DNA of 64,000 nt from a virus. Both the position numbers and the translations under genes were made by a program. The DNA lies in the IMG/VR virus record IMGVR_UViG_3300037149_000105, positions 83,411 through 147,410 of that record; one strand, written 5' to 3'. The first letter of the stretch is position 1. Each line of letters starts with the position of its first letter. The notes below the pieces were generated by a model. It was not told where the DNA came from. It worked only from the letters and a program-made list of their open reading frames with translations, and made no database searches. Shown piece by piece: positions 1 through 64,000 of this stretch.

Positions 1-128
1 CTAAGGCAAGTCCTCGATCACAGTTGTCTGATACCTGTGCAGAGGTCACGAAGAAACAGACTAAGCGTGTGAATAAGGCACTTCAATAGATTTCTTGGAC
101 GGGGATTCGATTTCCCCCACCTCCTCCA
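1..128 (+). ncRNA. ssrA: tmRNA, 3' portion (5' part outside window)
   Basis: CTAAGCGTGTGAA segment followed by GGACGGGGATTCGATTTCCCCCACCTCC-TCCA, the T-arm/acceptor 3' end typical of tmRNA; no D or anticodon arm upstream. Confidence 0.75.
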
Positions 129-203
129 ATGAGTTCGATTCCTACTCTAACTAAGGAAATAGACTACCCAAATCTAAATTAAAGGTTTGACTCAGGAGTA
201 GAG

Positions 204-881
204 ATGATAGCTAATGTTTTATGGGGAATTACCCCTACAGAATTTAAAAAATTAGTTGCTAGTTCTTCTTCTTTTGCAGGTATTCTGCGTTATTTCAAAC
301 TTGCGGATAGCAAGGCTAATCGAAGAGCACTCTACATGCGAATGGGTGAATTGCAATGCAATATTTCCCATTTCACCCTTCGGAAAAGGGTAAAATCACC
401 ATCTTTACCAAACTTCGAAATTTTTTGTGAGCATTCGCCTCTTAGTCGAAAGAATGTAAAAATGAGAATACTTCGTGATAACTTGCTTCCTTATGTTTGT
501 AAATGTGGAAACTCAGGCAATTGGGAAGGAAAAAAGCTCGTGCTCCAACTAGAGCATAAAAATGGAATAGGGGACGATAATCGTCTTAATAATTTGGAAT
601 TCATATGTCCTAATTGCCATAGTCAAACTGCCACATTTGCAGGAAGACAAAATGCCCTAAATAACCCCCCCGTTCATAACCATCATGAGCGATGGAATCA
701 ACGAAAATTAAAATGGCCCACAAAAGAAGAACTAGAGTATCTTGTTTGGAGTAAGCCAACAACTGAGTTAGCCAAAGAGTTCGAAGTTAGTGACTCAGCA
801 ATCAGTAGGTGGTGCCGCTGCTACTCCATTAAAAAACCCGGACGAGGGTATTGGACAGCGAAAAAACCCATCTCTCCGTAG
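204..881 (+). CDS. HNH homing endonuclease with C-terminal HTH
   Basis: CKC...LQLEHKNG..DNRLNNLEFICPNCHSQT; C-terminal TTELAKEFEVSDSAISRWC HTH; low GC. Confidence 0.9.
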   Translation: MIANVLWGITPTEFKKLVASSSSFAGILRYFKLADSKANRRALYMRMGELQCNISHFTLRKRVKSPSLPNFEIFCEHSPLSRKNVKMRILRDNLLPYVCKCGNSGNWEGKKLVLQLEHKNGIGDDNRLNNLEFICPNCHSQTATFAGRQNALNNPPVHNHHERWNQRKLKWPTKEELEYLVWSKPTTELAKEFEVSDSAISRWCRCYSIKKPGRGYWTAKKPISP

Positions 882-948
882 ATTAACTGGACAAATCACT
901 GGTCTCCGAAACCAGAGAGTGCCAATTCGAGTTTGGTCGGAGAGACCA
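872..948 (+). tRNA. tRNA-Arg(CCG)
   Basis: acceptor CTCTCCG/CGGAGAG-A-CCA; anticodon arm CTGGT-CTCCGAA-ACCAG; T arm GCCAA-TTCGAGT-TTGGT. Confidence 0.9.
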
Positions 949-1012
949 TCTGACATTCATCTACCAAGTGTAGAAGGAAATCGGGAGGCGCTATGCGACT
1001 CCTCGTAAAATT

Positions 1013-1108
1013 TAGACATGTGCAGCAATCAAAAACCTCGTATGCAGACATGGCTTCGTGCCCCTGCAAAAAAGTTTCGGCGTTCTGTAAAAACGTCAAA
1101 CGTGTCTA
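1013..1108 (+). ncRNA. unassigned CAGCAA-stem RNA with tRNA-Tyr-like anticodon hairpin
   Basis: 9-bp terminal stem TAGACATGT/ACGTGTCTA, GCAGCAATC, hairpin GGCGTT-CTGTAAA-AACGTC; related copy at 11425-11474. Confidence 0.55.
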
Positions 1109-1150
1109 GCTTTTTAAAACTTCCGTTTCCTCTTTTGAATGGAGGGTAAC

Positions 1151-1495
1151 ATGCTTAGTGATGCTATTGATGATCATCAGAATATTCGAGACAGATTGGT
1201 CAAGTTCATAAGTAAAGAGCCCTTCAATGCTATGGACTTGTTCTCCGTTCGAAGAGACTATAACTGTGATCTGGGCTCCTGGCTTTGGAAGCATCGAAAT
1301 GCGGAAATAGCCGACAAAAAAGAGTATCAGGAACTCGTGGGGATTCATCATAATTTTCATGAGATTGCTTATAAAGCTCTAATGCTGGGATCTGATAATA
1401 AACCAGAAGAGGCTTTCGCGGTTTTGGTTGGCCCCTACGCAGTAATAGAGAAGCAACTGATCGAAGCTATCGTCAACCTTGGAGATGTCGAATGA
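1151..1495 (+). CDS. stand-alone CZB (chemoreceptor zinc-binding) domain protein
   Basis: DDH...DYNCDLGSWL...YQELVGIHHNFH gives the His/Cys/His/His CZB pattern; GGAGG RBS before ATG 1151. Confidence 0.75.
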   Translation: MLSDAIDDHQNIRDRLVKFISKEPFNAMDLFSVRRDYNCDLGSWLWKHRNAEIADKKEYQELVGIHHNFHEIAYKALMLGSDNKPEEAFAVLVGPYAVIEKQLIEAIVNLGDVE

Positions 1496-2076
1496 AGAAA
1501 CAAATGCATTATTCCCTTGGCCTCTACCCTCTGCGGAGTAGTGGCTATCGGGCTTTCGTCGGCTTCCGCCCCGTGTGGAGGTTCTGGGGCCATTGGATCA
1601 ACCCACAGACCTATTGGAGAGCCGTCAAATACTTCTGTCAGCGTGGCTACAGGGGATACGCAGATTGCGATCACTGGGACATGGATAGCTACCTCGAAAA
1701 CGTGATGTTGGGTCTGTTCCGCGATCTCAAGAAGCATACGCAAGGCTACCCAAGCGGTATGGGTGATCGGATCATTGACACGGAAGGAACTGATACTGGT
1801 TTCGAAAAATGGCAGGCTACCCTCACCGAGATCATTGAAGGTCTGGAAGCTTCCCAGGAACTCAAAGATGAGTTTACGGTTCCGGAGGGAACCTATAGCA
1901 AGGAGCCTATCTATTGGGAGCCGGTCGAGGGCCATGAGGATTGCTTTCGAATGAAGGAAACTGAGACTCCTCGTTTCAATAAGGAGCTTCACGATCAATG
2001 GTCTGCTCCGTTGAAAAGGAAGTGCCTGAGAGCTAAGACTTTAATGGCTCGTTATTGGGGTTGCTTCTGGGACTAA
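1492..2076 (+). CDS. hypothetical phage protein
   Basis: 194-aa ORF, ATGA overlap with upstream gene. Confidence 0.8.
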   Translation: MKKQMHYSLGLYPLRSSGYRAFVGFRPVWRFWGHWINPQTYWRAVKYFCQRGYRGYADCDHWDMDSYLENVMLGLFRDLKKHTQGYPSGMGDRIIDTEGTDTGFEKWQATLTEIIEGLEASQELKDEFTVPEGTYSKEPIYWEPVEGHEDCFRMKETETPRFNKELHDQWSAPLKRKCLRAKTLMARYWGCFWD

Positions 2077-2081
2077 AAACA

Positions 2082-2166
2082 CCCCGAATGGCGGAAGTGG
2101 CGAGACGCGCGAGACTTAAAATCTCGCATCCGTAAGGGTATGAGGGTTCGAATCCCTCTTCGGGGA
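2082..2166 (+). tRNA. tRNA-Leu(TAA), no encoded CCA
   Basis: CCCCGAA/TTCGGGG-A acceptor; CGAGA-CTTAAAA-TCTCG anticodon arm; long variable arm; GGTTCGAATCC T arm. Confidence 0.92.
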
Positions 2167-2790
2167 CAGGTGATGCCTAATAGCATTATCAGACACTCCT
2201 AATTCTCTGGCTAACACAGAAAAGTTGGAAGTAGCAAGACGCGCAAGTAGTTCTTCATGCGAAGGCCACTCTATTTTTGTCGGTTGTGGTTTTATAGACT
2301 TCTTTTCTTTAGGAGGGGAGGGTGACTTTGAGATATTTTTACCTCGATAGGTATCAGTTTGTGCATGGCAATTAGGGCAAATTACTCTAAGATTACTTAG
2401 GGTATTATCCATATGATTACCATTGATATGGTCCAATTCTAGGGGGATCGAGAGCTTGTTCCATTTAACTAACCCACATATACCACATTGTTTTATGAAT
2501 ACCCCCTCTGAAAAGAGCTTTTGTTTCAGTTTTGCTGATTGAATAGGGAAGCGGTTGTTTAAATAATCATCCAGGTCTCGTCTTGGCGGGAGTTTCACCC
2601 CTTTGCTCCAGCTTTTCCCCACAAAGTGCTTAGTGCTAACTGGCCATTTTTTGAGCGTTTGATAAAATTGCCGGTAGTTTCCTCCCTCAGCAACAATGTT
2701 GAGTTTGGTTAACACCTCCCGCACACAAGTGGAGCCTAACACTGCTTCTTTGAAAATTTCCTCAGTATAAGTTCGTTCAATCCGTTTCAT
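2116..2790 (-). CDS. HNH homing endonuclease (paralog of 204..881)
   Basis: CGIC...LELDHINGNHMDNTLSNLRVICPNCHAQT; C-terminal KIEWPS.EEL..HTH. Confidence 0.9.
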   Translation of the reverse strand: MKRIERTYTEEIFKEAVLGSTCVREVLTKLNIVAEGGNYRQFYQTLKKWPVSTKHFVGKSWSKGVKLPPRRDLDDYLNNRFPIQSAKLKQKLFSEGVFIKQCGICGLVKWNKLSIPLELDHINGNHMDNTLSNLRVICPNCHAQTDTYRGKNISKSPSPPKEKKSIKPQPTKIEWPSHEELLARLATSNFSVLARELGVSDNAIRHHLSPKRDSNPHTLTDARF

Positions 2791-2830
2791 TGGCAGCCTC
2801 TAAAGAAGGGCTGCATATTCCATTTCCTCC

Positions 2831-2918
2831 GGAAGATCGGTGTAGTTGGAGGGGCACACTAGTCTTGAAAACTAGGGTCCGAAAGGGCCAGCGGGTTCGA
2901 ATCCCACATCTTCCGCCA
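2831..2918 (+). tRNA. tRNA-Ser(TGA)
   Basis: GGAAGAT/ATCTTCC-G-CCA; CTAGT-CTTGAAA-ACTAG; long variable arm. Confidence 0.92.
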
Positions 2919-2919
2919 T

Positions 2920-2993
2920 GCCAATGTAGTTCAGTGGTAGAACCCGAGCCTTGTAAACTCGCCACGACAGTTCGATTCTGTCCCTTGGCTCCA
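2920..2993 (+). tRNA. tRNA-Thr(TGT)
   Basis: GCCAATG/CCTTGGC-T-CCA; D arm GTTCAGTGGTAGAAC; loop CTTGTAA. Confidence 0.88.
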
Positions 2994-3056
2994 ACACCCC
3001 CTTTCTCTGCTTTACCCTTACCTGATAGCAGAGCAGGTTCGCCTTAAGGAGGCAAT

Positions 3057-3968
3057 GTGATTATGCACAACAACAACACCGTAGTATCCCTTTACGCCCT
3101 GAATGGTAGCCGAAAGACCCCGCTCAGAGAATACGATCACAAGCGTGGGGTTCTTGAATCTGAAGTTAGGGTTCCATTGAAATTTGATTCTGAGTATGGA
3201 ATCGGTTTCAAGTTTCAGGACATCGGTCGTCGTCGCCTTGAACTCTGGATTGACGGAGCGATGGTGACGGACAATCTCATTCTCGATGGAGAGAGCTTCC
3301 TGGAGCGATTCATGGATTCTGACAAGAGATTCCGTTTCGTTGAAGCAAGCAATGCTGCCGTGGCTGATCCGACCAGTCCCTCCAATGGGGGAGTCATGGT
3401 GAAGCTATGGCGTGAACAGCCTGATCTCCAGATGTTCAAACTGGCCCCGGATTACGGCAAGCAGTGGCCGCAGCCCCCAGTAGCCCCTTGGCAGCCCTGG
3501 ACTCCTCCAGTAGTGTGGGGCCGCTCTGATTGCCCAGGAGATCCTTCGCGGTCCTTGGATGTCATGTGTGGGGGCGCTACGTCATCTTCCTCACCCTCCG
3601 GTCCTCAAGGTCCGGTTGGTCAGCAAGGAGCCGTTGGAGTGCGAGGAATTGGGTATGGTGACAACATCGGAGAGTGTAATCTCTTCTGTTCATCCGCTCA
3701 GTCTCCCAGCCTCGCTGATGGATTCTGTTCGACGGAGATGTCCAACCTATCCCTCTTCGATAAGCTGAAGGGAGCGACAGTTGAAGGATCCACCTCCAAG
3801 CAGACCTTCAATGATACGGTTTGGCTGGGTGACTTTGGTAGCCCCTTGGTTTTCAAGTTCCAGCTTCACGGAATCGAAGAAGCCACACCGGGCAATTTCT
3901 GCCCAGGTTGTGGGATTAAACGCAAGAATCCCACTAACTTCTGCCCCAATTGTGGAGCAAAGCAATAG
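3057..3968 (+). CDS. hypothetical protein with short Gly-X-Y stretch and C-terminal zinc ribbon
   Basis: AAGGAGG RBS; GPQGPVGQQGAVGVRG; CPGC...CPNC. Confidence 0.85.
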   Translation: MIMHNNNTVVSLYALNGSRKTPLREYDHKRGVLESEVRVPLKFDSEYGIGFKFQDIGRRRLELWIDGAMVTDNLILDGESFLERFMDSDKRFRFVEASNAAVADPTSPSNGGVMVKLWREQPDLQMFKLAPDYGKQWPQPPVAPWQPWTPPVVWGRSDCPGDPSRSLDVMCGGATSSSSPSGPQGPVGQQGAVGVRGIGYGDNIGECNLFCSSAQSPSLADGFCSTEMSNLSLFDKLKGATVEGSTSKQTFNDTVWLGDFGSPLVFKFQLHGIEEATPGNFCPGCGIKRKNPTNFCPNCGAKQ

Positions 3969-3978
3969 TGGACCGAAC

Positions 3979-4050
3979 CTTCAAAGTTACCCCACCCTAT
4001 GGTGGGTATCCCTACTGCTTCCATGGTTCAGCATAGGGCACTCTTTGAAG
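3979..4050 (+). ncRNA. putative three-way-junction RNA
   Basis: CTTCAAAG/CTTTGAAG closing stem enclosing CCACC-CTAT-GGTGG and CCCTA..TGCT/AGCA-TAGGG hairpins. Confidence 0.4.
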
Positions 4051-4052
4051 TA

Positions 4053-4122
4053 GCATGGGGACTATAATCCCGGTGGTAAAGCCTCCACAAGGGGCCTGGA
4101 CGGTTCGACTCCGCCCCATGCG
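4053..4122 (+). ncRNA. tRNA-like RNA with non-canonical D and anticodon arms
   Basis: GCATGG/CCATGC terminal stem plus GGTTCGACTCC T arm; GCCTC-CACAA-GGGGC hairpin with 5-nt loop. Confidence 0.5.
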
Positions 4123-4128
4123 ATTAAT

Positions 4129-4218
4129 GGAAGTGTAAGCAAAGCAGGCAAGCTAGACTGTCTCGAAAACAGTTGGCCGATTTTCGGCCTAGGCGTTCGA
4201 CCCGCCTCACTTCCGCCA
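4129..4218 (+). tRNA. tRNA-Ser(CGA)
   Basis: GGAAGTG/CACTTCC-G-CCA; ACTGT-CTCGAAA-ACAGT; variable arm GGCCGA-TTT-TCGGCC. Confidence 0.9.
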
Positions 4219-4226
4219 TCATATTT

Positions 4227-4256
4227 GTGTGAGTCTTTAAAATAGACTAATGTCAA
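4227..4256 (+). repeat. 30-nt bulged-hairpin motif, copy 1 (degenerate)
   Basis: GTGT-GA-GTCTT-TAAAA-TAGAC-TAATG-TCAA. Confidence 0.6.
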
Positions 4257-4259
4257 ACT

Positions 4260-4335
4260 TGGACTGTAACTTCAGAGGCAGAAGGCTGCTTTTACACGGC
4301 AGAGGTCGAGATTTCGAAATTCTCCAGTCCAACCA
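4260..4335 (+). tRNA. tRNA-Val(TAC)
   Basis: TGGACTG/CAGTCCA-A-CCA; CTGCT-TTTACAC-GGCAG. Confidence 0.88.
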
Positions 4336-4378
4336 ATCCTCATCTTTCCGAACTACCGAGTATTATCATTGTAGGACA

Positions 4379-4408
4379 GTGTGAGTCTGAAACCCAGACT
4401 GACGACAC
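4379..4408 (+). repeat. 30-nt bulged-hairpin motif, copy 2
   Basis: GTGT-GA-GTCTG-AAACC-CAGAC-TGACG-ACAC. Confidence 0.7.
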
Positions 4409-4425
4409 ACACACACACACACACA
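4405..4425. repeat. (AC)10 dinucleotide microsatellite
   Basis: ACACACACACACACACACACA. Confidence 0.95.
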
Positions 4426-4480
4426 GGAAGCAGTTCATTGAAAATGGTCTCAGCAGTCCGACACACGCTTAGGCCACCAA

Positions 4481-4580
4481 GGGGAGAACGAGATTAGCTC
4501 ATGGAGAGCATCGGTTCTTTAGGCGTAGGGGATACCCTCACCACCGTGTGAAACGTTCGATTCGACTTCTCAGACTCCCC
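4481..4580 (+). ncRNA. tRNA-like RNA with extended acceptor stem and expanded anticodon loop
   Basis: GGGGAG/CTCCCC outer stem; TAGCTCATGGAGAGCA D arm; CGGT/ACCG stem enclosing AGGG-GATA-CCCT; GTTCGATTC T loop. Confidence 0.5.
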
Positions 4581-4601
4581 GATTATATGCCACAGTAGTA
4601 A

Positions 4602-4631
4602 GTGTGGGCCTACAAAATAGGCTAATGACAC
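4602..4631 (+). repeat. 30-nt bulged-hairpin motif, copy 3
   Basis: GTGT-GG-GCCTA-CAAAA-TAGGC-TAATG-ACAC. Confidence 0.75.
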
Positions 4632-4639
4632 GGTTAAGA

Positions 4640-4982
4640 GGTCTGAGTCGGTCACTGCCTTAGCCGGGGAACCGGATCCAGGTTCCCCGGATTTATACAA
4701 ATCGTTGAAGCCCCTCAAGGTCCTTGGGGCTCCGATATGGCGGCAACCAGATGAATGGTTGACAAAAGCAAGAGGCCGCTCTTCAAGGCAGAGCGAGTTC
4801 AGTTACGGCAACAACGGAGTCGATTCTCCATAGCGGGCTACCGCAAATCGCTTTGAAAGACTGAGCCCCCCGGCTCTCCGAAGACAGGAATCGTGAAACG
4901 GAGAGTGGAAGAAGTCCGAACCACTGGGGAGGAAAAGTTGCCGATGTGGGTAAGGTACGAAAGTATTGAATCCCACCCACCA
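4640..4982 (+). ncRNA. large multibranched structured RNA, family unassigned
   Basis: no credible ORF; many nested helices (see findings); ends in CCACCA, followed by an 11-bp hairpin at 4988-5016. Confidence 0.6.
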
Positions 4983-5034
4983 TGCACACGCCCCTGAACC
5001 AAACCTTCAGGGGCGTTCCATTTCAGGAGAGAAA

Positions 5035-5757
5035 ATGTTTGAGCCAAAAAAACTGAGTCCAGCGGAATTGTGCTTATGCCAGAACACCATCAGCCCCAAT
5101 ACATTCTACATGTTGGTTGGGGATGCGCTGGTATCTGGTAAACCCCTCTCGGTAGTTCGAATGGGGGATGGGGAACGAGCCCTCTATGACTACTGTCTGG
5201 GGAAACAGCTACCCAATATCATGGATGCGGATTGGATGCAACGACTCGGAGCCGATGGTATCGCAACGGATGAACTCCGGTATCGCCTGATTCGTGCCGC
5301 CACCCACTGCACCCACTTCGCTCCTTCCATTTCAGGAATTCAATTGGACAGTTTCGAACTCTACTCCCTATTCCCAGCCCGAGCCCGTTACGTTGATAAC
5401 TTTTTTGTCAACGCCTGGACGGAGGAGATGAAGATTCAACTTTTCAAAACTGCTGGCCATGTTCTCTTTATCCATCGGAACACTTCCACCGCAGATGCGA
5501 TGCAGATCAGAGCCAAATGGGGTCTAGGAGTCAAGGTGACCTATCTGAAGCTAGCTAGTTGGCGGGATTCGGAGTCAGTGATTGAGAAGGCCAAGAGCAT
5601 AGATGCTCCGCTAGTGCTGTTCAGTGCTGGTCCCGCTAGCAAATACATCGGTCCTGAAATTTCAACGAGTGGTTTGATTCCTCGTGTCACTTTGGATATC
5701 GGCAATGTGGCAGACTATTGGACCCTCACGAGTCTGAAAGATGTTCAAAGAATTTAA
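5035..5757 (+). CDS. GT-D fold-like glycosyltransferase domain protein
   Basis: LSVVRMGDGE near N-terminus and LFSAGPASK...TLDIGN near C-terminus; AGGAG RBS before ATG 5035. Confidence 0.6.
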   Translation: MFEPKKLSPAELCLCQNTISPNTFYMLVGDALVSGKPLSVVRMGDGERALYDYCLGKQLPNIMDADWMQRLGADGIATDELRYRLIRAATHCTHFAPSISGIQLDSFELYSLFPARARYVDNFFVNAWTEEMKIQLFKTAGHVLFIHRNTSTADAMQIRAKWGLGVKVTYLKLASWRDSESVIEKAKSIDAPLVLFSAGPASKYIGPEISTSGLIPRVTLDIGNVADYWTLTSLKDVQRI

Positions 5758-5763
5758 AAAATT

Positions 5764-5794
5764 GTATACGGATTTGCCAAAACTATGGTATAAT
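5764..5794 (+). promoter_or_regulatory. early-type promoter (GTATAC-N19-TATAAT)
   Basis: TGG-TATAAT -10 box; same layout as the other copies. Confidence 0.65.
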
Positions 5795-5805
5795 ATAGGT
5801 GTAGG

Positions 5806-6045
5806 GCAGATCATTGACAAGAAGCTCCAACGACGAGAGAACACAGAGGTAAGCCTCGTCGCTGTAGGGTTTGCAATCTAGCTTGGGGCATCGAAAGATG
5901 CGAACTTGATTCTTCGGAATCAACGGCACAACACAGGATGTGTTTCACCAAGCTTTATGTCGAGATTAGGGAAGCGCACCCAGAACGCTTCTTAACCAAA
6001 GTCCCGATACCACCCCAGTTGCATCCTCCACCTTCTAATGACTGC
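5806..6045 (+). ncRNA. stand-alone ~240-nt multibranched RNA
   Basis: between promoter 5764-5794 and terminator 6051-6077; paired ends; GAAA and C(TTCG)G tetraloop hairpins; no ORF. Confidence 0.65.
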
Positions 6046-6050
6046 GACAA

Positions 6051-6077
6051 GAGCCCCGAAAGGGGCTCAAGTTTTTT
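6051..6077 (+). terminator. intrinsic terminator
   Basis: GAGCCCC-GAAA-GGGGCTC followed by T6, between convergent units. Confidence 0.75.
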
Positions 6078-6675
6078 AATTTTCCAGTAAATCCGGATGA
6101 GTTTTTGTTAATCTGAGGTAGGCAGCGTGTTGTACAGGCCCTCCGTTAAACGCCGACACAACACTGGATGGGTTTCGCGCCTCTAAAATCACACGCCAGC
6201 CATCCCAACTGGCTATTCGTTTACCCCCAGAATCCTCAACTTTGCTGCAATGAGACAGCACTAGGGGTATCATGCGAAGCATATCAACCCCGGAGGAGAG
6301 TGGGTTCTCCTCCCCTGGGAACGCCTCAGCGTAAAGTTGCCTCAGTCTATCCCTCTTAGTCACAGTGTGATGCAACCCCATTCGCTCATCCCCCTTAATG
6401 AAATCTATCCAATCAGGAATGCTACCTATGTAGGTGGCTCCAAGCACATCGAGTCCGGTCTCCAAGTACTTGCTCATCGCTTCTTGACCCATTGTTAACC
6501 GATCACCCACATGAGTCTCTATTAGCTTCGGAGGGGTTCCAGGACCAGCCTTAATCTCTATTAATTTCCCATTTTTTATTCTTCGCCAATGAGCCCGATG
6601 ACCCATCAGGACCACATCCCTAGCGGATGCTTCTTTTAGCAATCTGGCTGCAAACTTGAATTTGAACCTGAACAT
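6076..6675 (-). CDS. putative BECR-fold (PBECR-like) ribonuclease domain protein
   Basis: GDERMGLHHTVTKR...IPLVL...RVIL....VVSAF resembles polyvalent-protein BECR nuclease domains. Confidence 0.4.
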   Translation of the reverse strand: MFRFKFKFAARLLKEASARDVVLMGHRAHWRRIKNGKLIEIKAGPGTPPKLIETHVGDRLTMGQEAMSKYLETGLDVLGATYIGSIPDWIDFIKGDERMGLHHTVTKRDRLRQLYAEAFPGEENPLSSGVDMLRMIPLVLSHCSKVEDSGGKRIASWDGWRVILEARNPSSVVSAFNGGPVQHAAYLRLTKTHPDLLEN

Positions 6676-6714
6676 CGTCGCCTCAACAAAGAGTTGCAGA
6701 TTCTGAAAATTTTT

Positions 6715-6745
6715 CTATACAAACCCCTTCGAAACAGGGTATACT
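6715..6745 (+). promoter_or_regulatory. early-type promoter
   Basis: CTATACAAA...GGTATACT. Confidence 0.7.
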
Positions 6746-6785
6746 AGTTAGGTAGGGGACGAAGAGCCCTTCAAAGGAGAAACAC

Positions 6786-7154
6786 ATGGAAGGCAAGCGT
6801 TTCAGCATCAACGGAATCAAGGTCACGGCAACCCATCTGGGTGGGGGCCTCTATGTCGGCATCCCCGACAACCTGGGTGAAGCCCTCAAGGCCCTCAAGA
6901 CTCTCCTGAGTGGTGCACTGTTCGAGCCCCGTGACATCCAGCTTCTGCCCGATGAGCCCAAGGGCACCCCGCAGGGTCACTACACCGCCCCCAAGGCTCC
7001 CGCCGCCCCCAAGCCCGACTTCTCCAACGAGACGGTCCTGGAGCACTGCAAGCGCAAGGGCTACAGCCAGCGGGACTTCGCTGACCTGATCGGCAAGCAT
7101 CACAAGACCGTGTGGCGGTGGCAGCAGGAAGGCAAGAAGATGTCCGAGGTCTAA
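6786..7154 (+). CDS. protein with C-terminal Xre/Cro-type HTH
   Basis: GYSQRDFADLIGKHHKTVWRWQ; AAGGAG RBS. Confidence 0.8.
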   Translation: MEGKRFSINGIKVTATHLGGGLYVGIPDNLGEALKALKTLLSGALFEPRDIQLLPDEPKGTPQGHYTAPKAPAAPKPDFSNETVLEHCKRKGYSQRDFADLIGKHHKTVWRWQQEGKKMSEV

Positions 7155-7258
7155 CCGGCTGGAGTGCCGGGGAGCTTAGGAATGTCAGAGACCCCCGATA
7201 CGTAGATCCGGCAGAATGGGCTGAACGTAGTAGGTTGGCCCCTCCAGCGTCAACGCAT

Positions 7259-7276
7259 AGCCCCGAAAGGGGCTTT
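7259..7276 (+). terminator. hairpin, possible terminator
   Basis: AGCCCC-GAAA-GGGGCT-TT. Confidence 0.5.
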
Positions 7277-7294
7277 GGTGGTAGAGGGGGCTAT

Positions 7295-7537
7295 ATGAAG
7301 TTCACCACTGGTGGTCACTATGGCATAGAGGCTAAGGATCTGGAAGACAATACGGTGAGTGTCGTGGCCGAGGATGGCCGAGTGATGTTTGCAGTCATCT
7401 TGGGTGAGGATGGCCACTCCATCGAAGTCCGGAGTTCCGCAACCTGCAAGGTTGGGGGAGTCCTTTATGATTCGCGCCTCTTGGTTCAGCCCGAAGCATC
7501 CAATTCCATTTTCATCAAGGCTCGTTCCTATGAGTAA
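7295..7537 (+). CDS. hypothetical protein
   Basis: GAGGGGG RBS before ATG 7295; the longer ORF call from 7112 runs through structured intergenic DNA. Confidence 0.7.
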   Translation: MKFTTGGHYGIEAKDLEDNTVSVVAEDGRVMFAVILGEDGHSIEVRSSATCKVGGVLYDSRLLVQPEASNSIFIKARSYE

Positions 7538-7691
7538 ATGGAAATATTACAACTGCCCCCAATGCGGGGCCATCTTGGAGCGAAGATGCTGGGCTCCTCT
7601 GGGAGAGAAACGAGTTAGGTTTCTCTTCTGCCGTGAGTGCCGGGTCCGCTACACGACCAAGGACATGGTTCTTAATAAGGAGTTCAAATGA
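7530..7691 (+). CDS. small zinc-ribbon protein
   Basis: CPQC...CREC; overlapping start and stop with neighbours. Confidence 0.6.
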   Translation: MSKWKYYNCPQCGAILERRCWAPLGEKRVRFLFCRECRVRYTTKDMVLNKEFK

Positions 7692-7915
7692 GCAAACTGT
7701 GCGTTTTTTGTGAACATATGGAGTTCGATCACGAGGATGCTCATGGCGGAGGCTGTGAAACCTGCGGCTATGGGGCAGATGAGGGCCGAAACGATATGGT
7801 CTGTCAGAAGGGCCACTGGAAGACCGGAATTGAGTGGGGCCTGACCAGTTACCGTGAGAAAATCTGTGCCGCTGAAACCTGCACTGATTACGAACAGGCC
7901 GAGGACGAAGATTAG
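7688..7915 (+). CDS. small Cys-rich hypothetical protein
   Basis: AAGGAG RBS; CVFC, CETC. Confidence 0.75.
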   Translation: MSKLCVFCEHMEFDHEDAHGGGCETCGYGADEGRNDMVCQKGHWKTGIEWGLTSYREKICAAETCTDYEQAEDED

Positions 7916-7945
7916 CTATACAAACTCTCCGGTCTGAGGTATACT
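7916..7945 (+). promoter_or_regulatory. early-type promoter
   Basis: CTATACAAA...GGTATACT. Confidence 0.7.
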
Positions 7946-7983
7946 AATTGGGAAGGGGCCGAAACCCCACTGAGGAGAATCGC

Positions 7984-8253
7984 ATGGCTCTCGAACGTCA
8001 GGACATCCGTATCTCGAACCGGATATACCTTCTGCTCAACCCGGAGGATTCGGACACCCCGGCCCTGGTCCATACCAAGGACTGGAAGGCTTCGGCCACC
8101 TACACCTGTGTGATGGGTGAGGGAGTCCTCATGTCCAATCGAGATGAGGATGTGGAACTCACGCCCCAGGAACTGAAGACCCTTGACAAGTATGAGGATC
8201 TGGAATGCCAGTATAACGAGGAAGCTCGTAAGGACTGTCCTGAATACCAGTAG
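7984..8253 (+). CDS. hypothetical protein
   Basis: GAGGAG RBS, ATG 7984. Confidence 0.75.
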   Translation: MALERQDIRISNRIYLLLNPEDSDTPALVHTKDWKASATYTCVMGEGVLMSNRDEDVELTPQELKTLDKYEDLECQYNEEARKDCPEYQ

Positions 8254-8294
8254 CCCTCCATGAACGCAATTTCCATCCCACTGAGGAGAATCGC

Positions 8295-8618
8295 ATGGCC
8301 AAGAAAATCACTCTCGCAACGCTTAAGTCCTTTGTCAGAAAGAACCTCCCCGTTATGTTCATCTGCAAAAGAGCTAGTTTTGACGGGATGACGGACTGTG
8401 TGGAATACGACAGCAACGCGACTTTTCAACCGGCAAAAGAGGGCGCATCCTATCCTGAAAACACCTTAGGGATTGCGGGCGTCTGGCTGGTTGGAAGTTC
8501 ACGTGACCGTATTAGTCGCTATGAAGCCCCAGGCTGGGAAGGATTCGAAGTCTATAATTGCTGTGGGACGTTTGTGGTGGCGGTGAAGGTAGCCATCCCC
8601 ATGGAACCGAAACTGTAA
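8295..8618 (+). CDS. hypothetical phage protein
   Basis: GAGGAG RBS identical to that of the upstream gene. Confidence 0.8.
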   Translation: MAKKITLATLKSFVRKNLPVMFICKRASFDGMTDCVEYDSNATFQPAKEGASYPENTLGIAGVWLVGSSRDRISRYEAPGWEGFEVYNCCGTFVVAVKVAIPMEPKL

Positions 8619-8657
8619 TTCCCGCCCCTCTGAAGAGGGGCATTCTTTGGAGCCATC

Positions 8658-9050
8658 ATGTCCATAGCTAGCCAGTATCTCGCGTTCGAACTTTCAGGGG
8701 CTAGTCGTGTCTTTTTGTGGACGCAGTTCAAGCCGCACTTCAAGAAAGTGATGTGCCAGCACATTACCGTCCAGTTCAATCTGACCGAGGAGTCGGCTGT
8801 GCTGCTCCAGGAGCAACTGGCTAACGCTAACCTTCAGGTCGTAGGGTTCCAGATCGGAGACGGGGTGGAGTGTCTGGTGGTGGAGGTGAACGGTTCGTCT
8901 CGTCGTCCCGATGGGGGCTGCTACCACATCACCCTCAGTCTGGCCGATGGGCATAAGCCGGTCGAGTCCAACCAGCTTATCAAACAGCAGGGGTTCCAGA
9001 CTTGTGTCCCAGTCGGAATCGAGGCGGAGCTAAAACTCCTCAACAAATGA
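8658..9050 (+). CDS. 2H phosphoesterase (cyclic phosphodiesterase-like)
   Basis: two HxT motifs: QHITV and YHITL...KPVESN. Confidence 0.75.
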   Translation: MSIASQYLAFELSGASRVFLWTQFKPHFKKVMCQHITVQFNLTEESAVLLQEQLANANLQVVGFQIGDGVECLVVEVNGSSRRPDGGCYHITLSLADGHKPVESNQLIKQQGFQTCVPVGIEAELKLLNK

Positions 9051-9077
9051 GGCCATCACACAGTAATATGTATTATA

Positions 9078-9401
9078 ATGCCCAATCACTACGCCACTTC
9101 ATGGATGCCCCGAGAGGACTTGGTTATCTCCCTATCCGATGAGACTGCGGCGGAGCGGACTCAAGAGGAACGAGACCAAATGTTCCTAGAGCTTCGTGAG
9201 GTGGTGAAACAGCATGGCTTTGACCTCAACGCCTGGGGCTCTGATGCTTCGTTTAGAAAATATTATCAGGCACCATTGAAGAAAGAATGTGAAGGTTTCT
9301 TTGACGTATGGGACTCATACTGGCTGGCCAATACGTTGGGTGGCCCAACCTTCGACCAATTGAGCGAGGCAGCGGAGCGGATTCGCAAATTCATCATTTG
9401 A
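9078..9401 (+). CDS. hypothetical protein
   Basis: 107-aa ORF in gene run. Confidence 0.65.
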   Translation: MPNHYATSWMPREDLVISLSDETAAERTQEERDQMFLELREVVKQHGFDLNAWGSDASFRKYYQAPLKKECEGFFDVWDSYWLANTLGGPTFDQLSEAAERIRKFII

Positions 9402-9426
9402 CATCTTCCCTGAAATTTGATATGCT
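9398..9426 (+). promoter_or_regulatory. sigma70-type promoter
   Basis: TTGACA-N17-TATGCT. Confidence 0.7.
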
Positions 9427-9438
9427 GTAAGGGAGGAT

Positions 9439-9849
9439 GTGATGATAAAACTCACTGGCAAGCTTCATTACGACCACACTCCCGAGTACGGATATCGGCT
9501 CGTGCTGGAAATCTGCCCCGGTATTCCCATGTTCTACCGGTGGCTCATCCCCAAGTGGTATCAAGTGAATGGACTGAGGGCCAAGGCTCACATCACCGTG
9601 ATCCGGAGGGAGAAGCCTGCTAACCTTAAGGCATGGGGTAAGTATGAAGGGGAGGTTGTGGAGTATGAGTATGATCCTGAGTCTCTTCAGACTGATGGCA
9701 AGCTGTACTGGTGGTTAAACTGTTTCAGCCACCGGCTCGAAGCGGTTGCTGAGGAGTTGGGTATGCCCTTTGTCAACTACATCAAACCCGCCGAAGGTTA
9801 CCGGAAGGTTTGGCACACCACTGTAGCAAACATGAAACAAACGAATTAA
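9439..9849 (+). CDS. second 2H phosphoesterase
   Basis: AHITV and WHTTV HxT motifs; GGGAGG RBS. Confidence 0.7.
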   Translation: MMIKLTGKLHYDHTPEYGYRLVLEICPGIPMFYRWLIPKWYQVNGLRAKAHITVIRREKPANLKAWGKYEGEVVEYEYDPESLQTDGKLYWWLNCFSHRLEAVAEELGMPFVNYIKPAEGYRKVWHTTVANMKQTN

Positions 9850-9854
9850 TTTCT

Positions 9855-9885
9855 ATATACAAATCTGACCGAAAGTGGGTATACT
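9855..9885 (+). promoter_or_regulatory. early-type promoter
   Basis: ATATACAAA...GGTATACT. Confidence 0.7.
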
Positions 9886-9903
9886 AGTCTAAAGGAGTCA
9901 CAT

Positions 9904-10032
9904 ATGAACCGTCTCGTTCGTCTCGCCCTTCGCGCACAGCGGAATCTTCGCAATCCCCTGGTCTGGTATGTGGCCGGGATGGTTGACCTGACCCTCATCC
10001 TGCTGGTCTGCAACCACTTCAAGTGGATCTGA
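9904..10032 (+). CDS. 42-aa basic/membrane peptide (not in ORF track)
   Basis: AAGGAG RBS; MNRLVRLALRAQRNLRNPLVWYVAGMVDLTLILLVCNHFKWI; own promoter and terminator. Confidence 0.65.
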   Translation: MNRLVRLALRAQRNLRNPLVWYVAGMVDLTLILLVCNHFKWI

Positions 10033-10047
10033 TACACAGAAAAGAAA

Positions 10048-10075
10048 TGAAACGCCTCCGAACGGGGGCGTTTCA
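10048..10075 (+). terminator. intrinsic terminator
   Basis: TGAAACGCCTCC-GAAC-GGGGGCGTTTCA. Confidence 0.6.
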
Positions 10076-10103
10076 AGTATTAGCTAGTAAAGGAGTAGTT
10101 CAA

Positions 10104-10829
10104 ATGAAAGAAGGATACACTCACATCTCTGCCATTATCGACCGTTCAGGTTCGATGTTCGGCATCAAAACCGATACCGAGGGCGGGTATAACACCTTCC
10201 TGAAGGATCAGAAAGAACTGCCAGGGGAGGCTACGATCAGCCTCACTACATTTGACGACCGGATTGAACTCGAATACGGAATGATCGCCATCAAGGATGC
10301 CCCCGCCTTCACCCTCCAGCCCCATGGTATGACTGCCATGCTGGATGCCATTGGTGTGACCATCAAGAACCTGGGAGCCAAGCTGGCAGCCATGGATGAA
10401 GCCGACCGTCCCGAGAAGGTTCTGGTTGTGATTCTCACTGATGGCGAGGAGAACAGCAGCAAGGAATACACCTATCAGACCATCAAGGCCATGATCACCG
10501 AACAAACCGAAGTTTACTCCTGGGAGTTCCTGTTCCTAGGAGCCAACCAGGATGCGGTTCTGGCCGGGAGTCAGATTGGCATCTCCGCTGGCAAGAGCAT
10601 GAGCTATGCGGCCAACGGAGCCAGTGTGGGCAACACTTTCACAACCATATCCAAATCCAGTTCTGCTTATCGGATGTCGGCCCGAGGGGTCGCTGCCCCT
10701 GATTTCACCAATCAGGATCGCGCTGATTCCATGATTCTGGATCCGAGTGCAGCAACCAGTGTTTCGGCTGGGGTTCCTAACGTTCAGACGTTCAACCCAC
10801 CTCCGGTTCCCCCAGCAGATCCTAAGTAA
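10104..10829 (+). CDS. von Willebrand factor A (MIDAS) domain protein
   Basis: IIDRSGSM, TAMLDA, ILTDGEENSS; AAGGAG RBS before ATG 10104. Confidence 0.9.
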   Translation: MKEGYTHISAIIDRSGSMFGIKTDTEGGYNTFLKDQKELPGEATISLTTFDDRIELEYGMIAIKDAPAFTLQPHGMTAMLDAIGVTIKNLGAKLAAMDEADRPEKVLVVILTDGEENSSKEYTYQTIKAMITEQTEVYSWEFLFLGANQDAVLAGSQIGISAGKSMSYAANGASVGNTFTTISKSSSAYRMSARGVAAPDFTNQDRADSMILDPSAATSVSAGVPNVQTFNPPPVPPADPK

Positions 10830-10853
10830 GCTCAGCGACTAGCCGCTTCTAAT

Positions 10854-10883
10854 GTGTGAACCTACAAAATAGGCTAATGACAC
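10854..10883 (+). repeat. 30-nt bulged-hairpin motif, copy 4 (abuts RBS)
   Basis: GTGT-GA-ACCTA-CAAAA-TAGGC-TAATG-ACAC then GGGAGG. Confidence 0.75.
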
Positions 10884-10896
10884 GGGAGGAGCCATA

Positions 10897-11370
10897 ATGT
10901 CCATCTTAACCGAGTGGGTCTCTACCCTAGAAGCCACCACTTATCCCTGGACTGATCAGTATTTACATACGCCTAATGGGTTCGACCCATTAGGCGTTTT
11001 GTGTGAAATGTATCGTCTCACGTTCTCCGCTCAGCCGATTCAGGATCAACCAACTTGGGTTTTGGGCCCTACTGGCACCTTTTACATCTTCACCGATCCT
11101 GGGGCTACTGACGGCATCAGCAACAAGCTCCCTGAGTCGGTTCAGCGATGGGCTGATTTGTTGGAAGCGGATCCAATCATGGTTCTGACCGATAGCAATG
11201 TAGACATTGGCTATCCGGTCTACATCCCTCTGAATGAAGTGGTGGATGGATTGGTTCTGAAGGTGGATACCACCATCCCCCCGGTTTTCGGGGTGCAGCA
11301 GCGGCCTTATTCAAATACTGAAATTATAGCTCTTATCGCTGCATTCGTCGCTTCCTACAATCCTGATTAA
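10897..11370 (+). CDS. hypothetical protein
   Basis: GGAGG RBS; 157 aa. Confidence 0.8.
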   Translation: MSILTEWVSTLEATTYPWTDQYLHTPNGFDPLGVLCEMYRLTFSAQPIQDQPTWVLGPTGTFYIFTDPGATDGISNKLPESVQRWADLLEADPIMVLTDSNVDIGYPVYIPLNEVVDGLVLKVDTTIPPVFGVQQRPYSNTEIIALIAAFVASYNPD

Positions 11371-11424
11371 ACTTTTTTGAAAAAAGACTAACCAAAAATC
11401 AAAACTCGCGGTATTATCTCTAGG

Positions 11425-11474
11425 TAGACGCTAACAGCAATCTCATCCCCTGTAACGGAACGAAACTGCGTCTA
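11425..11474 (+). promoter_or_regulatory. CAGCAA-stem RNA element in 5' leader of the DUF2828-like gene
   Basis: TAGACGC-TAACAGCAATC...CTGTAAC...AAACT-GCGTCTA immediately after a GGTATTAT -10 box. Confidence 0.55.
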
Positions 11475-11529
11475 GTGTTTTTGTCTCATGGCCGTGCCAT
11501 GAGTGGATTGAAACAAATAGGAGATCGTC

Positions 11530-12966
11530 GTGTCCAACCTGCTTAACGCCATCACCCGCACTCAGAACTACACCCGTACCGAGAATGGTGCGCTGACGCA
11601 TCAGTCCACGCTGGACGGTGTGCTTGACTTCTATTACCACGCTCCCGCTCGTCGGGGTCAGGACAACACTGCCCTCTTCTTGAAGGCATTTGGCGAGGAC
11701 CGTCTGACGGCCATCCGCTGCCTTTTCTACATCCGTGACATCCGTGGGGGTCAGGGGGAGCGTGAGACCTTCCGTCAGGGTCTGCGCGAACTGTACAAGA
11801 ACTTCCGTGAGGTGTTCGACCACATCCTCTCCTATGTGCCGGTCTACGGTCGTTGGGACGACATCGTGGAGTACGTCTCCGATCAGAAGGTCGTGTCGGT
11901 CATCCATGAGCAGCTAAACCTGGATCTCGGATCCGAAGAGGGTGTGAGCCTCCTGGCGAAGTGGATGCCCTCCATCAACACCTCTTCCAAGGAGACGGTC
12001 GCCCTGGCGCACCGATGGGTGAAGGCTCTGGGTTGGACTCCCGTCCAGTACCGCAAGAATCTCTCTACCCTCCGTGGCCGCATCAAGCTGGTCGAGACCG
12101 CCATGTCCCAGAACCAGTGGGACTCCATCTCTTACGGCCAGATTCCATCCCGTGCGGGTCTGCTCTACAAGGATGCGTTCAAGCGTCATGATGGTGCTCG
12201 TTACGACGAGTTCCTGGCGGCGGTTGTGCGGGGTGAGGAGAAAATCAACTCCGGCACCCTCTACCCCTACGAACTGGTGGCCAAGTCCATCGGCCAGAAG
12301 GACCAGACCGCCGAGGCGATGTGGAAGTGCCTGCCGAACTATGCGGATACCGACGACAACGCTCTGGTTGTCGCAGATGTTTCGGGCTCGATGTGTGGGG
12401 CTCGTGGGCCAAGCAACATCGCCCCGATCACCGTGTGCATCAGCCTCGCCATCTATCTGGCTGAGCGGAACAAGGGGATCTTCCACAACAAGTTCATCAC
12501 CTTCAGTGAGACCCCGGCTGTCCAGTCTCTCAAGGGGGACACCCTCTACGAGAAGGTCAGCAACCTCTCCAGGGCAACCTGGGGCATGAACACCAATCTC
12601 CAGTCGGTGTTCAATGTCGTTCTGTCCACGGCGGTCAAGGCGAAGCTCCCGGCCAGCGAAATGCCGACCAAGATTTTCATCATCTCCGACATGGAGTTTG
12701 ACTCTTGCGTGACGAACAACACCAACCTGGAAGTGATCAAGGCGAAGTATGCGGCCTCCGGCTACACGCTCCCAACCATCATCTTCTGGAACGTGGATTC
12801 CCGCAACGATCAGACCCCGGTCACGATGGATGAGAAGGGCACGTATCTGGTCTCCGGATGCAGCCCCAGCATCTTCGAAAAGGCCATCAAGGCTCAGGCG
12901 TGTAGTCCCATCGAAATGTGTTTGGAGGTTTTGAACGGACCTCGCTACGAGCCGATCACTCTGTGA
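11530..12966 (+). CDS. DUF2828-type TROVE/Ro60-like protein with C-terminal vWA
   Basis: TENGA, RDIRGGQGER, GRWDD, LAKWMP, TLYPYE, VADVSGSM, WGMNTN, ISDMEFD, IIFWNV. Confidence 0.85.
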   Translation: MSNLLNAITRTQNYTRTENGALTHQSTLDGVLDFYYHAPARRGQDNTALFLKAFGEDRLTAIRCLFYIRDIRGGQGERETFRQGLRELYKNFREVFDHILSYVPVYGRWDDIVEYVSDQKVVSVIHEQLNLDLGSEEGVSLLAKWMPSINTSSKETVALAHRWVKALGWTPVQYRKNLSTLRGRIKLVETAMSQNQWDSISYGQIPSRAGLLYKDAFKRHDGARYDEFLAAVVRGEEKINSGTLYPYELVAKSIGQKDQTAEAMWKCLPNYADTDDNALVVADVSGSMCGARGPSNIAPITVCISLAIYLAERNKGIFHNKFITFSETPAVQSLKGDTLYEKVSNLSRATWGMNTNLQSVFNVVLSTAVKAKLPASEMPTKIFIISDMEFDSCVTNNTNLEVIKAKYAASGYTLPTIIFWNVDSRNDQTPVTMDEKGTYLVSGCSPSIFEKAIKAQACSPIEMCLEVLNGPRYEPITL

Positions 12967-12972
12967 TGTTTT

Positions 12973-13012
12973 ATGGTTCCCGCTTCTGTTCGAGGAGTGG
13001 GAACCATTTTTT
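12973..13012 (+). terminator. intrinsic terminator
   Basis: 15-bp stem followed by T tract. Confidence 0.8.
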
Positions 13013-13047
13013 AAAGCAATAACAAGTGTTTACGCCCAGGAGCTACA

Positions 13048-13290
13048 ATGGCTAAGTCACAGTTCAAACCGATGCCGATGCCGGTCTTTAATTGTGCTCC
13101 GAATTGGGGTACAGAGCAAGATATCGCTGCCTGGGGTCTGCACGGCTGGGATTTGGCAGAAAAGCTGGCAAGCAAACTTACGCCGGAGCAGTTAAGCGAG
13201 TTTGATTTTAAACCAAGGGATGACATCTCTAAGCGGGTAAGGCACCTCCTAGGTCTGGAGAATTTTACCATCCCCACTGGTTACAACTGA
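13048..13290 (+). CDS. hypothetical protein
   Basis: AGGAG RBS. Confidence 0.7.
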   Translation: MAKSQFKPMPMPVFNCAPNWGTEQDIAAWGLHGWDLAEKLASKLTPEQLSEFDFKPRDDISKRVRHLLGLENFTIPTGYN

Positions 13291-13332
13291 TGCTCAGTAT
13301 CACCTGGACCCCGTGAACCATCTGGAGGAACC

Positions 13333-13515
13333 ATGAGGAATTTCAAAACCGACCGAATCGAAACCGACTATCGGCACTATGTCGATCTGGTGAACGAGCG
13401 GGATGCGCTCAAGGATGCCATGGAGAAGATTGCCAGTGGAGTCCTCACCGCAGAGGGAGCCATTGACGTTGCCCAGGAAGCCCTCGCCGCTGGTCCCAAG
13501 AATCCCTACGAATAG
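13333..13515 (+). CDS. hypothetical protein
   Basis: GGAGG RBS. Confidence 0.7.
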   Translation: MRNFKTDRIETDYRHYVDLVNERDALKDAMEKIASGVLTAEGAIDVAQEALAAGPKNPYE

Positions 13516-13563
13516 CACCTGTCCAAGATGTCCAGGATCACCTGGACCCCCAAGGAGAACGAC

Positions 13564-14118
13564 ATGGAACTTTCAACGATCCTCATTCGCACTGGTGCAT
13601 GTCTTGATGCCCGGATCTGGGCCAAAACTCAGCCCGATCTAGAAACCGCATGGCGCGAGTGCAAACGCTCGGACTGGATGCTCTGGCTTCTGGCCTGGAC
13701 CACGCTGAGCCAGGACGATTCCAGGTTGCGCCTCATGGCCTGCGATTTTGCCGAGGCTGTGCTGATCTACGTCCCGGCAGGTGAGGACCGGCCACGGCGG
13801 GCCATCGAGTGCGCCCGGCGGTTTGCCGCTGGAGATGCCACCCGTGCGGAGATGGACGCCGCAGGGGACGCCGCATGCGCCGCACGGGACGCCACACGGG
13901 ACGCATGGGCCGCCGCATGCGCCGCACGGGACGCCGCAGGGGCCGCCGCAGGGGCCGCCGCACGGGACGCCGCACGGGACGCCGCAGGGGCCGCCGCACG
14001 GGCCGCCGCAGGGGCCGCCGCATGGGACGCCGCACGGGACGCCCAGTCAGACATCATTCGTCGCTATTTTCCGGAGTGCCCGGAAATCAAGCCCGAATTG
14101 CTGCATAAGGCCGTGTAG
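13564..14118 (+). CDS. Ala-rich repeat protein (Imm5-like N-terminal region)
   Basis: AAGGAG RBS; DWMLWLL...LMACDFAE...DRPRRAIECARRF followed by AAxD/AAxA repeats. Confidence 0.75.
   Translation: MELSTILIRTGACLDARIWAKTQPDLETAWRECKRSDWMLWLLAWTTLSQDDSRLRLMACDFAEAVLIYVPAGEDRPRRAIECARRFAAGDATRAEMDAAGDAACAARDATRDAWAAACAARDAAGAAAGAAARDAARDAAGAAARAAAGAAAWDAARDAQSDIIRRYFPECPEIKPELLHKAV
13858..14043 (+). repeat. 12-bp tandem repeat (GCCGCAnGGGmC) in coding sequence
   Basis: about 15 imperfect units. Confidence 0.9.
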
Positions 14119-14198
14119 CACCTATCCAGTTAATGGTGAGCAAGTGGGGCTTAAGTAGGGATTACTACATCCGCTCGCTTGACTTATAGGAATTCTAA

Positions 14199-14330
14199 AC
14201 CGCACCTGTCCAAACCCATAAGCAGGCCCGGCAGGATGGGCTCAACCGGGTCGCAGAACTGGAGGCGGAACTCGCCCGATACACCACTCCGGCAATCCTG
14301 CCGATCGATAACTCGCCCATCGCGGGCTGA
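14199..14330 (+). pseudogene. start-less gene remnant
   Basis: frame reads ...GLNRVAELEAELARYTT.. to TGA, but is preceded by in-frame TAA with no start. Confidence 0.3.
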
Positions 14331-14399
14331 TGTCCAGATGCATGGCGTAAAGTGTCTAGTGTGGGGCATCGACAAAGATCCAACCGTTCTGGAGAAGAC

Positions 14400-14555
14400 A
14401 TGGCTTTTCGAGTAGTTAGACTTGACTATTGGGATTACCACCACCCCACTGGGTTGGTTTTTGAAGATTCGGAGAAGGCTCAGGAAGAAGCTAACAATCT
14501 GAATCGGACTAATCCCGACCCCCTCAGTTGCTACATTATCATGCCGGAGCCTTAA
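14400..14555 (+). CDS. small hypothetical protein
   Basis: GGAG RBS before ATG 14400; TAATG coupling with next gene. Confidence 0.6.
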   Translation: MAFRVVRLDYWDYHHPTGLVFEDSEKAQEEANNLNRTNPDPLSCYIIMPEP

Positions 14556-14803
14556 TGTACCATGAACTAAAGACCCTCCCCCAATTCTATGATGAAATCA
14601 TCACTGAAATGAAGCGGTTTGAAATCCGCCAGAACGACCGTAACTTTCAGAAGGGGGATATGCTCCTGCTTCGTGAGTGGGATGGGGAGAACTACACCGG
14701 ACATGCCCAATATGCGCGTGTCACTTACATTACTGACTTTGAACAGAAGCCCGGTTTTGTGGTGATGAGCGTTGTTCTTTGGGACCCCGCTCCAAACTTT
14801 TAA
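14555..14803 (+). CDS. DUF3850 / ASCH-like (PUA-fold) protein
   Basis: HELKTLPQFY...KRFEIRQNDRNFQKGD.L.LREW. Confidence 0.85.
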   Translation: MYHELKTLPQFYDEIITEMKRFEIRQNDRNFQKGDMLLLREWDGENYTGHAQYARVTYITDFEQKPGFVVMSVVLWDPAPNF

Positions 14804-14809
14804 ATTTCT

Positions 14810-14840
14810 CTATACAAACTCCCCTATTGTGCGGTATACT
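14810..14840 (+). promoter_or_regulatory. early-type promoter
   Basis: CTATACAAA...GGTATACT. Confidence 0.7.
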
Positions 14841-14859
14841 AATTGTGGAGGAGTTACCC

Positions 14860-15756
14860 ATGAACGGTCTGTCCCCTGAACTGGTCGCCATCATCCGCAA
14901 CGAAAAAAAGGGTGCGTGGCTGAAGAAGTTCGATGAGTCCGTGGATATCATCAACGTCTCCGCCGCTCAGGACGCCTGGGTGCCTCGTGGCTCCATCAAA
15001 GCCAACGTTGGCTTCGGTCAAGGTGTCGGCATCCACACCCCTGAGACCAGCAGCTATACGAAGACCGGCAACATGGTCCTGGGCTACGGCGACCAGCTTT
15101 GGCCCGCAACGGTCGAGAACCCCGACCATGACGCCGAATTCGCCCTCCAGATGTGCCTCCGGTTCGGCTCCACCCCCCACTGTGGGGTTGACCACATCGC
15201 CAATCGGCTCGAAACCATGACCAACCAGGATGGCAAGCTCATCCGTGGCAAGCACTCCATGGCGTTCGTCAAGGCGTGGGTGGCGTTGTGCGAAGAGAAG
15301 GGCATCATCTGTGCGGCTCTGGACGAAGCCCGCCCCAAGCCCGTCATCACTGACATCGGTCTCTCCCCTCGTGTCACTACCACCCTGGAGGAGATGGATC
15401 TGCGGGTGGACCTCCCCTCCATTAAGATGGCGGAGATTAAATACAATCTGGTCCCTCGCCGTATCGCTGATCGCAAAAATCCCAATTTCGGCCAACTCAT
15501 GATGAGCCGGGATGGGAACGCTTCTCTGCTAGACAAGGCTTACTACGTAGCATGGACCCCTGGCACTCTGCATCGGGTTACCCGCTTCAGCGGCCTGAAC
15601 TGCAACTGTGAAGCCTGTGGCAAGCACATTCCCTCCGGTATGTTCGTGCCCATCGAAGCGGATGATCGCAAAATCGGGCACATCGGAATGTGGATCGGCT
15701 GTGACTGCGCCCGCAACATCTTCGGTGTCAAAGACATCGGTCTCGAAAGGAAGTAG
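14860..15756 (+). CDS. hypothetical protein with C-terminal Cys cluster
   Basis: GGAGGAG RBS; CEAC...GCDCA. Confidence 0.8.
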   Translation: MNGLSPELVAIIRNEKKGAWLKKFDESVDIINVSAAQDAWVPRGSIKANVGFGQGVGIHTPETSSYTKTGNMVLGYGDQLWPATVENPDHDAEFALQMCLRFGSTPHCGVDHIANRLETMTNQDGKLIRGKHSMAFVKAWVALCEEKGIICAALDEARPKPVITDIGLSPRVTTTLEEMDLRVDLPSIKMAEIKYNLVPRRIADRKNPNFGQLMMSRDGNASLLDKAYYVAWTPGTLHRVTRFSGLNCNCEACGKHIPSGMFVPIEADDRKIGHIGMWIGCDCARNIFGVKDIGLERK

Positions 15757-15757
15757 T

Positions 15758-15922
15758 ATGAACGACAGCAATCAACAAGCCATTTTTTGGGGTGGAGTCA
15801 TCATTAGCTTCGCCATCGGCCTCCTAACTCGTGCAGAGTTTGGATGGATCAGCTTTGGAGTGATGCTGGTGCTGAGTGGACTGATTAGCCACTTCTATGG
15901 GAACAAAGAGGAGGAGGAATAG
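15758..15922 (+). CDS. small two-TM membrane protein
   Basis: two hydrophobic segments after ATG 15758. Confidence 0.6.
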   Translation: MNDSNQQAIFWGGVIISFAIGLLTRAEFGWISFGVMLVLSGLISHFYGNKEEEE

Positions 15923-15923
15923 G

Positions 15924-16169
15924 ATGACAAGTGTTATCTCATGGGCCATTCTCACCTTTGCTGGAGTTCTGATTTGCTGGCTCTATTTCATGGCCATAGC
16001 GGATCGGATGAAGCAGCACAGACTCACTCGCTGTGGTCTCATGTCCTACACTCCAAAGGACCAACTCCAGACTGACGTTCAAGCTCGGGTGGATTATGAT
16101 CACTGCTGGCTGCGCTACAAAGCTCTCCTGAACACACAGTGGGCCAAAGCGCATCCACCAGAAAATTAA
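15924..16169 (+). CDS. small membrane protein
   Basis: GGAGG RBS; N-terminal TM. Confidence 0.6.
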   Translation: MTSVISWAILTFAGVLICWLYFMAIADRMKQHRLTRCGLMSYTPKDQLQTDVQARVDYDHCWLRYKALLNTQWAKAHPPEN

Positions 16170-16228
16170 TAAAATTTAATGCATACTTCCTCTACCCGTG
16201 GTATACTTAAGGTAGAGGAGATAACCCC

Positions 16229-17425
16229 ATGCCCTTCACCTTCCGCTCTGAATCCCGCATGAACGAACTGGTCGCCAAGGCCAACAAGCCCCTGGTGAAG
16301 ATGGGCTTGTCCACCCTGGTCGTCACCTCCGTCACCCCCCGCAAGGTCAACTGCACCACCGAGGGTGGCCAGAACATCACCTACGTGGTGTTCGATGCCG
16401 AGATCACCGTCCCCGAGGAACTGGTTCGCATCGCTGGCACCCAGGTCGTGGCTCGTATCGAAAACGTTGAAGGGCTCAACATGGTCACCCGCATCGGTGG
16501 CTACGAGGGCAACCTCGACGCCTACCGCACCGCTGCCATCGAATGCCAGCACTGCGGCTTCAGGCGCAACCGCAAGGGCTCCTGGATCGTCATCGACCCC
16601 ACTGGCACCCAGAAGCAGATTGGCGACACCTGCGTTGACCTCTACTTCGGCGTGGACGTTGCGAAGATCCTCAGCACCTCCTACCACGTTCACTCCATCC
16701 TGGACAGCGATGACTGGGGCATGGACGGTGGGAGCCGCAAGAGCTATGATGACACCGCTTCCTTCATCTCCACCATCGCTTGGATCGCCTCCACCAAGGG
16801 CTTCGTCACCAAGAAGCAGGCTGATGAGAACATGAGCCAGAGCAGTGCCGACTATGCGGATTACCTGACCAGCCCCCTCAGCAGCTTCGCTGATGCCAAG
16901 GAACGGGCCGCTTACTACGCTGCCAAGGAAGAGTGCTCCGTTTGGCTGAAGCATACCGGTATCGTGAGTGTTCAGGAGACGGTCGTGGACTTCTGGATGG
17001 AGAAGGACAACCTGTCCGAGTTCGAGCACAACTGCCGGGTTGCCATCCTCGCGCAGTCGCTCCGCTACAAAGGTTTGGTCGCTTATGCGACGAAGATGTG
17101 GGTCGATGCGGTCAAGAAGGCTCAGGCCGAACTGAAGGCTGCCCAGGCCCCCCAGGCTCGCACCGTCAGCAATTACGTGGCTGCCAAGGGTGAGCGGATT
17201 GTCCTGACCCTCACCGTCAAGAACATCTACTCCTACGACACGGCTTACGGCACCACGACCATGTTCATCTTCAACGACGAGCAGGGCAACTGCATCGTCT
17301 GGAAGGCCACCTCCAACCCCTCCATGGAGATCGGCCAGACCTACAGCGTCAAGGGCACCGTCAAAGACCACACCGACTACAAAGGCACCAAGCAGACCCT
17401 TCTGACTCGGTGCCAGATTGGGTAA
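16229..17425 (+). CDS. conserved phage protein with Zn-binding motifs and C-terminal OB-fold-like domain
   Basis: CQHC..RRNR...IGDTC; C-terminal YGTT..F.F.DEQGN..VWK...VKGTVKDH.DYKG.KQT.LTR; GGTATACT -10 upstream. Confidence 0.75.
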   Translation: MPFTFRSESRMNELVAKANKPLVKMGLSTLVVTSVTPRKVNCTTEGGQNITYVVFDAEITVPEELVRIAGTQVVARIENVEGLNMVTRIGGYEGNLDAYRTAAIECQHCGFRRNRKGSWIVIDPTGTQKQIGDTCVDLYFGVDVAKILSTSYHVHSILDSDDWGMDGGSRKSYDDTASFISTIAWIASTKGFVTKKQADENMSQSSADYADYLTSPLSSFADAKERAAYYAAKEECSVWLKHTGIVSVQETVVDFWMEKDNLSEFEHNCRVAILAQSLRYKGLVAYATKMWVDAVKKAQAELKAAQAPQARTVSNYVAAKGERIVLTLTVKNIYSYDTAYGTTTMFIFNDEQGNCIVWKATSNPSMEIGQTYSVKGTVKDHTDYKGTKQTLLTRCQIG

Positions 17426-17445
17426 TAAGTAGGGTAGGCAATATT

Positions 17446-17470
17446 GAAAGGGGCCTCATGGCCCCTTTTT
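17446..17470 (+). terminator. intrinsic terminator
   Basis: GAAAGGGGCC-TCAT-GGCCCCTTTTT. Confidence 0.75.
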
Positions 17471-17488
17471 CATTCCAACAGGAGCAGT

Positions 17489-17635
17489 ATGAGCATTTTC
17501 GAATGGATTTTTTGGCCCCTCTGGCTTGCCGCGATATGGTTCCTACGATATGGTCCTTCGATGCGATTTCAGGAGTGGTTCTGTGACTGGCAGGTTAGAG
17601 TCAATGAAAAAATGAGTATTAATAAGAAGGAGTAG
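17489..17635 (+). CDS. small membrane protein
   Basis: AGGAG RBS; Trp-rich TM. Confidence 0.55.
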   Translation: MSIFEWIFWPLWLAAIWFLRYGPSMRFQEWFCDWQVRVNEKMSINKKE

Positions 17636-17639
17636 ACAT

Positions 17640-17810
17640 ATGAAATTTCAAGACATTCCACTAAAAGGGTATTTCCGGCTCACTCCGGATGGTCGTAGTT
17701 TCCAGAAGACCAGTTACTTTGGATACTACGTTGACTCATGCATGGGAGAGATGCAGGTTCAGGGTGATCTGGAAGTCATTCCATTTGATACCCCGACTGA
17801 ACCTGAGTAA
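17640..17810 (+). CDS. 56-aa hypothetical protein (not in ORF track)
   Basis: AAGGAG RBS; MKFQDIPLKGYFRLTPDG...PTEPE. Confidence 0.65.
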   Translation: MKFQDIPLKGYFRLTPDGRSFQKTSYFGYYVDSCMGEMQVQGDLEVIPFDTPTEPE

Positions 17811-17812
17811 AA

Positions 17813-18397
17813 ATGGCTCGATTTCTTACCCCGGAACAAAAGGCTGAGTCTTACAAGAGGGCGAAAGAGGCTAAACTTTGTAGGTGGTGTGGGTTAGACG
17901 TTCACCGCTTGAGTGCAAAGCGGAGAACTTTTTGTTCGGATGAGTGTGTACACGAGTTCAACATTCGCTCTAGTGCTAGTTACATCCGAATCTATATTGC
18001 CAAACGTGATAAATACATCTGTCAGATTTGTGGATTGGACTGTAAGGGATTCGTAAGCAGACTTAGGCGGTATGTTCGAGAACACATTCAGGAACTTCAA
18101 CAGCAACCCATCTATGCAGGCTACCAGAATTACCGTCATGCTCAGAGGGCTCTGGAAATGGAGTTCTTCGACCTTCGCAATATGGAATGGGTGAATACCC
18201 ATGGGAGGTCCACCTTCTATGATATTGATCACATCATACCCGTTTCCGAGAACAAAAATCAATGTGGAGAAGAAAACCTCCGCACCCTCTGCCTGGGCTG
18301 CCATCGGAAAGAGACGGCGAAACTAAGGGCTCGATTGAAAAAGGCTAATCTTGCGGCTTCTGATTCCTCTCTTCAAGTTCCAGAATCACCATCTTAG
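17813..18397 (+). CDS. HNH endonuclease
   Basis: RDKYICQIC...DIDHIIP...NLRTLCLGCHRKET. Confidence 0.9.
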   Translation: MARFLTPEQKAESYKRAKEAKLCRWCGLDVHRLSAKRRTFCSDECVHEFNIRSSASYIRIYIAKRDKYICQICGLDCKGFVSRLRRYVREHIQELQQQPIYAGYQNYRHAQRALEMEFFDLRNMEWVNTHGRSTFYDIDHIIPVSENKNQCGEENLRTLCLGCHRKETAKLRARLKKANLAASDSSLQVPESPS

Positions 18398-18620
18398 GCT
18401 TTGGCTTTGGTGCTCGCTTCTTTCTGGCTGGTTTGGGGATCCCCACCATGCCATTGCGGAAGCTATCAACCCACTCCAGGGCTGAAATCAATTCAGCCGC
18501 ATCAAATTGAGACATCGCTATGTACTTAAGCTCCGCTTGCTTCTCTCCGACCAGCAGGATGCGGATCATGTCCTCATCGTCTTGAATCTCCATCACCCAT
18601 TTGCGAATTGTGTCTGACAT
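18345..18620 (-). CDS. hypothetical protein
   Basis: AGAGGA RBS; last gene of - strand block. Confidence 0.6.
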   Translation of the reverse strand: MSDTIRKWVMEIQDDEDMIRILLVGEKQAELKYIAMSQFDAAELISALEWVDSFRNGMVGIPKPARKKRAPKPKPKMVILELEERNQKPQD

Positions 18621-20304
18621 TGGCGTGTCCTCTTTGGATGTCCTCGCGGCTTAGTTCCTGTAAGACAAGTCGTCTGTTTTGAGAGTTAAGGTCGTTCGAT
18701 AACTTCTTCCAGACTTCAGACCCCTTCAAAAAAGAGTCAACAAGTCCGTTTTCCGATGGCCATTTTTGCCCTCGTTTGATATTTTCAAACTCCAATTTTA
18801 ACGCCATCGCGGCAGTCCGGATCTCCGGGGGGATTGGGTAATTAGAGGAAATGGTTGAGAGTTCGGGCTCCTCCGTTGGCTTAGCCAAAAATTTCATTCT
18901 AGCCCTTTTCTTGAGTAAGGAGCTAGCCTTTGGTTGTGAATCGAGATACCCACCCTCACGAAGAATTTTTTCTACATCCATATTGTCAGGATTTAGCATC
19001 CTCTCCACGTGATCAACCGCATCCGCTCTAAGTGCGTCCAAATCTTTCCGTTGTCCCATTAGTGCGTTTAAATAGGCGTAGACCCGCTCCGCATCCTCTT
19101 TTTTCAAGCCAGGAATGATTCTGTCAATATTGGCTTGAGTTGCGCGGGCTCCGCCTCGCGCGTTGTTTAACTGAGTATCAAATGTCCACTTCTCATCTGC
19201 TGTCTCTGGCTGTTTAATCTTTCTTGCTTTTTCTATAAGTTGGAAGTAATCACGCTCAGGAGATTCAGGGCTATTGATATAAAATTCTAGTTCCGCATCA
19301 ATTTTTTCATTTTGTGACATATCAGGATGATAGAGGCGTTCCACCTCTTGCCCTATTATATCTGAGTAGTTAGATACAAAGCAACTCCTGCTACAGAAGG
19401 GGCCGTCATCTGTGTAATATGCGTCAGGAGAATCCTCATCTATGTATTTTTCGCAATACGCACATTGGTCATACGGATGCGCGTCATCCCAATCGTTGAA
19501 TACAAAGCCCTCGTTTACCCAGTGAGCTAGGGTCTTGTCATAATTGACCAACACTTCTACGAGCCACCAGTAGTTACCATCGTTAAAATAGTAGAGATGC
19601 CCTTCCGCTTCTTTCTTTCCAAAGTCATTCCCATCTACATCCTGACATTCAAAGTGTTCAATGTCGTCCGCACTAGTTGGAATAGAAAATTGAGCGTAAC
19701 GATCTGAGCCGTAAGTCCCACCCACCTCTGCCTGCACGATTACATAAAGTGGGCCTCTAGCTAGGTAAGTTCTGGCGTAGTTCTCATTTTTTGTACACCA
19801 ATGGGAGCCTTTGCCCATTAGCATTGCAGCCTCTGGAGTAGTTACTTTAAAAAAAGCGTAGCCCCTCTGCTCTGTCAGAAGCTCACAGCCGTTATTCAGA
19901 TACTCTTGCCGTCTCCGCTCTACTTCCCTCTTTTGCTCTTTTTTAGATAGCTGTCCCCGGTCCATCTCAGCCATTTGGGCTGTAAATGTGTACCAATCAT
20001 ACGCCAAGATATCTGTGTGGGTGTCGGGCATAGCCTTGAACTTTTGGGAGTTCTTTAATCGGTTGAACTTGACCAGTGATTCATGCGCCTCTTCTAAAGC
20101 CATCTGATTAAGACCCAATCTACCCTTTGTAAACTCCCTAACCAGGAACTCTGTGTAGGTTCCATTGTTGGTGGGGTCAATATCTGCAAGCTGCTTAACA
20201 GCCTCTGGGGTAGCATGATACTTGCTCGCCAGTGCCTTTTGCCTAGCTTCCGAAGCGGCTGCGCTGAGGAGGAAAGCATGTTTGAAGAGTAGTTTGAATG
20301 GCAT
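18574..20304 (-). CDS. large hypothetical protein, probable internal virion protein
   Basis: DPT..YTEFL, HWCTK, GPLY domain shared with 22280..25027; CAYC/FCSRSC finger. Confidence 0.8.
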   Translation of the reverse strand: MPFKLLFKHAFLLSAAASEARQKALASKYHATPEAVKQLADIDPTNNGTYTEFLVREFTKGRLGLNQMALEEAHESLVKFNRLKNSQKFKAMPDTHTDILAYDWYTFTAQMAEMDRGQLSKKEQKREVERRRQEYLNNGCELLTEQRGYAFFKVTTPEAAMLMGKGSHWCTKNENYARTYLARGPLYVIVQAEVGGTYGSDRYAQFSIPTSADDIEHFECQDVDGNDFGKKEAEGHLYYFNDGNYWWLVEVLVNYDKTLAHWVNEGFVFNDWDDAHPYDQCAYCEKYIDEDSPDAYYTDDGPFCSRSCFVSNYSDIIGQEVERLYHPDMSQNEKIDAELEFYINSPESPERDYFQLIEKARKIKQPETADEKWTFDTQLNNARGGARATQANIDRIIPGLKKEDAERVYAYLNALMGQRKDLDALRADAVDHVERMLNPDNMDVEKILREGGYLDSQPKASSLLKKRARMKFLAKPTEEPELSTISSNYPIPPEIRTAAMALKLEFENIKRGQKWPSENGLVDSFLKGSEVWKKLSNDLNSQNRRLVLQELSREDIQRGHANVRHNSQMGDGDSRR

Positions 20305-20318
20305 CCCAGTTCCTTCAC

Positions 20319-21650
20319 TTAAGGCTTGAGTATTGCGGTTTCGCTCAGTTTTTGTGAATGCTTGATATGGAACTCAAAATTATAGCCAGCCTGTTTGACT
20401 GCTTGTGCTTTGGCGTGGTTCATAGCCAAAGTTTTTTGATAAGTGTACACTGATTTTACCTCAATGATTAGGTTCTTGGATTTAATAAAAATGTCAGGGT
20501 AATACCTACGTAATTTTCCTTTGAATTCATAGAAGAAACTAGGGCAGTCAATTCCGGTTAAAATATCAGCTTCTGAAGTGCCCGAATCTAACAACTCTTG
20601 AATAACTAAAGGCTCGTATCCTTGGACTTGGATAGTCTTTCCAGAAGGAAAAGTGAACGTCTTACGAGCATAACCTAACTTTAATCTGGAGTGAAAGAAT
20701 ATGGGAGACTGAAGCGGGTAAGGCACTCCATACTTGTTAATATTTGTTACCTCTCCTTTTGCACGAATCTCTGCCGATTGATAAGGGGCGGTAACTCCAT
20801 AACGAGCCACACAAGTCAAAGCTCGCTTAGCTTCGCATTCCGGATTTTGGCGGGGATGTTCATACCCCGTCTTTATTCTCTGACCTTCTTTCCATTTTTT
20901 ATTTTTTGCGTAGTGTCCCCCATAACGAGCATTTATTGTCTCCTGAATACGCCTACCCATCCCAGGAATTTGAAATACGTTGTCCACTCCAAACATTTTT
21001 TGGAGCACAGCTTTTCTTTTTTCATACCCAGATTTTAAGGATCCATGCCTGCTAATTTCAGTCTCCTGTTTTTTAGCTACAAACTCAGGAAGACTAATGG
21101 GATTAGCCACTCCATAGCGGTTAAGACAGGTTTGCTCTCTTTTCTCAATGAAAGAGTGATCCTGTGTATGGTGCTCCACGCCGTACCGTTCCAATGAAGT
21201 TTTTCTTCTCTCTTCTTCAGAATGAGCACACTTAGCCGGACACTTCTTGTAATGATCTGAACAACACCAATACCAATGAAGAACCTGCCCCGTATTTGTC
21301 TTGACCGATTTCATCAGATGAAACTTAGCCAGAGATCCACAGCCATTTTCGCATAGTTGGCCCTCAGAGGGCAACTCAGCACTCCTCCTTGCTTGCCGCT
21401 CCTTCTGCCCTTTGGCATGTCTTTCCTTTTGAATTTTCGCTCTGGTTTCCAAATCCATAATAGAGACTGCATGGGCTGTAGTATTTTTTGATTGCATAAG
21501 TCTGTAACCTAGACATTCCCTAGCCTTTTGATGACAACAGTACAACCTTTTAGCAGCATGGTAGTAATTTCCAGCACCGCCACACAGATAGCAGCTACCC
21601 ACTTGTTCAGCCGTGACCTCAACAAATTTAAAATAGTTTGAATTTGGTAT
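20319..21650 (-). CDS. homing-endonuclease-like protein (RYGV repeats plus PD-(D/E)xK domain)
   Basis: repeated T...RYGV; YYPDIFIKSKNLIIEVKS; frame open from ATA 21650 behind AAGGAG. Confidence 0.8.
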   Translation of the reverse strand: MPNSNYFKFVEVTAEQVGSCYLCGGAGNYYHAAKRLYCCHQKARECLGYRLMQSKNTTAHAVSIMDLETRAKIQKERHAKGQKERQARRSAELPSEGQLCENGCGSLAKFHLMKSVKTNTGQVLHWYWCCSDHYKKCPAKCAHSEEERRKTSLERYGVEHHTQDHSFIEKREQTCLNRYGVANPISLPEFVAKKQETEISRHGSLKSGYEKRKAVLQKMFGVDNVFQIPGMGRRIQETINARYGGHYAKNKKWKEGQRIKTGYEHPRQNPECEAKRALTCVARYGVTAPYQSAEIRAKGEVTNINKYGVPYPLQSPIFFHSRLKLGYARKTFTFPSGKTIQVQGYEPLVIQELLDSGTSEADILTGIDCPSFFYEFKGKLRRYYPDIFIKSKNLIIEVKSVYTYQKTLAMNHAKAQAVKQAGYNFEFHIKHSQKLSETAILKP

Positions 21651-21695
21651 AACGAACTCCTTTGTATATTAATACTCGGAAAGTTCGTTTTTTAG

Positions 21696-22283
21696 TCAGA
21701 ATTGCAGGACCCATGACATAATAAAATTAATACCCGCTGGTAAAACTAGGGGTGGGAGAGTCTTGTAATTGATCAGAATAGCGGTGTTCGTATCGTTGAT
21801 GCTGGCCTGAGTGGCGTTGTTGAAGAAGGGGGCGGCCCCGAGGGTGGTAGACGAGGCGGTGCTTCCCCCACCGATAAGCCCAAGCTCCCTGATCGGAGTG
21901 TTGATTGAATCGGTCGTAGCATTCAGAATTGTCTGAAAATCAACTATGTTGGAATAGCCCTCGTTTGGAATGACATTCAGATTCTCATCCACGAACTGAA
22001 TATAGCTGCACGGCTTGCGAAGAATTGGGGTGATGATGTTCTGCTGGGTAGGCAACGCATCAGGCTGGTTGTTCAGCGGCCAATCAGGCGCACCGGCTCC
22101 AATCGCCAGCCCCCACACACCCGCAACCGGATCACTGATGTTAGCCATCATTCTGGCGAACAAATATTGTGTATTCAAGCACACAGTGTTATGCTCCGCA
22201 AATATTGTGTTGCTTGGGTTAGCTTCTTCGAACACTCGAATATAGCCCTTTGCTGGGATGGTCATTCTGTCATTGTTTTTCAT
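21696..22283 (-). CDS. tail/baseplate structural protein
   Basis: LAIGAG...IRELGLIGG...INYKT...SWVLQF pattern of tail-fibre/baseplate N-terminal domains. Confidence 0.6.
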   Translation of the reverse strand: MKNNDRMTIPAKGYIRVFEEANPSNTIFAEHNTVCLNTQYLFARMMANISDPVAGVWGLAIGAGAPDWPLNNQPDALPTQQNIITPILRKPCSYIQFVDENLNVIPNEGYSNIVDFQTILNATTDSINTPIRELGLIGGGSTASSTTLGAAPFFNNATQASINDTNTAILINYKTLPPLVLPAGINFIMSWVLQF

Positions 22284-25027
22284 GCTTTCTCCTTATAATT
22301 CATTACTCTGGCAAAGAGGACTTGATGCAGTCTGGACTGCTTCTCGCCCCGTGGGAGTTGATCACTCTCTTCGTCCAAGAGTTTGCGGAGCCGTTTAGAC
22401 GCCTCATCCGCACCAAGCACTTGGAACAGATATTTGTAGCCCCAATTCTGGTTTTCAAACATCTTGTCTTCAATTTCTTTCCATCGACTTTTCTTTATCT
22501 CAGCGATGTATTGGAGTATTCCGCTGGCTATATCTACGGGTCCATCGTCATAATCGGTTCCCCATTTTCTTTCATTAAATGCTTTAGCTGTGGCTGCTTC
22601 AAGCTCGGGCCATGGCTTCCCATTCATCCGCTCCTTGATATACTCAATCGCATTAGTGAGCCCTCTTCTCCGTCCCGCCCTCTCTATGAGGGTCTCTTCC
22701 TGACGAGGGATTCGCTCATTCTTTTCGTACACTCGATCAATATATTCCTCGTTATCCAGGATGGCCGGATAGTCTCTCTCAAGCTCAGGCCACCGTTTAG
22801 GGTGGAACCTCATCATATACTGATTGAGATTATAGTTACTGAGGTAACGTGCCTTCTCAAGCACCCATGCCTCACCCACCGCAGAAATATTTTTCATTTC
22901 AGTCAATGTATCCATGATGTTACGGTCATCAAATGAGGGGGAGTTGATGACCCACTCCAAAACCTTATCAGTGGGATCGGGGAGATCCTTATCCCGATGG
23001 TTATCTTTCCAGAACTCATACTCCCGCTTTGGAGTTGTCCGAATTTTTGTTTCTCCTCGATCCACTTTTTGGAGCTTATCCTCCATCGCTCTTTCAGTCA
23101 GGAGTTCAATTTCAGTGATCTTCTTTTCGAAAGAGGGCTGCGCCCAGGTGGGGATTTTCCTAATTTTGAAGGGGCTACCGTTGAGGAAGTTCTCTCTCCC
23201 ATAGGCTGCCACTTCCTTCAGTTTAGTGAATCCCGCTAGGGCTGCGTCAAGCTTCTCTCTGGCTGGAGCTTGGATATCCTTCAGAGCCTGTCCGATAGCG
23301 GCAGAAGCTCGTTCCTCTGCACCCCCATCTCCGGAAACTCTACGTTTGTAGATGTCCCCTGCATCCTTCAATAGTCTGTATGCTACGCCGTATTCTGGTT
23401 CTGCTTTTGCCCGCTCAACCGCCTTCTCCCAGGCTTGGTTCACAAAGGGACGGAACATGTTCTTTATCATTTTGATATAGGGCTGAACCGCCGTATTTCT
23501 TGTGAAATCCCTAGTCTGCATCCCGTGAGCCCCATATCCACCCATAAGTTGCACGGTAAACCCACTCACATTTCCATCAGCGTTGTTATAACTATAGGTG
23601 GATGAGGGAAACTTGCTGTTCAACAAACCTACCAGAGCCTCGCCCTCACTTACCGCTTTCTCGCTTCCTTCTTTTACAGCCGCTCTAAACTGAGCAAACT
23701 TCTCATCCCAGTCATATTCCTTAGAGAAAAGGGCAAACACCTTCTTGAACAACGGTTCAATTCTGAAGGCTAACCCATATTCTGCCGATGTGAGGTGGTT
23801 GGGATCAGAATCGGGGGTGCTCATGGACTTAACGAAGTCAGTGTAGGATTCAGTTCTATCAATTTTCTTTGCAATTTCAACCACGTTCTTATTAGCCTCG
23901 TAGTAGGGGGCAACCGCCTCTCCGGTACGAGCGTAACGATTAGTCAACTCTCTGAGTTCATCTGGCTCTAAAAGTTCGTATCTGGGACGAATATACTTTT
24001 CCTCGACATCCAAGAACTTCTTGTCCTTCTTTACATTACCACCATTGACCATAACATACTCTTGCAGATAAGAGAACGTCTCAGCCGCATCCAGATTAGG
24101 GACCTGATAGCACCCCATCGTTTTAGTCAGATCTGCCCTGGCCCGGTCGTTCATTGTGCCCTTAGCTAGGGCTTTTTCAATCAATTCCGCACACTCCGGG
24201 TTCATCAGCTTGGTCCCGTACATATGGGAGTTGTTTCGACTCATGAACTGCGCCTTGCTTTCATTGTTATGTTCGTCCTTTGCGGGATCAAGTTGGAAGA
24301 AAGGGTCGCCGTTCTTGTACGCCACATAATTGGGGCCGGTGGATAGATACTTGGTGGCAGTGCCTACGTCTTTGGTACACCATGCGGGTTCATTGTTTGG
24401 GGGAAAGCGAGAGAGAGCAGATAGGTCTTCTGCACTAGTTACCTGCCATAAAATATACGTCTTGTCCTGATAGATAATTGTTGCCCCCTCTGGGCTTAGT
24501 TCAGGAAGGGTGTAGATATCTGAAGCGGAGTTGAACTTTGTCAAGGTGCTTCTCAGATTTGCCAAATCAGAGAACCGGTTTAGGTCGGTGGGGAGGTCTT
24601 GCTTCTTCCACTCAGGACTTTTACGGAGATCAGTAAAATCAGTCAGATTCTGTTTTATTGATTCTGTGTCTTCCTTCCATTGATTTTTCTGCCCATCATC
24701 CATGGCCAGCCATATCTTCAGCAGCCATTCGGTGAAATCATTCTTGTTGATGCCATCCGTAGGGTCAGCCGCAGCCACTCCGGTCAAAATCTGAGCATAT
24801 TTTGCATTAAGCATCTGCTCATTCTGCTTCTTAGCTTCTTTCTGGTCTTCCTCGTCTCCCAGTGTCTCATCCATCAGATTGACCATATTATGGGTCGTCA
24901 CATAGTGGTAGAGCTTAGGGCCGTATCGATTAGGACCGGCCAGAAACTCTATCTTCCTCTCGCTGATTGCCTCTTTATGGATCAACGGAGAAGCCAATGA
25001 GGCGAGAAGAGTGATGACTTCGGACAT
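22280..25027 (-). CDS. large probable internal virion protein
   Basis: DPT..FTEWL, AWCTK, GPNY domain; C-terminal (K/R)WPELE helical repeats. Confidence 0.8.
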   Translation of the reverse strand: MSEVITLLASLASPLIHKEAISERKIEFLAGPNRYGPKLYHYVTTHNMVNLMDETLGDEEDQKEAKKQNEQMLNAKYAQILTGVAAADPTDGINKNDFTEWLLKIWLAMDDGQKNQWKEDTESIKQNLTDFTDLRKSPEWKKQDLPTDLNRFSDLANLRSTLTKFNSASDIYTLPELSPEGATIIYQDKTYILWQVTSAEDLSALSRFPPNNEPAWCTKDVGTATKYLSTGPNYVAYKNGDPFFQLDPAKDEHNNESKAQFMSRNNSHMYGTKLMNPECAELIEKALAKGTMNDRARADLTKTMGCYQVPNLDAAETFSYLQEYVMVNGGNVKKDKKFLDVEEKYIRPRYELLEPDELRELTNRYARTGEAVAPYYEANKNVVEIAKKIDRTESYTDFVKSMSTPDSDPNHLTSAEYGLAFRIEPLFKKVFALFSKEYDWDEKFAQFRAAVKEGSEKAVSEGEALVGLLNSKFPSSTYSYNNADGNVSGFTVQLMGGYGAHGMQTRDFTRNTAVQPYIKMIKNMFRPFVNQAWEKAVERAKAEPEYGVAYRLLKDAGDIYKRRVSGDGGAEERASAAIGQALKDIQAPAREKLDAALAGFTKLKEVAAYGRENFLNGSPFKIRKIPTWAQPSFEKKITEIELLTERAMEDKLQKVDRGETKIRTTPKREYEFWKDNHRDKDLPDPTDKVLEWVINSPSFDDRNIMDTLTEMKNISAVGEAWVLEKARYLSNYNLNQYMMRFHPKRWPELERDYPAILDNEEYIDRVYEKNERIPRQEETLIERAGRRRGLTNAIEYIKERMNGKPWPELEAATAKAFNERKWGTDYDDGPVDIASGILQYIAEIKKSRWKEIEDKMFENQNWGYKYLFQVLGADEASKRLRKLLDEESDQLPRGEKQSRLHQVLFARVMNYKEKA

Positions 25028-25062
25028 GTGGGGCTCCAAACAGTTCAATAAAGGATTGCGAA

Positions 25063-28000
25063 TTACGTTGTTCTGATAAGACGTTTCTGCCTTACTGGAG
25101 TGGGATAGACGTTTAGCTCATCCTCTATTTCGTGAAGACGGTCGTCAATCTGGTTCCACCGTTCCACGAGTTTCTCGTACTCCTCTGACCATTTTATAGA
25201 GTCCCCCTCCTGAGCATTTTCTTCTAGGGCTTGGTCTACCACTTGCTGCTCTTTGGTTAGCTGTTCCTTTTCATCCATCAGAGGGGCAAACTCAGTCTCT
25301 TTTTCGTCAAACAACAGCCCCTGAGCCGCATCCATTTTCTCAACATGGAGGTCCATATCAGGATATAGCTTTTGGAGATACTTGAGCATCTCGTGACCCA
25401 CATACTCTCTTGGATCCACAGCTTTGCGTAACCGCTCGGACATCAGTTTCCTGGCCTCTAGAGTAGTCAGAGCTTGGTTTCCAATGTCGATGCTATCAAT
25501 CCACGGGTAGCCCTCATAGATGGAATAACGAATCTCTCCCACACAGAATCTTCCGTTGAGGGCGAACAGTGTGAAGTAATCCTGGGCAAACCGGCGGTGG
25601 TGGTGCTCATGTTTGAACGTCAACGCTCCAATCTTTATCAGCAAAGAGGAGTTTATTTTGCTCGCAGTTGTTCGGGAAGCTCCGCCTCCAATTCCGGTGG
25701 GAGTAATGCCCCCGGCTTGTGATCCGGGTATGCCATCCCCAGATACGCCTCTCTTGTAAGAGGAATCTTGTGAGTCTGCATGAAGCATAGGATCGGATCC
25801 GACCCAGCTTGGGGTTTCGAAGACGTTTTTTCCGCCCCTTCGTTCTTTGATAACAGCGGTGATTTTTTCCCTAGCTTGTTCGGCATTGAGCCCTCCATCT
25901 TCTGGATCGTGTGAGGCCCAGATCTCATTTGCAATACGGATGAACTTCTTGTCTCGCTTGTCCGCAGGGCTGAAAAGTGCCCTCACGGCCTCCCAGGTGA
26001 TTGACTGGAGTTCGCGGGGTAGGATGCCCACCGCAGGGTCTTTCGCGGCTCTACGGTATGCCTCAGCGTAAAGAGCATAGAGTCCGTTCAGACCTGTGAT
26101 TGAACTATTACTCGGACCTGGAATCTTCTCCATATCGGGGTCACCCTCGACATATTCGCCCTCATCATCATCCCATACCCACACCTTGCCATTTTTGTCT
26201 TTCTTAGGGTTGAAACCGGTGCCAAAGTTATGAGCGACTTCTACCGCCGCACCACTCAGCGGGCGAATCAGTGCCGCCGCAACCGCATGGGTATCAATCG
26301 TTACATCACCCTCATCAGCCATTGGGGCGATAAGATTGTTGTAGAATGACCGCACCTTATGATTCGTTCCAACCAATTTAGATACATCACTGACCGATTC
26401 TGATTCAAGGATTCGGACAGCCTTGGAGATGGCGGCGAAGCTGTTCCAGCGAACCTTAGCATTCTGTTTCCCAGTTTTGAACCAATCTCCAAAATTCCCT
26501 TCCGGAGTGACTTCACGAAGCTTGTTATCCGTATGTCCTTCGGCCCAAGCCCTGATCCATACGGAAGCCAAATACTCTCGACCTGATTCAGGGGTATTTT
26601 CTGTTAGCACTTCGTTGAGAGTTTTACCACGAAGCAGAGGAATGGCCAACGCTGTAGACCACTTCAGCTTGGGCTCCTTGGTTTTCTTGGGTTTCCTGGC
26701 ACTTTCCTTTTTCTTCTTGCCACCCTCCTCTGACTCTCCGGCCCTAACCGCTTCCTTCATGTCATCTTCCAGGTCATCCGGGGTCCAGTTGCGATGCAGG
26801 GCCACCCGATCCATCTTCCAATCCCAGCGGAAGTCTTTCAACTCTACCAACGCTTCAATGATACGTTCTGCGGTGGTGACGTTCTGGAACCAGTGAGCCT
26901 GGGGGGACATCGCCGCCACCACAGCCGCCACCTTGTGTGGCTCCAGATGGAACTTCTCCGCCCACCTGTGAATGATGCGATTGCCTCCCACGTACCATAA
27001 TTTAGCCCTATCCGCTAGGGATTTATCCCAAGTCTTATACAGCCAGATGAGGTTTGCAGCCATGTGGTTGATGATCTCTTCAGCCTTTTCATGAGCATCA
27101 AACTTCTGGAAACGGCCCTCTCGCATATATTTAAAGTTGGGGTAGTTATCTACCGCTAGGTTGACATTATACTCAAACTTCTCATTCTCCATCATCTTCT
27201 GAAGGTCCGGTTGGCTAGTAGCGTGACTGTGGGGGTCAACCTCACCGGGCTTCAGCACACTGCTTTGGGCGGCTGGACTGATGCGCCTATCCGCCAGTGA
27301 CTTGGCTAAGTCCTCTTCCTCTTGAGTCGGAGGAGTAACCTTTTCAGCGTTTGGTGTCTCCTCATTCACCATCCCCTCCACGGGGTCTACGTTTAACCCA
27401 CCACCTTCGGTTCGGGGCTTCACTGAAGCGGTAAGCAAAGGGCTGGAGGGGTTGAATGTCCCCTTGTTTCCTATGGCTGATTTTACTTGACGGGGATTCC
27501 ATACGATGTAATGGCGAGTGCCAGGGGCCATTCTCATGTTTAGAAATTGAGCACTCGCATCCATGATAATCCCATCGAACCCCATGTAGCGGTAGATAGC
27601 AGAGATAAGAGCGCCTGCACCTCCTTGAGCACCCGCACTTTCATCATTTCCTCTTACAGCTTTTTCAAATTCATAAGCAGAGCAGCCCTCTAACAACTTC
27701 TCCACCAATTCTTCCCATATGCGGTCTGCTCGTATGTCTGACTCTGAGCAAGCAGCCTGTACCGCCTCATAGAGTTTGGTAACTTCAGGGCCATCTACCC
27801 ACTCATCTTCATTCTCCGGGTCAGGGCCACCATCCCCACCCAAGTAGGTTCCGCCTTTTGGTGTTACGATGACTGGGTTTTCCATTTTCAAGTAAGTGAG
27901 GTAGACGGCCCCCTGATGAGTCCCACCTAACATTTCCCATGCTTTTTTCTTGGCAAGCTCTCGGATAGCTTTGGGGTTGTCTTCGTGCTCTTCCCCCATC

Positions 28001-31000
28001 TCTTCTTCCCAATCTCCCCCATCACTCATCAAGTCTTCTGCAACCTCATCAATTTTTCCAGCCAAATCTCGGCAATTGATATCTGCATACTGACTCGCAT
28101 CCACTTCACAATCGGTAAAATATATCCCCTTGCTATACCAGCCATCCGTGTATGCGTTACTCATAGAGAATTGGTCAAATTCATTGGTGGTTCCGTGCAT
28201 GACTCGTTTTGGGGTTCCGTCCTTATTGACAACTTTGGAATCACCGAACCACGCCTTAAATTGCGGAGTCTCATGCGGCTTGGGTCTTTTTGCAAGTTCT
28301 CTTCCAATTTGTTGAGCGGCTTCATTTACAGCCTGCTGGGCCGACATCGCTTTCTTGACCCTTCCGATTTTTGAGATAGCCCCAACCAGCCGCTCTGTAG
28401 CTTCATTGCGGCTCGTCACACCGGTCATATCGGTGTTCTTGATTGCCGCCGCACAACTCAGCAGGTAGGATTTGGACTCCTGGTTAGCCCCATAGAGCGC
28501 ACAGTCCAACAACTGGGAGAAGTCAAACGCCCCCCTGGACCCAGACTGAATGATGTTTACTACCGCATCTTTTGGCAAAGACTTGGCTTGCCGGATATTT
28601 TCCCGGTTCTTTTTAACAAACTGAGCCGCTTGTTTGATTTGGTTGGACAGGCCCAGCCGGTTGTTCAGACTATCCGGAACGGGAAGCAGAGACTCAATCC
28701 CCACCATCTGCATATCAAAATCCCAACCATTCTGATGACCATAATTGACTGATTTAGCTATACTGTCCCAATTCTGCTCGAATTCACTAAACCAGGGTTC
28801 TAGGCACCCACCCTCACGTAGCACTTCAAAGAACCGCATCGGAACCTTGCCGACAAGCGCACGTTTGGTCTCTTCTCGGATACGATCAGCCGGGAGGTAT
28901 TGTAGTTCTGGCTGCATCCGCCGCATCATTTCTACCAGTTGGGGGCTCACCTTCCACTCAGACCCAAATTGGGCACTGAAACGAGCCGCCCTATATACCC
29001 TTAATGCATCCTCAGCAAACTTCTCACTGACGTTCTGGAGGGTCTTATCCTTGATATTTTGCAGTGCTTCAGGAGGTCCGAACAGCTTGCCGTCCGCATC
29101 CACCGACATGGCGTTCACGTTTAGGTCCCGGCGAACCATGTCGTCTTCGAAGTTGCCGGTTGGAGTAACATCAAAATCTTTGTGACCCACCCCATTTTTT
29201 TCTTCGGAACGGGCCACCGCGATTTCAATTTGGCCATAGGTTGGATCTTGGTAAAGGTAGACAGGGAAAGCCTTCCCCACATTCTCCAGACCCATTTGCT
29301 GCAACGTTTCTGCCGTTGTGTTGGTAACCACATCAAAGTCCTTTGGCTTACGGTCAAGTAGCATGTCTCTGACGCAACCACCAACAAAACGGAAGTCAGC
29401 CCTGGGGTCAAACATGTAAGCCATCTGCTTGAGCTTCTTCAGCATATATAGGGGTAGCTTGACCTCCTGGTCATGAGGAAGCTGAACCATCGCAGCCTGC
29501 TTGGAGGCAACTGTCATCCCCTGGTACCGCCAGACTTCACCTGGGTTCTTCATGTTTAGAAGCTCCCCAATTGGAATCCCTGCGTATTTTCTGCCACCTT
29601 CGTATTGCTCAATGTAAACCTCATCCTTCATTTGGGTCAAGTCAGACTCCTCCAGTCCACTCTCATTAAATACCCAATCGATGATGGTGTCAAGATTTCT
29701 TGGAGTGAGTCGCCACACTTCAAAGTTTTTGTCTACAACCCGGATTTGGTTGTAAAATCGCATGAAGAACTCTCGGACTTCGTTCTTGAACATGTCATAC
29801 TCGCCATTAAAAATGGCATCACACTCTTCCAGAGACACATAACCCCAGATGAGGGTAAAGAACACATCTTCCACTGGAAAGTCAGGCTCCCCATACTTCA
29901 TCGCATGGAGCTTTCGCCACTCTTCCTCCACCTCTCCTGGGTTGTTGTCATCTTCTTCTTCGTGGGCCTCATGAAGATGACGCTGACAAGCACTAAGAAT
30001 TTGGTCCCACTTGTCATTGAGAATCTGTTCTCTGGCATAGGTTTCGTGGGTATAGTCCCCGTCTCCACTGCATTCTGCATAGTTGTTCGCTGAGTCGCCA
30101 TCTACCCAGTATTCACCATTGATGAAACTACCCCACCCTGCGGCAAGTTTGCTGCTGTAGTGTTGTCGGGCCACCTCTTCATCAAGTCCGTAGTCTACCA
30201 AGACCGGATACCGCTCACCCCTACGTTCGACCAGCCCCCACTGGCTCTCTCGATCAATGTCCCACCATTTAACACCAAGTGTCTGGCATAAGAACTGAAG
30301 AGATTTCACTGCCTGCCTATCTGTAAGAAATTCTGTTCCCCCACGCTCTACTTTTTTACAAAAGTTGTAGGCGTTGGTTGCTCCATATCGTTCGAAATCT
30401 GAATAGGTGGCCCCTCTTAGGACTCGCTCAACTACGAGCCAGTGAAACTCAGTATCATAGTAAAAAATGCGAGTGATAATAGTGCAATCCTCAACCTTCT
30501 CATACATTCTGAGTTCGGCTTTGTTCTGAGCCACACCGGGCTGATTGATCGCTAGCTTGATTGCAACATGTTCATTTACCCCGACGACCATACGGGAAGA
30601 CCCTTCCCCTAAAACTGGAAGCTCCATTCCGGTTCGCTCTCTCAGGAGCTTTAAGCGATCCCTGACGGTCTGAGAGTAGCCATTAGGCTCCTCCCAATTG
30701 TTATCCCCCTCCCCTTCATCCTGACCTTCTGGTGATATTTCGTGAATGCCGGGAAGTTTTTTGAGCAGATCCTTTGGGATATTTTTAGGCTTCTCTTCAG
30801 CCACTTTGACTTGATCGGCGTCCTGTTCCCCAAAGATGTCAATCAATGCAGTTAAAAGTTCCCTAGGTACTTCAGAGCCATCGGCCCATTTGGTCAGTCC
30901 CTTATTGGTTACACGACTAACGCCTCGTGGAAGCCCATTGCGGTCGTATAGGATGACGAACAAAGGGCCTGGGGTGCTCTTGTAGATGGTCTGCTTGTAG

Positions 31001-31629
31001 CGGTCGATTATCTTACGAGCGTCATTTAATTCCTGTTTATCTCGTTTCTGCACTGGTTTGCCCAGGTCCACCATCATACGCTTATTTGTGTCCGGTGCTC
31101 TCCAAACAGATTTGGAGATGCCCTCTTCCCGTCCTGCATGACGTTCTAAGAACTCTTCATCACTGACGTTATCATCATAAAGCCTGCTCCATGCACCAGA
31201 GTCTTCACTGGCCGTCTTCTGATTGACAATTCGCTCATGAACTATATCGTAGAATTGCTGGCTCAAAGGGAACAGGATTTCATAACCGTACATCAATTCA
31301 GTTCCGTAGAAGTCGATCTCGGTCTGCTTGATAGCCTGCATCATCGCCTTGATGACCCCCGCATCCTCTCCGAACTCAGTCTCGGATAAGAAAGCCTTGA
31401 TTTGTTCTAGGATAAGTGCAGTCCCTTCATGAAATACAATCTGGGTGTGTCCTGGGTTGTCCAAAGGGATAGGGAGTTCTAGCATGAATACTGAAAATCG
31501 AGGAATACCCAAGTCAATCAGCCACTGGATTCGGGGCCGCTCATCTCGGATGAAATAGATATTAATGACACCCTGCTCAGGTAGGACAAATGCTCTCTTC
31601 ATGCTCACACTCTCAATATTGATACCCAT
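25063..31629 (-). CDS. polyvalent protein: kinase-like + CCA-adding tRNA nucleotidyltransferase + ART-like + HhH-like + GNAT-like modules
   Basis: GEGSSR/VAIK/LVDYG; VGGCVRD..KDFD, RRDLNVNAM, EDALRVYRAARF; FKAWFGDSK..MHGT..GIYFT..GFDGII..QVKSA; WY..SPQ..KVRSFY..VTIDTH..LQSITW. Confidence 0.88.
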   Translation of the reverse strand: MGINIESVSMKRAFVLPEQGVINIYFIRDERPRIQWLIDLGIPRFSVFMLELPIPLDNPGHTQIVFHEGTALILEQIKAFLSETEFGEDAGVIKAMMQAIKQTEIDFYGTELMYGYEILFPLSQQFYDIVHERIVNQKTASEDSGAWSRLYDDNVSDEEFLERHAGREEGISKSVWRAPDTNKRMMVDLGKPVQKRDKQELNDARKIIDRYKQTIYKSTPGPLFVILYDRNGLPRGVSRVTNKGLTKWADGSEVPRELLTALIDIFGEQDADQVKVAEEKPKNIPKDLLKKLPGIHEISPEGQDEGEGDNNWEEPNGYSQTVRDRLKLLRERTGMELPVLGEGSSRMVVGVNEHVAIKLAINQPGVAQNKAELRMYEKVEDCTIITRIFYYDTEFHWLVVERVLRGATYSDFERYGATNAYNFCKKVERGGTEFLTDRQAVKSLQFLCQTLGVKWWDIDRESQWGLVERRGERYPVLVDYGLDEEVARQHYSSKLAAGWGSFINGEYWVDGDSANNYAECSGDGDYTHETYAREQILNDKWDQILSACQRHLHEAHEEEDDNNPGEVEEEWRKLHAMKYGEPDFPVEDVFFTLIWGYVSLEECDAIFNGEYDMFKNEVREFFMRFYNQIRVVDKNFEVWRLTPRNLDTIIDWVFNESGLEESDLTQMKDEVYIEQYEGGRKYAGIPIGELLNMKNPGEVWRYQGMTVASKQAAMVQLPHDQEVKLPLYMLKKLKQMAYMFDPRADFRFVGGCVRDMLLDRKPKDFDVVTNTTAETLQQMGLENVGKAFPVYLYQDPTYGQIEIAVARSEEKNGVGHKDFDVTPTGNFEDDMVRRDLNVNAMSVDADGKLFGPPEALQNIKDKTLQNVSEKFAEDALRVYRAARFSAQFGSEWKVSPQLVEMMRRMQPELQYLPADRIREETKRALVGKVPMRFFEVLREGGCLEPWFSEFEQNWDSIAKSVNYGHQNGWDFDMQMVGIESLLPVPDSLNNRLGLSNQIKQAAQFVKKNRENIRQAKSLPKDAVVNIIQSGSRGAFDFSQLLDCALYGANQESKSYLLSCAAAIKNTDMTGVTSRNEATERLVGAISKIGRVKKAMSAQQAVNEAAQQIGRELAKRPKPHETPQFKAWFGDSKVVNKDGTPKRVMHGTTNEFDQFSMSNAYTDGWYSKGIYFTDCEVDASQYADINCRDLAGKIDEVAEDLMSDGGDWEEEMGEEHEDNPKAIRELAKKKAWEMLGGTHQGAVYLTYLKMENPVIVTPKGGTYLGGDGGPDPENEDEWVDGPEVTKLYEAVQAACSESDIRADRIWEELVEKLLEGCSAYEFEKAVRGNDESAGAQGGAGALISAIYRYMGFDGIIMDASAQFLNMRMAPGTRHYIVWNPRQVKSAIGNKGTFNPSSPLLTASVKPRTEGGGLNVDPVEGMVNEETPNAEKVTPPTQEEEDLAKSLADRRISPAAQSSVLKPGEVDPHSHATSQPDLQKMMENEKFEYNVNLAVDNYPNFKYMREGRFQKFDAHEKAEEIINHMAANLIWLYKTWDKSLADRAKLWYVGGNRIIHRWAEKFHLEPHKVAAVVAAMSPQAHWFQNVTTAERIIEALVELKDFRWDWKMDRVALHRNWTPDDLEDDMKEAVRAGESEEGGKKKKESARKPKKTKEPKLKWSTALAIPLLRGKTLNEVLTENTPESGREYLASVWIRAWAEGHTDNKLREVTPEGNFGDWFKTGKQNAKVRWNSFAAISKAVRILESESVSDVSKLVGTNHKVRSFYNNLIAPMADEGDVTIDTHAVAAALIRPLSGAAVEVAHNFGTGFNPKKDKNGKVWVWDDDEGEYVEGDPDMEKIPGPSNSSITGLNGLYALYAEAYRRAAKDPAVGILPRELQSITWEAVRALFSPADKRDKKFIRIANEIWASHDPEDGGLNAEQAREKITAVIKERRGGKNVFETPSWVGSDPMLHADSQDSSYKRGVSGDGIPGSQAGGITPTGIGGGASRTTASKINSSLLIKIGALTFKHEHHHRRFAQDYFTLFALNGRFCVGEIRYSIYEGYPWIDSIDIGNQALTTLEARKLMSERLRKAVDPREYVGHEMLKYLQKLYPDMDLHVEKMDAAQGLLFDEKETEFAPLMDEKEQLTKEQQVVDQALEENAQEGDSIKWSEEYEKLVERWNQIDDRLHEIEDELNVYPTPVRQKRLIRTT

Positions 31630-31652
31630 AGTCGGGGAGTTTGAGCCTGAGC

Positions 31653-32375
31653 CTACTCTCCCTCTGGCAGAAAGCCCTCTTCAATCAGATATTCAGTGAG
31701 GTCTCCGGAGTAGCCATGTCTTCGAATATACTGCTGAGCCTTCTCTATTTCTTCCGTAGTTATATCTGGTTTGGCAGAGGTCATAGCATCTTCTACCTCT
31801 AAATCCACCTGATCCCATTCTAAACGCTCACTTGCCCTAATGGCACAGTCCTCTGAACAGTAGGTATCAAACCCCTCACTATCCGAATAACAATCTCTCC
31901 GGCTGGCTGGGAGGGGTTCTCCACATTCCGCACACTCTCCAAACTGTCGAATCATCCAGTCTCTTAGTTCATTGGTTGGGTTTTCCCAGCCCTCTTTACC
32001 TATATACTCATCAAAGTATTCTGCTGCAACTTCATCATTTTTTCCAGAAAACAGCATCTTCTCAGCTTCGGGCCAGCTATGTCCTAGGACATCACGAGCA
32101 TAATCGTAAATATGAGACACTCCGTCAATGATCGCATCTTCACCGGCTGGGAACCGCTGATTGTTTAAACAAAAAGCAGCATACTCATAGCTGTATCTTC
32201 CATTAGTCGCAATTGCAGCTTCCCCTTCTGGAAAAGGAATTTCATTCGTAATCGCATAACTGAAGGCAACTTTAGGGATGTGAGAGTAATTCTTAAGCAG
32301 CGAATCCGTAAATTTCTTGCTTAACCCATTTATATGCAGCTTATATAAAATTCGATAAAAGTGGTCGGCATCCAT
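31653..32375 (-). CDS. helical-repeat protein with Zn finger
   Basis: YA....FPEGE / YARDVLGHSWPEAE repeats; CAEC...YCSEDC. Confidence 0.75.
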   Translation of the reverse strand: MDADHFYRILYKLHINGLSKKFTDSLLKNYSHIPKVAFSYAITNEIPFPEGEAAIATNGRYSYEYAAFCLNNQRFPAGEDAIIDGVSHIYDYARDVLGHSWPEAEKMLFSGKNDEVAAEYFDEYIGKEGWENPTNELRDWMIRQFGECAECGEPLPASRRDCYSDSEGFDTYCSEDCAIRASERLEWDQVDLEVEDAMTSAKPDITTEEIEKAQQYIRRHGYSGDLTEYLIEEGFLPEGE

Positions 32376-33403
32376 TAGTCCATATCCATGATGTCAAGAT
32401 TGTCATCTGAGACTTCCCAAACGACCAAAGTAGGTCCGATCTCACCTGGGAATGGAGGCTGGTTACCAACTGGAACAATGTTTCCCTTAGCATAAGTGCT
32501 ATAGGTATTGAACTCAGCAAGCGTGTATGTTTCCTGGAGCGGAGGAGCCCCAGAGGATGCCTGTACGAAGGAGTTGTACTCGTTGCTATCCGTGTCAGTG
32601 CTAGCCAAACCGGTATCCGGGGAATCGGAGTCGAAAGAGGGGGCCTGATAGAGAGGGAGTGGGAATGGGAGGTCTTCAATCATGGATGCGGTAATCGTCA
32701 ACGAATCGTCAATGCCATAACGGCCATATATGTAGTCCCCAATGTGCTCGTCTTGCCCAAAGATGGCTGACAGGTTAAGGCCAACATGCGCCGGTTTAGC
32801 TAGATCAATTGCAGTATATAAGTCGTTTGTGATGGTTTGAAGGGTGCTGATCGTCCCGGAAATGGTGGCCTCACCGGCTGCAAAATTAATTAAAGAGCCA
32901 GAATCGCTCCCAGCCACTTGAACGGAAATTTGTAGCGTGTTGCGGTCTGTCGCGTCATAAACTCCGTTTCCAATTAGTTTGTATAGTTCCTGGACAACAA
33001 TACTCTGCCCCGTATAGGCTTGGATGATGTTTTCTAACGTTACTACCCGACACCCTGTCTGGAACGCCTTGACCAAGTTCACCACAAGACTCAGGTAATC
33101 CTGATCATACTGACCTGGGTAGGGTGAGTTTCGACTGATAAACAACACATCTCCCCACTGCCTCTTCGCATCCGGAGGAGTTAGATTTGCAGGGTTCTTT
33201 CCAATGATGTCGTAGGTGTGGGCGTATTCCAGACGAGCCAATTCGGTAGCTACATTACGCAGCAGGGAGCCCCAGATGGTCTGATCCGTCTGGCTGATGT
33301 AAAAGTTTGGAACGTTGCCAAGCAGATAGTTAAACTCTGAGTCCTCGTATTGAATCAAGGCATCTCGGGACTGGTTGTAGAGTTGGTCAGGGTTCGCCAT
33401 CAT
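32375..33403 (-). CDS. baseplate wedge-type protein
   Basis: position after baseplate J-like gene; DLAKPAHV motif typical of wedge/tail protein I-like proteins. Confidence 0.6.
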   Translation of the reverse strand: MMANPDQLYNQSRDALIQYEDSEFNYLLGNVPNFYISQTDQTIWGSLLRNVATELARLEYAHTYDIIGKNPANLTPPDAKRQWGDVLFISRNSPYPGQYDQDYLSLVVNLVKAFQTGCRVVTLENIIQAYTGQSIVVQELYKLIGNGVYDATDRNTLQISVQVAGSDSGSLINFAAGEATISGTISTLQTITNDLYTAIDLAKPAHVGLNLSAIFGQDEHIGDYIYGRYGIDDSLTITASMIEDLPFPLPLYQAPSFDSDSPDTGLASTDTDSNEYNSFVQASSGAPPLQETYTLAEFNTYSTYAKGNIVPVGNQPPFPGEIGPTLVVWEVSDDNLDIMDMD

Positions 33404-33432
33404 TACCTTCAAAGAAGCATTAAAAAGTTCTA

Positions 33433-33861
33433 CTACAGAATCTGTTCGCCTTCCACATTTTTATTTTCGTCTAAATGAAACACGAAAACTTCAGAGGGAT
33501 AACTATTTTTCCATCTCAGCCCATTTATAGAAGCCTCACCATGCTTTAACATGTTGGTCATACTGTACAAAGCTACCACTAAATATGGCTGCATGTAAGC
33601 CTGTTGAAGTGCATCCACTAAAAAGTAGCGACCTTTTCGTGTGGGAATAGTGATGCTTTTGACTCTCTCAATTCCTCCACCCCGCATGAACTTACTAGCC
33701 ATGACCAAATGTCCACTGAATAGGTGCTTTACTTTTTCCTCATCTGGATAGCCATCCTGCCACCCCCACTCATATGTAAAGCAAGAGTCTAGAAGGGCTT
33801 TTAGCCTCTCACTAAGAAGCCCCTTCTCAATTAGGGCTTTGAGACTCTCGTTGCGTTTCAT
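33433..33861 (-). CDS. hypothetical protein inserted in the baseplate module
   Basis: 142-aa ORF; composition unlike flanking structural genes. Confidence 0.65.
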   Translation of the reverse strand: MKRNESLKALIEKGLLSERLKALLDSCFTYEWGWQDGYPDEEKVKHLFSGHLVMASKFMRGGGIERVKSITIPTRKGRYFLVDALQQAYMQPYLVVALYSMTNMLKHGEASINGLRWKNSYPSEVFVFHLDENKNVEGEQIL

Positions 33862-36800
33862 GAGGTTGTGTAAGAAATCGTTACCGAACCAAGAGTCAGA
33901 TACTCGGTGGAGCTAAGGGTAATGTCTCGATATCCACCCTCACGCCATGCCTGATAAGTTACCTTAAAGCTGAAATCAGAGGGGGTCACATATTTGTTGG
34001 AGAGGTAGGATGGGAAAGTGGCAATGATACAGCCTTCGTATACGGAGGGAATGGGAGTGATGGAGTTAATCTGATCTTCTACTCCGATGATGTAGAACGC
34101 TCCATCCAGGGCCGTGGTGCTGGTAGGTGGGTTCTGAACCAAATCCATCACACTGCTTGCCCGTCTGAACTGGTCTCCTTCATACAGCATCCCAACGTAT
34201 GCGTCTGGGAGGCCCCCAGAGGGGATGGTCTGATCAGGTAGGACGTTGGCCGTGGTTGAGAGTATCCATGTGTTAGCGGCGAAGGGAAGGCTGCCAAAGG
34301 TGGTGTCCTGGGTGATAGGTAGCCATGTAGTGCCGGTTGGGATGATAATCCCAACATCGTATGACCCATCCGACTTAGCTAGTTTGGTCAGTGGGACGAT
34401 GACATTGGCAATCCCCGGAATAGATTTCACTTGCCTGATTACCTCTGACTGGGTTACAGTGCTGTTTGCGTTACTCAGCACCACACCTAGAACCGTTCTA
34501 ATCTGCCCATCTATGACCACTGAGGTCACATTTGGGTTAAGTTCCACTGATAATATGATATCCACCGCATTTGCCATCATCTGCTTAATCAGCACATCTC
34601 CTCCCGCATTTTTGGTTTGGGAGATAGCGTTGGCCACTTGTTCGATGTAGCCGGGGTAGCCGGTGGTGATTGAGAACATTTCGTTGTAGAAGTAAGAAAC
34701 CAGAACAGAAGACTTGTCTGGGATTCGACCTGTTAGGACTCTAGCCACATATGCTTGGTAAGTGTTCTGATCAATGGTCAGATTGTAATCCTGTCCTTCC
34801 ACCATTACAGTTGGTCCTGATCCATTATCATAAGTCACTTTAATATAACGATTTTGTTTAGGAATGAAAGCAGAGATCAAAGTGGAGTCCATCGAAAGCA
34901 TTGTGTAGCCATAGGACTCTGGAATCCATACATTTTGAATAAATCCTGGGTTAGCGAGGGGAACAAATGTGGACCCAGTGAGAGTTTGGGCTTCTCCGGT
35001 AACCAGAGTGCAATACTCATGCAGCGTGTATTTGTTGTAGCCAATCAACAGGGCCTGACCCAGGGGGATGATTCCCGTAGGGAGTCGCTGAATGCTGTAG
35101 GCGTTATAGTTGCAAATTGGAGCAACTTGAGGACTGATTACGGCTGGATTCCCAGAATACGCGCTAAGTCCAGTGGGGATGATGGTATAATCCACATTCA
35201 ACTTGTAAACAGTGCTCAGATCCGCAGACCGCACTGAGTTGATTCCATATACATGACCCTGGTTGTCCAGACTTACTTGTATATCCGTGTCAATGGGCAT
35301 GATGGAAGGGCCACCGGTTTGAAAGGCAAAGGGGACCAGAGAACCAGGAGCTACCCCAGGCATAGTGGAGAGGACGATTGGGGTGATATTTGAGTAGGTC
35401 GCATTTGCAGTGGTGTCAATTTGAACCAAATCATTGGCTTCATTTGAGAACCCGTTTAACAGGGGGTCTTGGCTATGAATTAGTCTTACCCCTAGCGGAG
35501 AAAGAGTCCCACTATTCCCGTTTCCTGTGACACTATAGACCGTTGAAACCGGCTGAGCCGTAGGGTACCGTTGAAGTGGAGTCTGCATTCTAAACCACCC
35601 CACAATTGAAATATTGGCAGCCTGGGGAGCCAGAAGGGCAATAATCATCTGGTTGGTTTGATTCACCCCATTAAGTTGGAATATTTGATACTGTTCATTC
35701 GCCCCACCGGCATTGATAAGCTGGTAGCAAAGTTCTGTTGGGTTTAAGTATACGGTGTTAGTGAGAGGGTCCACCTTGCAAGTTTGCACACCAAAGAAAA
35801 TCTGGTTTGCTCCCTGTGTGGCAACGATTTCTACGGGAGTGTAAATAGCATTTGAAAGTGCAGTAGTGGGCTTGATAGCGAGAAGAGCTTTGCTAGAAAT
35901 CTGTAATGGAACATAGCTGACAAAACTTCTATATGTTGAAGAGCTACTCCCCCAAGTGAATACCTGTCCATCAGTCTGTTGAGAATCGCTTGCTCCCCTT
36001 ACATAGATATCCACACAACCAAATATATGCTTTCCACCTCCGGCCATTGTAGGCTGGATGAGCCAGTCTCGAAGCATTTCCACATCACCGGCAGCTACTA
36101 CGTTTGCTCCGATGATCCCTGGAGTGGCCAACGCAGTGTTCAAATAACCTAGCCGACTACCACTATCCACTCCAACAACCATACGATTCTTGATCATAAC
36201 CGCATAAGATGAATTGGATTGTTGGTCTGTGCCATATGTGGCTGGCCCTTGGTTGATACAAAGCCAGCCGGAGGGTAACCCTGAAGCCTGTGTAATCGCA
36301 CCCGCACCCACGTTTCCAATGGACCCCACTACTGTGCATTCTGCTGGGACATTCACACTCCACCAATTATTGGCCGAATTATAGATTGAGCTAATGCTCT
36401 GTGGGGTAACAACCGCTGATCCCACCGCAGAGAAGGTCACCGCTGGTGCCTGACTGTTACCAATAGAGGAAAAAGTCATTGCTGATTGGGTGAACGACAC
36501 TTCCGTGGTGGGCTTGGTGTAGGTAAAGAGGGTCATCATGACCACTGATTGAGTGGCCCCACCTCTTGGAACCCCCGCTCTTTCTCCAAGAATATCGAAC
36601 TGTTTGTTAATCAAAAGCTGAGTATTAGACGCAGATAAGTTCCATGCGGTAGCGATTTGAGATTTGAATGGACTGGTGTTGAATGGGTCTGAAATGCCAT
36701 CCCCGTCATAGTCATCAATCGTTGCCATCGCACTGATTGATTGAGAGCAACGACCAAACCATTCCCTCACAGATTGCTGAGAAAGCTCCAAACTGATTGG

Positions 36801-37718
36801 GTCAATGTGAAGATCCCTAAGCTCGGATCTAGGAGTCAAATCCAATTGTGGGTAGTTTGCCATCGCAGAACTAATTAAGCGTGAGGCGATGTCTTCTTTC
36901 TGCTGAAGATACTGGTAATCATAAGGACTTACTTGCCGCAAGTCAACGAAACCTAATTGGAAGGGACCGTTGAAATTGGACTCGTAAACTGTGTTTGTTG
37001 TTGGATCCTGCACCACTGTAGAAAGAACAGCGTAGAAGTAACTAGCTCCTCCAGCAATCGACTGAGGAAATATGACCGAACTGAAGCTCACAGGAGTGGT
37101 AGTGGCAGTGGTGGTTGTGGTAGTCTGGTTATCCACCACTGCTGTGGAAGTGGTGGAGCTAGTAATGCTATTAATGGCTCTTGTTATTTGGGTTACCAAT
37201 GGGCCATACTGTTGGTAGGGGACGTTGATCCCCGTTGAATCAGTGCTATACTGCACTCGAACACCCATGAAACCAGGAGTGGTGGGGAGCACCCATTCCA
37301 ATTGCGCTTGATTCAACCCGTTATAGGTAGCTACCCCAGATGGGGGATTAAGAACTGGAAGAACCCCTGTGAGTCCTGTGTAGACTATTCCAAATGAGGC
37401 GGTGGGGGTTGCGAAGGCTTGACCTGGAAGCGGTGGGTTAGATATATCATAGTTCGTCCCAACAGCTAAAACCTGGATTACCGAAGATGAGGGAGTCAAA
37501 CCCGTTACGCTTATAGTAAATTGATTGAAGCCTCCGATCAGGGTGGGTGAGGTGGAAGGAAAGGTGCCCCCCTCAATCGATACAGTTACTGCAATTACAG
37601 CCGTGGGGGCATTGTATACTAAATCTATTCCGTTTGTGTCTATACCAAGCTCTTGACCGGTCACTATGGGGCTAATGAGGGTCAAGGGGCTTAGGGTAAC
37701 TTGGGGTATGACTGTCAT
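33858..37718 (-). CDS. baseplate wedge protein (baseplate J / gp6-like)
   Basis: LRDLHIDP, VPAECTVVGSIGNVGAGAI, GTDQQSN, GCVDIYV. Confidence 0.8.
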   Translation of the reverse strand: MTVIPQVTLSPLTLISPIVTGQELGIDTNGIDLVYNAPTAVIAVTVSIEGGTFPSTSPTLIGGFNQFTISVTGLTPSSSVIQVLAVGTNYDISNPPLPGQAFATPTASFGIVYTGLTGVLPVLNPPSGVATYNGLNQAQLEWVLPTTPGFMGVRVQYSTDSTGINVPYQQYGPLVTQITRAINSITSSTTSTAVVDNQTTTTTTATTTPVSFSSVIFPQSIAGGASYFYAVLSTVVQDPTTNTVYESNFNGPFQLGFVDLRQVSPYDYQYLQQKEDIASRLISSAMANYPQLDLTPRSELRDLHIDPISLELSQQSVREWFGRCSQSISAMATIDDYDGDGISDPFNTSPFKSQIATAWNLSASNTQLLINKQFDILGERAGVPRGGATQSVVMMTLFTYTKPTTEVSFTQSAMTFSSIGNSQAPAVTFSAVGSAVVTPQSISSIYNSANNWWSVNVPAECTVVGSIGNVGAGAITQASGLPSGWLCINQGPATYGTDQQSNSSYAVMIKNRMVVGVDSGSRLGYLNTALATPGIIGANVVAAGDVEMLRDWLIQPTMAGGGKHIFGCVDIYVRGASDSQQTDGQVFTWGSSSSTYRSFVSYVPLQISSKALLAIKPTTALSNAIYTPVEIVATQGANQIFFGVQTCKVDPLTNTVYLNPTELCYQLINAGGANEQYQIFQLNGVNQTNQMIIALLAPQAANISIVGWFRMQTPLQRYPTAQPVSTVYSVTGNGNSGTLSPLGVRLIHSQDPLLNGFSNEANDLVQIDTTANATYSNITPIVLSTMPGVAPGSLVPFAFQTGGPSIMPIDTDIQVSLDNQGHVYGINSVRSADLSTVYKLNVDYTIIPTGLSAYSGNPAVISPQVAPICNYNAYSIQRLPTGIIPLGQALLIGYNKYTLHEYCTLVTGEAQTLTGSTFVPLANPGFIQNVWIPESYGYTMLSMDSTLISAFIPKQNRYIKVTYDNGSGPTVMVEGQDYNLTIDQNTYQAYVARVLTGRIPDKSSVLVSYFYNEMFSITTGYPGYIEQVANAISQTKNAGGDVLIKQMMANAVDIILSVELNPNVTSVVIDGQIRTVLGVVLSNANSTVTQSEVIRQVKSIPGIANVIVPLTKLAKSDGSYDVGIIIPTGTTWLPITQDTTFGSLPFAANTWILSTTANVLPDQTIPSGGLPDAYVGMLYEGDQFRRASSVMDLVQNPPTSTTALDGAFYIIGVEDQINSITPIPSVYEGCIIATFPSYLSNKYVTPSDFSFKVTYQAWREGGYRDITLSSTEYLTLGSVTISYTTS

Positions 37719-37728
37719 TCTCGGCCTC

Positions 37729-38508
37729 TTAATTCTGAATGTTGTTGTTGGTGGTTTGAAGTGTGAAACTCAAGGGAAGGGGACGAGGGGTGCCGTAAGA
37801 GGAGACCATCATATTTGTTGTAATAATAGTGGGGTCCTCAGTATTCCTTACTGAACTAATACTCTCAATATCCTTCAACACTTCCTGTGGGGTCAATACC
37901 TGCACATTTTTTTGAGCTAGCTGTATCCTCTTCAGATTATCCAGTGCGTTTGAACACTCATTAGAGATATCATCCTCAGTTCCTAGAAACTTTTGTCCAA
38001 TGAAGTTTTTTAATTGAGAGGTAAAGGCAGGATAAAATATACAGTTGGAAGTTAAGAGAAACTTGTAAATGCGCTGAACAAGTTTGTAGAACTCCCATAC
38101 ATGTAGGAAGGATCCATTTTGGGCAATCGTGTAGTCATTTACTTTATTGAACCCGTTGCACTTCAAACAGTAGGCTGCAACTGTGATATATTGAATCTCT
38201 ATGACCGGGTTGGTCAACCGCATCGACTGTCGAAACATGATCTTAGAGAGTTGAGCGGAGGCGGGAAAAGAGGTATCAGGCCATACATCCCAACCGTATT
38301 GCGGATGATTTTGAGGAATCTCCACACCTGAAATGAACACCTTTACCGAGGCTTTGGCACTCACCGTTCCCCTGATATGAATAGCATCCTGGTAGGCATT
38401 GGGGCTGGCATAGAGAAGAGTTTTAAGATCCGTTAAATCAACCGTCATCCTCTCCTTCACTTGGAGGTGGTTGCAGGGGGATAGGCGCACATCAAAATCG
38501 TAGGACAT
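37729..38508 (-). CDS. baseplate gp25-like protein
   Basis: C-terminal KLVQRIYKFLLT...FYPAFTSQL...IG domain, adjacent to baseplate J-like gene. Confidence 0.6.
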   Translation of the reverse strand: MSYDFDVRLSPCNHLQVKERMTVDLTDLKTLLYASPNAYQDAIHIRGTVSAKASVKVFISGVEIPQNHPQYGWDVWPDTSFPASAQLSKIMFRQSMRLTNPVIEIQYITVAAYCLKCNGFNKVNDYTIAQNGSFLHVWEFYKLVQRIYKFLLTSNCIFYPAFTSQLKNFIGQKFLGTEDDISNECSNALDNLKRIQLAQKNVQVLTPQEVLKDIESISSVRNTEDPTIITTNMMVSSYGTPRPLPLSFTLQTTNNNIQN

Positions 38509-38547
38509 AGTTCTCTCAAAATAGCTCCGGATAGCCAGATAGTTGGA

Positions 38548-39240
38548 TTAGCTTCCGGCACCCGCCTGTTGAGGGGTACCCGGAATTGCAGCCCCACTGG
38601 ATAGGTGGCTGAATTGAGAGAGTTCCCATGCGGTCGGCTGATCTAACTGATTGACACGGAAGTAAGGCCCAGGAATTGAAATGTTGTTTACACCTACAAC
38701 TGGAGTTTTGATGTCATCAACAAGAACATTCTGATACTCATTCTTTCCAAACATAGTGGTTAACTCAGTCTGAAGCAATGGGACTTGAATTTCCGCATCA
38801 TTATGTAAATTGGCCATGTCTTCATGCCGCTCTATATGGTTCCGTAACCAATTCATCCAGAACATCCCCTCATCATCACGCTGTAACATATACTGATAAT
38901 AATTTTTTATCTTGCTCATGTTTACGGCACTGAGTTGGTCATTCCCGTTCACATAGGTAAAGTGGCCACTCGGTCCAGGCTGCCACTCTGCTTTTTGAAA
39001 ACTAGGAAGCATTGGCTGTGGGGCAGATATATCGGGATATTCAGTCGCATAATATTTTTCCAGCAAACCAGCCGACTTTCTCAACTGGTTCGCTCTGATT
39101 TGATACCATGCCATAGCCAGAGGTTGATTTGGGCTATTCCTGGTAATCCAGGTGTTCAGAGAATCATTTTGAGTTTGGGACATGTGTCCCAAGAAATTGA
39201 AGGGAGGACCGGGCAGGGCGTAAGTATACGGAGATGTCAT
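38548..39240 (-). CDS. virion structural protein (hypothetical)
   Basis: in structural operon. Confidence 0.7.
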   Translation of the reverse strand: MTSPYTYALPGPPFNFLGHMSQTQNDSLNTWITRNSPNQPLAMAWYQIRANQLRKSAGLLEKYYATEYPDISAPQPMLPSFQKAEWQPGPSGHFTYVNGNDQLSAVNMSKIKNYYQYMLQRDDEGMFWMNWLRNHIERHEDMANLHNDAEIQVPLLQTELTTMFGKNEYQNVLVDDIKTPVVGVNNISIPGPYFRVNQLDQPTAWELSQFSHLSSGAAIPGTPQQAGAGS

Positions 39241-39250
39241 TTAATCCTCA

Positions 39251-41329
39251 CTAATAACCCTGACCCTTATCATTATATGGAGGAGCGGGGGCAATCTCCA
39301 CAGCTTCCACGGCTAGTAATACGTTGAGAGGTGCATCAAACATGCCGGATTTGGCGTGAATGGTGATATTGTAGCCTGGGCTGGGTGGCGCACCATTGGC
39401 CGTAGCGGTCAGTGTGGTAGTCAATGCGGTCCCCCCTGGCAGTAAGCTGAGGGTGGTGGGTGCGAAAATGAAAGTTGTTCCAGAAGGCTGACCTGTGACA
39501 GTGAAATTCAAGGTGCCGACGAAGAGGAAGCTGGGGGTGTATTTGAGCACCCAAGCAACAGAAGAAGTCCCATCCTGGACAAACGTCTGGGTTGTTGCAG
39601 AGGTGGTGGAGACGGTGTAGTCTGGAATGGTACCACCGATAGCACTCTGATTCGTAGAGAAGGCGATAGAGCCAGTCTGCACCTGTGTTTGCGAGGCTCC
39701 GGGGTCCAAATCGGTTGTCAATTTCCATGCGATTGTATGATTTCCAGTCGGAACAGAGAACTGAGTCGTATCGATAGATGCAAGACCCATAGCAATGTCT
39801 CCGTTCACAGGGTTGGTATAAGTTGTAGTCAGATTAGCAGTAACAAAGGATCCGCTATCAATCTGATACTGAATCAAGGAGACAACTTCTGGAGCCGCAT
39901 TTACCACATTCTTTGGGTTCCAGTTGGGGGAGATATAGAACTCAACCGTGCCACTGAAATACAGATTGGTAGCTGGATTTCCCTTATCATCAAACCACAC
40001 GCCTGACGAATAGGAGTATTCATCCCCACCGACCAGAGCGTAAATAGTGTAGGCTGTAGTGCTCCCAGTTAGGTTTCCATTGATATAAAAAGATCCAAAC
40101 CAATTTGTATAAGGAACAGTTGGACCAGTTGCTGAATAGCCAATTGACCACTCTGGGTAAGCGTTCCCTGAGGGGTCTAGCAGCAGCGTGGATGTATCAA
40201 AATTTGCATAGTATTGCTGCTGATAAACATTGTCCTGTTGAGCATTAATTACTATGGTTGGGGCTCCAACTTTTTCCATAGCCATAACGATTGTCCGATT
40301 ATTGATACTCTGGAGTTTAGGACTAGAGTAAGAGGTTCCCGTAACAAAATTGGCAGGCATAGCTACAATATTTACCGGAGCGGTCAGATCTGACAGAGTT
40401 CCAGAAGTGAGGGTTATCTGAGCTGTCAATCCTCCAGCGATGACACTAGAGGTAGCGGTTACGATGCCGTGAATGACGTCAGTTCCGGAGCCCCCGACCA
40501 GTGTAGCAGCCGTTGTGGCAATGGGGATGGCTGAGGAAACTTCTGAGACAATACTGAAACTCCAACCACTAGATGGGTAGGTTAGAGCCTGGGTTACAAT
40601 TGTGTCTCCACTCAGGTAAGTGGCATTCTCAGTGAAAGCAAAAACGAGGCTCTGCATGGAGGAAGGTTGAGCAGCAATTGCCGTAGCGGTCATGCTCCAC
40701 CCCGTGATCTGCCCATTCGCATTGGTGATTGGGGTGGGGGCTCCTAGAGTGACACCGCTCCCAGTAATGGAGGGTGAGAAGGTGGGGGACTGTGAGCTGT
40801 GCAGCCTTCTAACTAGAGACACCGTGATAACATGAGTCGCCCCATCAGCTACGATGCTAGTCGGAGAAATGGAAGCAACTTGGGGCTGACAGAGAGCCCA
40901 CACATCAAAAGTAAATTGAGAACCACCGGACCCAGGTCCATTTGCTCCAGAAGCTGGGGGGATAAATGTATAGAGGTCATACTGATTAGAATTACTTATA
41001 AAGGCGATATCAGTCAATGCGATTGAGACTGGAAAATTATCTGCCATCGCTGGGTCCCAAGTGAATGGGGAGGTGGGACTCCCACCAATATATTGAAGCT
41101 GAGTGGTATCACTTACTGAATCATAAGCTATTTGTAATCTACCCTGCCCAGATCCCAGTGCCTTTGAAAACCCAATTACGTTATTTTGAAGGGCCAGTGG
41201 CTGTGTGGCGGATTGATTGGCTCCAGTTGCGTAAACTATCCCCGCCACTGTAGTGCTATTTGTCAAGTAAACATACCCCGAGTAACCTTCGAGGAGTGGA
41301 ATGTATGGAACTGGATTAGTGGAAGACAT
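39251..41329 (-). CDS. Ser/Thr-rich beta-strand structural protein
   Basis: 692 aa, Ig-like composition. Confidence 0.7.
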   Translation of the reverse strand: MSSTNPVPYIPLLEGYSGYVYLTNSTTVAGIVYATGANQSATQPLALQNNVIGFSKALGSGQGRLQIAYDSVSDTTQLQYIGGSPTSPFTWDPAMADNFPVSIALTDIAFISNSNQYDLYTFIPPASGANGPGSGGSQFTFDVWALCQPQVASISPTSIVADGATHVITVSLVRRLHSSQSPTFSPSITGSGVTLGAPTPITNANGQITGWSMTATAIAAQPSSMQSLVFAFTENATYLSGDTIVTQALTYPSSGWSFSIVSEVSSAIPIATTAATLVGGSGTDVIHGIVTATSSVIAGGLTAQITLTSGTLSDLTAPVNIVAMPANFVTGTSYSSPKLQSINNRTIVMAMEKVGAPTIVINAQQDNVYQQQYYANFDTSTLLLDPSGNAYPEWSIGYSATGPTVPYTNWFGSFYINGNLTGSTTAYTIYALVGGDEYSYSSGVWFDDKGNPATNLYFSGTVEFYISPNWNPKNVVNAAPEVVSLIQYQIDSGSFVTANLTTTYTNPVNGDIAMGLASIDTTQFSVPTGNHTIAWKLTTDLDPGASQTQVQTGSIAFSTNQSAIGGTIPDYTVSTTSATTQTFVQDGTSSVAWVLKYTPSFLFVGTLNFTVTGQPSGTTFIFAPTTLSLLPGGTALTTTLTATANGAPPSPGYNITIHAKSGMFDAPLNVLLAVEAVEIAPAPPYNDKGQGY

Positions 41330-41338
41330 TAATTCCTC

Positions 41339-44300
41339 TTAATAGGTTGGAAGAGCGACCAAGAAGCCCTGCAATATTGTTAATACTCCAGGATTAATGG
41401 TTTGGAATGAGAAGGTTCCACTGGCCTTGGCCCCATTGGCAGTATTAATTAGTGTAATATCCAAGGAATTGCTTTGGATTCCAAGAGGAGCATTGGTCAT
41501 ATAACCATTTTGAAGCCCCTCAAATACTAGTTTAATAACGACAATTCCAGTGCTGCTAATTGACTCGATAACCCCCACCATATTTGAGTAGGCTCCAGTG
41601 TTGCTATTGACAGTGGTAGTGACCTGAAGCTGAGAAGCTGTTACCCCGGCTGGGATGCCGCTTCCATAAATATAGAAGCTCTGGTTGGGTCGGGGATTGA
41701 TGGCTTGAATGTCGCCAGGAACTAAACCGATTGTACCCAAGAAGCCGGTTTGCGACCCACTGATAGAGTCAGGTCCAGTTTGTAGCGCACCCAAAGGAGT
41801 GATGGTTTGCACCTGGAGATTCAAGGTTGCGCTGACGGTAGCTCCATCCGAATCAGTAACGGTGAACTCAACTGGTTGATTGAAGAGCGCAGTTGTCCCT
41901 GTAGTGGCGAGAACCCCACCCTCTGAAAGACTAACTCCGGTGGGTAGCACAGAGGCTAGATTGCAACTGTTACTGAGTGACTGAGAACAAGAGACTGTTT
42001 TTGGCAGAGTATCGGTTGGGGAAAGCTGGAAGGGGATGTTGATCACGCCTCTGATGGTCTGGTTGGTAACCGTGTCGGTAACCTGGACGGTTCCAACGTA
42101 GTTGTAGAACAATGTCTTGGTCAAACCAGAAACGGCAGGAACGGTATTTGTCAGAGTTGACCAAGGGAACAGACCGGTTCCAGAGTAGAGACCACTACCT
42201 CCCGTGGCTGACACTGTGTAGGTTCCGGTTGCTCCAGTAGTAGTCAGGGTTCCTGTTGCCGCAACCGTAACGGTCCACCCATTTGCCAACAGCCCACCAC
42301 TTGCGGGGTCAGAACATTCCCAGACATAACCTGTTCCGCTCCCTCCGGTCGCAGCTAGCGTGTAACTAAAAGGCTGCCCGTTGGGGATAATGGGGAGTGA
42401 AGAGGTGGTGATGGCTAATGTAGTGTTAACAATAGTGATGCTAAAGGTTGCAGTGGTGGTATCACTGATCCCATCAGTCAGTTGGAAAGTGGTGTTGTAG
42501 GTTCCGGTCCCCGCCGTGATGTTACCAGCCGTGATGGTTCCGGCAGAGTTCATTGACATCCCAGACGGGAGGGGAGTAGTTGTGGCCCAGGTGAGAGGTA
42601 GGTTGTTACTAAATCCAGAAAGATTGAAGGAGTAGTTGGATCCCGTCTGGCCTTGTGGAAGATTTGGACCAGGGGTGAGGATATCCACGCTTTCGATAGA
42701 ATTGAGAATGATATACCCATTAACCAGTCCACCCGCACTATCAGCCAGCGTGACTTCAACTGACACGTTATTCAACACAGCCGTGGTGACCCCGCTGATA
42801 AAAGCGGTTCCCCCCTGATCCACGCCATTGGCGTTGATCTGTAAACCTGCTGGGGCTGAGGCTGGGTTGGAAAACAACCAAGTGTAGGGAAGGACTCCAG
42901 AGCCGGTGGCGGTCAGAGTGGCGGAATAGTTGCCACCTCTGGTGATTGGTCCCACCCCCGATACATTAATTCCCAAGGGTGGGGGCTTGGGGACAACCGA
43001 TAGATTAAACGGGGAGGAGGTTGTGTTGCTGCCTGAATCGGTAACAGAAATGGTGATACCATACAGGACTGAAGCAGGGATTGGAAGGGTTGCCCCCGCT
43101 ACGGTCCCGCTGATAATTCCGGTGCTGGTATTTAACGAAAGTCCGGTTGGTAAAGAAGGGGACACTCCCCAGACATAACCAGTTCCAGTGCCACCCTGTG
43201 CCAACAACTTGAGGCTGTAAGGGACATTCAATTCCACATTAGGTAGTGGGGAAGCATTGATTATAGTCAGAGCAGATTCCACCGTTACCTGAATGGCCTG
43301 ATTAAAGATGTTGTCATCTGAGTCAGTCACGGTAAACGTGATGGACTGAGCATAGCCTACATTTGAGGAGATACCACTTAGCAAACCGGTGGCACTTAAA
43401 GTAACCCCGCTTGGAAGAGTTCCCGAAGAGACGGTCCATGTGTAGCCACCCACCCCACCAACAGCGGTGAGTTGCTGGGAGTAGCTTTGAGTAGAGATGA
43501 CGGAGGGGATGACAGTAGAGGTGATGGCAAGGGGGGCGATAAACGTTACTTCCAATCGCTTATAAATGTAGCCCTTCTTTCCAGTGCTGCTGATTGAGTT
43601 AACCCAGAAGTCAAAATAACCAGCTTCGGTGGGAGTGCCGGTGATAAGCAGAGTGTTACCACTCGTTGTAATGGTGAGACCGGCTGGCATATTTCCGAAA
43701 ATCACGGAACCGCTAGTCAGAGCATCGGTTGAGGTGGAGGTGATGAACCCATTGTAGACTGATCCCAGCTTTCCGATTGGAAGGCTCTCGATCAGTGTGT
43801 AGTCACTTGCAAAGAAGTTGAAGTTGATAGTGAAGGTTCCAACAACAACGCCGCTCTGATTAACAAATTCGATGATTGCGGGAGAGGTGTTGGCACTTTC
43901 GACTGGTCCGTATATCAATCCGGTATGTTGATCCAGGCTCAATCCAGTGGGGAGAGAGGAGCCTGCTTGGACTCGAACATACCATGTCGCATCCCTGTCG
44001 TTATCTGGGGAGTTGAAGTAGGGCTTCTGGACGTTTAGAGTGAAGAAATCTCCTACGACCGCCGGAACGGTCATAACTGTGTTTGCTCCTAGATTTTCAA
44101 GGCTGCTCCCCGCATAGGGGATCGTGACATACGAGCGGTTGAGGGTGCCGATGACTTGGCTTGCTCTGATGAGAGGGATCTTTACATTGGCAATCGCGTT
44201 GATAGAAGTAGTTGGGGGTCCGGAAACTTCGATAAACTTGGATGGACCATCCACATATACCGTCAGGCCATTGGCTAGAGTGACCGCTGGAGAGGTCCCG

Positions 44301-46492
44301 ATTACCACACCGGACTGACTTCCAGATACCTGGAAATCGTATGGGGTAGTATCTGAGGTGGCCCAGTATTTGTTTATTGCATAAGGAATAGGAGCAATGA
44401 CAGAAGTTGTAGTGTTTAAAAGATAGTTGTAGGTTCTGGTTGTTATATTACTTGCACTATCTGAAATTCCTATATTGAACTGATGAGAGCCAGTTTTGAT
44501 TCCAGCTTCATCTACAAATAAGATTTCGATCTGCCCATCGACCAGCTTGTAACCTGTGTCGGAGGTGGCAATAACGGCGATAATTTTGGAAGTGGTATTT
44601 CCCAGTGAGTCTACCGCAACCAATCCAATGTGGTAGGTGCCAAATCCATTCACCGTATAGCCTACTGTACCCTCCTCAACCAGAGCGGAGGCTACAGTAG
44701 TCGAAGCGGGAAGCACATTCCAAACTACATTTCCAGAGCCCCCATACTGCTCTAGCTCTAAGTAACCTAGGTATGGAAAAACAGTGGGAACAACAGCAAT
44801 GGACTCGTTAAGAATGTTAAATGTCGTGTTGCTTAAGACATTGATAGGGACAATCTGGTCATTGGAATCCCCCGCCGTATCCACCACATGAACACGAATT
44901 GTGTATGTTCCGGCTGGAATGTAAGACCCACTCACCTGAAGGTAAGGCTGTCCACTGATGTTTACAATGCTTACATTGCTTGTTGGATTGGGGAGGGTGG
45001 TCTGGGGGTCATCGTAAACGATGGAGAAGCCGTATGGAGCCGTCCCCCCCACTGCCACAAGCTCAACTGTTGTGCTTGGGGTAGCGATTCCACTCCCCGA
45101 AATAGAAGCAGAACTCAATTGGTAATCAATCTGAGCCAGCACATCTAATCCGGTCCAATCCGACCCATTCTGCACATCAATTTCAAGGATGTTAGTTCCT
45201 TTTTCGAATCCAATTGAAGTCGCATATGTTGAAGGAGGTGCAACAGGATTGGGGTTTGGGGCGTTATTGGTTATGGCTGGCTGAGGAGCCCCTATTACAT
45301 TACTGTTCAAGGCCACTCTTGGGGAATAGTCTGAGCAGAGTAGGGCCAGATTAAGAGTTGCTGTAGAAAAGTTGCTAGGCAGAAGGAAGGTGGTATGGTA
45401 ACGATAGCGAGTGTTCAGCCCACCACTGGGTGTAGAGGAAGTGGAGGGAGTGGGGCCGTCTCCCGCATTGACCCAGGTAGTCCCAGCCAACGTCCCCCAG
45501 TTTGGGTTAGGCTGCATAGCCTTTGCTGGGATGTAAGTCCCAGTCACCACGTTACCGGTCATTGTGGCTACCTGCCAGTCAAGATCAGACTGTCCGTATG
45601 CTCCAGGCCCAGTGGTGATGGTTACTGCGTTGACTGGTCCAGAGATTCCAGTGGTGCCAGTGGCTGAGCTAGGGGGGACCGCCTTCACACCCGCCTCTGT
45701 TAAGCTAATATCGGCAAGCTGCCAACCCGTTCCCACATAATAGGGTGCTCCGTTTGCAGAGTAGGGGTAACCCACTGGAAGAACAAATCCGCCTGAAAGG
45801 GTGAAGCGAACCAAAATACTGGCCGCTTCAAGGGCTGTAATGCCGGGTATGGTGGTATCATATTGATTTCCTGATGTGATGCCCCACCAGGGTTGGACAG
45901 CCCCATTCTGAAGGCTTGTGCCGTGGGAAATAGCCGTGTTCGGCCCTAGAGTTTCCACCAGATAGCACCAAAAGAGTCCTCCACTCAACCCTGTGTTGTC
46001 AGAAGTGGTGGGCCAAGATAGACTGGTGATGGACACCCAGGTATTCCCACCATCAGTGGAGTAGTCTAAAGCCATAGTTGGAACGGTGTCATCTGTTTTT
46101 AGAGCAGCAATTGCGTTGTAGCCGCAGACTACTGAAAGAAGGCCGTCAGCCCAGCTATCGGTTAGAGTTGGGAACGCTCCATATACCACGGTTTTAGTGT
46201 TCATTCCCTGCGCTGAGGCAGGAGCCGCCAAGGCTTTAAACCCAGTATGGTATTGTTGAACCAGAATGTTCGAATTGGAGTTGGTGGCCCAAGGATTTAT
46301 GATTTGCCCATTAACCCCAAACGGTGAGACCTGTCCCGCTGGGAGAGATGAACTATACCACCACCCCCCACTGGTAAAAGGAAACTCATTCCCTCCCGAA
46401 GGGCTGACTACTACACTCGCTGGATGCAAGGTAGGATCAAAATAAAACCCATCGTTAGTGGTTTCAGTTACTGGGCGCAAAATCTGAGTCAT
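41339..46492 (-). CDS. giant Ig-like repeat fibre/spike protein
   Basis: repeated ITTSSLP...ATGG..GY.W....LP.GL.L....G.ISG units. Confidence 0.8.
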   Translation of the reverse strand: MTQILRPVTETTNDGFYFDPTLHPASVVVSPSGGNEFPFTSGGWWYSSSLPAGQVSPFGVNGQIINPWATNSNSNILVQQYHTGFKALAAPASAQGMNTKTVVYGAFPTLTDSWADGLLSVVCGYNAIAALKTDDTVPTMALDYSTDGGNTWVSITSLSWPTTSDNTGLSGGLFWCYLVETLGPNTAISHGTSLQNGAVQPWWGITSGNQYDTTIPGITALEAASILVRFTLSGGFVLPVGYPYSANGAPYYVGTGWQLADISLTEAGVKAVPPSSATGTTGISGPVNAVTITTGPGAYGQSDLDWQVATMTGNVVTGTYIPAKAMQPNPNWGTLAGTTWVNAGDGPTPSTSSTPSGGLNTRYRYHTTFLLPSNFSTATLNLALLCSDYSPRVALNSNVIGAPQPAITNNAPNPNPVAPPSTYATSIGFEKGTNILEIDVQNGSDWTGLDVLAQIDYQLSSASISGSGIATPSTTVELVAVGGTAPYGFSIVYDDPQTTLPNPTSNVSIVNISGQPYLQVSGSYIPAGTYTIRVHVVDTAGDSNDQIVPINVLSNTTFNILNESIAVVPTVFPYLGYLELEQYGGSGNVVWNVLPASTTVASALVEEGTVGYTVNGFGTYHIGLVAVDSLGNTTSKIIAVIATSDTGYKLVDGQIEILFVDEAGIKTGSHQFNIGISDSASNITTRTYNYLLNTTTSVIAPIPYAINKYWATSDTTPYDFQVSGSQSGVVIGTSPAVTLANGLTVYVDGPSKFIEVSGPPTTSINAIANVKIPLIRASQVIGTLNRSYVTIPYAGSSLENLGANTVMTVPAVVGDFFTLNVQKPYFNSPDNDRDATWYVRVQAGSSLPTGLSLDQHTGLIYGPVESANTSPAIIEFVNQSGVVVGTFTINFNFFASDYTLIESLPIGKLGSVYNGFITSTSTDALTSGSVIFGNMPAGLTITTSGNTLLITGTPTEAGYFDFWVNSISSTGKKGYIYKRLEVTFIAPLAITSTVIPSVISTQSYSQQLTAVGGVGGYTWTVSSGTLPSGVTLSATGLLSGISSNVGYAQSITFTVTDSDDNIFNQAIQVTVESALTIINASPLPNVELNVPYSLKLLAQGGTGTGYVWGVSPSLPTGLSLNTSTGIISGTVAGATLPIPASVLYGITISVTDSGSNTTSSPFNLSVVPKPPPLGINVSGVGPITRGGNYSATLTATGSGVLPYTWLFSNPASAPAGLQINANGVDQGGTAFISGVTTAVLNNVSVEVTLADSAGGLVNGYIILNSIESVDILTPGPNLPQGQTGSNYSFNLSGFSNNLPLTWATTTPLPSGMSMNSAGTITAGNITAGTGTYNTTFQLTDGISDTTTATFSITIVNTTLAITTSSLPIIPNGQPFSYTLAATGGSGTGYVWECSDPASGGLLANGWTVTVAATGTLTTTGATGTYTVSATGGSGLYSGTGLFPWSTLTNTVPAVSGLTKTLFYNYVGTVQVTDTVTNQTIRGVINIPFQLSPTDTLPKTVSCSQSLSNSCNLASVLPTGVSLSEGGVLATTGTTALFNQPVEFTVTDSDGATVSATLNLQVQTITPLGALQTGPDSISGSQTGFLGTIGLVPGDIQAINPRPNQSFYIYGSGIPAGVTASQLQVTTTVNSNTGAYSNMVGVIESISSTGIVVIKLVFEGLQNGYMTNAPLGIQSNSLDITLINTANGAKASGTFSFQTINPGVLTILQGFLVALPTY

Positions 46493-46530
46493 CGGGTGCC
46501 TTCTATTAAGGATGTCGAAAATCCGTTTGT

Positions 46531-49500
46531 TTAAGCCACAATCAGGGTGATGATGCTGGTCCCGCTGGTAGAAACCCCAGTTGAATCAGTAACAGTGATG
46601 CCAAGAGTGACGGTGTAAACCCCTGCGGTAGGAGCCCCTGCATATGCCGGGATGGTGAAACTCTGCCCAGTCTGACCGGATAGCTGTAACCCTCCGTTCC
46701 AAAGTCCAGTGATGTTGTCAGTTGGGGCATAATCCTGATAAGTCACAGGATAGGCAGAGTTATTTACCACAAGAAGTTCGTTGGATGGACTTGACTTGAT
46801 GAAGGCGCTAGCCCCAGAACTCATCGAAACAGAGGTTACGTTCCAAGTGAAAGGTGGGTGGCCAAGCTGAACATGAATGCACTCAGCCGTCGAATAGGAG
46901 ACAGATTGACCAGCGGTAAATGCGTGAGCGGTAGAGACAAACTGCACGGTATTCATTGTCTCGGCCTGCACATAAACTGAGATGGTTGCGACCACACTAG
47001 TCACCAACGGGGTTCCACTGCTATCCGCCACCTGATAGGTAATGTTAGTCGTGTAAGTATTCCCAGGAAGCCCCATAGCCACGTTGAAGAATGGCTGTCC
47101 GTTACTGTTTATACCGAAGTAGGTTGGGTTACTCACAACCGTGCAAACTGCTCCGTAAGGAGCGGTCCCACCACTGATGGATAGCGGGGGGGTGGAAATG
47201 ATGAAGTTTGCAGAAGTGTACTCGGATACGGTGAAGGAGACCGTATTTCCTTGTGCCGCAAGGGCTGGGGGTGAAACAACAAAGCTAGCAGAGCCAGTTA
47301 AACTCCCGGCATTCTGAATAGAGAAGGTTCCGGTTCCTCCAACCGAAGCAGTAGTGAAAGTGTAATACAAATCATAAGTCTGGGCATAGGAGGAGTTATA
47401 GTGGTTGGTCACGTTTACAACCACTGGATTACTCAGAGTGCCAAGATTGGTGATGAGCCCAGGAGCCGGAGAAGCAGCGGACAGGAACCCTTCAACATGC
47501 AGACTGACGAACGGGCTGCCTTGAGCAAGGCTGTAAGTTGTATTCGGCTGAACCTGACCTCCACTGGTCAGATTGATAGTAGCGGTTTGTGGGTTAATAG
47601 TCAGTGGGATGGCAACGGCGAAGGCTGAATACCCCGGTGCGGTTGCGGTCAGATTTACCGTCACATTAGCTGTATTGATTGGAGTCCCAATCAGTTGAAT
47701 AGTCTGGTTGTAGATGGCAGTGGCATTACCCCCACCAGAGATGGAAGTTCCATGCATCAAGACTGTTCCGCTTGGATCCGCAAGCAGCAATCCAGCCGGA
47801 AGCTGGCTATCCAGAGTCCAGGTAGCATTCGTGCTCAAAGTGATAGACTGTGCGAGTGGGGTGACGCTCACACCGGTCCAGAGAGGCCCGCCCGTTAGTG
47901 TGTTGGTCAGAGCCTGAAGGGCCGGGGCCAGCCCGGAACTTGAGGTTGTCATCGGGATAACCGTGAAGGGCACAGTTGCAACCGTAGACTGGTTACCATT
48001 CGCATCTGTCGCTTGAACTTGAACCATGTAATTCAGAGTTGAGTTCAAGGAGTTGGCAGACACAGTGGGGAGGCTGTTAACCAACAGGAAACACCCGGTA
48101 TACGGGGTCTGTGCGGAAGTCCCGGTAGGACTGAGGAACGTGGTGGTGGTCTGATTGTTATGGACCGTTACACCTGGGAAAGTAGTTCCATTCACCAGTG
48201 AGAAGGTATAGGGTGCAGTGCCACCAGTTGCATTCAGGATATAGAACCAATTTACGTAGGTTGTGTTAGCCTGATAACCTAGAGCCGCTGCATTTAATGT
48301 ATCTCCCTGCACGGTAGTTACGGTGACGACTGGAGTTGAGGTCCCGCCGCTGCCACCCCCCGCGACTGAGCAGTGAACGCTCATCTCCTTGGATAGATTA
48401 TTGTTCGTTACCACAGTTCCCAGCGTGTAATTTCCAAGACTGCTGATAGCGGAGTTTGAGGGTGAGGTTCCCGTATCATCCAAGATGATGAACGTATAAG
48501 GGTTAGACCCTAAAGCAGTTGTGGTGACACCTTGAGTTGGAGTGACGGCGGCGGTATCGGCTGCTCTCATCTGTGTATGGGCGAGGTTTGAGTAATCACC
48601 TTGGTAGTAAGCGACACCCATAGGGAAGTAAGGGGTGGTGATCCCACTCTGTTGGGAAGTCACGCTTTGAGCAACCGCACCTGAGCTAATCGCACCAGCC
48701 TCACTGGGGGTTAGTAAGGAGATTCCAGGGAACACCTCGTTAACCACAGTGGTTCCGCTGGCCTGGGTGCTGGTGATGGTGCCACCGGCAACTGAGTAAA
48801 AAGCAAAATTGGTGGAATAAGTGTTAGAGTTTGTATCAGTTGCAATAATCTCTAGCACGTATGGGTTAGAGGCAGCGAGTGCAGGGGTGGTGAACTTGCT
48901 GGTTAACAGGGTGGTGGGCACCAGAGTGACGGTTCCAGTTGAAGTGGTTACAACCGGGCCTACGACTGTTTCACCCGCAGAATTGATTCCGGTGAAAGTG
49001 GGGTAGGGAATCGTGGTGGCCCCACCGATGCTCCATGTATAGACTTGCTGGTCTGCTGGGAGATTGGGCTGATGGACAGTGATGATAGGATCATAGATAT
49101 CCTGCCACTGAGCGGGATAGGGCTTACCAGTGGTGGGGTCCACAAGATTGCTGTTTGAGGTAGAGAAAAGGGATTGCAGGATTCCAGAGAGCCCTGAACC
49201 AAGACCAGCGGTGGTTGCATCCACAATAAACTTGCTGTTATTAGACTGCCCCGCTCCGCCAACCGTGGAATAGAGATTAGTAAATTGGATTTGAGTCGCT
49301 TCGGTTCGCAGATCATATATTTGATTAGAAGTTGGGTTCCAGACAGCAATTCCAAAGAAAGACCCAGGAAGAGATGGTGGGAGGTAGGGAGACCCCTGCT
49401 GAGCGTCTGGTAGATTATTCAGAGGAGTGAAGGTCCAGTCAGTCGTGTAGGAACTACTGTTCTTGTTAATGATGACATATTCAAGAGCAGAAGGTCCGGT

Positions 49501-52500
49501 ACCACCAGATCCACCCTTAAGAGTGGAGGTGAGGTTAATGACCTTGGAGACAGAAGCTCCGGTCTGGTCCACTACATGAGCTACGATTGAGTAGGCTCCA
49601 TCCGCAAGGAAGGTTCCACCGGCCAGAGAGGCACTAACAATGGGGCTCAGTATCGTGTTGAGTGCAGGGACGGAGATGTCTAGACTCCAAACATATGGGG
49701 CAACCCCACCCGTAGCAGAGAGGGGGAAGGAGACGACATATGGGTAAGCGGTGGGGCTGAAAACCTGATCTCCGGTCATGATGGTAAGGGGGGGAGTTCC
49801 CAGACCAGAGACTACATCTACTGCCTCTGGGGAGATGATGGATAGTGCGTTTCCAATGGAACTATCGGAAGTGAAAGAGGAGATGGTGTAGGGGCTTCGG
49901 CCACCAAAGACTGGAATGGCCATTTTGAAATCCATTCCCTCAGAGATGATGGTTTGGTCCATGTTTCCTAGAGTCAGATTCATGGGAAGCAACCACATTT
50001 GGAAACTCACTGAAGAGTAAGAACCAATGGAGTCTACTACTTCGGTGACGAATACAAACTGATTAACAAAATCGGAGTCGGAGTTATAGGTGACCGGATA
50101 ACCACTGATCAGGCCAGAGCCAGCATCCAGGGAAAGTCCTAGTGGAAGCGCACCGTCCACGACACTCCAGGAGTAAGGAGGTAGCCCGCCCGTGGCGGTA
50201 AGCTGTGATTGGTAATATGCACCTACAGTGGCTGCGGGAGGCGTAACAGTCTGGACAGCAATATCTGACTCAATGGTGAGCATCACAGTGGCTTCAGCAA
50301 TGAAAGCTGGGCTTGTCGCATCCTGCACAGAGAAGTTGATGTTATATACCCCCACTGCTAGCGGTGTCCCGCTTAGGGTTCCATCTAGAGATAGGTTGAG
50401 CCCGAACGGGAGGGAGTCGGAATACCAATCGTAGGGGGTGGTCCCACCTGTAGCTGAAAGCTGAGTCTCCTGCATTGGCTGCCCCACAATGGCAGTTGGC
50501 AGAGCCGTGGTGGAGATTAACACTGGGGTGACCAATGCCAGATTTGAAGTGAAGTTCAATGCCGGAATAACCAGATCCTTCAAGTTAGGACGATAGACCA
50601 AGGGAAATACATCTGCCGACATGGTATTCAACAGAGAAGAGGCGTTGTTGGTTCGGCTGGTGGCCACTAAAATCTTCAACTCTTGAGTCATATTGTCCTG
50701 CACTAGGGCTTTTACAATGACCATGTAAGGTTGAGGTTGGTAGGTGGAACTACTGGAGGATGCGATTTCGAATCCGGCCTCGCCTCCCAGACCTACGTTA
50801 CCGGTTCCAATCACGCCTGCGGTAGTGGAATTATACACTTGATTCTGAACAAAGACACTGAAGGTCAATGAACGACGAAGGTAAACTGGGGGAGTCAGAG
50901 TGGAGTAATCGTATTCAAGCTCAACTAGAATAGCCTGACTGCCAGGGGTGCTGAAAGTCGTGGCCTGCGTCTTCTGACTGATTGGAAGCCAGCCAGTATT
51001 TGTGCCATTACTGTAGGTTATACGCCAGTAATCGGCTGCCGCATAGGACTGGCTCAGAGTGATGGTGAGAGATTGCCCGATGGAAAGGGTAGACTGACTG
51101 ACCCCCACCAAGGAGTTATCGATTGGACCAGGGAACGCTAAGAAATTGGACCAGGGGTTAGAGTCCAGAATAGCCCCACGGTTGGATGACAAGGCCGTCA
51201 TATTCATGGTATAACTATCGTTATTGGCCAGTTGGTAGGTGAAGAGCCTGGAATCATTTGAAGTGTTGCTTACTTCTAACCCAGTTGGAGGAAGACCAGC
51301 CAAATTAAATAGCTGAACTGGGGTTGCCCCATTGTCGGACAACTGGATGTTCCAACCTGAATAGAGGCTGTAAGTGTTGTTTACTGGCAGAGGATTCCAG
51401 ATAACCGTCAACAAGTCGGAGTCATCAATCTCTGCGATGGTGGGGGCTCCAGAAAGCTGGGTAGCATTCACAGAACTATTGGAGACCACAACAGAAGGGA
51501 TGGAATAGACACTGGTGCGATAATCTGTTCCGATGAGGGTGTATACACTGGTCCCCACGATAGTCTGAGTGCTCTGTACCGAATTGAGGACGCTAAGAGG
51601 GACATCAGCGTTTCTTTGGAGCATCAATGTTACGGGGGATCCCGTGACTCCCCAATTGACATTAAACTGGATGTTGTCAGGAGTCTGAGTAACGGCTGGA
51701 CCGAAACTGGTTATGGTGAGTGGAGAGGCCGAGCCGGTTACGACCAAAGACACGTTCGTGAAGGAATTGGAATAGTTGGGCTCCGTTCCCAGCACCTGGA
51801 AGTTAAAGCTCCCCACTTGGGGGACCGCTCCCACGATCTGATTGTTCACGATACTGAGTCCTGGAGGGGCATTTACCAAAGAGAACTTGACATCAGTAAT
51901 AGGTTGAAGAGTTCCGCTGTTGGTTGCGACTAGGGAAACGGGGGTGATGCTGCTTCCAGTGACTTGACTCAAGGTAATGATGGCGTTATTGTTTATGCTG
52001 AATGTTGGCAATCCGGTCGAGAGTAACACTGCACTCAATTGGCCAGTTCTAGTGGGGGAAGTTAAACTATTGTTTGCCGTCACCACCACTGTCCACTTGC
52101 CTTTGAATTGAGCGGTGGTAGGAATGACTAGATCAAAGGTGTTGGAAGGGGCTACAGAGGTCAGTGAGAAGGTTGTTGGAGGTGTGATGGAGGGCTCACC
52201 ATTCGCAGATACCAGTGCTACCGTTACGTTGATGGTCTCCCCAGCCTGGAACTCGGTTGTGGGAGTGGCAGGGACAGATACGGTAAAAGGAACGGAACTT
52301 CCAGCAGGGCCAGTCTTAAAGGGAGCGTCAATCTGAAGTTTTATTGCACTCGTAGAAGTCCAAGTTCCAGTGGCCTGCCCGACTTGGAAGGGACCAAAGT
52401 TGAGGTTTGAAATGGTATTTCCAGAATCTTGGATTGCCACCTGGAATTGCACCGTTCCAGCCGTTTCCGGAGTCCAGTTCATGGAGGAAGAAGTGGTAGT

Positions 52501-53334
52501 CCCCCCCTCAGTAATCACACCCGTAGCGGTACCGGAAACGTTCCAGATGAAGGCAAGCCCCCCACCCAGTCCATCCAGATAATCAGATTGAATATTAAGC
52601 ACCATGTAATCTTGGGTATTGTCGAAATAGCAAGACATTGCGGCATCTAGCATCCCCACCTTGGTTGCTAGAGTCCCTATCACAAGGCTCAGATCATACG
52701 GATAGGTCAGGGAGTCATACATGGTTCCAGGGCAGAAAGCCAAGAAATCATAGGTTGCGGGGGAAGAGGCTGCCATTCCTCCGGAGATTGAATTGATGTT
52801 TGGCTGTGCGACTTGAAGGGACGCAGAGTTTCCATCAGCCGTGATAAGCGAAAGACCGCCAGGAAGACCGACCGGGGTGATGTAGCTTACCTGTCCGTTG
52901 GAGATGGGGGTTCCGTTCAACCCCAGTGCCTGTAGGGTTACGGGAACTGCGGTGGAATCGTATGCTAGATAATTATTTGTCCTACCTGAAACTGAAATAG
53001 AAAGAGGTTCAAGAACCTCTATGGCCAACGGGTAGTAAACTTGTGTCACTCCATCATCAGCTTTAACATAACACTGGAAGAGTCGAGTATCTGCACTAGG
53101 GCTGATGAACTTCACCTGAGCCGTGTTGGTTGCAGAATTAGTCTCTAAGGTGAGCCAAGAGGGGTTTAGAAACAAGCCCCAGCTAACGGTACTGGCAGGA
53201 TTCACAGCCGTCAGGGTCACCAAATTAGCCGTTTGAAGGGCTGCGATACGTACGATTGCCCCCTCATCATCAGCGTTCAGAGTAAGAAGCACGTTTTGTT
53301 GGTCAATCGTTGCGGCAGAGAGTGTTAAGGCCAT
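46531..53334 (-). CDS. giant Ig-like repeat fibre protein
   Basis: 2267 aa; ATGG..PY.W...LP.GL.L..G.LSG.P repeats. Confidence 0.8.
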   Translation of the reverse strand: MALTLSAATIDQQNVLLTLNADDEGAIVRIAALQTANLVTLTAVNPASTVSWGLFLNPSWLTLETNSATNTAQVKFISPSADTRLFQCYVKADDGVTQVYYPLAIEVLEPLSISVSGRTNNYLAYDSTAVPVTLQALGLNGTPISNGQVSYITPVGLPGGLSLITADGNSASLQVAQPNINSISGGMAASSPATYDFLAFCPGTMYDSLTYPYDLSLVIGTLATKVGMLDAAMSCYFDNTQDYMVLNIQSDYLDGLGGGLAFIWNVSGTATGVITEGGTTTSSSMNWTPETAGTVQFQVAIQDSGNTISNLNFGPFQVGQATGTWTSTSAIKLQIDAPFKTGPAGSSVPFTVSVPATPTTEFQAGETINVTVALVSANGEPSITPPTTFSLTSVAPSNTFDLVIPTTAQFKGKWTVVVTANNSLTSPTRTGQLSAVLLSTGLPTFSINNNAIITLSQVTGSSITPVSLVATNSGTLQPITDVKFSLVNAPPGLSIVNNQIVGAVPQVGSFNFQVLGTEPNYSNSFTNVSLVVTGSASPLTITSFGPAVTQTPDNIQFNVNWGVTGSPVTLMLQRNADVPLSVLNSVQSTQTIVGTSVYTLIGTDYRTSVYSIPSVVVSNSSVNATQLSGAPTIAEIDDSDLLTVIWNPLPVNNTYSLYSGWNIQLSDNGATPVQLFNLAGLPPTGLEVSNTSNDSRLFTYQLANNDSYTMNMTALSSNRGAILDSNPWSNFLAFPGPIDNSLVGVSQSTLSIGQSLTITLSQSYAAADYWRITYSNGTNTGWLPISQKTQATTFSTPGSQAILVELEYDYSTLTPPVYLRRSLTFSVFVQNQVYNSTTAGVIGTGNVGLGGEAGFEIASSSSSTYQPQPYMVIVKALVQDNMTQELKILVATSRTNNASSLLNTMSADVFPLVYRPNLKDLVIPALNFTSNLALVTPVLISTTALPTAIVGQPMQETQLSATGGTTPYDWYSDSLPFGLNLSLDGTLSGTPLAVGVYNINFSVQDATSPAFIAEATVMLTIESDIAVQTVTPPAATVGAYYQSQLTATGGLPPYSWSVVDGALPLGLSLDAGSGLISGYPVTYNSDSDFVNQFVFVTEVVDSIGSYSSVSFQMWLLPMNLTLGNMDQTIISEGMDFKMAIPVFGGRSPYTISSFTSDSSIGNALSIISPEAVDVVSGLGTPPLTIMTGDQVFSPTAYPYVVSFPLSATGGVAPYVWSLDISVPALNTILSPIVSASLAGGTFLADGAYSIVAHVVDQTGASVSKVINLTSTLKGGSGGTGPSALEYVIINKNSSSYTTDWTFTPLNNLPDAQQGSPYLPPSLPGSFFGIAVWNPTSNQIYDLRTEATQIQFTNLYSTVGGAGQSNNSKFIVDATTAGLGSGLSGILQSLFSTSNSNLVDPTTGKPYPAQWQDIYDPIITVHQPNLPADQQVYTWSIGGATTIPYPTFTGINSAGETVVGPVVTTSTGTVTLVPTTLLTSKFTTPALAASNPYVLEIIATDTNSNTYSTNFAFYSVAGGTITSTQASGTTVVNEVFPGISLLTPSEAGAISSGAVAQSVTSQQSGITTPYFPMGVAYYQGDYSNLAHTQMRAADTAAVTPTQGVTTTALGSNPYTFIILDDTGTSPSNSAISSLGNYTLGTVVTNNNLSKEMSVHCSVAGGGSGGTSTPVVTVTTVQGDTLNAAALGYQANTTYVNWFYILNATGGTAPYTFSLVNGTTFPGVTVHNNQTTTTFLSPTGTSAQTPYTGCFLLVNSLPTVSANSLNSTLNYMVQVQATDANGNQSTVATVPFTVIPMTTSSSGLAPALQALTNTLTGGPLWTGVSVTPLAQSITLSTNATWTLDSQLPAGLLLADPSGTVLMHGTSISGGGNATAIYNQTIQLIGTPINTANVTVNLTATAPGYSAFAVAIPLTINPQTATINLTSGGQVQPNTTYSLAQGSPFVSLHVEGFLSAASPAPGLITNLGTLSNPVVVNVTNHYNSSYAQTYDLYYTFTTASVGGTGTFSIQNAGSLTGSASFVVSPPALAAQGNTVSFTVSEYTSANFIISTPPLSISGGTAPYGAVCTVVSNPTYFGINSNGQPFFNVAMGLPGNTYTTNITYQVADSSGTPLVTSVVATISVYVQAETMNTVQFVSTAHAFTAGQSVSYSTAECIHVQLGHPPFTWNVTSVSMSSGASAFIKSSPSNELLVVNNSAYPVTYQDYAPTDNITGLWNGGLQLSGQTGQSFTIPAYAGAPTAGVYTVTLGITVTDSTGVSTSGTSIITLIVA

Positions 53335-53365
53335 TGTTTCAAGTCCTCATAAGAGCGGTCGGTAT

Positions 53366-56300
53366 TCAGGAATTGGAGTTGTCTGTCAGTTGGGTAGAAC
53401 TGCTATCAATCAGAACTCCTCCTGCAAATGGGGTTGCGTTGGCCGATCTTACAAGAGTTGAATTGGTAGTAATTGTGGCAGATCCCTTTGAAGTCCATGA
53501 GGACTGGCCATTACAAACCACCGTGGAGTTTAAGGAAGCCAGAACAACTGGAGTCACATTGGTCACATTGGTCTCTTCACCAAACCCATGATTTTCAAGG
53601 GTCAGGTTTGAAGTAAGCTCGATGTCAAAGAAAACAGGGCTGTTTGGTGTGCCCGTGGCTACTAATTTCAACCCCGAAACTGTCATTGATGTATCGCTGA
53701 GGAAGAAGCCCACACCAGTTCCAATCGAAAGAGTGCCGTTACTTACATTGACGGAGCAGTCTAAGAATCCCCCGGCCTGCTGGTTATTTGTCCATTTGCA
53801 ATCCGAGAAATCGACCTGAGAATCAATTCCGTAGACTGCTGGGTTTCCCGCAGGGAAAGAGTCAAAAGTTACTCCGTTAAACAACACCCGAGAATTGTTA
53901 ACAATAAAAGCGGATAATGGGGCGTTACTTGGGGTGTAACCCACAGCCGTGATGGTCATATACCCGGAATCACCAGGGGCTCGTCCAATATAAAGACGAC
54001 CCTCATCTTGCACCGTGTAGGATAAACCGGCCACACAAGTATTTGCCACAGGGGAAATTGTTCCGTCTCCAAGGTAAACATCCCTAAGACTGGAGGTGTT
54101 AAACAAATTCTGGATGACGAAAGGGGTTCCCGTCTGGACCAAATAGATGGCACAGGGATGACGGAGAATTGGAGGAAGCGAAGACAGAGCACCATAGATT
54201 GTCAACTTAGGTGTCTGAGCGGTTAATCCATCGTTGCCATCGTTGCCACTAACATTATTGACATAAAGATTGATGGGGGCAACGGTCATGACCCCCCCAC
54301 TAGAGAGTGAGGACTCTGGGGTGGGGGAGGTAATAGCGAAGCCTACGTGGGGTGCAATTTTTGCAAACCCGCGACCCGAGGGGTAAGATAGCTGAATTAG
54401 CTTACGCTTCCATCCACCTACCGGTTCAATAAAATCGTTAGTATGCAGGGGGGTGAAGAAAGTGTGTTCAACGTTATTGAAACGCTTTGCCTCATAGTTG
54501 TTATCAAAGTAATTCCCCACGGCCTGATTGGTCATATCTGAGTCATTCCAGGTAGGTTGAGATGGGAGCGTAGTAATAATGGGAAGCTCTCTATTATAAG
54601 GATACACATCCTTTAGTCCGACAATTGGGGCAGCCCCGGTTCCATTGGTTGTCACCATGGCTGTATCTTCTGAATGAAGGAGTGTGTAAGTGTGGGTCGC
54701 ATCCCCTTCTCCCTGATAAGGCAGATACTCCATTGCTACGGCCAGAGCGGAGTCTACACTGAATGAGGGGTTGATGGACCCGGCCATGAAGTAAGGGTAT
54801 ATGGCAACATTTGCTTCGCTGGGGACGGTGACAGTGGTGATGCCATTGAAAAATTGTACATCCAGTAAAGGGTAAGCCTTGAACCGCTGGGGGTAGGAAG
54901 GGTCATCAGCGACAAAGATGAACTTATTTAGAGTGCTCCCACCCACACCAGTTAGGGTTCCATTAGTGGTCCCAAAGATAAGGGAGGTGGAGGCAGTAGA
55001 GCCAGAACCAATCAGCGTGGAGCTTAGGAGTTTAATTCTAGGGTCAAGTGGGAACAGGCTGCTTGCAGAGTTCTGATAGTTGCCAAACAAAACAGTCTCG
55101 CTGATAGAGGAAACCGCCTTGACGGCTGAATTATAACTAAGTTGGGCCGTCTGGTTCAATACCACTGTGAAGACGATGTTTACTGTAGCAGGGACTTGCT
55201 GGATCATCACGGTGAAGTTAATTGGATCGACTGCCGTGTAATAAATTGAATAACTGACCCCCGAAGCCAAGTCTGTGGCCCCTACGACAAAAATACCGTT
55301 GAAGTTGGCATACCCGTTGATACTAGTCCTTGGGATAGTGAATTGGAGAACACTTAAACTATCATATGTTGTAGGTGTTCCACTTGAAGCGGGCAAGGGG
55401 ATACTGACCCTGGTTCCGAATACTTTATTGGAATAGAGCGGGTTGTAAGCATTTAATGTGTTTTTTTGGTTGGTAACTGCTCGGAATGTTGAGTATTCAG
55501 ATATACCAAAGACCGGAAAGGTCTTGTTAATCTGCCCATCGTAGAGCGACCCACCCATGATATTGATTGGAATCTGCTGCAATGAGTAGTTGGATCCGGC
55601 TGGGTAGAGAACCCCAACCGTCACATACAAATCATTTACCCCCGGATCAAAAGCAGTTCCGGACAGATTGCTGTTAAAGGTGGCCGTAGCGGTGCGACCT
55701 CCAATCCCAGTAGCGGTTATCTGGCCACTTAAAAGAAGAACTGGATTGATGGAGCCGTTGGATTGTGTGACCTGGGCCTGAACCATCAGGTAGGAGATGG
55801 TGGCTCCAAGGCGTGTATTTGAACTATCAAGATTGATAGTGATGCTATCACCTTTGCTCCATCTTACTCCATTGGTTCCAGTGACTTTGTTGTTTATCGA
55901 GATTGCTTGAATCGAATAGAAAGTTCTGAGGTCTGCCCCAAAGCCATTCATATACCCATCAAATGCCCCCAGATAATCGGTGTTAGGAATAGCCTGGGGG
56001 CCGAGAGCGATTGTATAGGGAAGGATGGAACCCATGATGGAGGGGTCTGCACCGGGAATCTCTCCCCTTCCAATCTTCTGATTGATATTTCCATTCACTA
56101 AATCTACGAAACCACTCTGAAGTAGCTTGTCCCAGTCGTAGCCATTCAGGCTCACCGATAGCCGAGTGTCCACCACATCTTCTGGGTAAACTGCATCCGC
56201 ATACTTGTAGTCATAACGACCTGACACACCCGATGCCAGGAGACCGCTGTTGGCAATCTGAGAACTAGCGCAGCCATTGGGATTCACCGATGGGTCGAAC

Positions 56301-57172
56301 ACCCCTAGATTGCGCTGGAAGACCACTGCAAGAGGCATAGCGTAGCTGTAGCCATCAAGTGTGGGGATGGGAGGGGCGAAGGATCCGATGCCACTACCGG
56401 CCTGCCAGAGGCCAAAGTCACCATTAATTTGACCCATGTTCACGAATGGGTAGCCCGCATCCTGACCCACGACAATCTGAGACGGGGGGGTGGATAGCAT
56501 AGCTTGCCCAAAAACGGCATCTTCAATAGTTCCCAATGAATCCAGCCCAAACCTACGCTGGGTAAAATCATAACTGAGCGGAACTCGAACGACACGAATG
56601 TTCCATTGAATCTGAGCCCGAGAAGTGGTGTTTAATCTCTGAAAGGGATCCAACACATCATCAGCGATCAAATTGGAGGGGTCGCAATTGATGCATCCCA
56701 ATGCATAAATCCATCGGGCTCCCGTCACATCTACAAAATACCCTTGGCCATTACCAGGATCTAAAGCCTGATACCACAACTCTGCAAAGACTACATAGAT
56801 GGCCGCAGAGTCTGCACCCTCCCCATAGGACCAACTGCTGGGGGCCGGGAGGACTACCTTATTCATAGTCAGATCTGTGGAACGACAGCCTCCTAGGGTG
56901 ACGGTCTCACCGTTGAACATTACATCAAAAGCTGGGATGAGAAACACCTGTTCCTGGGCTTCGTTGAAAATATAGGGCTTTGCCTGAAGTGCTCCGGAAA
57001 AGACCATATTCTCCGTGAGCAGGTATCTTTTCATATCTTGTAAATCCTGGATCAGGTTGATATCCGCATCAGTGATGCGCTTATCATGTTTGCCGACTAC
57101 CGTTGTAAAACTTCGTCCGCTGGGGTCCAAGGTTCTGCTGGTAGATCCTAATGGGTAAATCTTTTGGGACAT
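53366..57172 (-). CDS. tail fibre/spike-like protein with C-terminal beta-helix-like region
   Basis: LYVNNVSGNDGNDGLTAQTPKLTI motif of the kind that precedes pectin-lyase-like helices; ATG 57172 behind AAGGTGG. Confidence 0.7.
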   Translation of the reverse strand: MSQKIYPLGSTSRTLDPSGRSFTTVVGKHDKRITDADINLIQDLQDMKRYLLTENMVFSGALQAKPYIFNEAQEQVFLIPAFDVMFNGETVTLGGCRSTDLTMNKVVLPAPSSWSYGEGADSAAIYVVFAELWYQALDPGNGQGYFVDVTGARWIYALGCINCDPSNLIADDVLDPFQRLNTTSRAQIQWNIRVVRVPLSYDFTQRRFGLDSLGTIEDAVFGQAMLSTPPSQIVVGQDAGYPFVNMGQINGDFGLWQAGSGIGSFAPPIPTLDGYSYAMPLAVVFQRNLGVFDPSVNPNGCASSQIANSGLLASGVSGRYDYKYADAVYPEDVVDTRLSVSLNGYDWDKLLQSGFVDLVNGNINQKIGRGEIPGADPSIMGSILPYTIALGPQAIPNTDYLGAFDGYMNGFGADLRTFYSIQAISINNKVTGTNGVRWSKGDSITINLDSSNTRLGATISYLMVQAQVTQSNGSINPVLLLSGQITATGIGGRTATATFNSNLSGTAFDPGVNDLYVTVGVLYPAGSNYSLQQIPINIMGGSLYDGQINKTFPVFGISEYSTFRAVTNQKNTLNAYNPLYSNKVFGTRVSIPLPASSGTPTTYDSLSVLQFTIPRTSINGYANFNGIFVVGATDLASGVSYSIYYTAVDPINFTVMIQQVPATVNIVFTVVLNQTAQLSYNSAVKAVSSISETVLFGNYQNSASSLFPLDPRIKLLSSTLIGSGSTASTSLIFGTTNGTLTGVGGSTLNKFIFVADDPSYPQRFKAYPLLDVQFFNGITTVTVPSEANVAIYPYFMAGSINPSFSVDSALAVAMEYLPYQGEGDATHTYTLLHSEDTAMVTTNGTGAAPIVGLKDVYPYNRELPIITTLPSQPTWNDSDMTNQAVGNYFDNNYEAKRFNNVEHTFFTPLHTNDFIEPVGGWKRKLIQLSYPSGRGFAKIAPHVGFAITSPTPESSLSSGGVMTVAPINLYVNNVSGNDGNDGLTAQTPKLTIYGALSSLPPILRHPCAIYLVQTGTPFVIQNLFNTSSLRDVYLGDGTISPVANTCVAGLSYTVQDEGRLYIGRAPGDSGYMTITAVGYTPSNAPLSAFIVNNSRVLFNGVTFDSFPAGNPAVYGIDSQVDFSDCKWTNNQQAGGFLDCSVNVSNGTLSIGTGVGFFLSDTSMTVSGLKLVATGTPNSPVFFDIELTSNLTLENHGFGEETNVTNVTPVVLASLNSTVVCNGQSSWTSKGSATITTNSTLVRSANATPFAGGVLIDSSSTQLTDNSNS

Positions 57173-57234
57173 GAACGCCACCTTAAAAATCAGCTTCAAG
57201 AAAGAACTCTGTATTCCTTTTATGTGGAGAGCAC

Positions 57235-58308
57235 ATGATTACCCAGCAACTCATCGTAAATCCAGGATTCGAGATTCAAAACAATCCTGATGGCTCATCT
57301 CCTTCGGCCTGGATGGTGGAATCCCCCTACATTTTAATGAATCGCACCGAAGCCTATTCTGGGCAGTGGTGTGCTTCTCTGTGTGGACATAGCTCAGATA
57401 ATCAAATTGACACAATTTACCAATCCTTCACTATCCCGGCGAACTCCACAGCTTCTTTGTCTTTTCTCCTGCAAATAGATGACAGCCTGACACAACCTGA
57501 CAGCCTGCTCACCCCTTCTTGCAGCCTTACCGTAGAGGTGGAGGATCAGTATAGTAGTTACACTACTGTGGCCACTTATAATGTGGGAAGTCCCTTGGTG
57601 GGAAAGGGGTGGGCTCAGCAGGGGGCTTACGATCTATCAGTTTTTGCGGGTCAAACCATCACACTAATCTTCACATCTACTCAGGCACGGTTTAACCAAG
57701 GGATGACCTTTAGTATTGATAACGTGTATGTTACCTCAATTTTGAATCTTCTCGTATCCTCCTATCCCCCCCTAATATCCAACCTCTCTCAAGATCTTCT
57801 GGGAGATATTCAGCTTTATGGGAGTAATGTATACTGCTCCTGTCTGGTTCCCGCACAAAGCACGGATTTATTCTATAATCCAACATTTGCTGGGGGCCTC
57901 ACCGGTTATGCGGCGGATGGGTTCAAGTATACATCTGGAGTCCAGAACCCAACCCTGATAGCCCCTTGGTTCTCTGAAGCTCAGGGTGGGGGTGACCAGA
58001 TGACCAGAGGTGACACGCAGGGGTTCCCAGCCGCTGCTTTAGTTCTGGTCACTGATGAGTCCATTGCCATTCTTGATCAAGTTGATAATATGAGCATGTG
58101 GATGATATTTAAAAAGGGTAGCAACAACGCCTATTCAGATACTTTTGGCATCGTAGGGGCTGCGTTTGTCCCCAGCAGTGCTAACTTCAGCTCTGGGGTC
58201 TTGTCGGTTACTTTCTCTCCCGCCCCTGGCACGGGCTCCACGGCCTTGGTGATCCTTAATATAGATTTCGTTAAGGACTACATCTTTATAGACACTGCAA
58301 CAACTTAA
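57235..58308 (+). CDS. structural protein with N-terminal carbohydrate-binding-like domain
   Basis: QLIVNPGFE...AYSG...IYQSFTIP...DLSVFAGQTITL.F...FSIDNV. Confidence 0.65.
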   Translation: MITQQLIVNPGFEIQNNPDGSSPSAWMVESPYILMNRTEAYSGQWCASLCGHSSDNQIDTIYQSFTIPANSTASLSFLLQIDDSLTQPDSLLTPSCSLTVEVEDQYSSYTTVATYNVGSPLVGKGWAQQGAYDLSVFAGQTITLIFTSTQARFNQGMTFSIDNVYVTSILNLLVSSYPPLISNLSQDLLGDIQLYGSNVYCSCLVPAQSTDLFYNPTFAGGLTGYAADGFKYTSGVQNPTLIAPWFSEAQGGGDQMTRGDTQGFPAAALVLVTDESIAILDQVDNMSMWMIFKKGSNNAYSDTFGIVGAAFVPSSANFSSGVLSVTFSPAPGTGSTALVILNIDFVKDYIFIDTATT

Positions 58309-58338
58309 ACTTTCTGTTTCCAGGGTGAGGAGTCTCAA

Positions 58339-58773
58339 ATGAATAAGTGGTTAAAAAGTTTGTTCAAAGACCTGTTTGCAGATAGTTCAAAAATAGATCC
58401 CCAGCGAAGAGCCCAAATTAATAAAATATTGATGTGGGGTGCGGGTGGACTTTTAGTATGCTTTATCGCGCTAGCTGCCTATGCCTCTCACACTCCGGTT
58501 AGTTCAGATAGCGCATGGTGGCAGGCTGTTGTTAGCGCCCGTCTCACTCTAGTCAGACTGTTGATGGCCCTTCCCGTTATCGCTCTAGGGTTTCTTTCTG
58601 CTGCAACCCTTTTTAACGTGGCAGAAAACTCGCGTTTGGGTAAAAAATATTTGGAGCCCCAAGATGGGGAGTCAGAAGAAATTAAGAGTAGAAAAATCTC
58701 AAATGGTGGAATTTTACTAGCGGCATTGGTGGGTAGCCTCCTCAACGCTTTAGTGCAAAGCCTGCTTAAATGA
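58339..58773 (+). CDS. holin-like membrane protein
   Basis: three hydrophobic segments; ATGA overlap with SLT gene. Confidence 0.55.
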   Translation: MNKWLKSLFKDLFADSSKIDPQRRAQINKILMWGAGGLLVCFIALAAYASHTPVSSDSAWWQAVVSARLTLVRLLMALPVIALGFLSAATLFNVAENSRLGKKYLEPQDGESEEIKSRKISNGGILLAALVGSLLNALVQSLLK

Positions 58774-59246
58774 AATGGCAAGGATTACTTCTGGGTTTGA
58801 TTCTCCCCCTCCCCTACCAGGGGCAGTTTCAGCAGATAGATGGTATCAGATGGGTTGACCGTATCAGCCAGTGTTATCAAGAGTCTGGGTTAAGTCCAAA
58901 GGCTGTCAGCAGTTGCGGAGCAAAAGGTATCGCTCAATTTATGCCAAAGACTGCGAAACAATACCATCTGACTGACCCTACCGATGTTCCAGCGTCTATC
59001 CGAGCCAATTCAAAATATATGCTCAGGCTGGAGGCGCAATGCCATCAAGATTGGGATGCGGCTCTGTGCTCGTACAATGCCGGATTCGGAAATTATCAGA
59101 AGGCAGAGTATTTGGCTGAACAGTTGGGCGGAAACATGACTTGGCAGCAGACCATGCCCCACGTGATTAAGGATGCCCAACAGCCAATTCAATACGTGGT
59201 TTTGATACATAAATGGAAGTCCCAGATTCAAAAACAACTTAATTAA
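58770..59246 (+). CDS. lytic transglycosylase (SLT), endolysin candidate
   Basis: QESG, GAKGIAQFMPKTA, ALCSYNAG; hydrophobic N-terminus. Confidence 0.9.
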   Translation: MKWQGLLLGLILPLPYQGQFQQIDGIRWVDRISQCYQESGLSPKAVSSCGAKGIAQFMPKTAKQYHLTDPTDVPASIRANSKYMLRLEAQCHQDWDAALCSYNAGFGNYQKAEYLAEQLGGNMTWQQTMPHVIKDAQQPIQYVVLIHKWKSQIQKQLN

Positions 59247-59503
59247 TTCCTTCCAACTTCACTGGCTGGTAAGGACATATCCCCCTCATGAACGATCTGG
59301 AGGGGTCCAGGAATCTGAATCACTTCTGGCTCTCCTTTCTCCTGTGGTGGAGGAGGTAGAATCTCCCTGGAGTTCTTTAGAAGACCCCACACCTGTCCCG
59401 CAATCGCCAACTCTTCCGGGTCCAGACCGCCCCCCACATGTTTATGGAAAACGAACATTAGGTATTCGTAATGTTCTTTATTCGGAAGAGTGACGATATG
59501 CAT
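59243..59503 (-). CDS. hypothetical protein
   Basis: AAGGAG RBS. Confidence 0.7.
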   Translation of the reverse strand: MHIVTLPNKEHYEYLMFVFHKHVGGGLDPEELAIAGQVWGLLKNSREILPPPPQEKGEPEVIQIPGPLQIVHEGDMSLPASEVGRN

Positions 59504-59532
59504 AGGTAAGACTCCTTCTACTTATTACTCGG

Positions 59533-60198
59533 TTACAGTCCCATCGCTTTATACAGCTTTGCTGCTTCGAGAACGTCTCTGGAGTATGCTGAGGGCTTTA
59601 CTATCCTAGGTCCCCCCTGATACATAGAAAGTGAGATTTCAAACTGACCCAGCTTCTCCAGGCCCAGGTCTACGGCCATATCATGATAGTCTGCCAAGGT
59701 GCCGATCCCAGCGATGATACTGTTAATTGGGTCCATAAGCGCCTTCCTCGTTGGATCAATTCGCTCAGTTCTCAAATAGGGCTTTGCGGTAGCGGGCATG
59801 ACTTGCATAATACCCACGGCCCCGGCTGAACTAGTCATATCGGTCTTCCAGGTTCCTCCTGTCTCAACATGAATTAAACCGCAGGCAAGGGATAACGGGA
59901 TTTGCTTGACTGTGGCCATGTTCTTCAAAGTTCTAGCGATGAGGACTTTGGTCTCCATTGGGAGAGAAAGTTTTTCATCAACAACTTTGAGCAGTATTGC
60001 TTCCTGATTATTTTGACTCAGTGCCGCGACCAGTTCCATATGGTCCTTTTGGGCATTCCGAATCATGGTGTAGACTCCAAACAATCCGGCAATGACGACC
60101 AACGCGCTTACCAGCGCAGAGATGATGCTGGCAGGAATGTGGGAAGTCTTGAGGATTGAGACGGGGACTACTTGGTGAATCGTTGGTTCTTCGCTCAT
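59533..60198 (-). CDS. membrane-anchored lytic transglycosylase (SLT)
   Basis: N-terminal TM; IHVETGG, SSAGAVGIMQVMPATA, SMYQGG. Confidence 0.85.
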   Translation of the reverse strand: MSEEPTIHQVVPVSILKTSHIPASIISALVSALVVIAGLFGVYTMIRNAQKDHMELVAALSQNNQEAILLKVVDEKLSLPMETKVLIARTLKNMATVKQIPLSLACGLIHVETGGTWKTDMTSSAGAVGIMQVMPATAKPYLRTERIDPTRKALMDPINSIIAGIGTLADYHDMAVDLGLEKLGQFEISLSMYQGGPRIVKPSAYSRDVLEAAKLYKAMGL

Positions 60199-60296
60199 GG
60201 TTCTCCTTAATTGGAAAAGAGCAAGGATGCGACCCCTGCTCTAGGATTATACTTTGATTTGCGCAGTTTTGGGTAGGATTATTTCACAAAACTATT

Positions 60297-60626
60297 TCAA
60301 ATCTCCGTAAAGTTGATGTCTGAAACGAGTTGCTTGATCACTTCAGACATTGCGCTGTTGCGGACTTCATTGTCCACTTTCTGGAGCAGATCGTTCTTTG
60401 CAACGTCCACTCGTTTGTCAATCTCCCCGTTTATTTGGTCTTTGATACGGGGGTCCACACCGTCATGGAATACGTTCCTCATGAAAAACTCGGATTTGGA
60501 CTCCGGGCTGAGGTTGTTCCATTCGATTTTATTCATATTTTTGAAGCTAAGTTGCCCTTCGACGTTGGTCTGGAGCATATTGAGCAAATCATTGTTGAGC
60601 AGATCTGATTTTTTGGTAATTTCCAT
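60297..60626 (-). CDS. hypothetical protein
   Basis: GAGG RBS; 109 aa. Confidence 0.7.
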   Translation of the reverse strand: MEITKKSDLLNNDLLNMLQTNVEGQLSFKNMNKIEWNNLSPESKSEFFMRNVFHDGVDPRIKDQINGEIDKRVDVAKNDLLQKVDNEVRNSAMSEVIKQLVSDINFTEI

Positions 60627-60658
60627 TGCGGCCTCTTAGAGATGTTACTGCGTTCTGG

Positions 60659-61387
60659 TCAGTCGCCAAGAACCTCATTGAAGTTCTCCTGCAACCACCG
60701 CTGAGCCTCATCCTGCTCAGAGGGGTCTTTAGCTTTTGAGGTTGGCATGACATTCTCATCGAATGCATAAATGTGCCCAGATGCCGATTTAACTAGAATA
60801 GATTTAGCGGTTACAATGGCAGAGAACTCTTTCAACTGGGGCATCTGAGGGGTCAGCTCCCCCTCTGTTATGAATCTACCAGGACCATCCTTTTTTGAAA
60901 CTACTGCCTCCTCAGCGACCTCAGTCTCCGAGTTACCCTCGTCCAACCGTTTGAACTCCACCAAATGAGCTTCAATCTTCCAGACCCACTTTTCAAGTTC
61001 TCGACCAAACTCAATCAACACATCCTTGGTGGTCTCATCGTCTCCTAGCTGAGGGATGGTGGTGTGGACGATGGTCGCTAACGCATTTCCTGCAACTGCA
61101 ATACTCTCCAGCAGGAACTTCTCATCTCCTAGGAGTGGGGGACCAGAGAAGCCCTCTAGCGCACAGGCGGCTCCACCTTGTTGAACGATTCGTTCGGCCA
61201 GCGTATCGGCCCAATCGTTCATAAAATCGTAGAAGTCCCCAAACAGTTCATGCAATGGGAGAAAGCTTGGTCCCTTGACATTCCAATGAGCCTCTCGGCA
61301 ACGTAGGGCAAGGGTTGTGGCCCCACTTACTAATGGATGGAGTAGGGTCAGGGCTGCTCCATCGAGATTAATTTTAGCTTGTTTCAT
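60659..61387 (-). CDS. dps: Dps/ferritin-like protein with C-terminal extension
   Basis: AHWNVKGPSFLPLHELF...ADTLAERI ferroxidase signature. Confidence 0.85.
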   Translation of the reverse strand: MKQAKINLDGAALTLLHPLVSGATTLALRCREAHWNVKGPSFLPLHELFGDFYDFMNDWADTLAERIVQQGGAACALEGFSGPPLLGDEKFLLESIAVAGNALATIVHTTIPQLGDDETTKDVLIEFGRELEKWVWKIEAHLVEFKRLDEGNSETEVAEEAVVSKKDGPGRFITEGELTPQMPQLKEFSAIVTAKSILVKSASGHIYAFDENVMPTSKAKDPSEQDEAQRWLQENFNEVLGD

Positions 61388-61423
61388 CGTAGCCTCCACT
61401 TCTAGAAGTGGAAAGTCGTTTGA

Positions 61424-61831
61424 TTAGACGACCCCAGGCTGATTGGGCTTCCGGTTAGCCTTTGATTTATCTGCTATCTCTTGAAACTGTTCAGGATGAA
61501 CTAGTAGTTGTGCCGCATCTTCCCTGACGGTTTCTGAGAAATGGTGAAAATCTGAGCCGTGCCCTATACTGAGGTGATGCTCTTCCGTGGTCCCCATACA
61601 CAAGGTTATTAGGTTACTGGGATCTAGCTCTTTTGACGGATCATCGTTAAATGGTAGACAGTGGTGGCATTGGAGTAGGGTAGTCCCTCCGCAGGCAGCA
61701 CATTTGGGGTTCTTTTCTAGAAAGTGTTTACGAACCGTAGGCCATCTATCACTTCGGGTTGCCGGTTTGGTAAGGGATTCCCTGATAACCGAATGGACGA
61801 TTCGGGCCAAGTGCAGTATGTGTTTAATCAT
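61424..61831 (-). CDS. HNH endonuclease
   Basis: CAACG..LQCHH..LDPSNLITLC..HH...GH. Confidence 0.85.
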   Translation of the reverse strand: MIKHILHLARIVHSVIRESLTKPATRSDRWPTVRKHFLEKNPKCAACGGTTLLQCHHCLPFNDDPSKELDPSNLITLCMGTTEEHHLSIGHGSDFHHFSETVREDAAQLLVHPEQFQEIADKSKANRKPNQPGVV

Positions 61832-62604
61832 TACTGTTGCTTACCGGCTTCTTCAACCGTGTAGAGAGCCCAAAGGTCATCAGCCAAGTTTGCGTTGAGC
61901 AGATAGTCATAGGGCATATAGAAATAACCCTTGTCACCCCAATCGGCCCCCCAACTGTTGCGAATGATGAACGTTCTTTTGGAACGCTCGTACCCGACAC
62001 AGAGAACTGCGTGACCCCCTAGACACTGTTCAGTGGGACTGGGCATTGCCATAATCCCAGTCTGAGCAACTGCCTCTGACTCAAAGGAAGAGTAGACGGT
62101 GAACCCAAAAATGACCGGATAACCCTTGAATAGACATTCCTCAATTCCAGCTTGTGACTGTTCAACCCGAGCATACTGCAACGCTAGGTCCTGAGCCGCT
62201 GCTTTGACATAGGCATCAGGAGGGGCGGTAGCAAACTTGGCTGGGACGTATGGCCACAAGGCTTCTGAAGCAGCACCATTGGTGGCCAAAACTTTCACCG
62301 CATCACGAATCTGTGCCCCGGAATCTGAGGGTACCGTCCCTTCGAGAAACCGTTCTCCATAATAGATGGCGAGTCGGCTGGGAGTCCAACTAGGCAGTCC
62401 TTGCCTAATCAAATCATATTCAAATGCTGCCGCACTGGATTGACTAGTGCAACTCCCTAACGTTGTCTGATCGTAAACAGCAGGCATCTTTGGTCTTAGG
62501 TCAACCGTGTCCGGAGCTGCAATTGGAGCGGTTGCTCTGGCTAAACGAAAATCACGAAAATCTGGCAAATCTGGGTGCCACCCACCCTTAAAAATTCTCA
62601 TCAT
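61831..62604 (-). CDS. papain-family (C1) cysteine peptidase
   Basis: DQTTLGSCT, GGHAVLCVGY, IIRNSWGADWGDKGYF. Confidence 0.92.
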   Translation of the reverse strand: MMRIFKGGWHPDLPDFRDFRLARATAPIAAPDTVDLRPKMPAVYDQTTLGSCTSQSSAAAFEYDLIRQGLPSWTPSRLAIYYGERFLEGTVPSDSGAQIRDAVKVLATNGAASEALWPYVPAKFATAPPDAYVKAAAQDLALQYARVEQSQAGIEECLFKGYPVIFGFTVYSSFESEAVAQTGIMAMPSPTEQCLGGHAVLCVGYERSKRTFIIRNSWGADWGDKGYFYMPYDYLLNANLADDLWALYTVEEAGKQQ

Positions 62605-62644
62605 CCCTCCCGAGATTCTACTAAAGGGATGGGGTATTATATTT

Positions 62645-63013
62645 TTAGGGTTCGTCAGGGTTCATTGAAACGAGGGATTTTAGACTTCTGATTTGTAAAC
62701 TAACTCTATTGATTGAATCGTTTAAAGTTGACAAGACATTTTCAAGATTATCTTTTATTCTCTCACAGCCCACCACTACTCGGGCTTGACTGACCTGGAT
62801 GAGGGCTTGGCTTATTTTGATATCAGCTTGACTGAGCTTAATGTCAGATTGGTTCTTTTTAATCGTATCGGTCGCAGTCTTCACCGCAATCAGTTGATCC
62901 GCAACCACATCGTTGACTTCCCTCAACTCCGCTAATTTTGCACTCAGTATGTCTCCGAGACTGACAATCTCAGCCTGAATCTTTTCAATGTTGAGTTTTC
63001 CTCCGTCATCCAT
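62645..63013 (-). CDS. coiled-coil hypothetical protein
   Basis: heptad SQADIKI repeats. Confidence 0.65.
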   Translation of the reverse strand: MDDGGKLNIEKIQAEIVSLGDILSAKLAELREVNDVVADQLIAVKTATDTIKKNQSDIKLSQADIKISQALIQVSQARVVVGCERIKDNLENVLSTLNDSINRVSLQIRSLKSLVSMNPDEP

Positions 63014-63187
63014 AAAACCCCCTTCAAATGAATTAAGAAGTCAGAAAGGCAAATCACTTCAATTGAGGCAGAACGCCACACTCAACTATGACTTCTATTT
63101 CTTAAGCACAGGTATTCCAATATTTCTATTCTGGCACGGAACCTGCTTATTCTTCAGTCTCAACTTCATTTCTTTTAAGGAGATAAT

Positions 63188-63427
63188 ATGAAGAGATTCT
63201 CGCTCGTCGTTCTCGCCCTCGCCTTCGGAGCCATCGGTTTCGCACAGGCTCCCGCTCCAGTGGCACCCGCAGCCCCCAAGGCCGCAGTGGTCAAGACCGT
63301 CCCAGCCCCCAAGGCAAAGAAGGCCGTCAAGAAGGCAAAGGTAGCCCTCAAGGCGACCAAGGCCCCCAAGACTGCCTCTCAGAAGAAGGAAGTCAAGCCC
63401 ATCGTCCCCAAGGTCGTGAAGCCCTAA
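63188..63427 (+). CDS. small secreted Ala/Lys/Pro-rich protein
   Basis: AAGGAG RBS; signal peptide ending GFA-Q; KAKKAVKK tail. Confidence 0.8.
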   Translation: MKRFSLVVLALAFGAIGFAQAPAPVAPAAPKAAVVKTVPAPKAKKAVKKAKVALKATKAPKTASQKKEVKPIVPKVVKP

Positions 63428-63445
63428 AGGCTTGCTAGACAAAGC

Positions 63446-63471
63446 AAAGGCCCCCTTCGGGGGCCTTTTTT
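63446..63471. terminator. bidirectional intrinsic terminator
   Basis: AAAGGCCCCC-TTCG-GGGGCCTTTTTT between convergent genes. Confidence 0.8.
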
Positions 63472-63483
63472 ACTAGTTTCAGA

Positions 63484-64000
63484 TTAATCTCTTCCCTTAC
63501 TCCATTTCCTCGCTTGCATTTCGTTTAGTTTCATCACATCCATAGCATACCAGTAGGCCCGCTCCGGATCAGTCCGAATCGTCGGCTCCGCCTCCGGCCA
63601 TCTTTGTTTCATCACACTCCGAGCATACCAGTAGGCCCACTTTGGATCAGTCCGAATCGTTGGCTCCGCCTCTGGCCATCTTTGTTTCAGCACATCCATA
63701 GCATACCGGTAGGCCCACCCAGGATCAGTCCGAATAATCGGCTCCGCCTCCGGCCATCTTTGTTTTATCACATCCCGAGCATACCAGTAGGCCCACTCCG
63801 GATCAGTCCGAATCATCGGCTCCGCCTCCGGCCATCTTTGTTTCATCACACTCCGAGCATACCGGTAGGCCCACTCCGGATCAGTCCGAATCGTTGGCTC
63901 CGCCTCTGGCCATCTTTGTTTCAGCACATCCATAGCATACCGGTAGGCCCACTCCGGATCAGTCCGAATCATCGGCTCCGCCTCCGGCCATCTTTGTTTC
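63484..64000 (-). CDS. 24-aa tandem-repeat protein (5' end outside window)
   Basis: (IRTDPEWAYxYAxxVxKQRWPEAEPx)n; frame open to window edge. Confidence 0.85.
   Translation of the reverse strand, partial: KQRWPEAEPMIRTDPEWAYRYAMDVLKQRWPEAEPTIRTDPEWAYRYARSVMKQRWPEAEPMIRTDPEWAYWYARDVIKQRWPEAEPIIRTDPGWAYRYAMDVLKQRWPEAEPTIRTDPKWAYWYARSVMKQRWPEAEPTIRTDPERAYWYAMDVMKLNEMQARKWSKGRD
63530..64000. repeat. 72-bp near-perfect tandem repeat, more than 6 units
   Basis: GGATCAGTCCGAAT...GGCCATCTTTGTTT recurs every 72 bp. Confidence 0.95.

What the first reader, a model, noticed from the sequence alone, without database searches (positions are those of the whole stretch)
5764..6077. Self-contained promoter-ncRNA-terminator unit (~240 nt)
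Seen: the promoter (TATAAT at 5789) and terminator (6051) enclose no ORF. The ends pair (GCAG-A-TCATT..AGAAG with CTTCT-AATGA-CTGC). Inside are CGACGAG/CTCGTCG, a junction closed by AGCTTGG/CCAAGCT with GCATC-GAAA-GATGC and TTGATTC-TTCG-GAATCAA hairpins, and GAAGCG/CGCTTC. The stable tetraloops argue for a selected RNA fold. Inference: an early-expressed RNA, such as a 6S-like decoy, protein sponge or anti-defence RNA.
Basis: partly seen in the sequence, partly recalled or inferred. Interest (0 to 1): 0.7.

Follow-up and report, generated by a model that had tools for sequence, protein, structure and literature searches.

The report
Abundant structured phage RNA beside RNase
A large peat and freshwater phage makes very large amounts of a new, intricately folded 270-base non-coding RNA that travels with a predicted RNA-cutting enzyme gene and may exist as a closed circle, so it is probably a new RNA partner or antidote of that enzyme.

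Summary

**Transcript.** Contigs from four metatranscriptomes of four studies cover exactly 5800/5801 to 6070/6072. Their k-mer depth is about 100-300 times that of neighbouring genes. The unit is therefore a real, discrete 270-273-nt RNA. All four contigs are joined head to tail, so the RNA is circular, or reverse transcriptase jumps between ends held together by the closing helix.

**Family and structure.** No Rfam family matches, including 6S and Y RNA. One clear homologue (L024, 80% identical) shows six compensatory pair changes in three helices.

**Genetic context.**
- In the window and in L024 the RNA lies tail to tail with a 188-199-aa gene. This gene is remotely related to PBECR1, a family of BECR-fold RNases.
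- A third, weaker locus (L031) has the same layout.
- A close relative phage (L012) lacks the whole cassette but keeps the Ro-like gene, so this is not its Y RNA.

**Reading.** My best reading (confidence about 0.45) is a new phage ncRNA that acts as partner, antidote or regulator of the RNase. The 6S-like idea is not supported.

**Earlier scan notes.** The scan noted head-to-tail joined phage RNAs before, in two other genomes (e1-5706161, e1-5682151). Those were different RNAs.

The parts
5765..5794 (+). Promoter: TATACG (-35-like) at 5765-5770 and extended -10 TGGTATAAT at 5786-5794. It is a member of a 7-copy phage promoter motif.
   Evidence: The same motif with the same spacing to the G start is kept in L024 (GGTATACT) and L031 (GGTATAAT).
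5801..6073 (+). Mature RNA A, 270-273 nt. The 5' end is G5801, 7 nt after the -10. The 3' ends lie at 6070-6073, just after the terminator stem.
   Evidence: Contigs of 4 metatranscriptomes from 4 studies span 5800/5801 to 6070/6072 and wrap head to tail. No Rfam match. Folding z = -3.0.
5806..5824 (+). 5' strand of closing helix P1 (GCAG, bulged A, UCAUU, GACA loop, AGAAG). It pairs with 6032-6045.
   Evidence: In L024 the same three pairings are possible with differently spaced 3' partners, but no covariation is seen (reading).
6032..6045 (+). 3' strand of closing helix P1 (CUUCU-AAUGA-CUGC).
5831..5861 (+). Hairpin P2: 7 bp with a 17-nt loop that ends in the conserved GGUAAG.
   Evidence: Two compensatory pair changes versus L024. 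The loop motif GGUARG is kept in L024 and L031.
5880..5954 (+). Cloverleaf-shaped four-way junction: a 7-bp closing stem plus three hairpins with GAAA, UUCG and ACACAGGA loops.
   Evidence: The closing stem has two compensatory changes. The hairpins are conserved, with G-C to G-U changes. Model R1 finds only the window and L024 copies.
5971..5991 (+). Hairpin P4: 6 bp with a conserved 9-nt loop, CACCCAGAA.
   Evidence: Two compensatory pair changes versus L024, with an identical loop.
6051..6077 (+). Intrinsic terminator: a 7-bp G+C-rich stem, a GAAA loop, AAG, then six T.
   Evidence: The RNA contigs end 2-5 nt after the stem.
6076..6675 (-). Convergent 199-aa gene, a remote PBECR1-like (BECR-fold) predicted RNase. 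It is the RNA's conserved neighbour.
   Evidence: Homologues are P0002-P0008. PF18809 hits in 4 of 7 family members map to the C-terminal half. Invariant residues are H29, R31, R32, K34, W89, D91 and H103, with S/T at position 174. The AlphaFold model has pLDDT 83. The nearest folds are CdiA-CT, RelE, BrnT and colicin D RNases at weak Z of 2.5-4.6.
5016..6709 (.). Accessory block holding the GT-D-like gene (5035-5757), RNA A and the RNase-like gene. It is absent from the close relative phage L012.
   Evidence: In the BLAST of the window against L012, window 5015 joins window 6710 at L012 4733/4736. L024 has RNA A and the RNase-like gene without the GT-D gene.

Best explanation
Positions 5801-6073 encode a new family of phage non-coding RNA.

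**Shown.**
- It is transcribed from its own promoter, of the phage's shared type, starting at G5801.
- It ends at an intrinsic terminator and is trimmed to 6070-6073.
- It accumulates far above neighbouring mRNAs.
- It folds into a closing helix that carries a hairpin (P2), a cloverleaf-like four-way junction and a second hairpin (P4). Three of these helices are backed by compensatory changes.

**Shown in two distinct loci, possibly a third.** The RNA is inherited as a cassette, tail to tail, with a 188-199-aa gene whose C-terminal half is a remote PBECR1/BECR-fold RNase domain.

**Inferred.**
- The RNA is the partner of that RNase. Most likely it is an abundant RNA antidote or regulator that binds the enzyme, or its N-terminal basic HWRRxKxG domain, and holds its activity in check or directs it.
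- An added antisense effect on the 3' end of the RNase mRNA is possible.
- The head-to-tail joints may mean that part of the RNA is covalently circular, which would explain its stability. The phage's Rnl5-type ligase or a host ligase would be the candidate enzyme.
For: **Transcript, ends and abundance.**
- In four RNA runs of four studies, contigs cover 5800/5801-6070/6072 with no differing letters.
- Depths are 2243, 1575, 19.9 and 164.8, against 4-19 for contigs of flanking genes in the same runs.
- The ends coincide with the predicted start and the terminator.

**Structure.**
- Folding z = -3.0.
- There are 6 compensatory pairs in P2, the junction stem and P4, and 95.5% of cells are paired versus 32-43% for slid controls.
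- G-U pairs fit the + strand only.

**Not coding.** Frame-breaking indels separate the homologues.

**Linkage.**
- L024 (70% identical protein, 80% identical RNA) keeps promoter, RNA and convergent gene but lacks the GT-D gene.
- L030-L032 (32% identical protein) have a 660-875-nt gene-free stretch in the same place and orientation. It starts with GGTATAAT-N6-GTAAGGCA..TTGACA..GCTCC and a covarying P2-like hairpin.
- The cassette is missing from close relative L012, as expected for an accessory two-part module.

**The protein is an RNase relative.** Solo PBECR domains in phages are predicted RNases (PMC5512222).

**Head-to-tail joints.** The joints are 6070->5801 (X15, X20) and 6072->5800 (X16, X18).

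**A ligase is available.** An NgrRnl-like ligase (E = 2e-81 to 5cot) is encoded in the same record.
Against: - No experiment or computation here shows that the RNA and the protein touch.
- The window's own protein does not reach PF18809 by itself, and the fold matches are weak (Z <= 4.6).
- Only two firm RNA homologues exist.
- The third (L031) scores 6 bits, E about 8, with model R2. Its junction modules are not found by R1, and its fold is no more stable than shuffles (z = 0).
- The closing helix P1 shows conservation but no covariation.
- Phage 'solo' RNases need no antidote if they simply attack the host.
- The layout fits neither textbook type I nor type III toxin-antitoxin systems: it is convergent, without repeats, and the protein is large.
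- Circularity is not proven. Contigs show only that junction reads exist. Assembly tip-clipping could let rare reverse-transcriptase template switches, on an RNA whose ends are held together by P1, produce the same wrapped contigs.
- Rnl5 ligases seal nicks in duplexes, and the RNA's ends are not a clean nick.
Confidence: 0.45

Rival explanations
1. A stand-alone stable RNA that acts on a host target, as a decoy or sponge for a host protein, a defence nuclease or RNA polymerase. Under this reading the neighbouring RNase-like gene is merely carried in the same mobile block.
For: The RNA has its own strong promoter and terminator and very high abundance. It has stable GNRA and UUCG-capped hairpins and conserved loops (GGUAAG, ACACAGGA, CACCCAGAA) that could be protein or RNA contact sites. 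It sits in an accessory block that varies between close relatives, as anti-defence genes often do.
Against: The RNA and the RNase-like gene stay together in L024 although the third gene of the block is lost. No similarity to 6S or any other Rfam decoy family was found. No host or host target is known.
Confidence: 0.25
2. One of several cargo RNAs of the phage's RNA island (tmRNA, tRNAs, RNA B and others). It would be handled by the phage's RNA-repair and quality-control set (Rnl5-type ligase, Ro-like DUF2828 protein). It would work as an RNA-only architectural particle in the manner proposed for ROOL and GOLLD, and circularisation would be part of its maturation.
For: It lies at the end of a tRNA/tmRNA island. 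Neighbouring RNAs at 4701-4983, 3927-4125 and 4632-4696 give head-to-tail contigs too. Ligase and Ro-like genes are present in the record. ROOL and GOLLD are phage RNAs near tRNA islands (bioRxiv 10.1101/2024.12.08.627333). GNRA loops are typical tertiary-contact elements.
Against: L012 keeps the island, RNA B and the Ro-like gene but lacks RNA A, so RNA A is not a core part of that system. At 270 nt it is far smaller than ROOL or GOLLD, and no Rfam match was found. No multimer evidence exists.
Confidence: 0.15
3. A purely cis-antisense regulator, like a type I antitoxin. The RNA pairs with the 3' end of the convergent RNase mRNA and triggers its decay. The elaborate fold would serve only stability.
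For: The two genes are convergent and share the terminator region. In L024 the RNA's 3' part overlaps about 45 nt of the coding 3' end of the gene.
Against: In the window the overlap with the coding region is at most 2 nt. The conserved, covarying parts are far from the overlap. No better-than-shuffled pairing with the translation start region was found.
Confidence: 0.1
4. Not an RNA gene at all: a long 3' UTR of the GT-D-like gene, a small protein gene, or DNA contamination of the RNA libraries.
For: ORFs of 46-50 aa overlap the region. One gene caller annotated a 46-aa product there.
Against: RNA contigs begin at 5800/5801, not upstream, and their depth is 100-300 times that of the GT-D gene contigs. 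L024 has the promoter and RNA without the GT-D gene. Indels between the homologues break every frame and substitutions are compensatory in stems.
Confidence: 0.03

Closest known systems
RNA antitoxins of toxin-antitoxin systems with RNase toxins (type III ToxI-ToxN; type I antisense RNAs such as RatA/txpA or SR4/bsrG)
   Same: A small, abundant, structured RNA is encoded directly beside a (predicted) endoribonuclease gene with a terminator between them. The pair is inherited as a two-part accessory module. Like several type I pairs, it is convergent with shared 3' ends.
   Different: There are no tandem repeats and the RNA is not upstream on the same strand, unlike type III. The protein is a 199-aa BECR-fold-like enzyme, not a small membrane peptide (type I) and not a ToxN/AbiEii-type toxin. 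To my knowledge no RNA inhibitor of a BECR-fold RNase is described. Neutralisation was not tested.
ROOL and GOLLD (large ornate phage RNAs near tRNA islands)
   Same: It is phage-encoded, lies next to a tRNA island, is highly structured with many capped hairpins, has no known protein partner by sequence, and has unknown function (bioRxiv 10.1101/2024.12.08.627333).
   Different: No match to their Rfam models was found. It is 270 nt rather than about 580-800 nt or more. It has its own promoter and terminator, is linked to an RNase-like gene, and is very rare.
Ligase-made circular non-coding RNAs (archaeal Rnl3-dependent C/D-box sRNA circles, PMC9014305; bacterial DucS, PMC10504365)
   Same: The whole transcript ends are joined head to tail, with slightly variable 3' ends. 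There is no intron or ribozyme signature. An ATP-dependent RNA ligase is encoded in the same genome.
   Different: The host is a DNA phage of bacteria. The ligase is Rnl5-type (nick-sealing), not Rnl3. Circularity here rests on assembled contigs only.
6S RNA
   Same: It is an abundant, stable, stand-alone non-coding RNA with paired ends.
   Different: No 6S model matches. The fold is a multi-branched cloverleaf-type junction instead of a long rod with a central bubble.
Y RNA / YrlA with Ro60 (Rsr)
   Same: The phage has a Ro-like (DUF2828) protein gene 5.5 kb away. The RNA has a terminal closing helix with a bulge and a cloverleaf-like module.
   Different: No YrlA or Y RNA match was found in the region. 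The relative L012 keeps the Ro-like gene at 91% identity but lacks this RNA.

Membership tests
6S RNA (RF00013 and relatives) | Match to the family covariance models | tested here: not met
   There was no 6S hit at gathering score over the window, nor at E <= 10 over 5600-6300.
6S RNA (RF00013 and relatives) | Rod-like helix of about 180-200 nt with a large central bubble that mimics an open promoter | tested here: not met
   The fold supported by covariation is a closing helix with two hairpins and a four-way junction.
6S RNA (RF00013 and relatives) | Binds the RNA polymerase holoenzyme and templates pRNA | not testable with these tools
   This needs biochemistry.
Y RNA / YrlA (Ro60 partner) | Match to the Y_RNA or YrlA models | tested here: not met
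   No hit was found in 5600-6300 at E <= 10. The only weak YrlA hit lies elsewhere, at 2862-2971, E = 0.7.
Y RNA / YrlA (Ro60 partner) | Co-inheritance with the Ro-like gene | tested here: not met
   L012 has the DUF2828 gene (91% identical) and RNA B but lacks window 5016-6709.
Type III toxin-antitoxin RNA (ToxI-like) | Tandem direct repeats that are cut into units | tested here: not met
   No tandem or direct repeats occur within 5801-6073.
Type III toxin-antitoxin RNA (ToxI-like) | RNA gene upstream of the toxin gene on the same strand, with a terminator between | tested here: not met
   The RNA and the gene are convergent.
Type III toxin-antitoxin RNA (ToxI-like) | The partner protein is an endoribonuclease that the RNA neutralises | tested here: inconclusive
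   The partner is a remote PBECR1/BECR-fold relative. Neutralisation cannot be tested here.
Type I toxin-antitoxin antisense RNA | Antisense overlap with the toxin mRNA | tested here: inconclusive
   In the window the overlap is the terminator region only, with at most 2 nt of coding sequence. In L024 about 45 nt of the coding 3' end overlap.
Type I toxin-antitoxin antisense RNA | The toxin is a small hydrophobic peptide | tested here: not met
   The protein has 199 aa and is modelled as a soluble alpha/beta protein.
ROOL / GOLLD | Match to the family covariance models | tested here: not met
   No hit was found.
ROOL / GOLLD | Phage-encoded, next to a tRNA island | tested here: met
   Six to seven tRNAs and a tmRNA 3' part lie within 5.8 kb upstream.
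PBECR1 (PF18809), for the neighbouring protein | Pfam match above the gathering score | tested here: inconclusive
   The window protein has no hit. Among relatives found with its profile, P0008 scores 34.4 bits (above the 27.6 cut-off), P0007 27.2, P0006 18.4 and P0004 16.0. All map to the C-terminal half.
PBECR1 (PF18809), for the neighbouring protein | BECR fold: a helix followed by a 4-5-stranded sheet | tested here: inconclusive
   In the model (pLDDT 83), residues 87-184 align best to CdiA-CT toxins, BrnT, RelE and colicin D, but only at Z 2.5-4.6 and Foldseek E = 0.03.
PBECR1 (PF18809), for the neighbouring protein | Histidine in the core helix plus Ser/Thr in the last strand (PMC5512222) | tested here: met
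   H103 is invariant at the start of helix 100-118. Position 174 is S or T in the six full-length sequences and lies in strand 170-177.
Ligase-made circular RNA | Head-to-tail junction of the transcript ends in RNA data | tested here: met
   The joints are 6070->5801 in X15 and X20 and 6072->5800 in X16 and X18, four studies in all.
Ligase-made circular RNA | Covalently closed molecule (RNase R resistance, gel behaviour) | not testable with these tools
   Contigs cannot tell circles from template-switch products.
Ligase-made circular RNA | A suitable RNA ligase is available | tested here: inconclusive
   An Rnl5-type ligase is encoded at G000:C1:53294-54517. No RtcB was found in this half-complete record. 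Its substrate preference is for nicked duplexes, and the ends are not a clean nick.

The most novel reading that the evidence does not exclude
A DNA phage encodes a covalently circular, cloverleaf-bearing RNA that serves as the RNA antidote or specificity factor of a BECR-fold RNase. This would be an RNA-protein toxin/immunity pairing of a kind not described before. It would also be the first of several circularised RNAs made from a phage RNA island with the help of a phage Rnl5-type ligase.
Probability: 0.15. Interest if true: 0.85.

Novelty: new variant of a known kind. Interest (0 to 1): 0.62.

Why it matters
Phage RNA islands hold many structured RNAs of unknown role. Here one of them is shown to be real, discrete, extremely abundant in nature and tied to a candidate protein partner, which gives it a directly testable function.

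- **If the RNA controls the RNase.** It would add an RNA-based immunity or regulation mode to the large BECR toxin world, where only protein immunity partners are known.
- **If the RNA is truly circular.** It would support the view that bacteriophages make ligase-closed RNAs, something so far documented mainly in archaea and in a single Bacillus sRNA.

The element is small (270 nt plus a 600-nt gene). It is therefore easy to test in a laboratory strain.

Tried and rejected
**Homologue searches that found nothing useful**
- BLASTN of 5000-7200 against GenBank phages gave no match.
- Relatives of the GT-D-like gene (L004-L007) carry no RNA downstream.
- IMG/VR pattern scans found only the identical contig or chance coding hits.
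- Scans of species genomes found nothing.
- The JGI metagenome scan gave one fragment only.
- Contigs encoding the identical protein carry an identical RNA apart from one SNP, so they add no covariation.
- L035/L036 (P0005) hold truncated gene copies without the RNA.
- Contigs of P0003 and P0004 had no DNA on hand.

**Models and pairing tests**
- Model R1 (junction plus P4) does not find the L031 modules.
- Model R2 (5' domain) scores L031 at only 6 bits.
- Pairing of the RNA with the RNase gene's translation start region is no better than shuffles.

**Circularity**
- A search for a strand that would splint the two ends as a nick was not specific for RNA A.
- A look-up of the 46-aa antisense ORF, meant to find permuted contigs, returned nothing.

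**Other checks**
- The RNA contigs of the four runs leave 6218-6670, the RNase gene, uncovered.
- The ESM Atlas gave no usable lead for the protein.
- RtcB and T4 Rnl1 families were not found in this 51%-complete record. The Rnl1 control rang nowhere, so that result is uninformative.
- The idea that the RNA is the Y-RNA-like partner of the DUF2828 protein was my first lead. I dropped it.

Full report
**Setting.** The window is the last 64 kb of a 147,410-nt IMG/VR virus record that is estimated to be 51% complete.
- The phage DNA is found in 14 or more peat and freshwater metagenome runs.
- The first 5 kb of the window form an RNA island. It holds six ARAGORN tRNAs, a seventh tRNA seen by Rfam, and the 3' part of a tmRNA.
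- The finding lies at the downstream edge of this island.

**The observation.**
- The -10 box at 5789-5794 is preceded by TGG. It belongs to a repeated phage promoter motif, TATAC-N17-19-(G)GTATAMT. The motif has five + strand copies in the window against 0.07 expected and seven copies in the record.
- The terminator is at 6051-6068 and is followed by six T.
- Rfam gives nothing for the region, either at gathering score or at E <= 10.

**The transcript is real and discrete.**
- Six metatranscriptome runs hold 27-37% of the sampled words of a 901-nt probe. That share is the size of the RNA alone.
- I laid four of these runs, from four studies, on 3500-8000. Each has one contig covering 5800/5801 to 6070/6072 with no differing letters. 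Their k-mer depths are 2243, 1575, 19.9 and 164.8.
- Contigs from flanking genes in the same runs have depths of 4-19. Depth from contigs is a rough measure, but a 100-300-fold contrast within one phage and one run cannot come from DNA carry-over.
- The 5' end, G5801, is 7 nt after the -10 box. The 3' ends lie 2-5 nt after the terminator stem, as expected for a terminated and trimmed stable RNA.

**Head-to-tail joints.** All four contigs are circularly permuted.
- The joint is 6070->5801 (a 270-nt unit) in X15 and X20, and 6072->5800 (273 nt) in X16 and X18.
- Contig lengths equal the unit plus about k-1, which is the signature of a cycle in the assembly graph.
- Neighbouring island RNAs behave the same way: 4701-4983 in three runs, and 3927-4125 and 4632-4696 in one run.
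- The record encodes a 407-aa RNA ligase with the PHA02142 OB domain and the RNA_ligase domain. It is related to Naegleria NgrRnl (Rnl5; E = 2e-81). No RtcB was found.
- I rate true covalent circles at about even odds, for two reasons:
  - Short dead-end tips are clipped during assembly. Rare junction reads can therefore close a contig.
  - An RNA whose ends are clamped by helix P1 is a good substrate for intramolecular template switching by reverse transcriptase.
- Either way, the joints define the two ends precisely.

**Structure.**
- Cut at its true ends, the RNA folds with z = -3.0 (0 of 200 shuffles as stable).
- A homologue in an ENA wood metagenome contig (L024) is 80% identical over the 5' two thirds.
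- On the pairwise alignment, the seven helices I specified are 95.5% paired, against 32-43% when partners are slid by 1-3 columns. Six pairs change on both sides, two each in P2, the junction closing stem and P4 (4 of 500 shuffles reach this).
- The loops GGUAAG, GAAA, UUCG, ACACAGGA and CACCCAGAA are unchanged.
- Several changes give G-U pairs that would be A-C on the other strand, so the + strand is the RNA.
- Indels of 1 and 2 nt exclude a conserved reading frame.
- Two sequences are few. P1 is conserved but does not covary.

**Genomic logic.**
- The close relative L012 has a DUF2828 protein 91% identical to the window's, and the neighbouring RNA B is 85% identical at the DNA level. It lacks window 5016-6709 entirely. 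That block holds the GT-D-like gene (5035-5757), RNA A and the minus-strand 199-aa gene (6076-6675).
- L024 has RNA A, with its promoter, and the convergent gene, but no GT-D gene. The conserved pair is therefore the RNA plus the 199-aa gene.
- The result also removes my first idea, that RNA A is the Y-RNA-like partner of the Ro-like DUF2828 protein at 11530-12966.

**The neighbouring protein.**
- It has very few relatives.
- A profile of the three closest reaches P0004, P0006, P0007 and P0008. These four hit Pfam PBECR1 in their C-terminal halves, at 16 to 34.4 bits against a cut-off of 27.6.
- The window's own protein does not hit PBECR1 by itself.
- The family alignment has invariant H29, R31, R32, K34, G36, W89, D91, G95 and H103, and S/T at position 174.
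- An AlphaFold model (pLDDT 83, pTM 0.80) puts H103 at the head of a helix and S174 in the last strand. This is the His-plus-Ser/Thr arrangement described for PBECR and colicin-D-like RNases (PMC5512222).
- Fold searches give only weak scores (Foldseek E = 0.03; Z <= 4.6). However, the lists are filled with BECR-fold RNases: CdiA-CT toxins, BrnT, RelE/ParE, colicin D and colicin E5.
- I therefore call it a probable BECR-fold RNase, not a proven one.

**A possible third locus.**
- The P0006 contigs (L030-L032) are identical to each other in this region. They carry a 660-875-nt gene-free stretch downstream of the gene, in a tRNA-rich phage context.
- On the convergent strand the stretch starts with GGTATAAT, six bases, GTAAGGCA, then TTGACA..GCTCC. 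An 8-bp hairpin follows whose stem differs at nearly every pair from the window's P2. Its loop ends in GGGUAGG, and UGUAUAGGGUU comes next.
- Two tandem multi-hairpin junction modules then follow.
- I noticed this similarity by eye. Model R2 gives it only 6 bits, R1 does not find the modules, and the region is no more stable than shuffles. I count it as suggestive only.

**Mechanism.**
- Shown: the promoter family, the terminator, the transcript ends, the abundance, the helices P2, P3 and P4, and linkage to the gene in two distinct loci.
- Inferred: the RNA is the functional partner of the RNase-like protein.
  - The most economical model is an abundant RNA that binds the enzyme and restrains or directs it.
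  - Binding could be through the cloverleaf-like junction as a substrate mimic, or through the conserved loops.
  - This is analogous in logic to RNA antitoxins of RNase toxins.
  - Antisense pairing at the shared 3' ends may add to the effect.
  - The layout fits neither textbook type I nor type III systems, and no RNA inhibitor of a BECR RNase is known to me.
- The rival readings remain open: a decoy for a host factor, an island cargo RNA of the ROOL/GOLLD sort, and a pure antisense regulator.
- 6S-like mimicry is not supported.

**Novelty and scores.**
- The RNA belongs to no curated family and is rare, known from one phage lineage plus one or two distant loci.
- The scan has reported head-to-tail joined phage RNAs in two other genomes (e1-5706161, e1-5682151). 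Those are different RNAs. The recurrence could reflect either shared biology or a shared artefact of contig-based evidence.
- I score interest at 0.62. This is a solidly real, very abundant, new structured RNA with a concrete and cheap functional test, but its mechanism and circularity are still inferred.

Noticed in passing
window 4701-4983: Neighbouring RNA B is 283 nt and ends in CCACCA-U. It is equally abundant in the RNA runs (depths 3449, 1850 and 99.5). It is also joined head to tail (4983->4701) in three studies, and X20 has a 4698-5018 form. Its two ends can abut on one template strand, 4733-4740 (CGAUAUGG against CCAU|AUCG), like a nick in a duplex. It is conserved in L012 (85%), and its 5' part is present in L024.
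   Followed up: partly
window 3927-4125 and 4632-4696: Two more island RNAs give head-to-tail contigs in run X15, as units of 199 nt and 65 nt. The first ends in a tRNA-like T arm (GGUUCGACUCC) 3 nt before tRNA-Ser(cga).
   Followed up: no
window 1-128: The 3' part of a tmRNA runs off the window start (RF00023 positions 236-374, 41.8 bits, cut at its 5' end). The phage therefore carries its own tmRNA.
   Followed up: no
window 4260-4332: Rfam finds a tRNA here (45.7 bits) that ARAGORN did not call. The tRNA-Ser(tga) at 2831-2918 scores weakly as tRNA-Sec.
   Followed up: no
window 5765, 6716, 7917, 9856, 14811; record 74114, 76302: A seven-copy promoter-like motif, TATACAAA-N14-GGTATACT, lies on the + strand only. 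Each copy sits ahead of a hairpin or ribosome binding site. Two copies share the transcribed start GTAGGG.
   Followed up: partly
window 11530-12966: A Ro-like DUF2828/DUF7788 protein (phrog_850, E = 7e-144). Relatives occur in 706 GenBank phage records of very different hosts, including Mycobacterium, Bacillus, Escherichia and Synechococcus phages.
   Followed up: partly
G000:C1:53294-54517 (L008:832-2055), outside the window: An Rnl5-type RNA ligase (OB domain plus nucleotidyltransferase; E = 2e-81 to Naegleria NgrRnl). It is followed by an HNH endonuclease gene (L008:2099-2680).
   Followed up: partly
L031:1535-2014 minus strand (same in L030 and L032): A long gene-free region lies convergent to the P0006 gene. 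It holds two tandem five-way-junction modules, each with a GNRA hairpin, a GAAA mini-hairpin and a hairpin with the identical 7-nt loop AGACUAG.
   Followed up: partly
window 20319-21602: A DUF7487 / homing-endonuclease-like gene lies among the structural genes (PF24308, E = 1e-61).
   Followed up: no
window 4395-4434: A CA-dinucleotide run inside the RNA island. The read-laying tool skipped it as a repeat.
   Followed up: no

Follow-up and report, generated by a model that had tools for sequence, protein, structure and literature searches.

The window analysed here, a stretch of 64,000 nucleotides, comes from a large uncultured tailed phage, represented by a 147-kb contig that is estimated to hold about half of the genome. 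An open reading frame of 2188 codons, uninterrupted by stop codons, occupies positions 25063-31629 of the minus strand, as a preliminary description had reported. Either the ATG at 31629 or the ATG of codon 10, at 31602, may serve as its start; no strong Shine-Dalgarno sequence was found before either of them, and in the relative P0003 the start has been called at codon 10. The gene is separated from its upstream neighbour by 23 nt and from its downstream neighbour by 14 nt, within a co-directional block that includes giants with He_PIG Ig domains and a weak match to Baseplate_J (20.5 bits, under the Pfam cut-off of 21.1), the synteny of which is retained in assembly L017. As the neighbours are nearly all orphans, the designation of this block as a structural operon rests on the Ig domains and the sub-cut-off Baseplate_J match. 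The features mapped at the locus are as follows.

25063-31629 (minus strand): polyvalent protein ORF (P0001, 2188 aa), with an architecture shared with P0003, P0004, L018 and L019
30664-31629 (minus strand): N-terminal region, residues 1-322, with homologues that open separate upstream genes in relatives
30148-30624 (minus strand): truncated protein-kinase-like module, residues 336-494, with G-loop GEGSSR (341-346), K358, E372, D457 and DYG (479-481)
29515-30147 (minus strand): acidic middle region, residues 495-705, conserved alongside the upstream-gene homologue in L008
28354-29493 (minus strand): class II CCA-type tRNA nucleotidyltransferase module, residues 713-1092, with D764/D766, loop 806-813, RRD 833-835 and EDALR 873-877; HD core absent
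27430-28272 (minus strand): ART-PolyVal ADP-ribosyltransferase module, residues ~1120-1400, with H1145, Y1170, D1352 and an acidic insert
25795-27162 (minus strand): DUF7178 module of HhH-GPD glycosylase-like fold, residues 1490-1945, with invariant K1758 and D1779-T-H
25653-25886 (minus strand): nested +1-frame gene of 77 codons, with GGAGG 5 nt before its ATG, overlapping the Gly-rich filler behind DUF7178
25066-25647 (minus strand): C-terminal domain and coiled coil, residues 1995-2188

A reading frame of this length might be suspected of being an artefact, i.e. an assembly chimera or the read-through of two genes, and L008 and L009 do encode the first ~710 residues as a separate gene. The ~2190-aa architecture, however, recurs as a fused frame of ~2182-2209 codons in no fewer than four further assemblies, made independently from different samples (P0003/L017, P0004, L018 and L019), which rules out the assembly chimera entertained in the preliminary description, and the fusion junction, at residues ~700-720, is in frame and conserved, making an artefact of either kind hardly credible. 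The fusion is common to P0002-P0008 as well as to L018 and L019, all of which derive from other samples. Residues 10-710 correspond to the separate upstream gene of L008 (50% identity) and L009, P0005-P0008 begin at the CCA module, and P0008, in which the kinase-like module comes last, at the C-terminus, adjoins two further ART-PolyVal giants. The fused and separate genes are thus related by fusion or fission, with the alignments pointing to an origin of the protein by fusion of two adjoining genes, and the occurrence of the first 710 residues in both states illustrates how giants of this kind are built from neighbouring genes. Two features go beyond the preliminary description: the ORF unites what relatives encode as two genes, and a nested gene lies behind DUF7178. 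The module coordinates given there are within about 40 bases of those mapped here, with the exception of the HhH/glycosylase-like range, 25950-27060, which captures the inner ~1100 bases of the DUF7178 range (25795-27162) and leaves out its flanks.

The CCA-type nucleotidyltransferase module

The nucleotidyltransferase anticipated in the preliminary description was recovered together with all of its named motifs. Pfam places PolyA_pol at residues 747-864 (2.4e-17) and PolyA_pol_RNAbd at residues 893-951, and PHROG 2244, ‘tRNA nucleotidyltransferase’, matches residues 746-1069 over profile positions 5-358 of 392 (2e-67). Motif A is represented by GGCVRD (750-755) followed by the catalytic DFD (764-766), both invariant in alignment A4, while RRD (833-835) and EDALR (873-877) align with motifs B and D of E. 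coli Cca, respectively; neither the catalytic nor the template motifs vary among relatives of 46-87% identity. No second PF01743 match is present in the whole 147-kb contig, this module being the only one. The flexible loop between motifs A and B, ARSEEKNG (806-813) in this protein, is required in such enzymes for addition of A76 and is shorter in CC-adding enzymes. The loop ARSEEKNGVGHKDF has the length of that in E. coli Cca, to which it aligns with no gaps, where PcnB has an 8-residue insertion.

Class II motifs alone cannot tell CCA-adding enzymes from poly(A) polymerases, and E. coli poly(A) polymerase is among the best PDB sequence matches of the module, with E-values like those of CCA enzymes. 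Instead of being CCA-adding, the module might be an enzyme of poly(A) or poly(C) type or an otherwise re-targeted nucleotidyltransferase, acting on host RNAs to mark them for decay or on some other substrate, or it might be an inactive scaffold. Its C-terminal third is divergent, the HD core is gone and every NCBIfam equivalog cut-off is missed, the best score being 173 bits against the 451 required by a Cca profile (NF008137) that spans the HD half, which the phage module is without. That same Cca score nevertheless exceeds the 75 bits obtained with PcnB, and the module shares 38% identity with E. coli Cca over 210 aa (E 2e-40) compared to 29%, with 25 gaps, for PcnB, which makes Cca, not the poly(A) polymerase PcnB, the nearer kin. 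The alignment to Cca is gap-free, the loop lacks the PcnB insertion, PHROG 2244 is covered nearly end to end, and the invariance of the motifs down to 46% identity argues against an inactive scaffold. Taken with these observations, a function other than CCA addition seems quite improbable, and the module is best described as a complete-looking, seemingly intact CCA-type nucleotidyltransferase with all catalytic motifs present, which is predicted to be CCA-adding.

The kinship with E. coli Cca (NF008137) is clearest in the head and neck, where motifs A, B and D all correspond, and collinearity continues weakly into the C-terminal half; homology to human TRNT1, at module residues 20-303, likewise extends well past the head domain, towards the body/tail region with which enzymes of this class hold the tRNA. 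Unlike the E. coli enzyme, the phage module forms part of a 2188-aa protein and has lost the HD-bearing segment of Cca, which is a gap in all six of the phage modules aligned. Judged from these alignments, the module most likely derives from the E. coli-type Cca lineage by deletion of the HD phosphohydrolase core. With this segment deleted, phosphatase or cyclic phosphodiesterase activity is not expected, and the module could rebuild only those ends that bear a 3'-OH; ends on which a tRNA toxin has left a 2',3'-cyclic phosphate, as many do, would not be healable by it. The earlier proposal of a tRNA 3'-end repair enzyme is narrowed accordingly as regards the ends that it could repair. Stand-alone tRNA nucleotidyltransferases of the same family, for which restoration of tRNA 3' ends is likewise the proposed role, occur in jumbo phages (PHROG 2244; Iyer et al. 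2021, PMC7824862), where they are separate genes of ~300-420 aa, in contrast to the internal module in a tail-gene block seen here.

The accompanying modules

The kinase-like module has no kinase match in Pfam. Its AlphaFold model (pLDDT 91.6) gave 86 Foldseek matches in the PDB at E<=1e-3, the best 50 of which are all protein-kinase-like folds, and kinases, APH enzymes and PRPK are represented among the matches. There are 975 relatives of the module, many of which stop directly past the DYG motif, and G343, R346, K358, E372 and D479-Y-G are invariant in alignment A2. The model thus confirms, at the level of fold, the kinase-like assignment made previously, depicting a kinase N-lobe with G-loop, beta-3 Lys, helix-C Glu and DFG-type Asp and without a C-lobe. 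The ADP-ribosyltransferase assignment is confirmed, as ART-PolyVal scores 61.6 bits in Pfam against a cut-off of 31.2 and H1145, Y1170 and D1352 match the H-Y-D triad described for the ART-PolyVal clade.

The region described earlier as HhH/glycosylase-like is assigned by Pfam to DUF7178 only, a domain with about a thousand homologues of which no mention was found in the literature searched. The top 20 structural matches of its model (pLDDT 85.5) among 48,161 PDB representatives all belong to the HhH-GPD glycosylase/QNG1 group, with Z-scores of 8.7-5.5, and comprise solely HhH-GPD glycosylases, such as T. maritima Ogg (3N0U) and E. coli Nth (2ABK), and QNG1/DUF2419 (7U07), which acts in queuine salvage. 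The Foldseek search with the same model returned E=0.49, and K1758 and D1779 align to K120 and D138 of Nth in a low-probability hhalign alignment; in this superfamily the Asp that follows the HhH motif is catalytic, as is a Lys in bifunctional members. The earlier reading is consequently supported at the fold level, the model of DUF7178 resembling an HhH-GPD DNA glycosylase; it differs from those glycosylases in that the likeness is confined to Z-scores of 5.5-8.7 with no significant sequence match, and in that the domain is roughly twice as large as Nth.

The GNAT-like domain proposed in the preliminary description for the C-terminus (~25350-25600) was not substantiated. No Pfam match to GNAT was obtained there at E<=1, the Q/RxxGxG/A acetyl-CoA-binding motif is not visible in an alignment of seven relatives and no shorter homologues of the domain were found; an Atlas score of 0.84 for GNAT is to be taken as a lead only. 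Residues 1-322 found no match in Pfam, PHROGs, the PDB or the Atlas, and residues 495-705 matched no family in Pfam or PHROGs. Pfam likewise reveals no MuF domain, portal fusion or peptidase domain in the ORF.

The combination of ART-PolyVal, above its cut-off, with kinase-like, nucleotidyltransferase and DUF7178 modules in one polypeptide supports its identification as a polyvalent protein. Like the polyvalent proteins described by Iyer, Burroughs, Anand, de Souza and Aravind (2017, PMC5512222), it is a giant phage polypeptide of unrelated enzymatic domains, it shares with them the H-Y-D ART-PolyVal and a protein kinase lacking the C-terminal subdomain, its modules shuffle between relatives, and it may, like them, lie among late genes; it differs in that a zincin peptidase, a MuF domain and a portal fusion are all absent. 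That survey makes no mention of any CCA-adding or class II nucleotidyltransferase domain (‘CCA’ has 0 occurrences), and the Pol-beta nucleotidyltransferases listed in it are only the minimal ones of conjugative elements, plus RelA/SpoT and GGDEF. The preliminary description knew of no such fusion from a characterised phage, and no CCA enzyme within a polyvalent protein was found described in the polyvalent-protein and jumbo-phage literature searched.

The nested gene behind DUF7178

Conservation of the overlap between the nested gene and the main frame, expressed as BLOSUM scores, is 55-137 in the alternative frame and 13-36 in the main frame. Between the window and L017, the nested region diverges by 7.8%, compared to 18.8% upstream and 30% downstream, and in the nested core none of the 12 changes is synonymous in the main frame while five of the 12 are synonymous in the nested frame; upstream of the nested region, the main frame has 88 synonymous changes out of 113. 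This pattern shows, at the level of sequence, that the nested frame is under purifying selection of its own. The arrangement of a small gene lying wholly within another in the +1 frame recalls the Rz/Rz1-type embedded genes of phages, from which it differs in that its product is not lysis-related and is a predicted binder of the domain encoded just upstream.

The predicted complex between the nested protein and DUF7178 scored 0.84, compared to 0.00 for the best of three controls, and so supports binding; among reference cases, 58 of 80 solved complexes and 2 of 110 mismatched pairs attained this mark, counts that apply only approximately here because the prediction used our own alignments. At least 69% of contacts agree between runs, and the pLDDT of the partner is at least 65. 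The predicted contacts include K269 and D290 of DUF7178 (module numbering). The model thus places the nested protein over the glycosylase-like active site, and the gene probably encodes a partner or inhibitor of the DUF7178 domain.

Possible role in infection

Considering the locus as a whole, the best explanation, to which we would give about an even chance, is that of a late-expressed polyvalent effector that is packaged, rebuilds CCA ends in the next cell and has a nested inhibitor or chaperone. The protein would be made together with the tail and baseplate genes and carried in the virion. T4 Alt is known to be virion-carried, and T4 alt-type ARTs likewise adjoin baseplate genes; in the cultured Roseobacter phage CRP-738, a DUF7178 protein sits between the portal and coat genes. 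Virion carriage has been proposed for polyvalent proteins (PMC5512222), and delivery of this large protein in the virus particle is plausible by analogy. Having entered the next cell together with the DNA, its nucleotidyltransferase module would restore a missing C, C or A on tRNA 3'-OH ends, so that the tRNA pool, including the 16-17 tRNAs of the phage, can still be charged where the CCA is trimmed by host nucleases or defences, and the remaining modules would modify host proteins and nucleic acids. In the producing cell, the nested protein of 77 residues would cover the glycosylase-like active site, probably as inhibitor or chaperone. The CCA-adding activity, packaging and injection, the targets and the inhibitor role are what we infer from domains, models and gene context.

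An alternative, which we consider unlikely although it deserves a serious hearing, is that the protein stays out of the virion and acts late, in the cytoplasm of the producing cell, as a multi-enzyme with a CCA module for the maturation and upkeep of tRNAs during bulk synthesis of structural proteins. The phage encodes CCA in 15 of its 17 tRNA genes and in its tmRNA gene, which, like the missing MuF, portal and peptidase parts, counts against the packaged effector; the two tRNA genes with no encoded CCA, for tRNA-Cys and tRNA-Leu(taa), would supply an enzyme of the producing cell with substrates. The heavy investment in translation and RNA repair (16-17 tRNAs, one tmRNA and one stand-alone RNA ligase) fits this alternative, as does the frequency of stand-alone CCA enzymes in large phages. 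Against it, hosts possess a CCA enzyme of their own, a housekeeping enzyme needs no giant shuffling fusion inside a tail-gene block, and ART-PolyVal and DUF7178 are hallmarks of putatively DNA-delivered proteins and adjoin portal or coat genes elsewhere.

The packaged effector may also be given a more specific and more doubtful form, in which the injected tRNA 3'-end rebuilder acts before phage gene expression begins and defeats defences that cut the CCA tail, such as immunity of Cas12a3 type or CCA-trimming toxins, while the same cargo includes a glycosylase-like weapon that is silenced in the producer by its second-frame inhibitor. For the packaged effector in general, Cas12a3 immunity, which cleaves tRNA 3' CCA tails (PMC13594972), offers a concrete target; the module may repair tRNA 3' ends cut by host defences of this kind.

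The nested gene is unannotated, overprinted and missed by gene callers, and the locus provides a testable function for it as well as for DUF7178, both of them widespread. Should the nucleotidyltransferase module be active and enter cells along with the DNA, this would be the first virion-borne translation-repair enzyme and a natural answer to recently discovered defences in which tRNA CCA tails are cut.

The open frame and its make-up

The polyvalent protein P0001 is encoded at 25063-31629 (-) by a reading frame open across all 2188 codons, lying 23 nt after its upstream gene and 14 nt before the next; the first ATG lacks a clear Shine-Dalgarno sequence, and translation may instead begin at the ATG of codon 10. 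The window forms the final 64 kb of a 147,410-bp IMG/VR virus contig (completeness estimate 51%), and no DNA resembling it was found among cultured phages. The possibility that so long an ORF is an assembly chimera, raised in the preliminary description, is answered by its relatives in other metagenomes. When the nucleotidyltransferase region was used as query in a length-restricted search, seven further long PF01743 proteins were returned, with 48-88% identity across this region; all except P0007 also carry an ART-PolyVal domain. A frame of ~2200 codons is present in two further IMG/VR contigs from different samples; the ORF is thus real. Gene order around P0001 is wholly kept on the contig of its relative P0003 (L017). 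The search for related loci used narrow peptide patterns and gave four loci, which is not a census of such fusions. Counts in a promoter and terminator scan were no higher than in shuffled controls. A second ORF of 2188 aa, at contig positions 14486-21052 (-), encodes an unrelated collagen-like Gly-X-Y repeat protein, the equal length being a coincidence.

The relatives also reveal how the protein is assembled. In P0005 to P0008 the CCA module is the very first part of the protein; in P0005 it is followed by an extra inserted module, and P0008 carries a kinase-like module at its C-terminus. Residues 10-710 of P0001 (window 29500-31602) share 50% identity with a separate 766-aa gene directly upstream of P0006 (L008:7666-9966) and 44% with a 627-aa gene, with two kinase modules, upstream of P0008 (L009:8108-9991); P0001 is therefore the product of a gene fusion, or the others of a fission, at a module border. 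Two more ART-PolyVal giants come after P0008. At L009:10001-24185, three consecutive giant genes of 1394, 1628 and >1847 aa, each with ART-PolyVal, form a tandem array of polyvalent proteins. Module borders in P0001-P0008 often show the pattern [KLMR]-T-[AV]-[SAK] (P0001 positions 139, 706, 1400 and 1988, with KAMSA at 1093). As a protease site this pattern is a lead only: it is not enriched across the proteome of this phage (17 seen versus 20.8 expected), and the 'LTAS' that follows the ART belongs to the conserved ART-PolyVal tail SAIGNxGxF.

Among the enzymatic modules, the ADP-ribosyltransferase named in the preliminary description is upheld, with ART-PolyVal scoring over the Pfam cut-off and H1145, Y1170 and D1352 fitting the H-Y-D site reported in this clade. 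The kinase-like module (residues 336-494) has no Pfam match and 975 relatives, many of them stand-alone proteins of ~180-230 aa that end shortly past the DYG motif; the G-loop, the VLK-type lysine, the AQNxxE glutamate and DYG are invariant. The structural check proposed earlier bears this assignment out, since the matches listed for its AlphaFold model (pLDDT 91.6) are all kinase-fold proteins (including TBK1, MK2, APH(2'') and PRPK). Iyer et al. described kinases without a C-lobe in polyvalent proteins (PMC5512222), and the P0001 module fits that type. The GNAT-like module proposed for the C-terminus has to be dropped: the last 190 residues have no GNAT signature, and their homologues are confined to the same protein family. 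Residues 1-322 and 495-705 gave no family match in Pfam or PHROGs, and an Atlas search with the N-terminal 322 residues gave no usable match.

A Cca-lineage nucleotidyltransferase and its RNA-repair setting

Pfam detects a PolyA_pol head and an RNA-binding neck in the nucleotidyltransferase module, which covers positions 5-358 of the 392 in PHROG 2244 (tRNA nucleotidyltransferase). The bacterial CCA-type motifs reported earlier are all there, and relatives down to 46% identity show no change in motif A (GGCVRD, DFD), motif B (RRD) or motif D (EDALR). Class II motifs alone do not discriminate CCA-adding enzymes from poly(A) polymerases, so the CCA-adding assignment is based on the loop that joins motif A to motif B and on closer kinship to Cca. 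In the NCBIfam ranking, E. coli-type Cca comes top at 173 bits and PcnB far lower at 75 bits, the module falling below every equivalog cut-off. Direct alignment with the E. coli K-12 proteins gives 38% identity over 210 residues with 9 gaps for Cca, compared to 29% identity with 25 gaps for PcnB, and in a joint alignment the A-to-B loop has exactly the Cca length, where PcnB has an insertion. The same alignment shows that the Cca stretch bearing the HD motif is absent from six of six phage modules, weak collinearity persisting on both sides, and sequence homology to human TRNT1 spans residues 20-303 of the module. Because of these comparisons, the motifs and the missing HD stretch, the module looks, from its sequence, like a Cca-lineage enzyme that is apparently catalytically intact and has lost the phosphohydrolase half.

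This module is the sole PF01743 match in a contig that has 16-17 tRNAs and one tmRNA. All phage tRNA genes encode their 3' CCA except tRNA-Leu(taa) (window 2082-2167) and tRNA-Cys (contig 78951-79036). The tmRNA, at contig 83135-83538 (window 1-128, cut by the window's start) and with the tag ATINVVDFDRSFVPSFAEVA, lies beside the island of 16-17 tRNA genes; an 89-nt tRNA-Pro(tgg) called by ARAGORN at window 63224-63312 (-), distant from the island and with no encoded CCA, is doubtful. A stand-alone RNA ligase at contig 53294-54517 (+), PF09414 with a PHA02142 OB domain and followed by an HNH gene, is further RNA-repair equipment of the same phage. Cuts of the RuvC type, as made by Cas12a3, should leave 3'-OH ends. 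Cas12a3 defence cuts the CCA tails of tRNAs (PMC13594972), and the putative HD-less CCA enzyme could rebuild such 3'-OH tRNA ends.

DUF7178 and a probable overprinted partner

DUF7178, the module at residues 1490-1945, recurs in at least 945 shorter homologues that stand alone or are joined to ART-PolyVal or NUDIX; no mention of it was found in the literature searched. It had been described as HhH/glycosylase-like, a reading that is upheld in part: Foldseek gives no significant match for its model (pLDDT 85.5), but in a structural search against 48,161 representative chains every one of the top 20 was an HhH-GPD glycosylase or the related QNG1. As the Z-scores, 8.7-5.5, are middling for a helical protein, the modelled HhH-GPD glycosylase-like fold is probable rather than certain. 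The sole local hhalign alignment with E. coli Nth, not significant alone (probability 0.15), places invariant K1758 on Nth K120 and D1779 (IDTH) on Nth D138 (VDTH).

Behind DUF7178, within the P0001 coding sequence, lies a nested gene:

25653-25886 (-), 77 codons in the +1 frame, with a GGAGG ribosome-binding site 5 nt ahead of the ATG

Its product has no Pfam or PHROG family match, and the ORF is conserved in eight loci. Outside P0001 it is found in P0003, P0006 and the loci L018 and L019, and, at the 3' end, within three stand-alone DUF7178 genes whose main-frame identity is only 35-37%; the protein is detected only weakly in phage LS06-2018-MD07 and not at all in Roseobacter phage CRP-738. 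In the overlap region conservation is far higher in the nested frame than in the main frame, which is Gly-rich, and between the window and L017 substitutions shift from main-frame synonymous to nested-frame synonymous, with overall divergence lowered. A predicted complex of the nested protein with DUF7178 scored 0.84 versus 0.00 for the best of three controls; of 80 solved complexes 58 attained the score mark applied, as did 2 of 110 mismatched pairs, counts that are rough as own alignments were used. Runs share at least 69% of contacts, partner pLDDT is at least 65, and the contacts take in the putative catalytic K and D. The nested protein is thereby predicted to bind the active-site face of DUF7178.

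Gene neighbourhood and possible virion carriage

Upstream of P0001 runs a co-directional block encoding proteins of 1277, 2267, 1717, 692 and 1286 aa, two of which have He_PIG Ig domains; the 1286-aa protein matches Baseplate_J slightly below the cut-off. The downstream 922-aa and 195-aa genes and the upstream 345-aa gene are syntenic in relatives; the remaining neighbours are orphans, for which PHROGs, Pfam and PDB sequence searches gave almost nothing. Between the 195-aa and 576-aa genes sits an inserted 427-aa HNH homing-endonuclease-like gene (window 20319-21602 (-)) that the syntenic relative L017 lacks; L008 has a GIY-YIG gene nearby at a different place. In cultured CRP-738 an 835-aa DUF7178 protein, gp40, annotated as hypothetical, is encoded between the portal and coat genes (L022 2744-5251), and genes for the alt-type ARTs of T4 adjoin baseplate genes, yet their products are packed in the head. 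By analogy with these cases, and given the Ig and Baseplate_J block, carriage of P0001 in the virion is plausible, as is its injection, the key step of the earlier interpretation. Virion proteomics of DUF7178 could be approached experimentally through CRP-738 gp40.

A CCA enzyme inside a polyvalent protein is not reported in the polyvalent-protein paper (PMC5512222), a jumbo-phage survey (PMC7824862) or the NAD/ADPr survey. The preliminary description was largely right, and P0001 represents a known class with a domain combination that is new, to which the probable glycosylase-like DUF7178 and its predicted overprinted partner add further interest.
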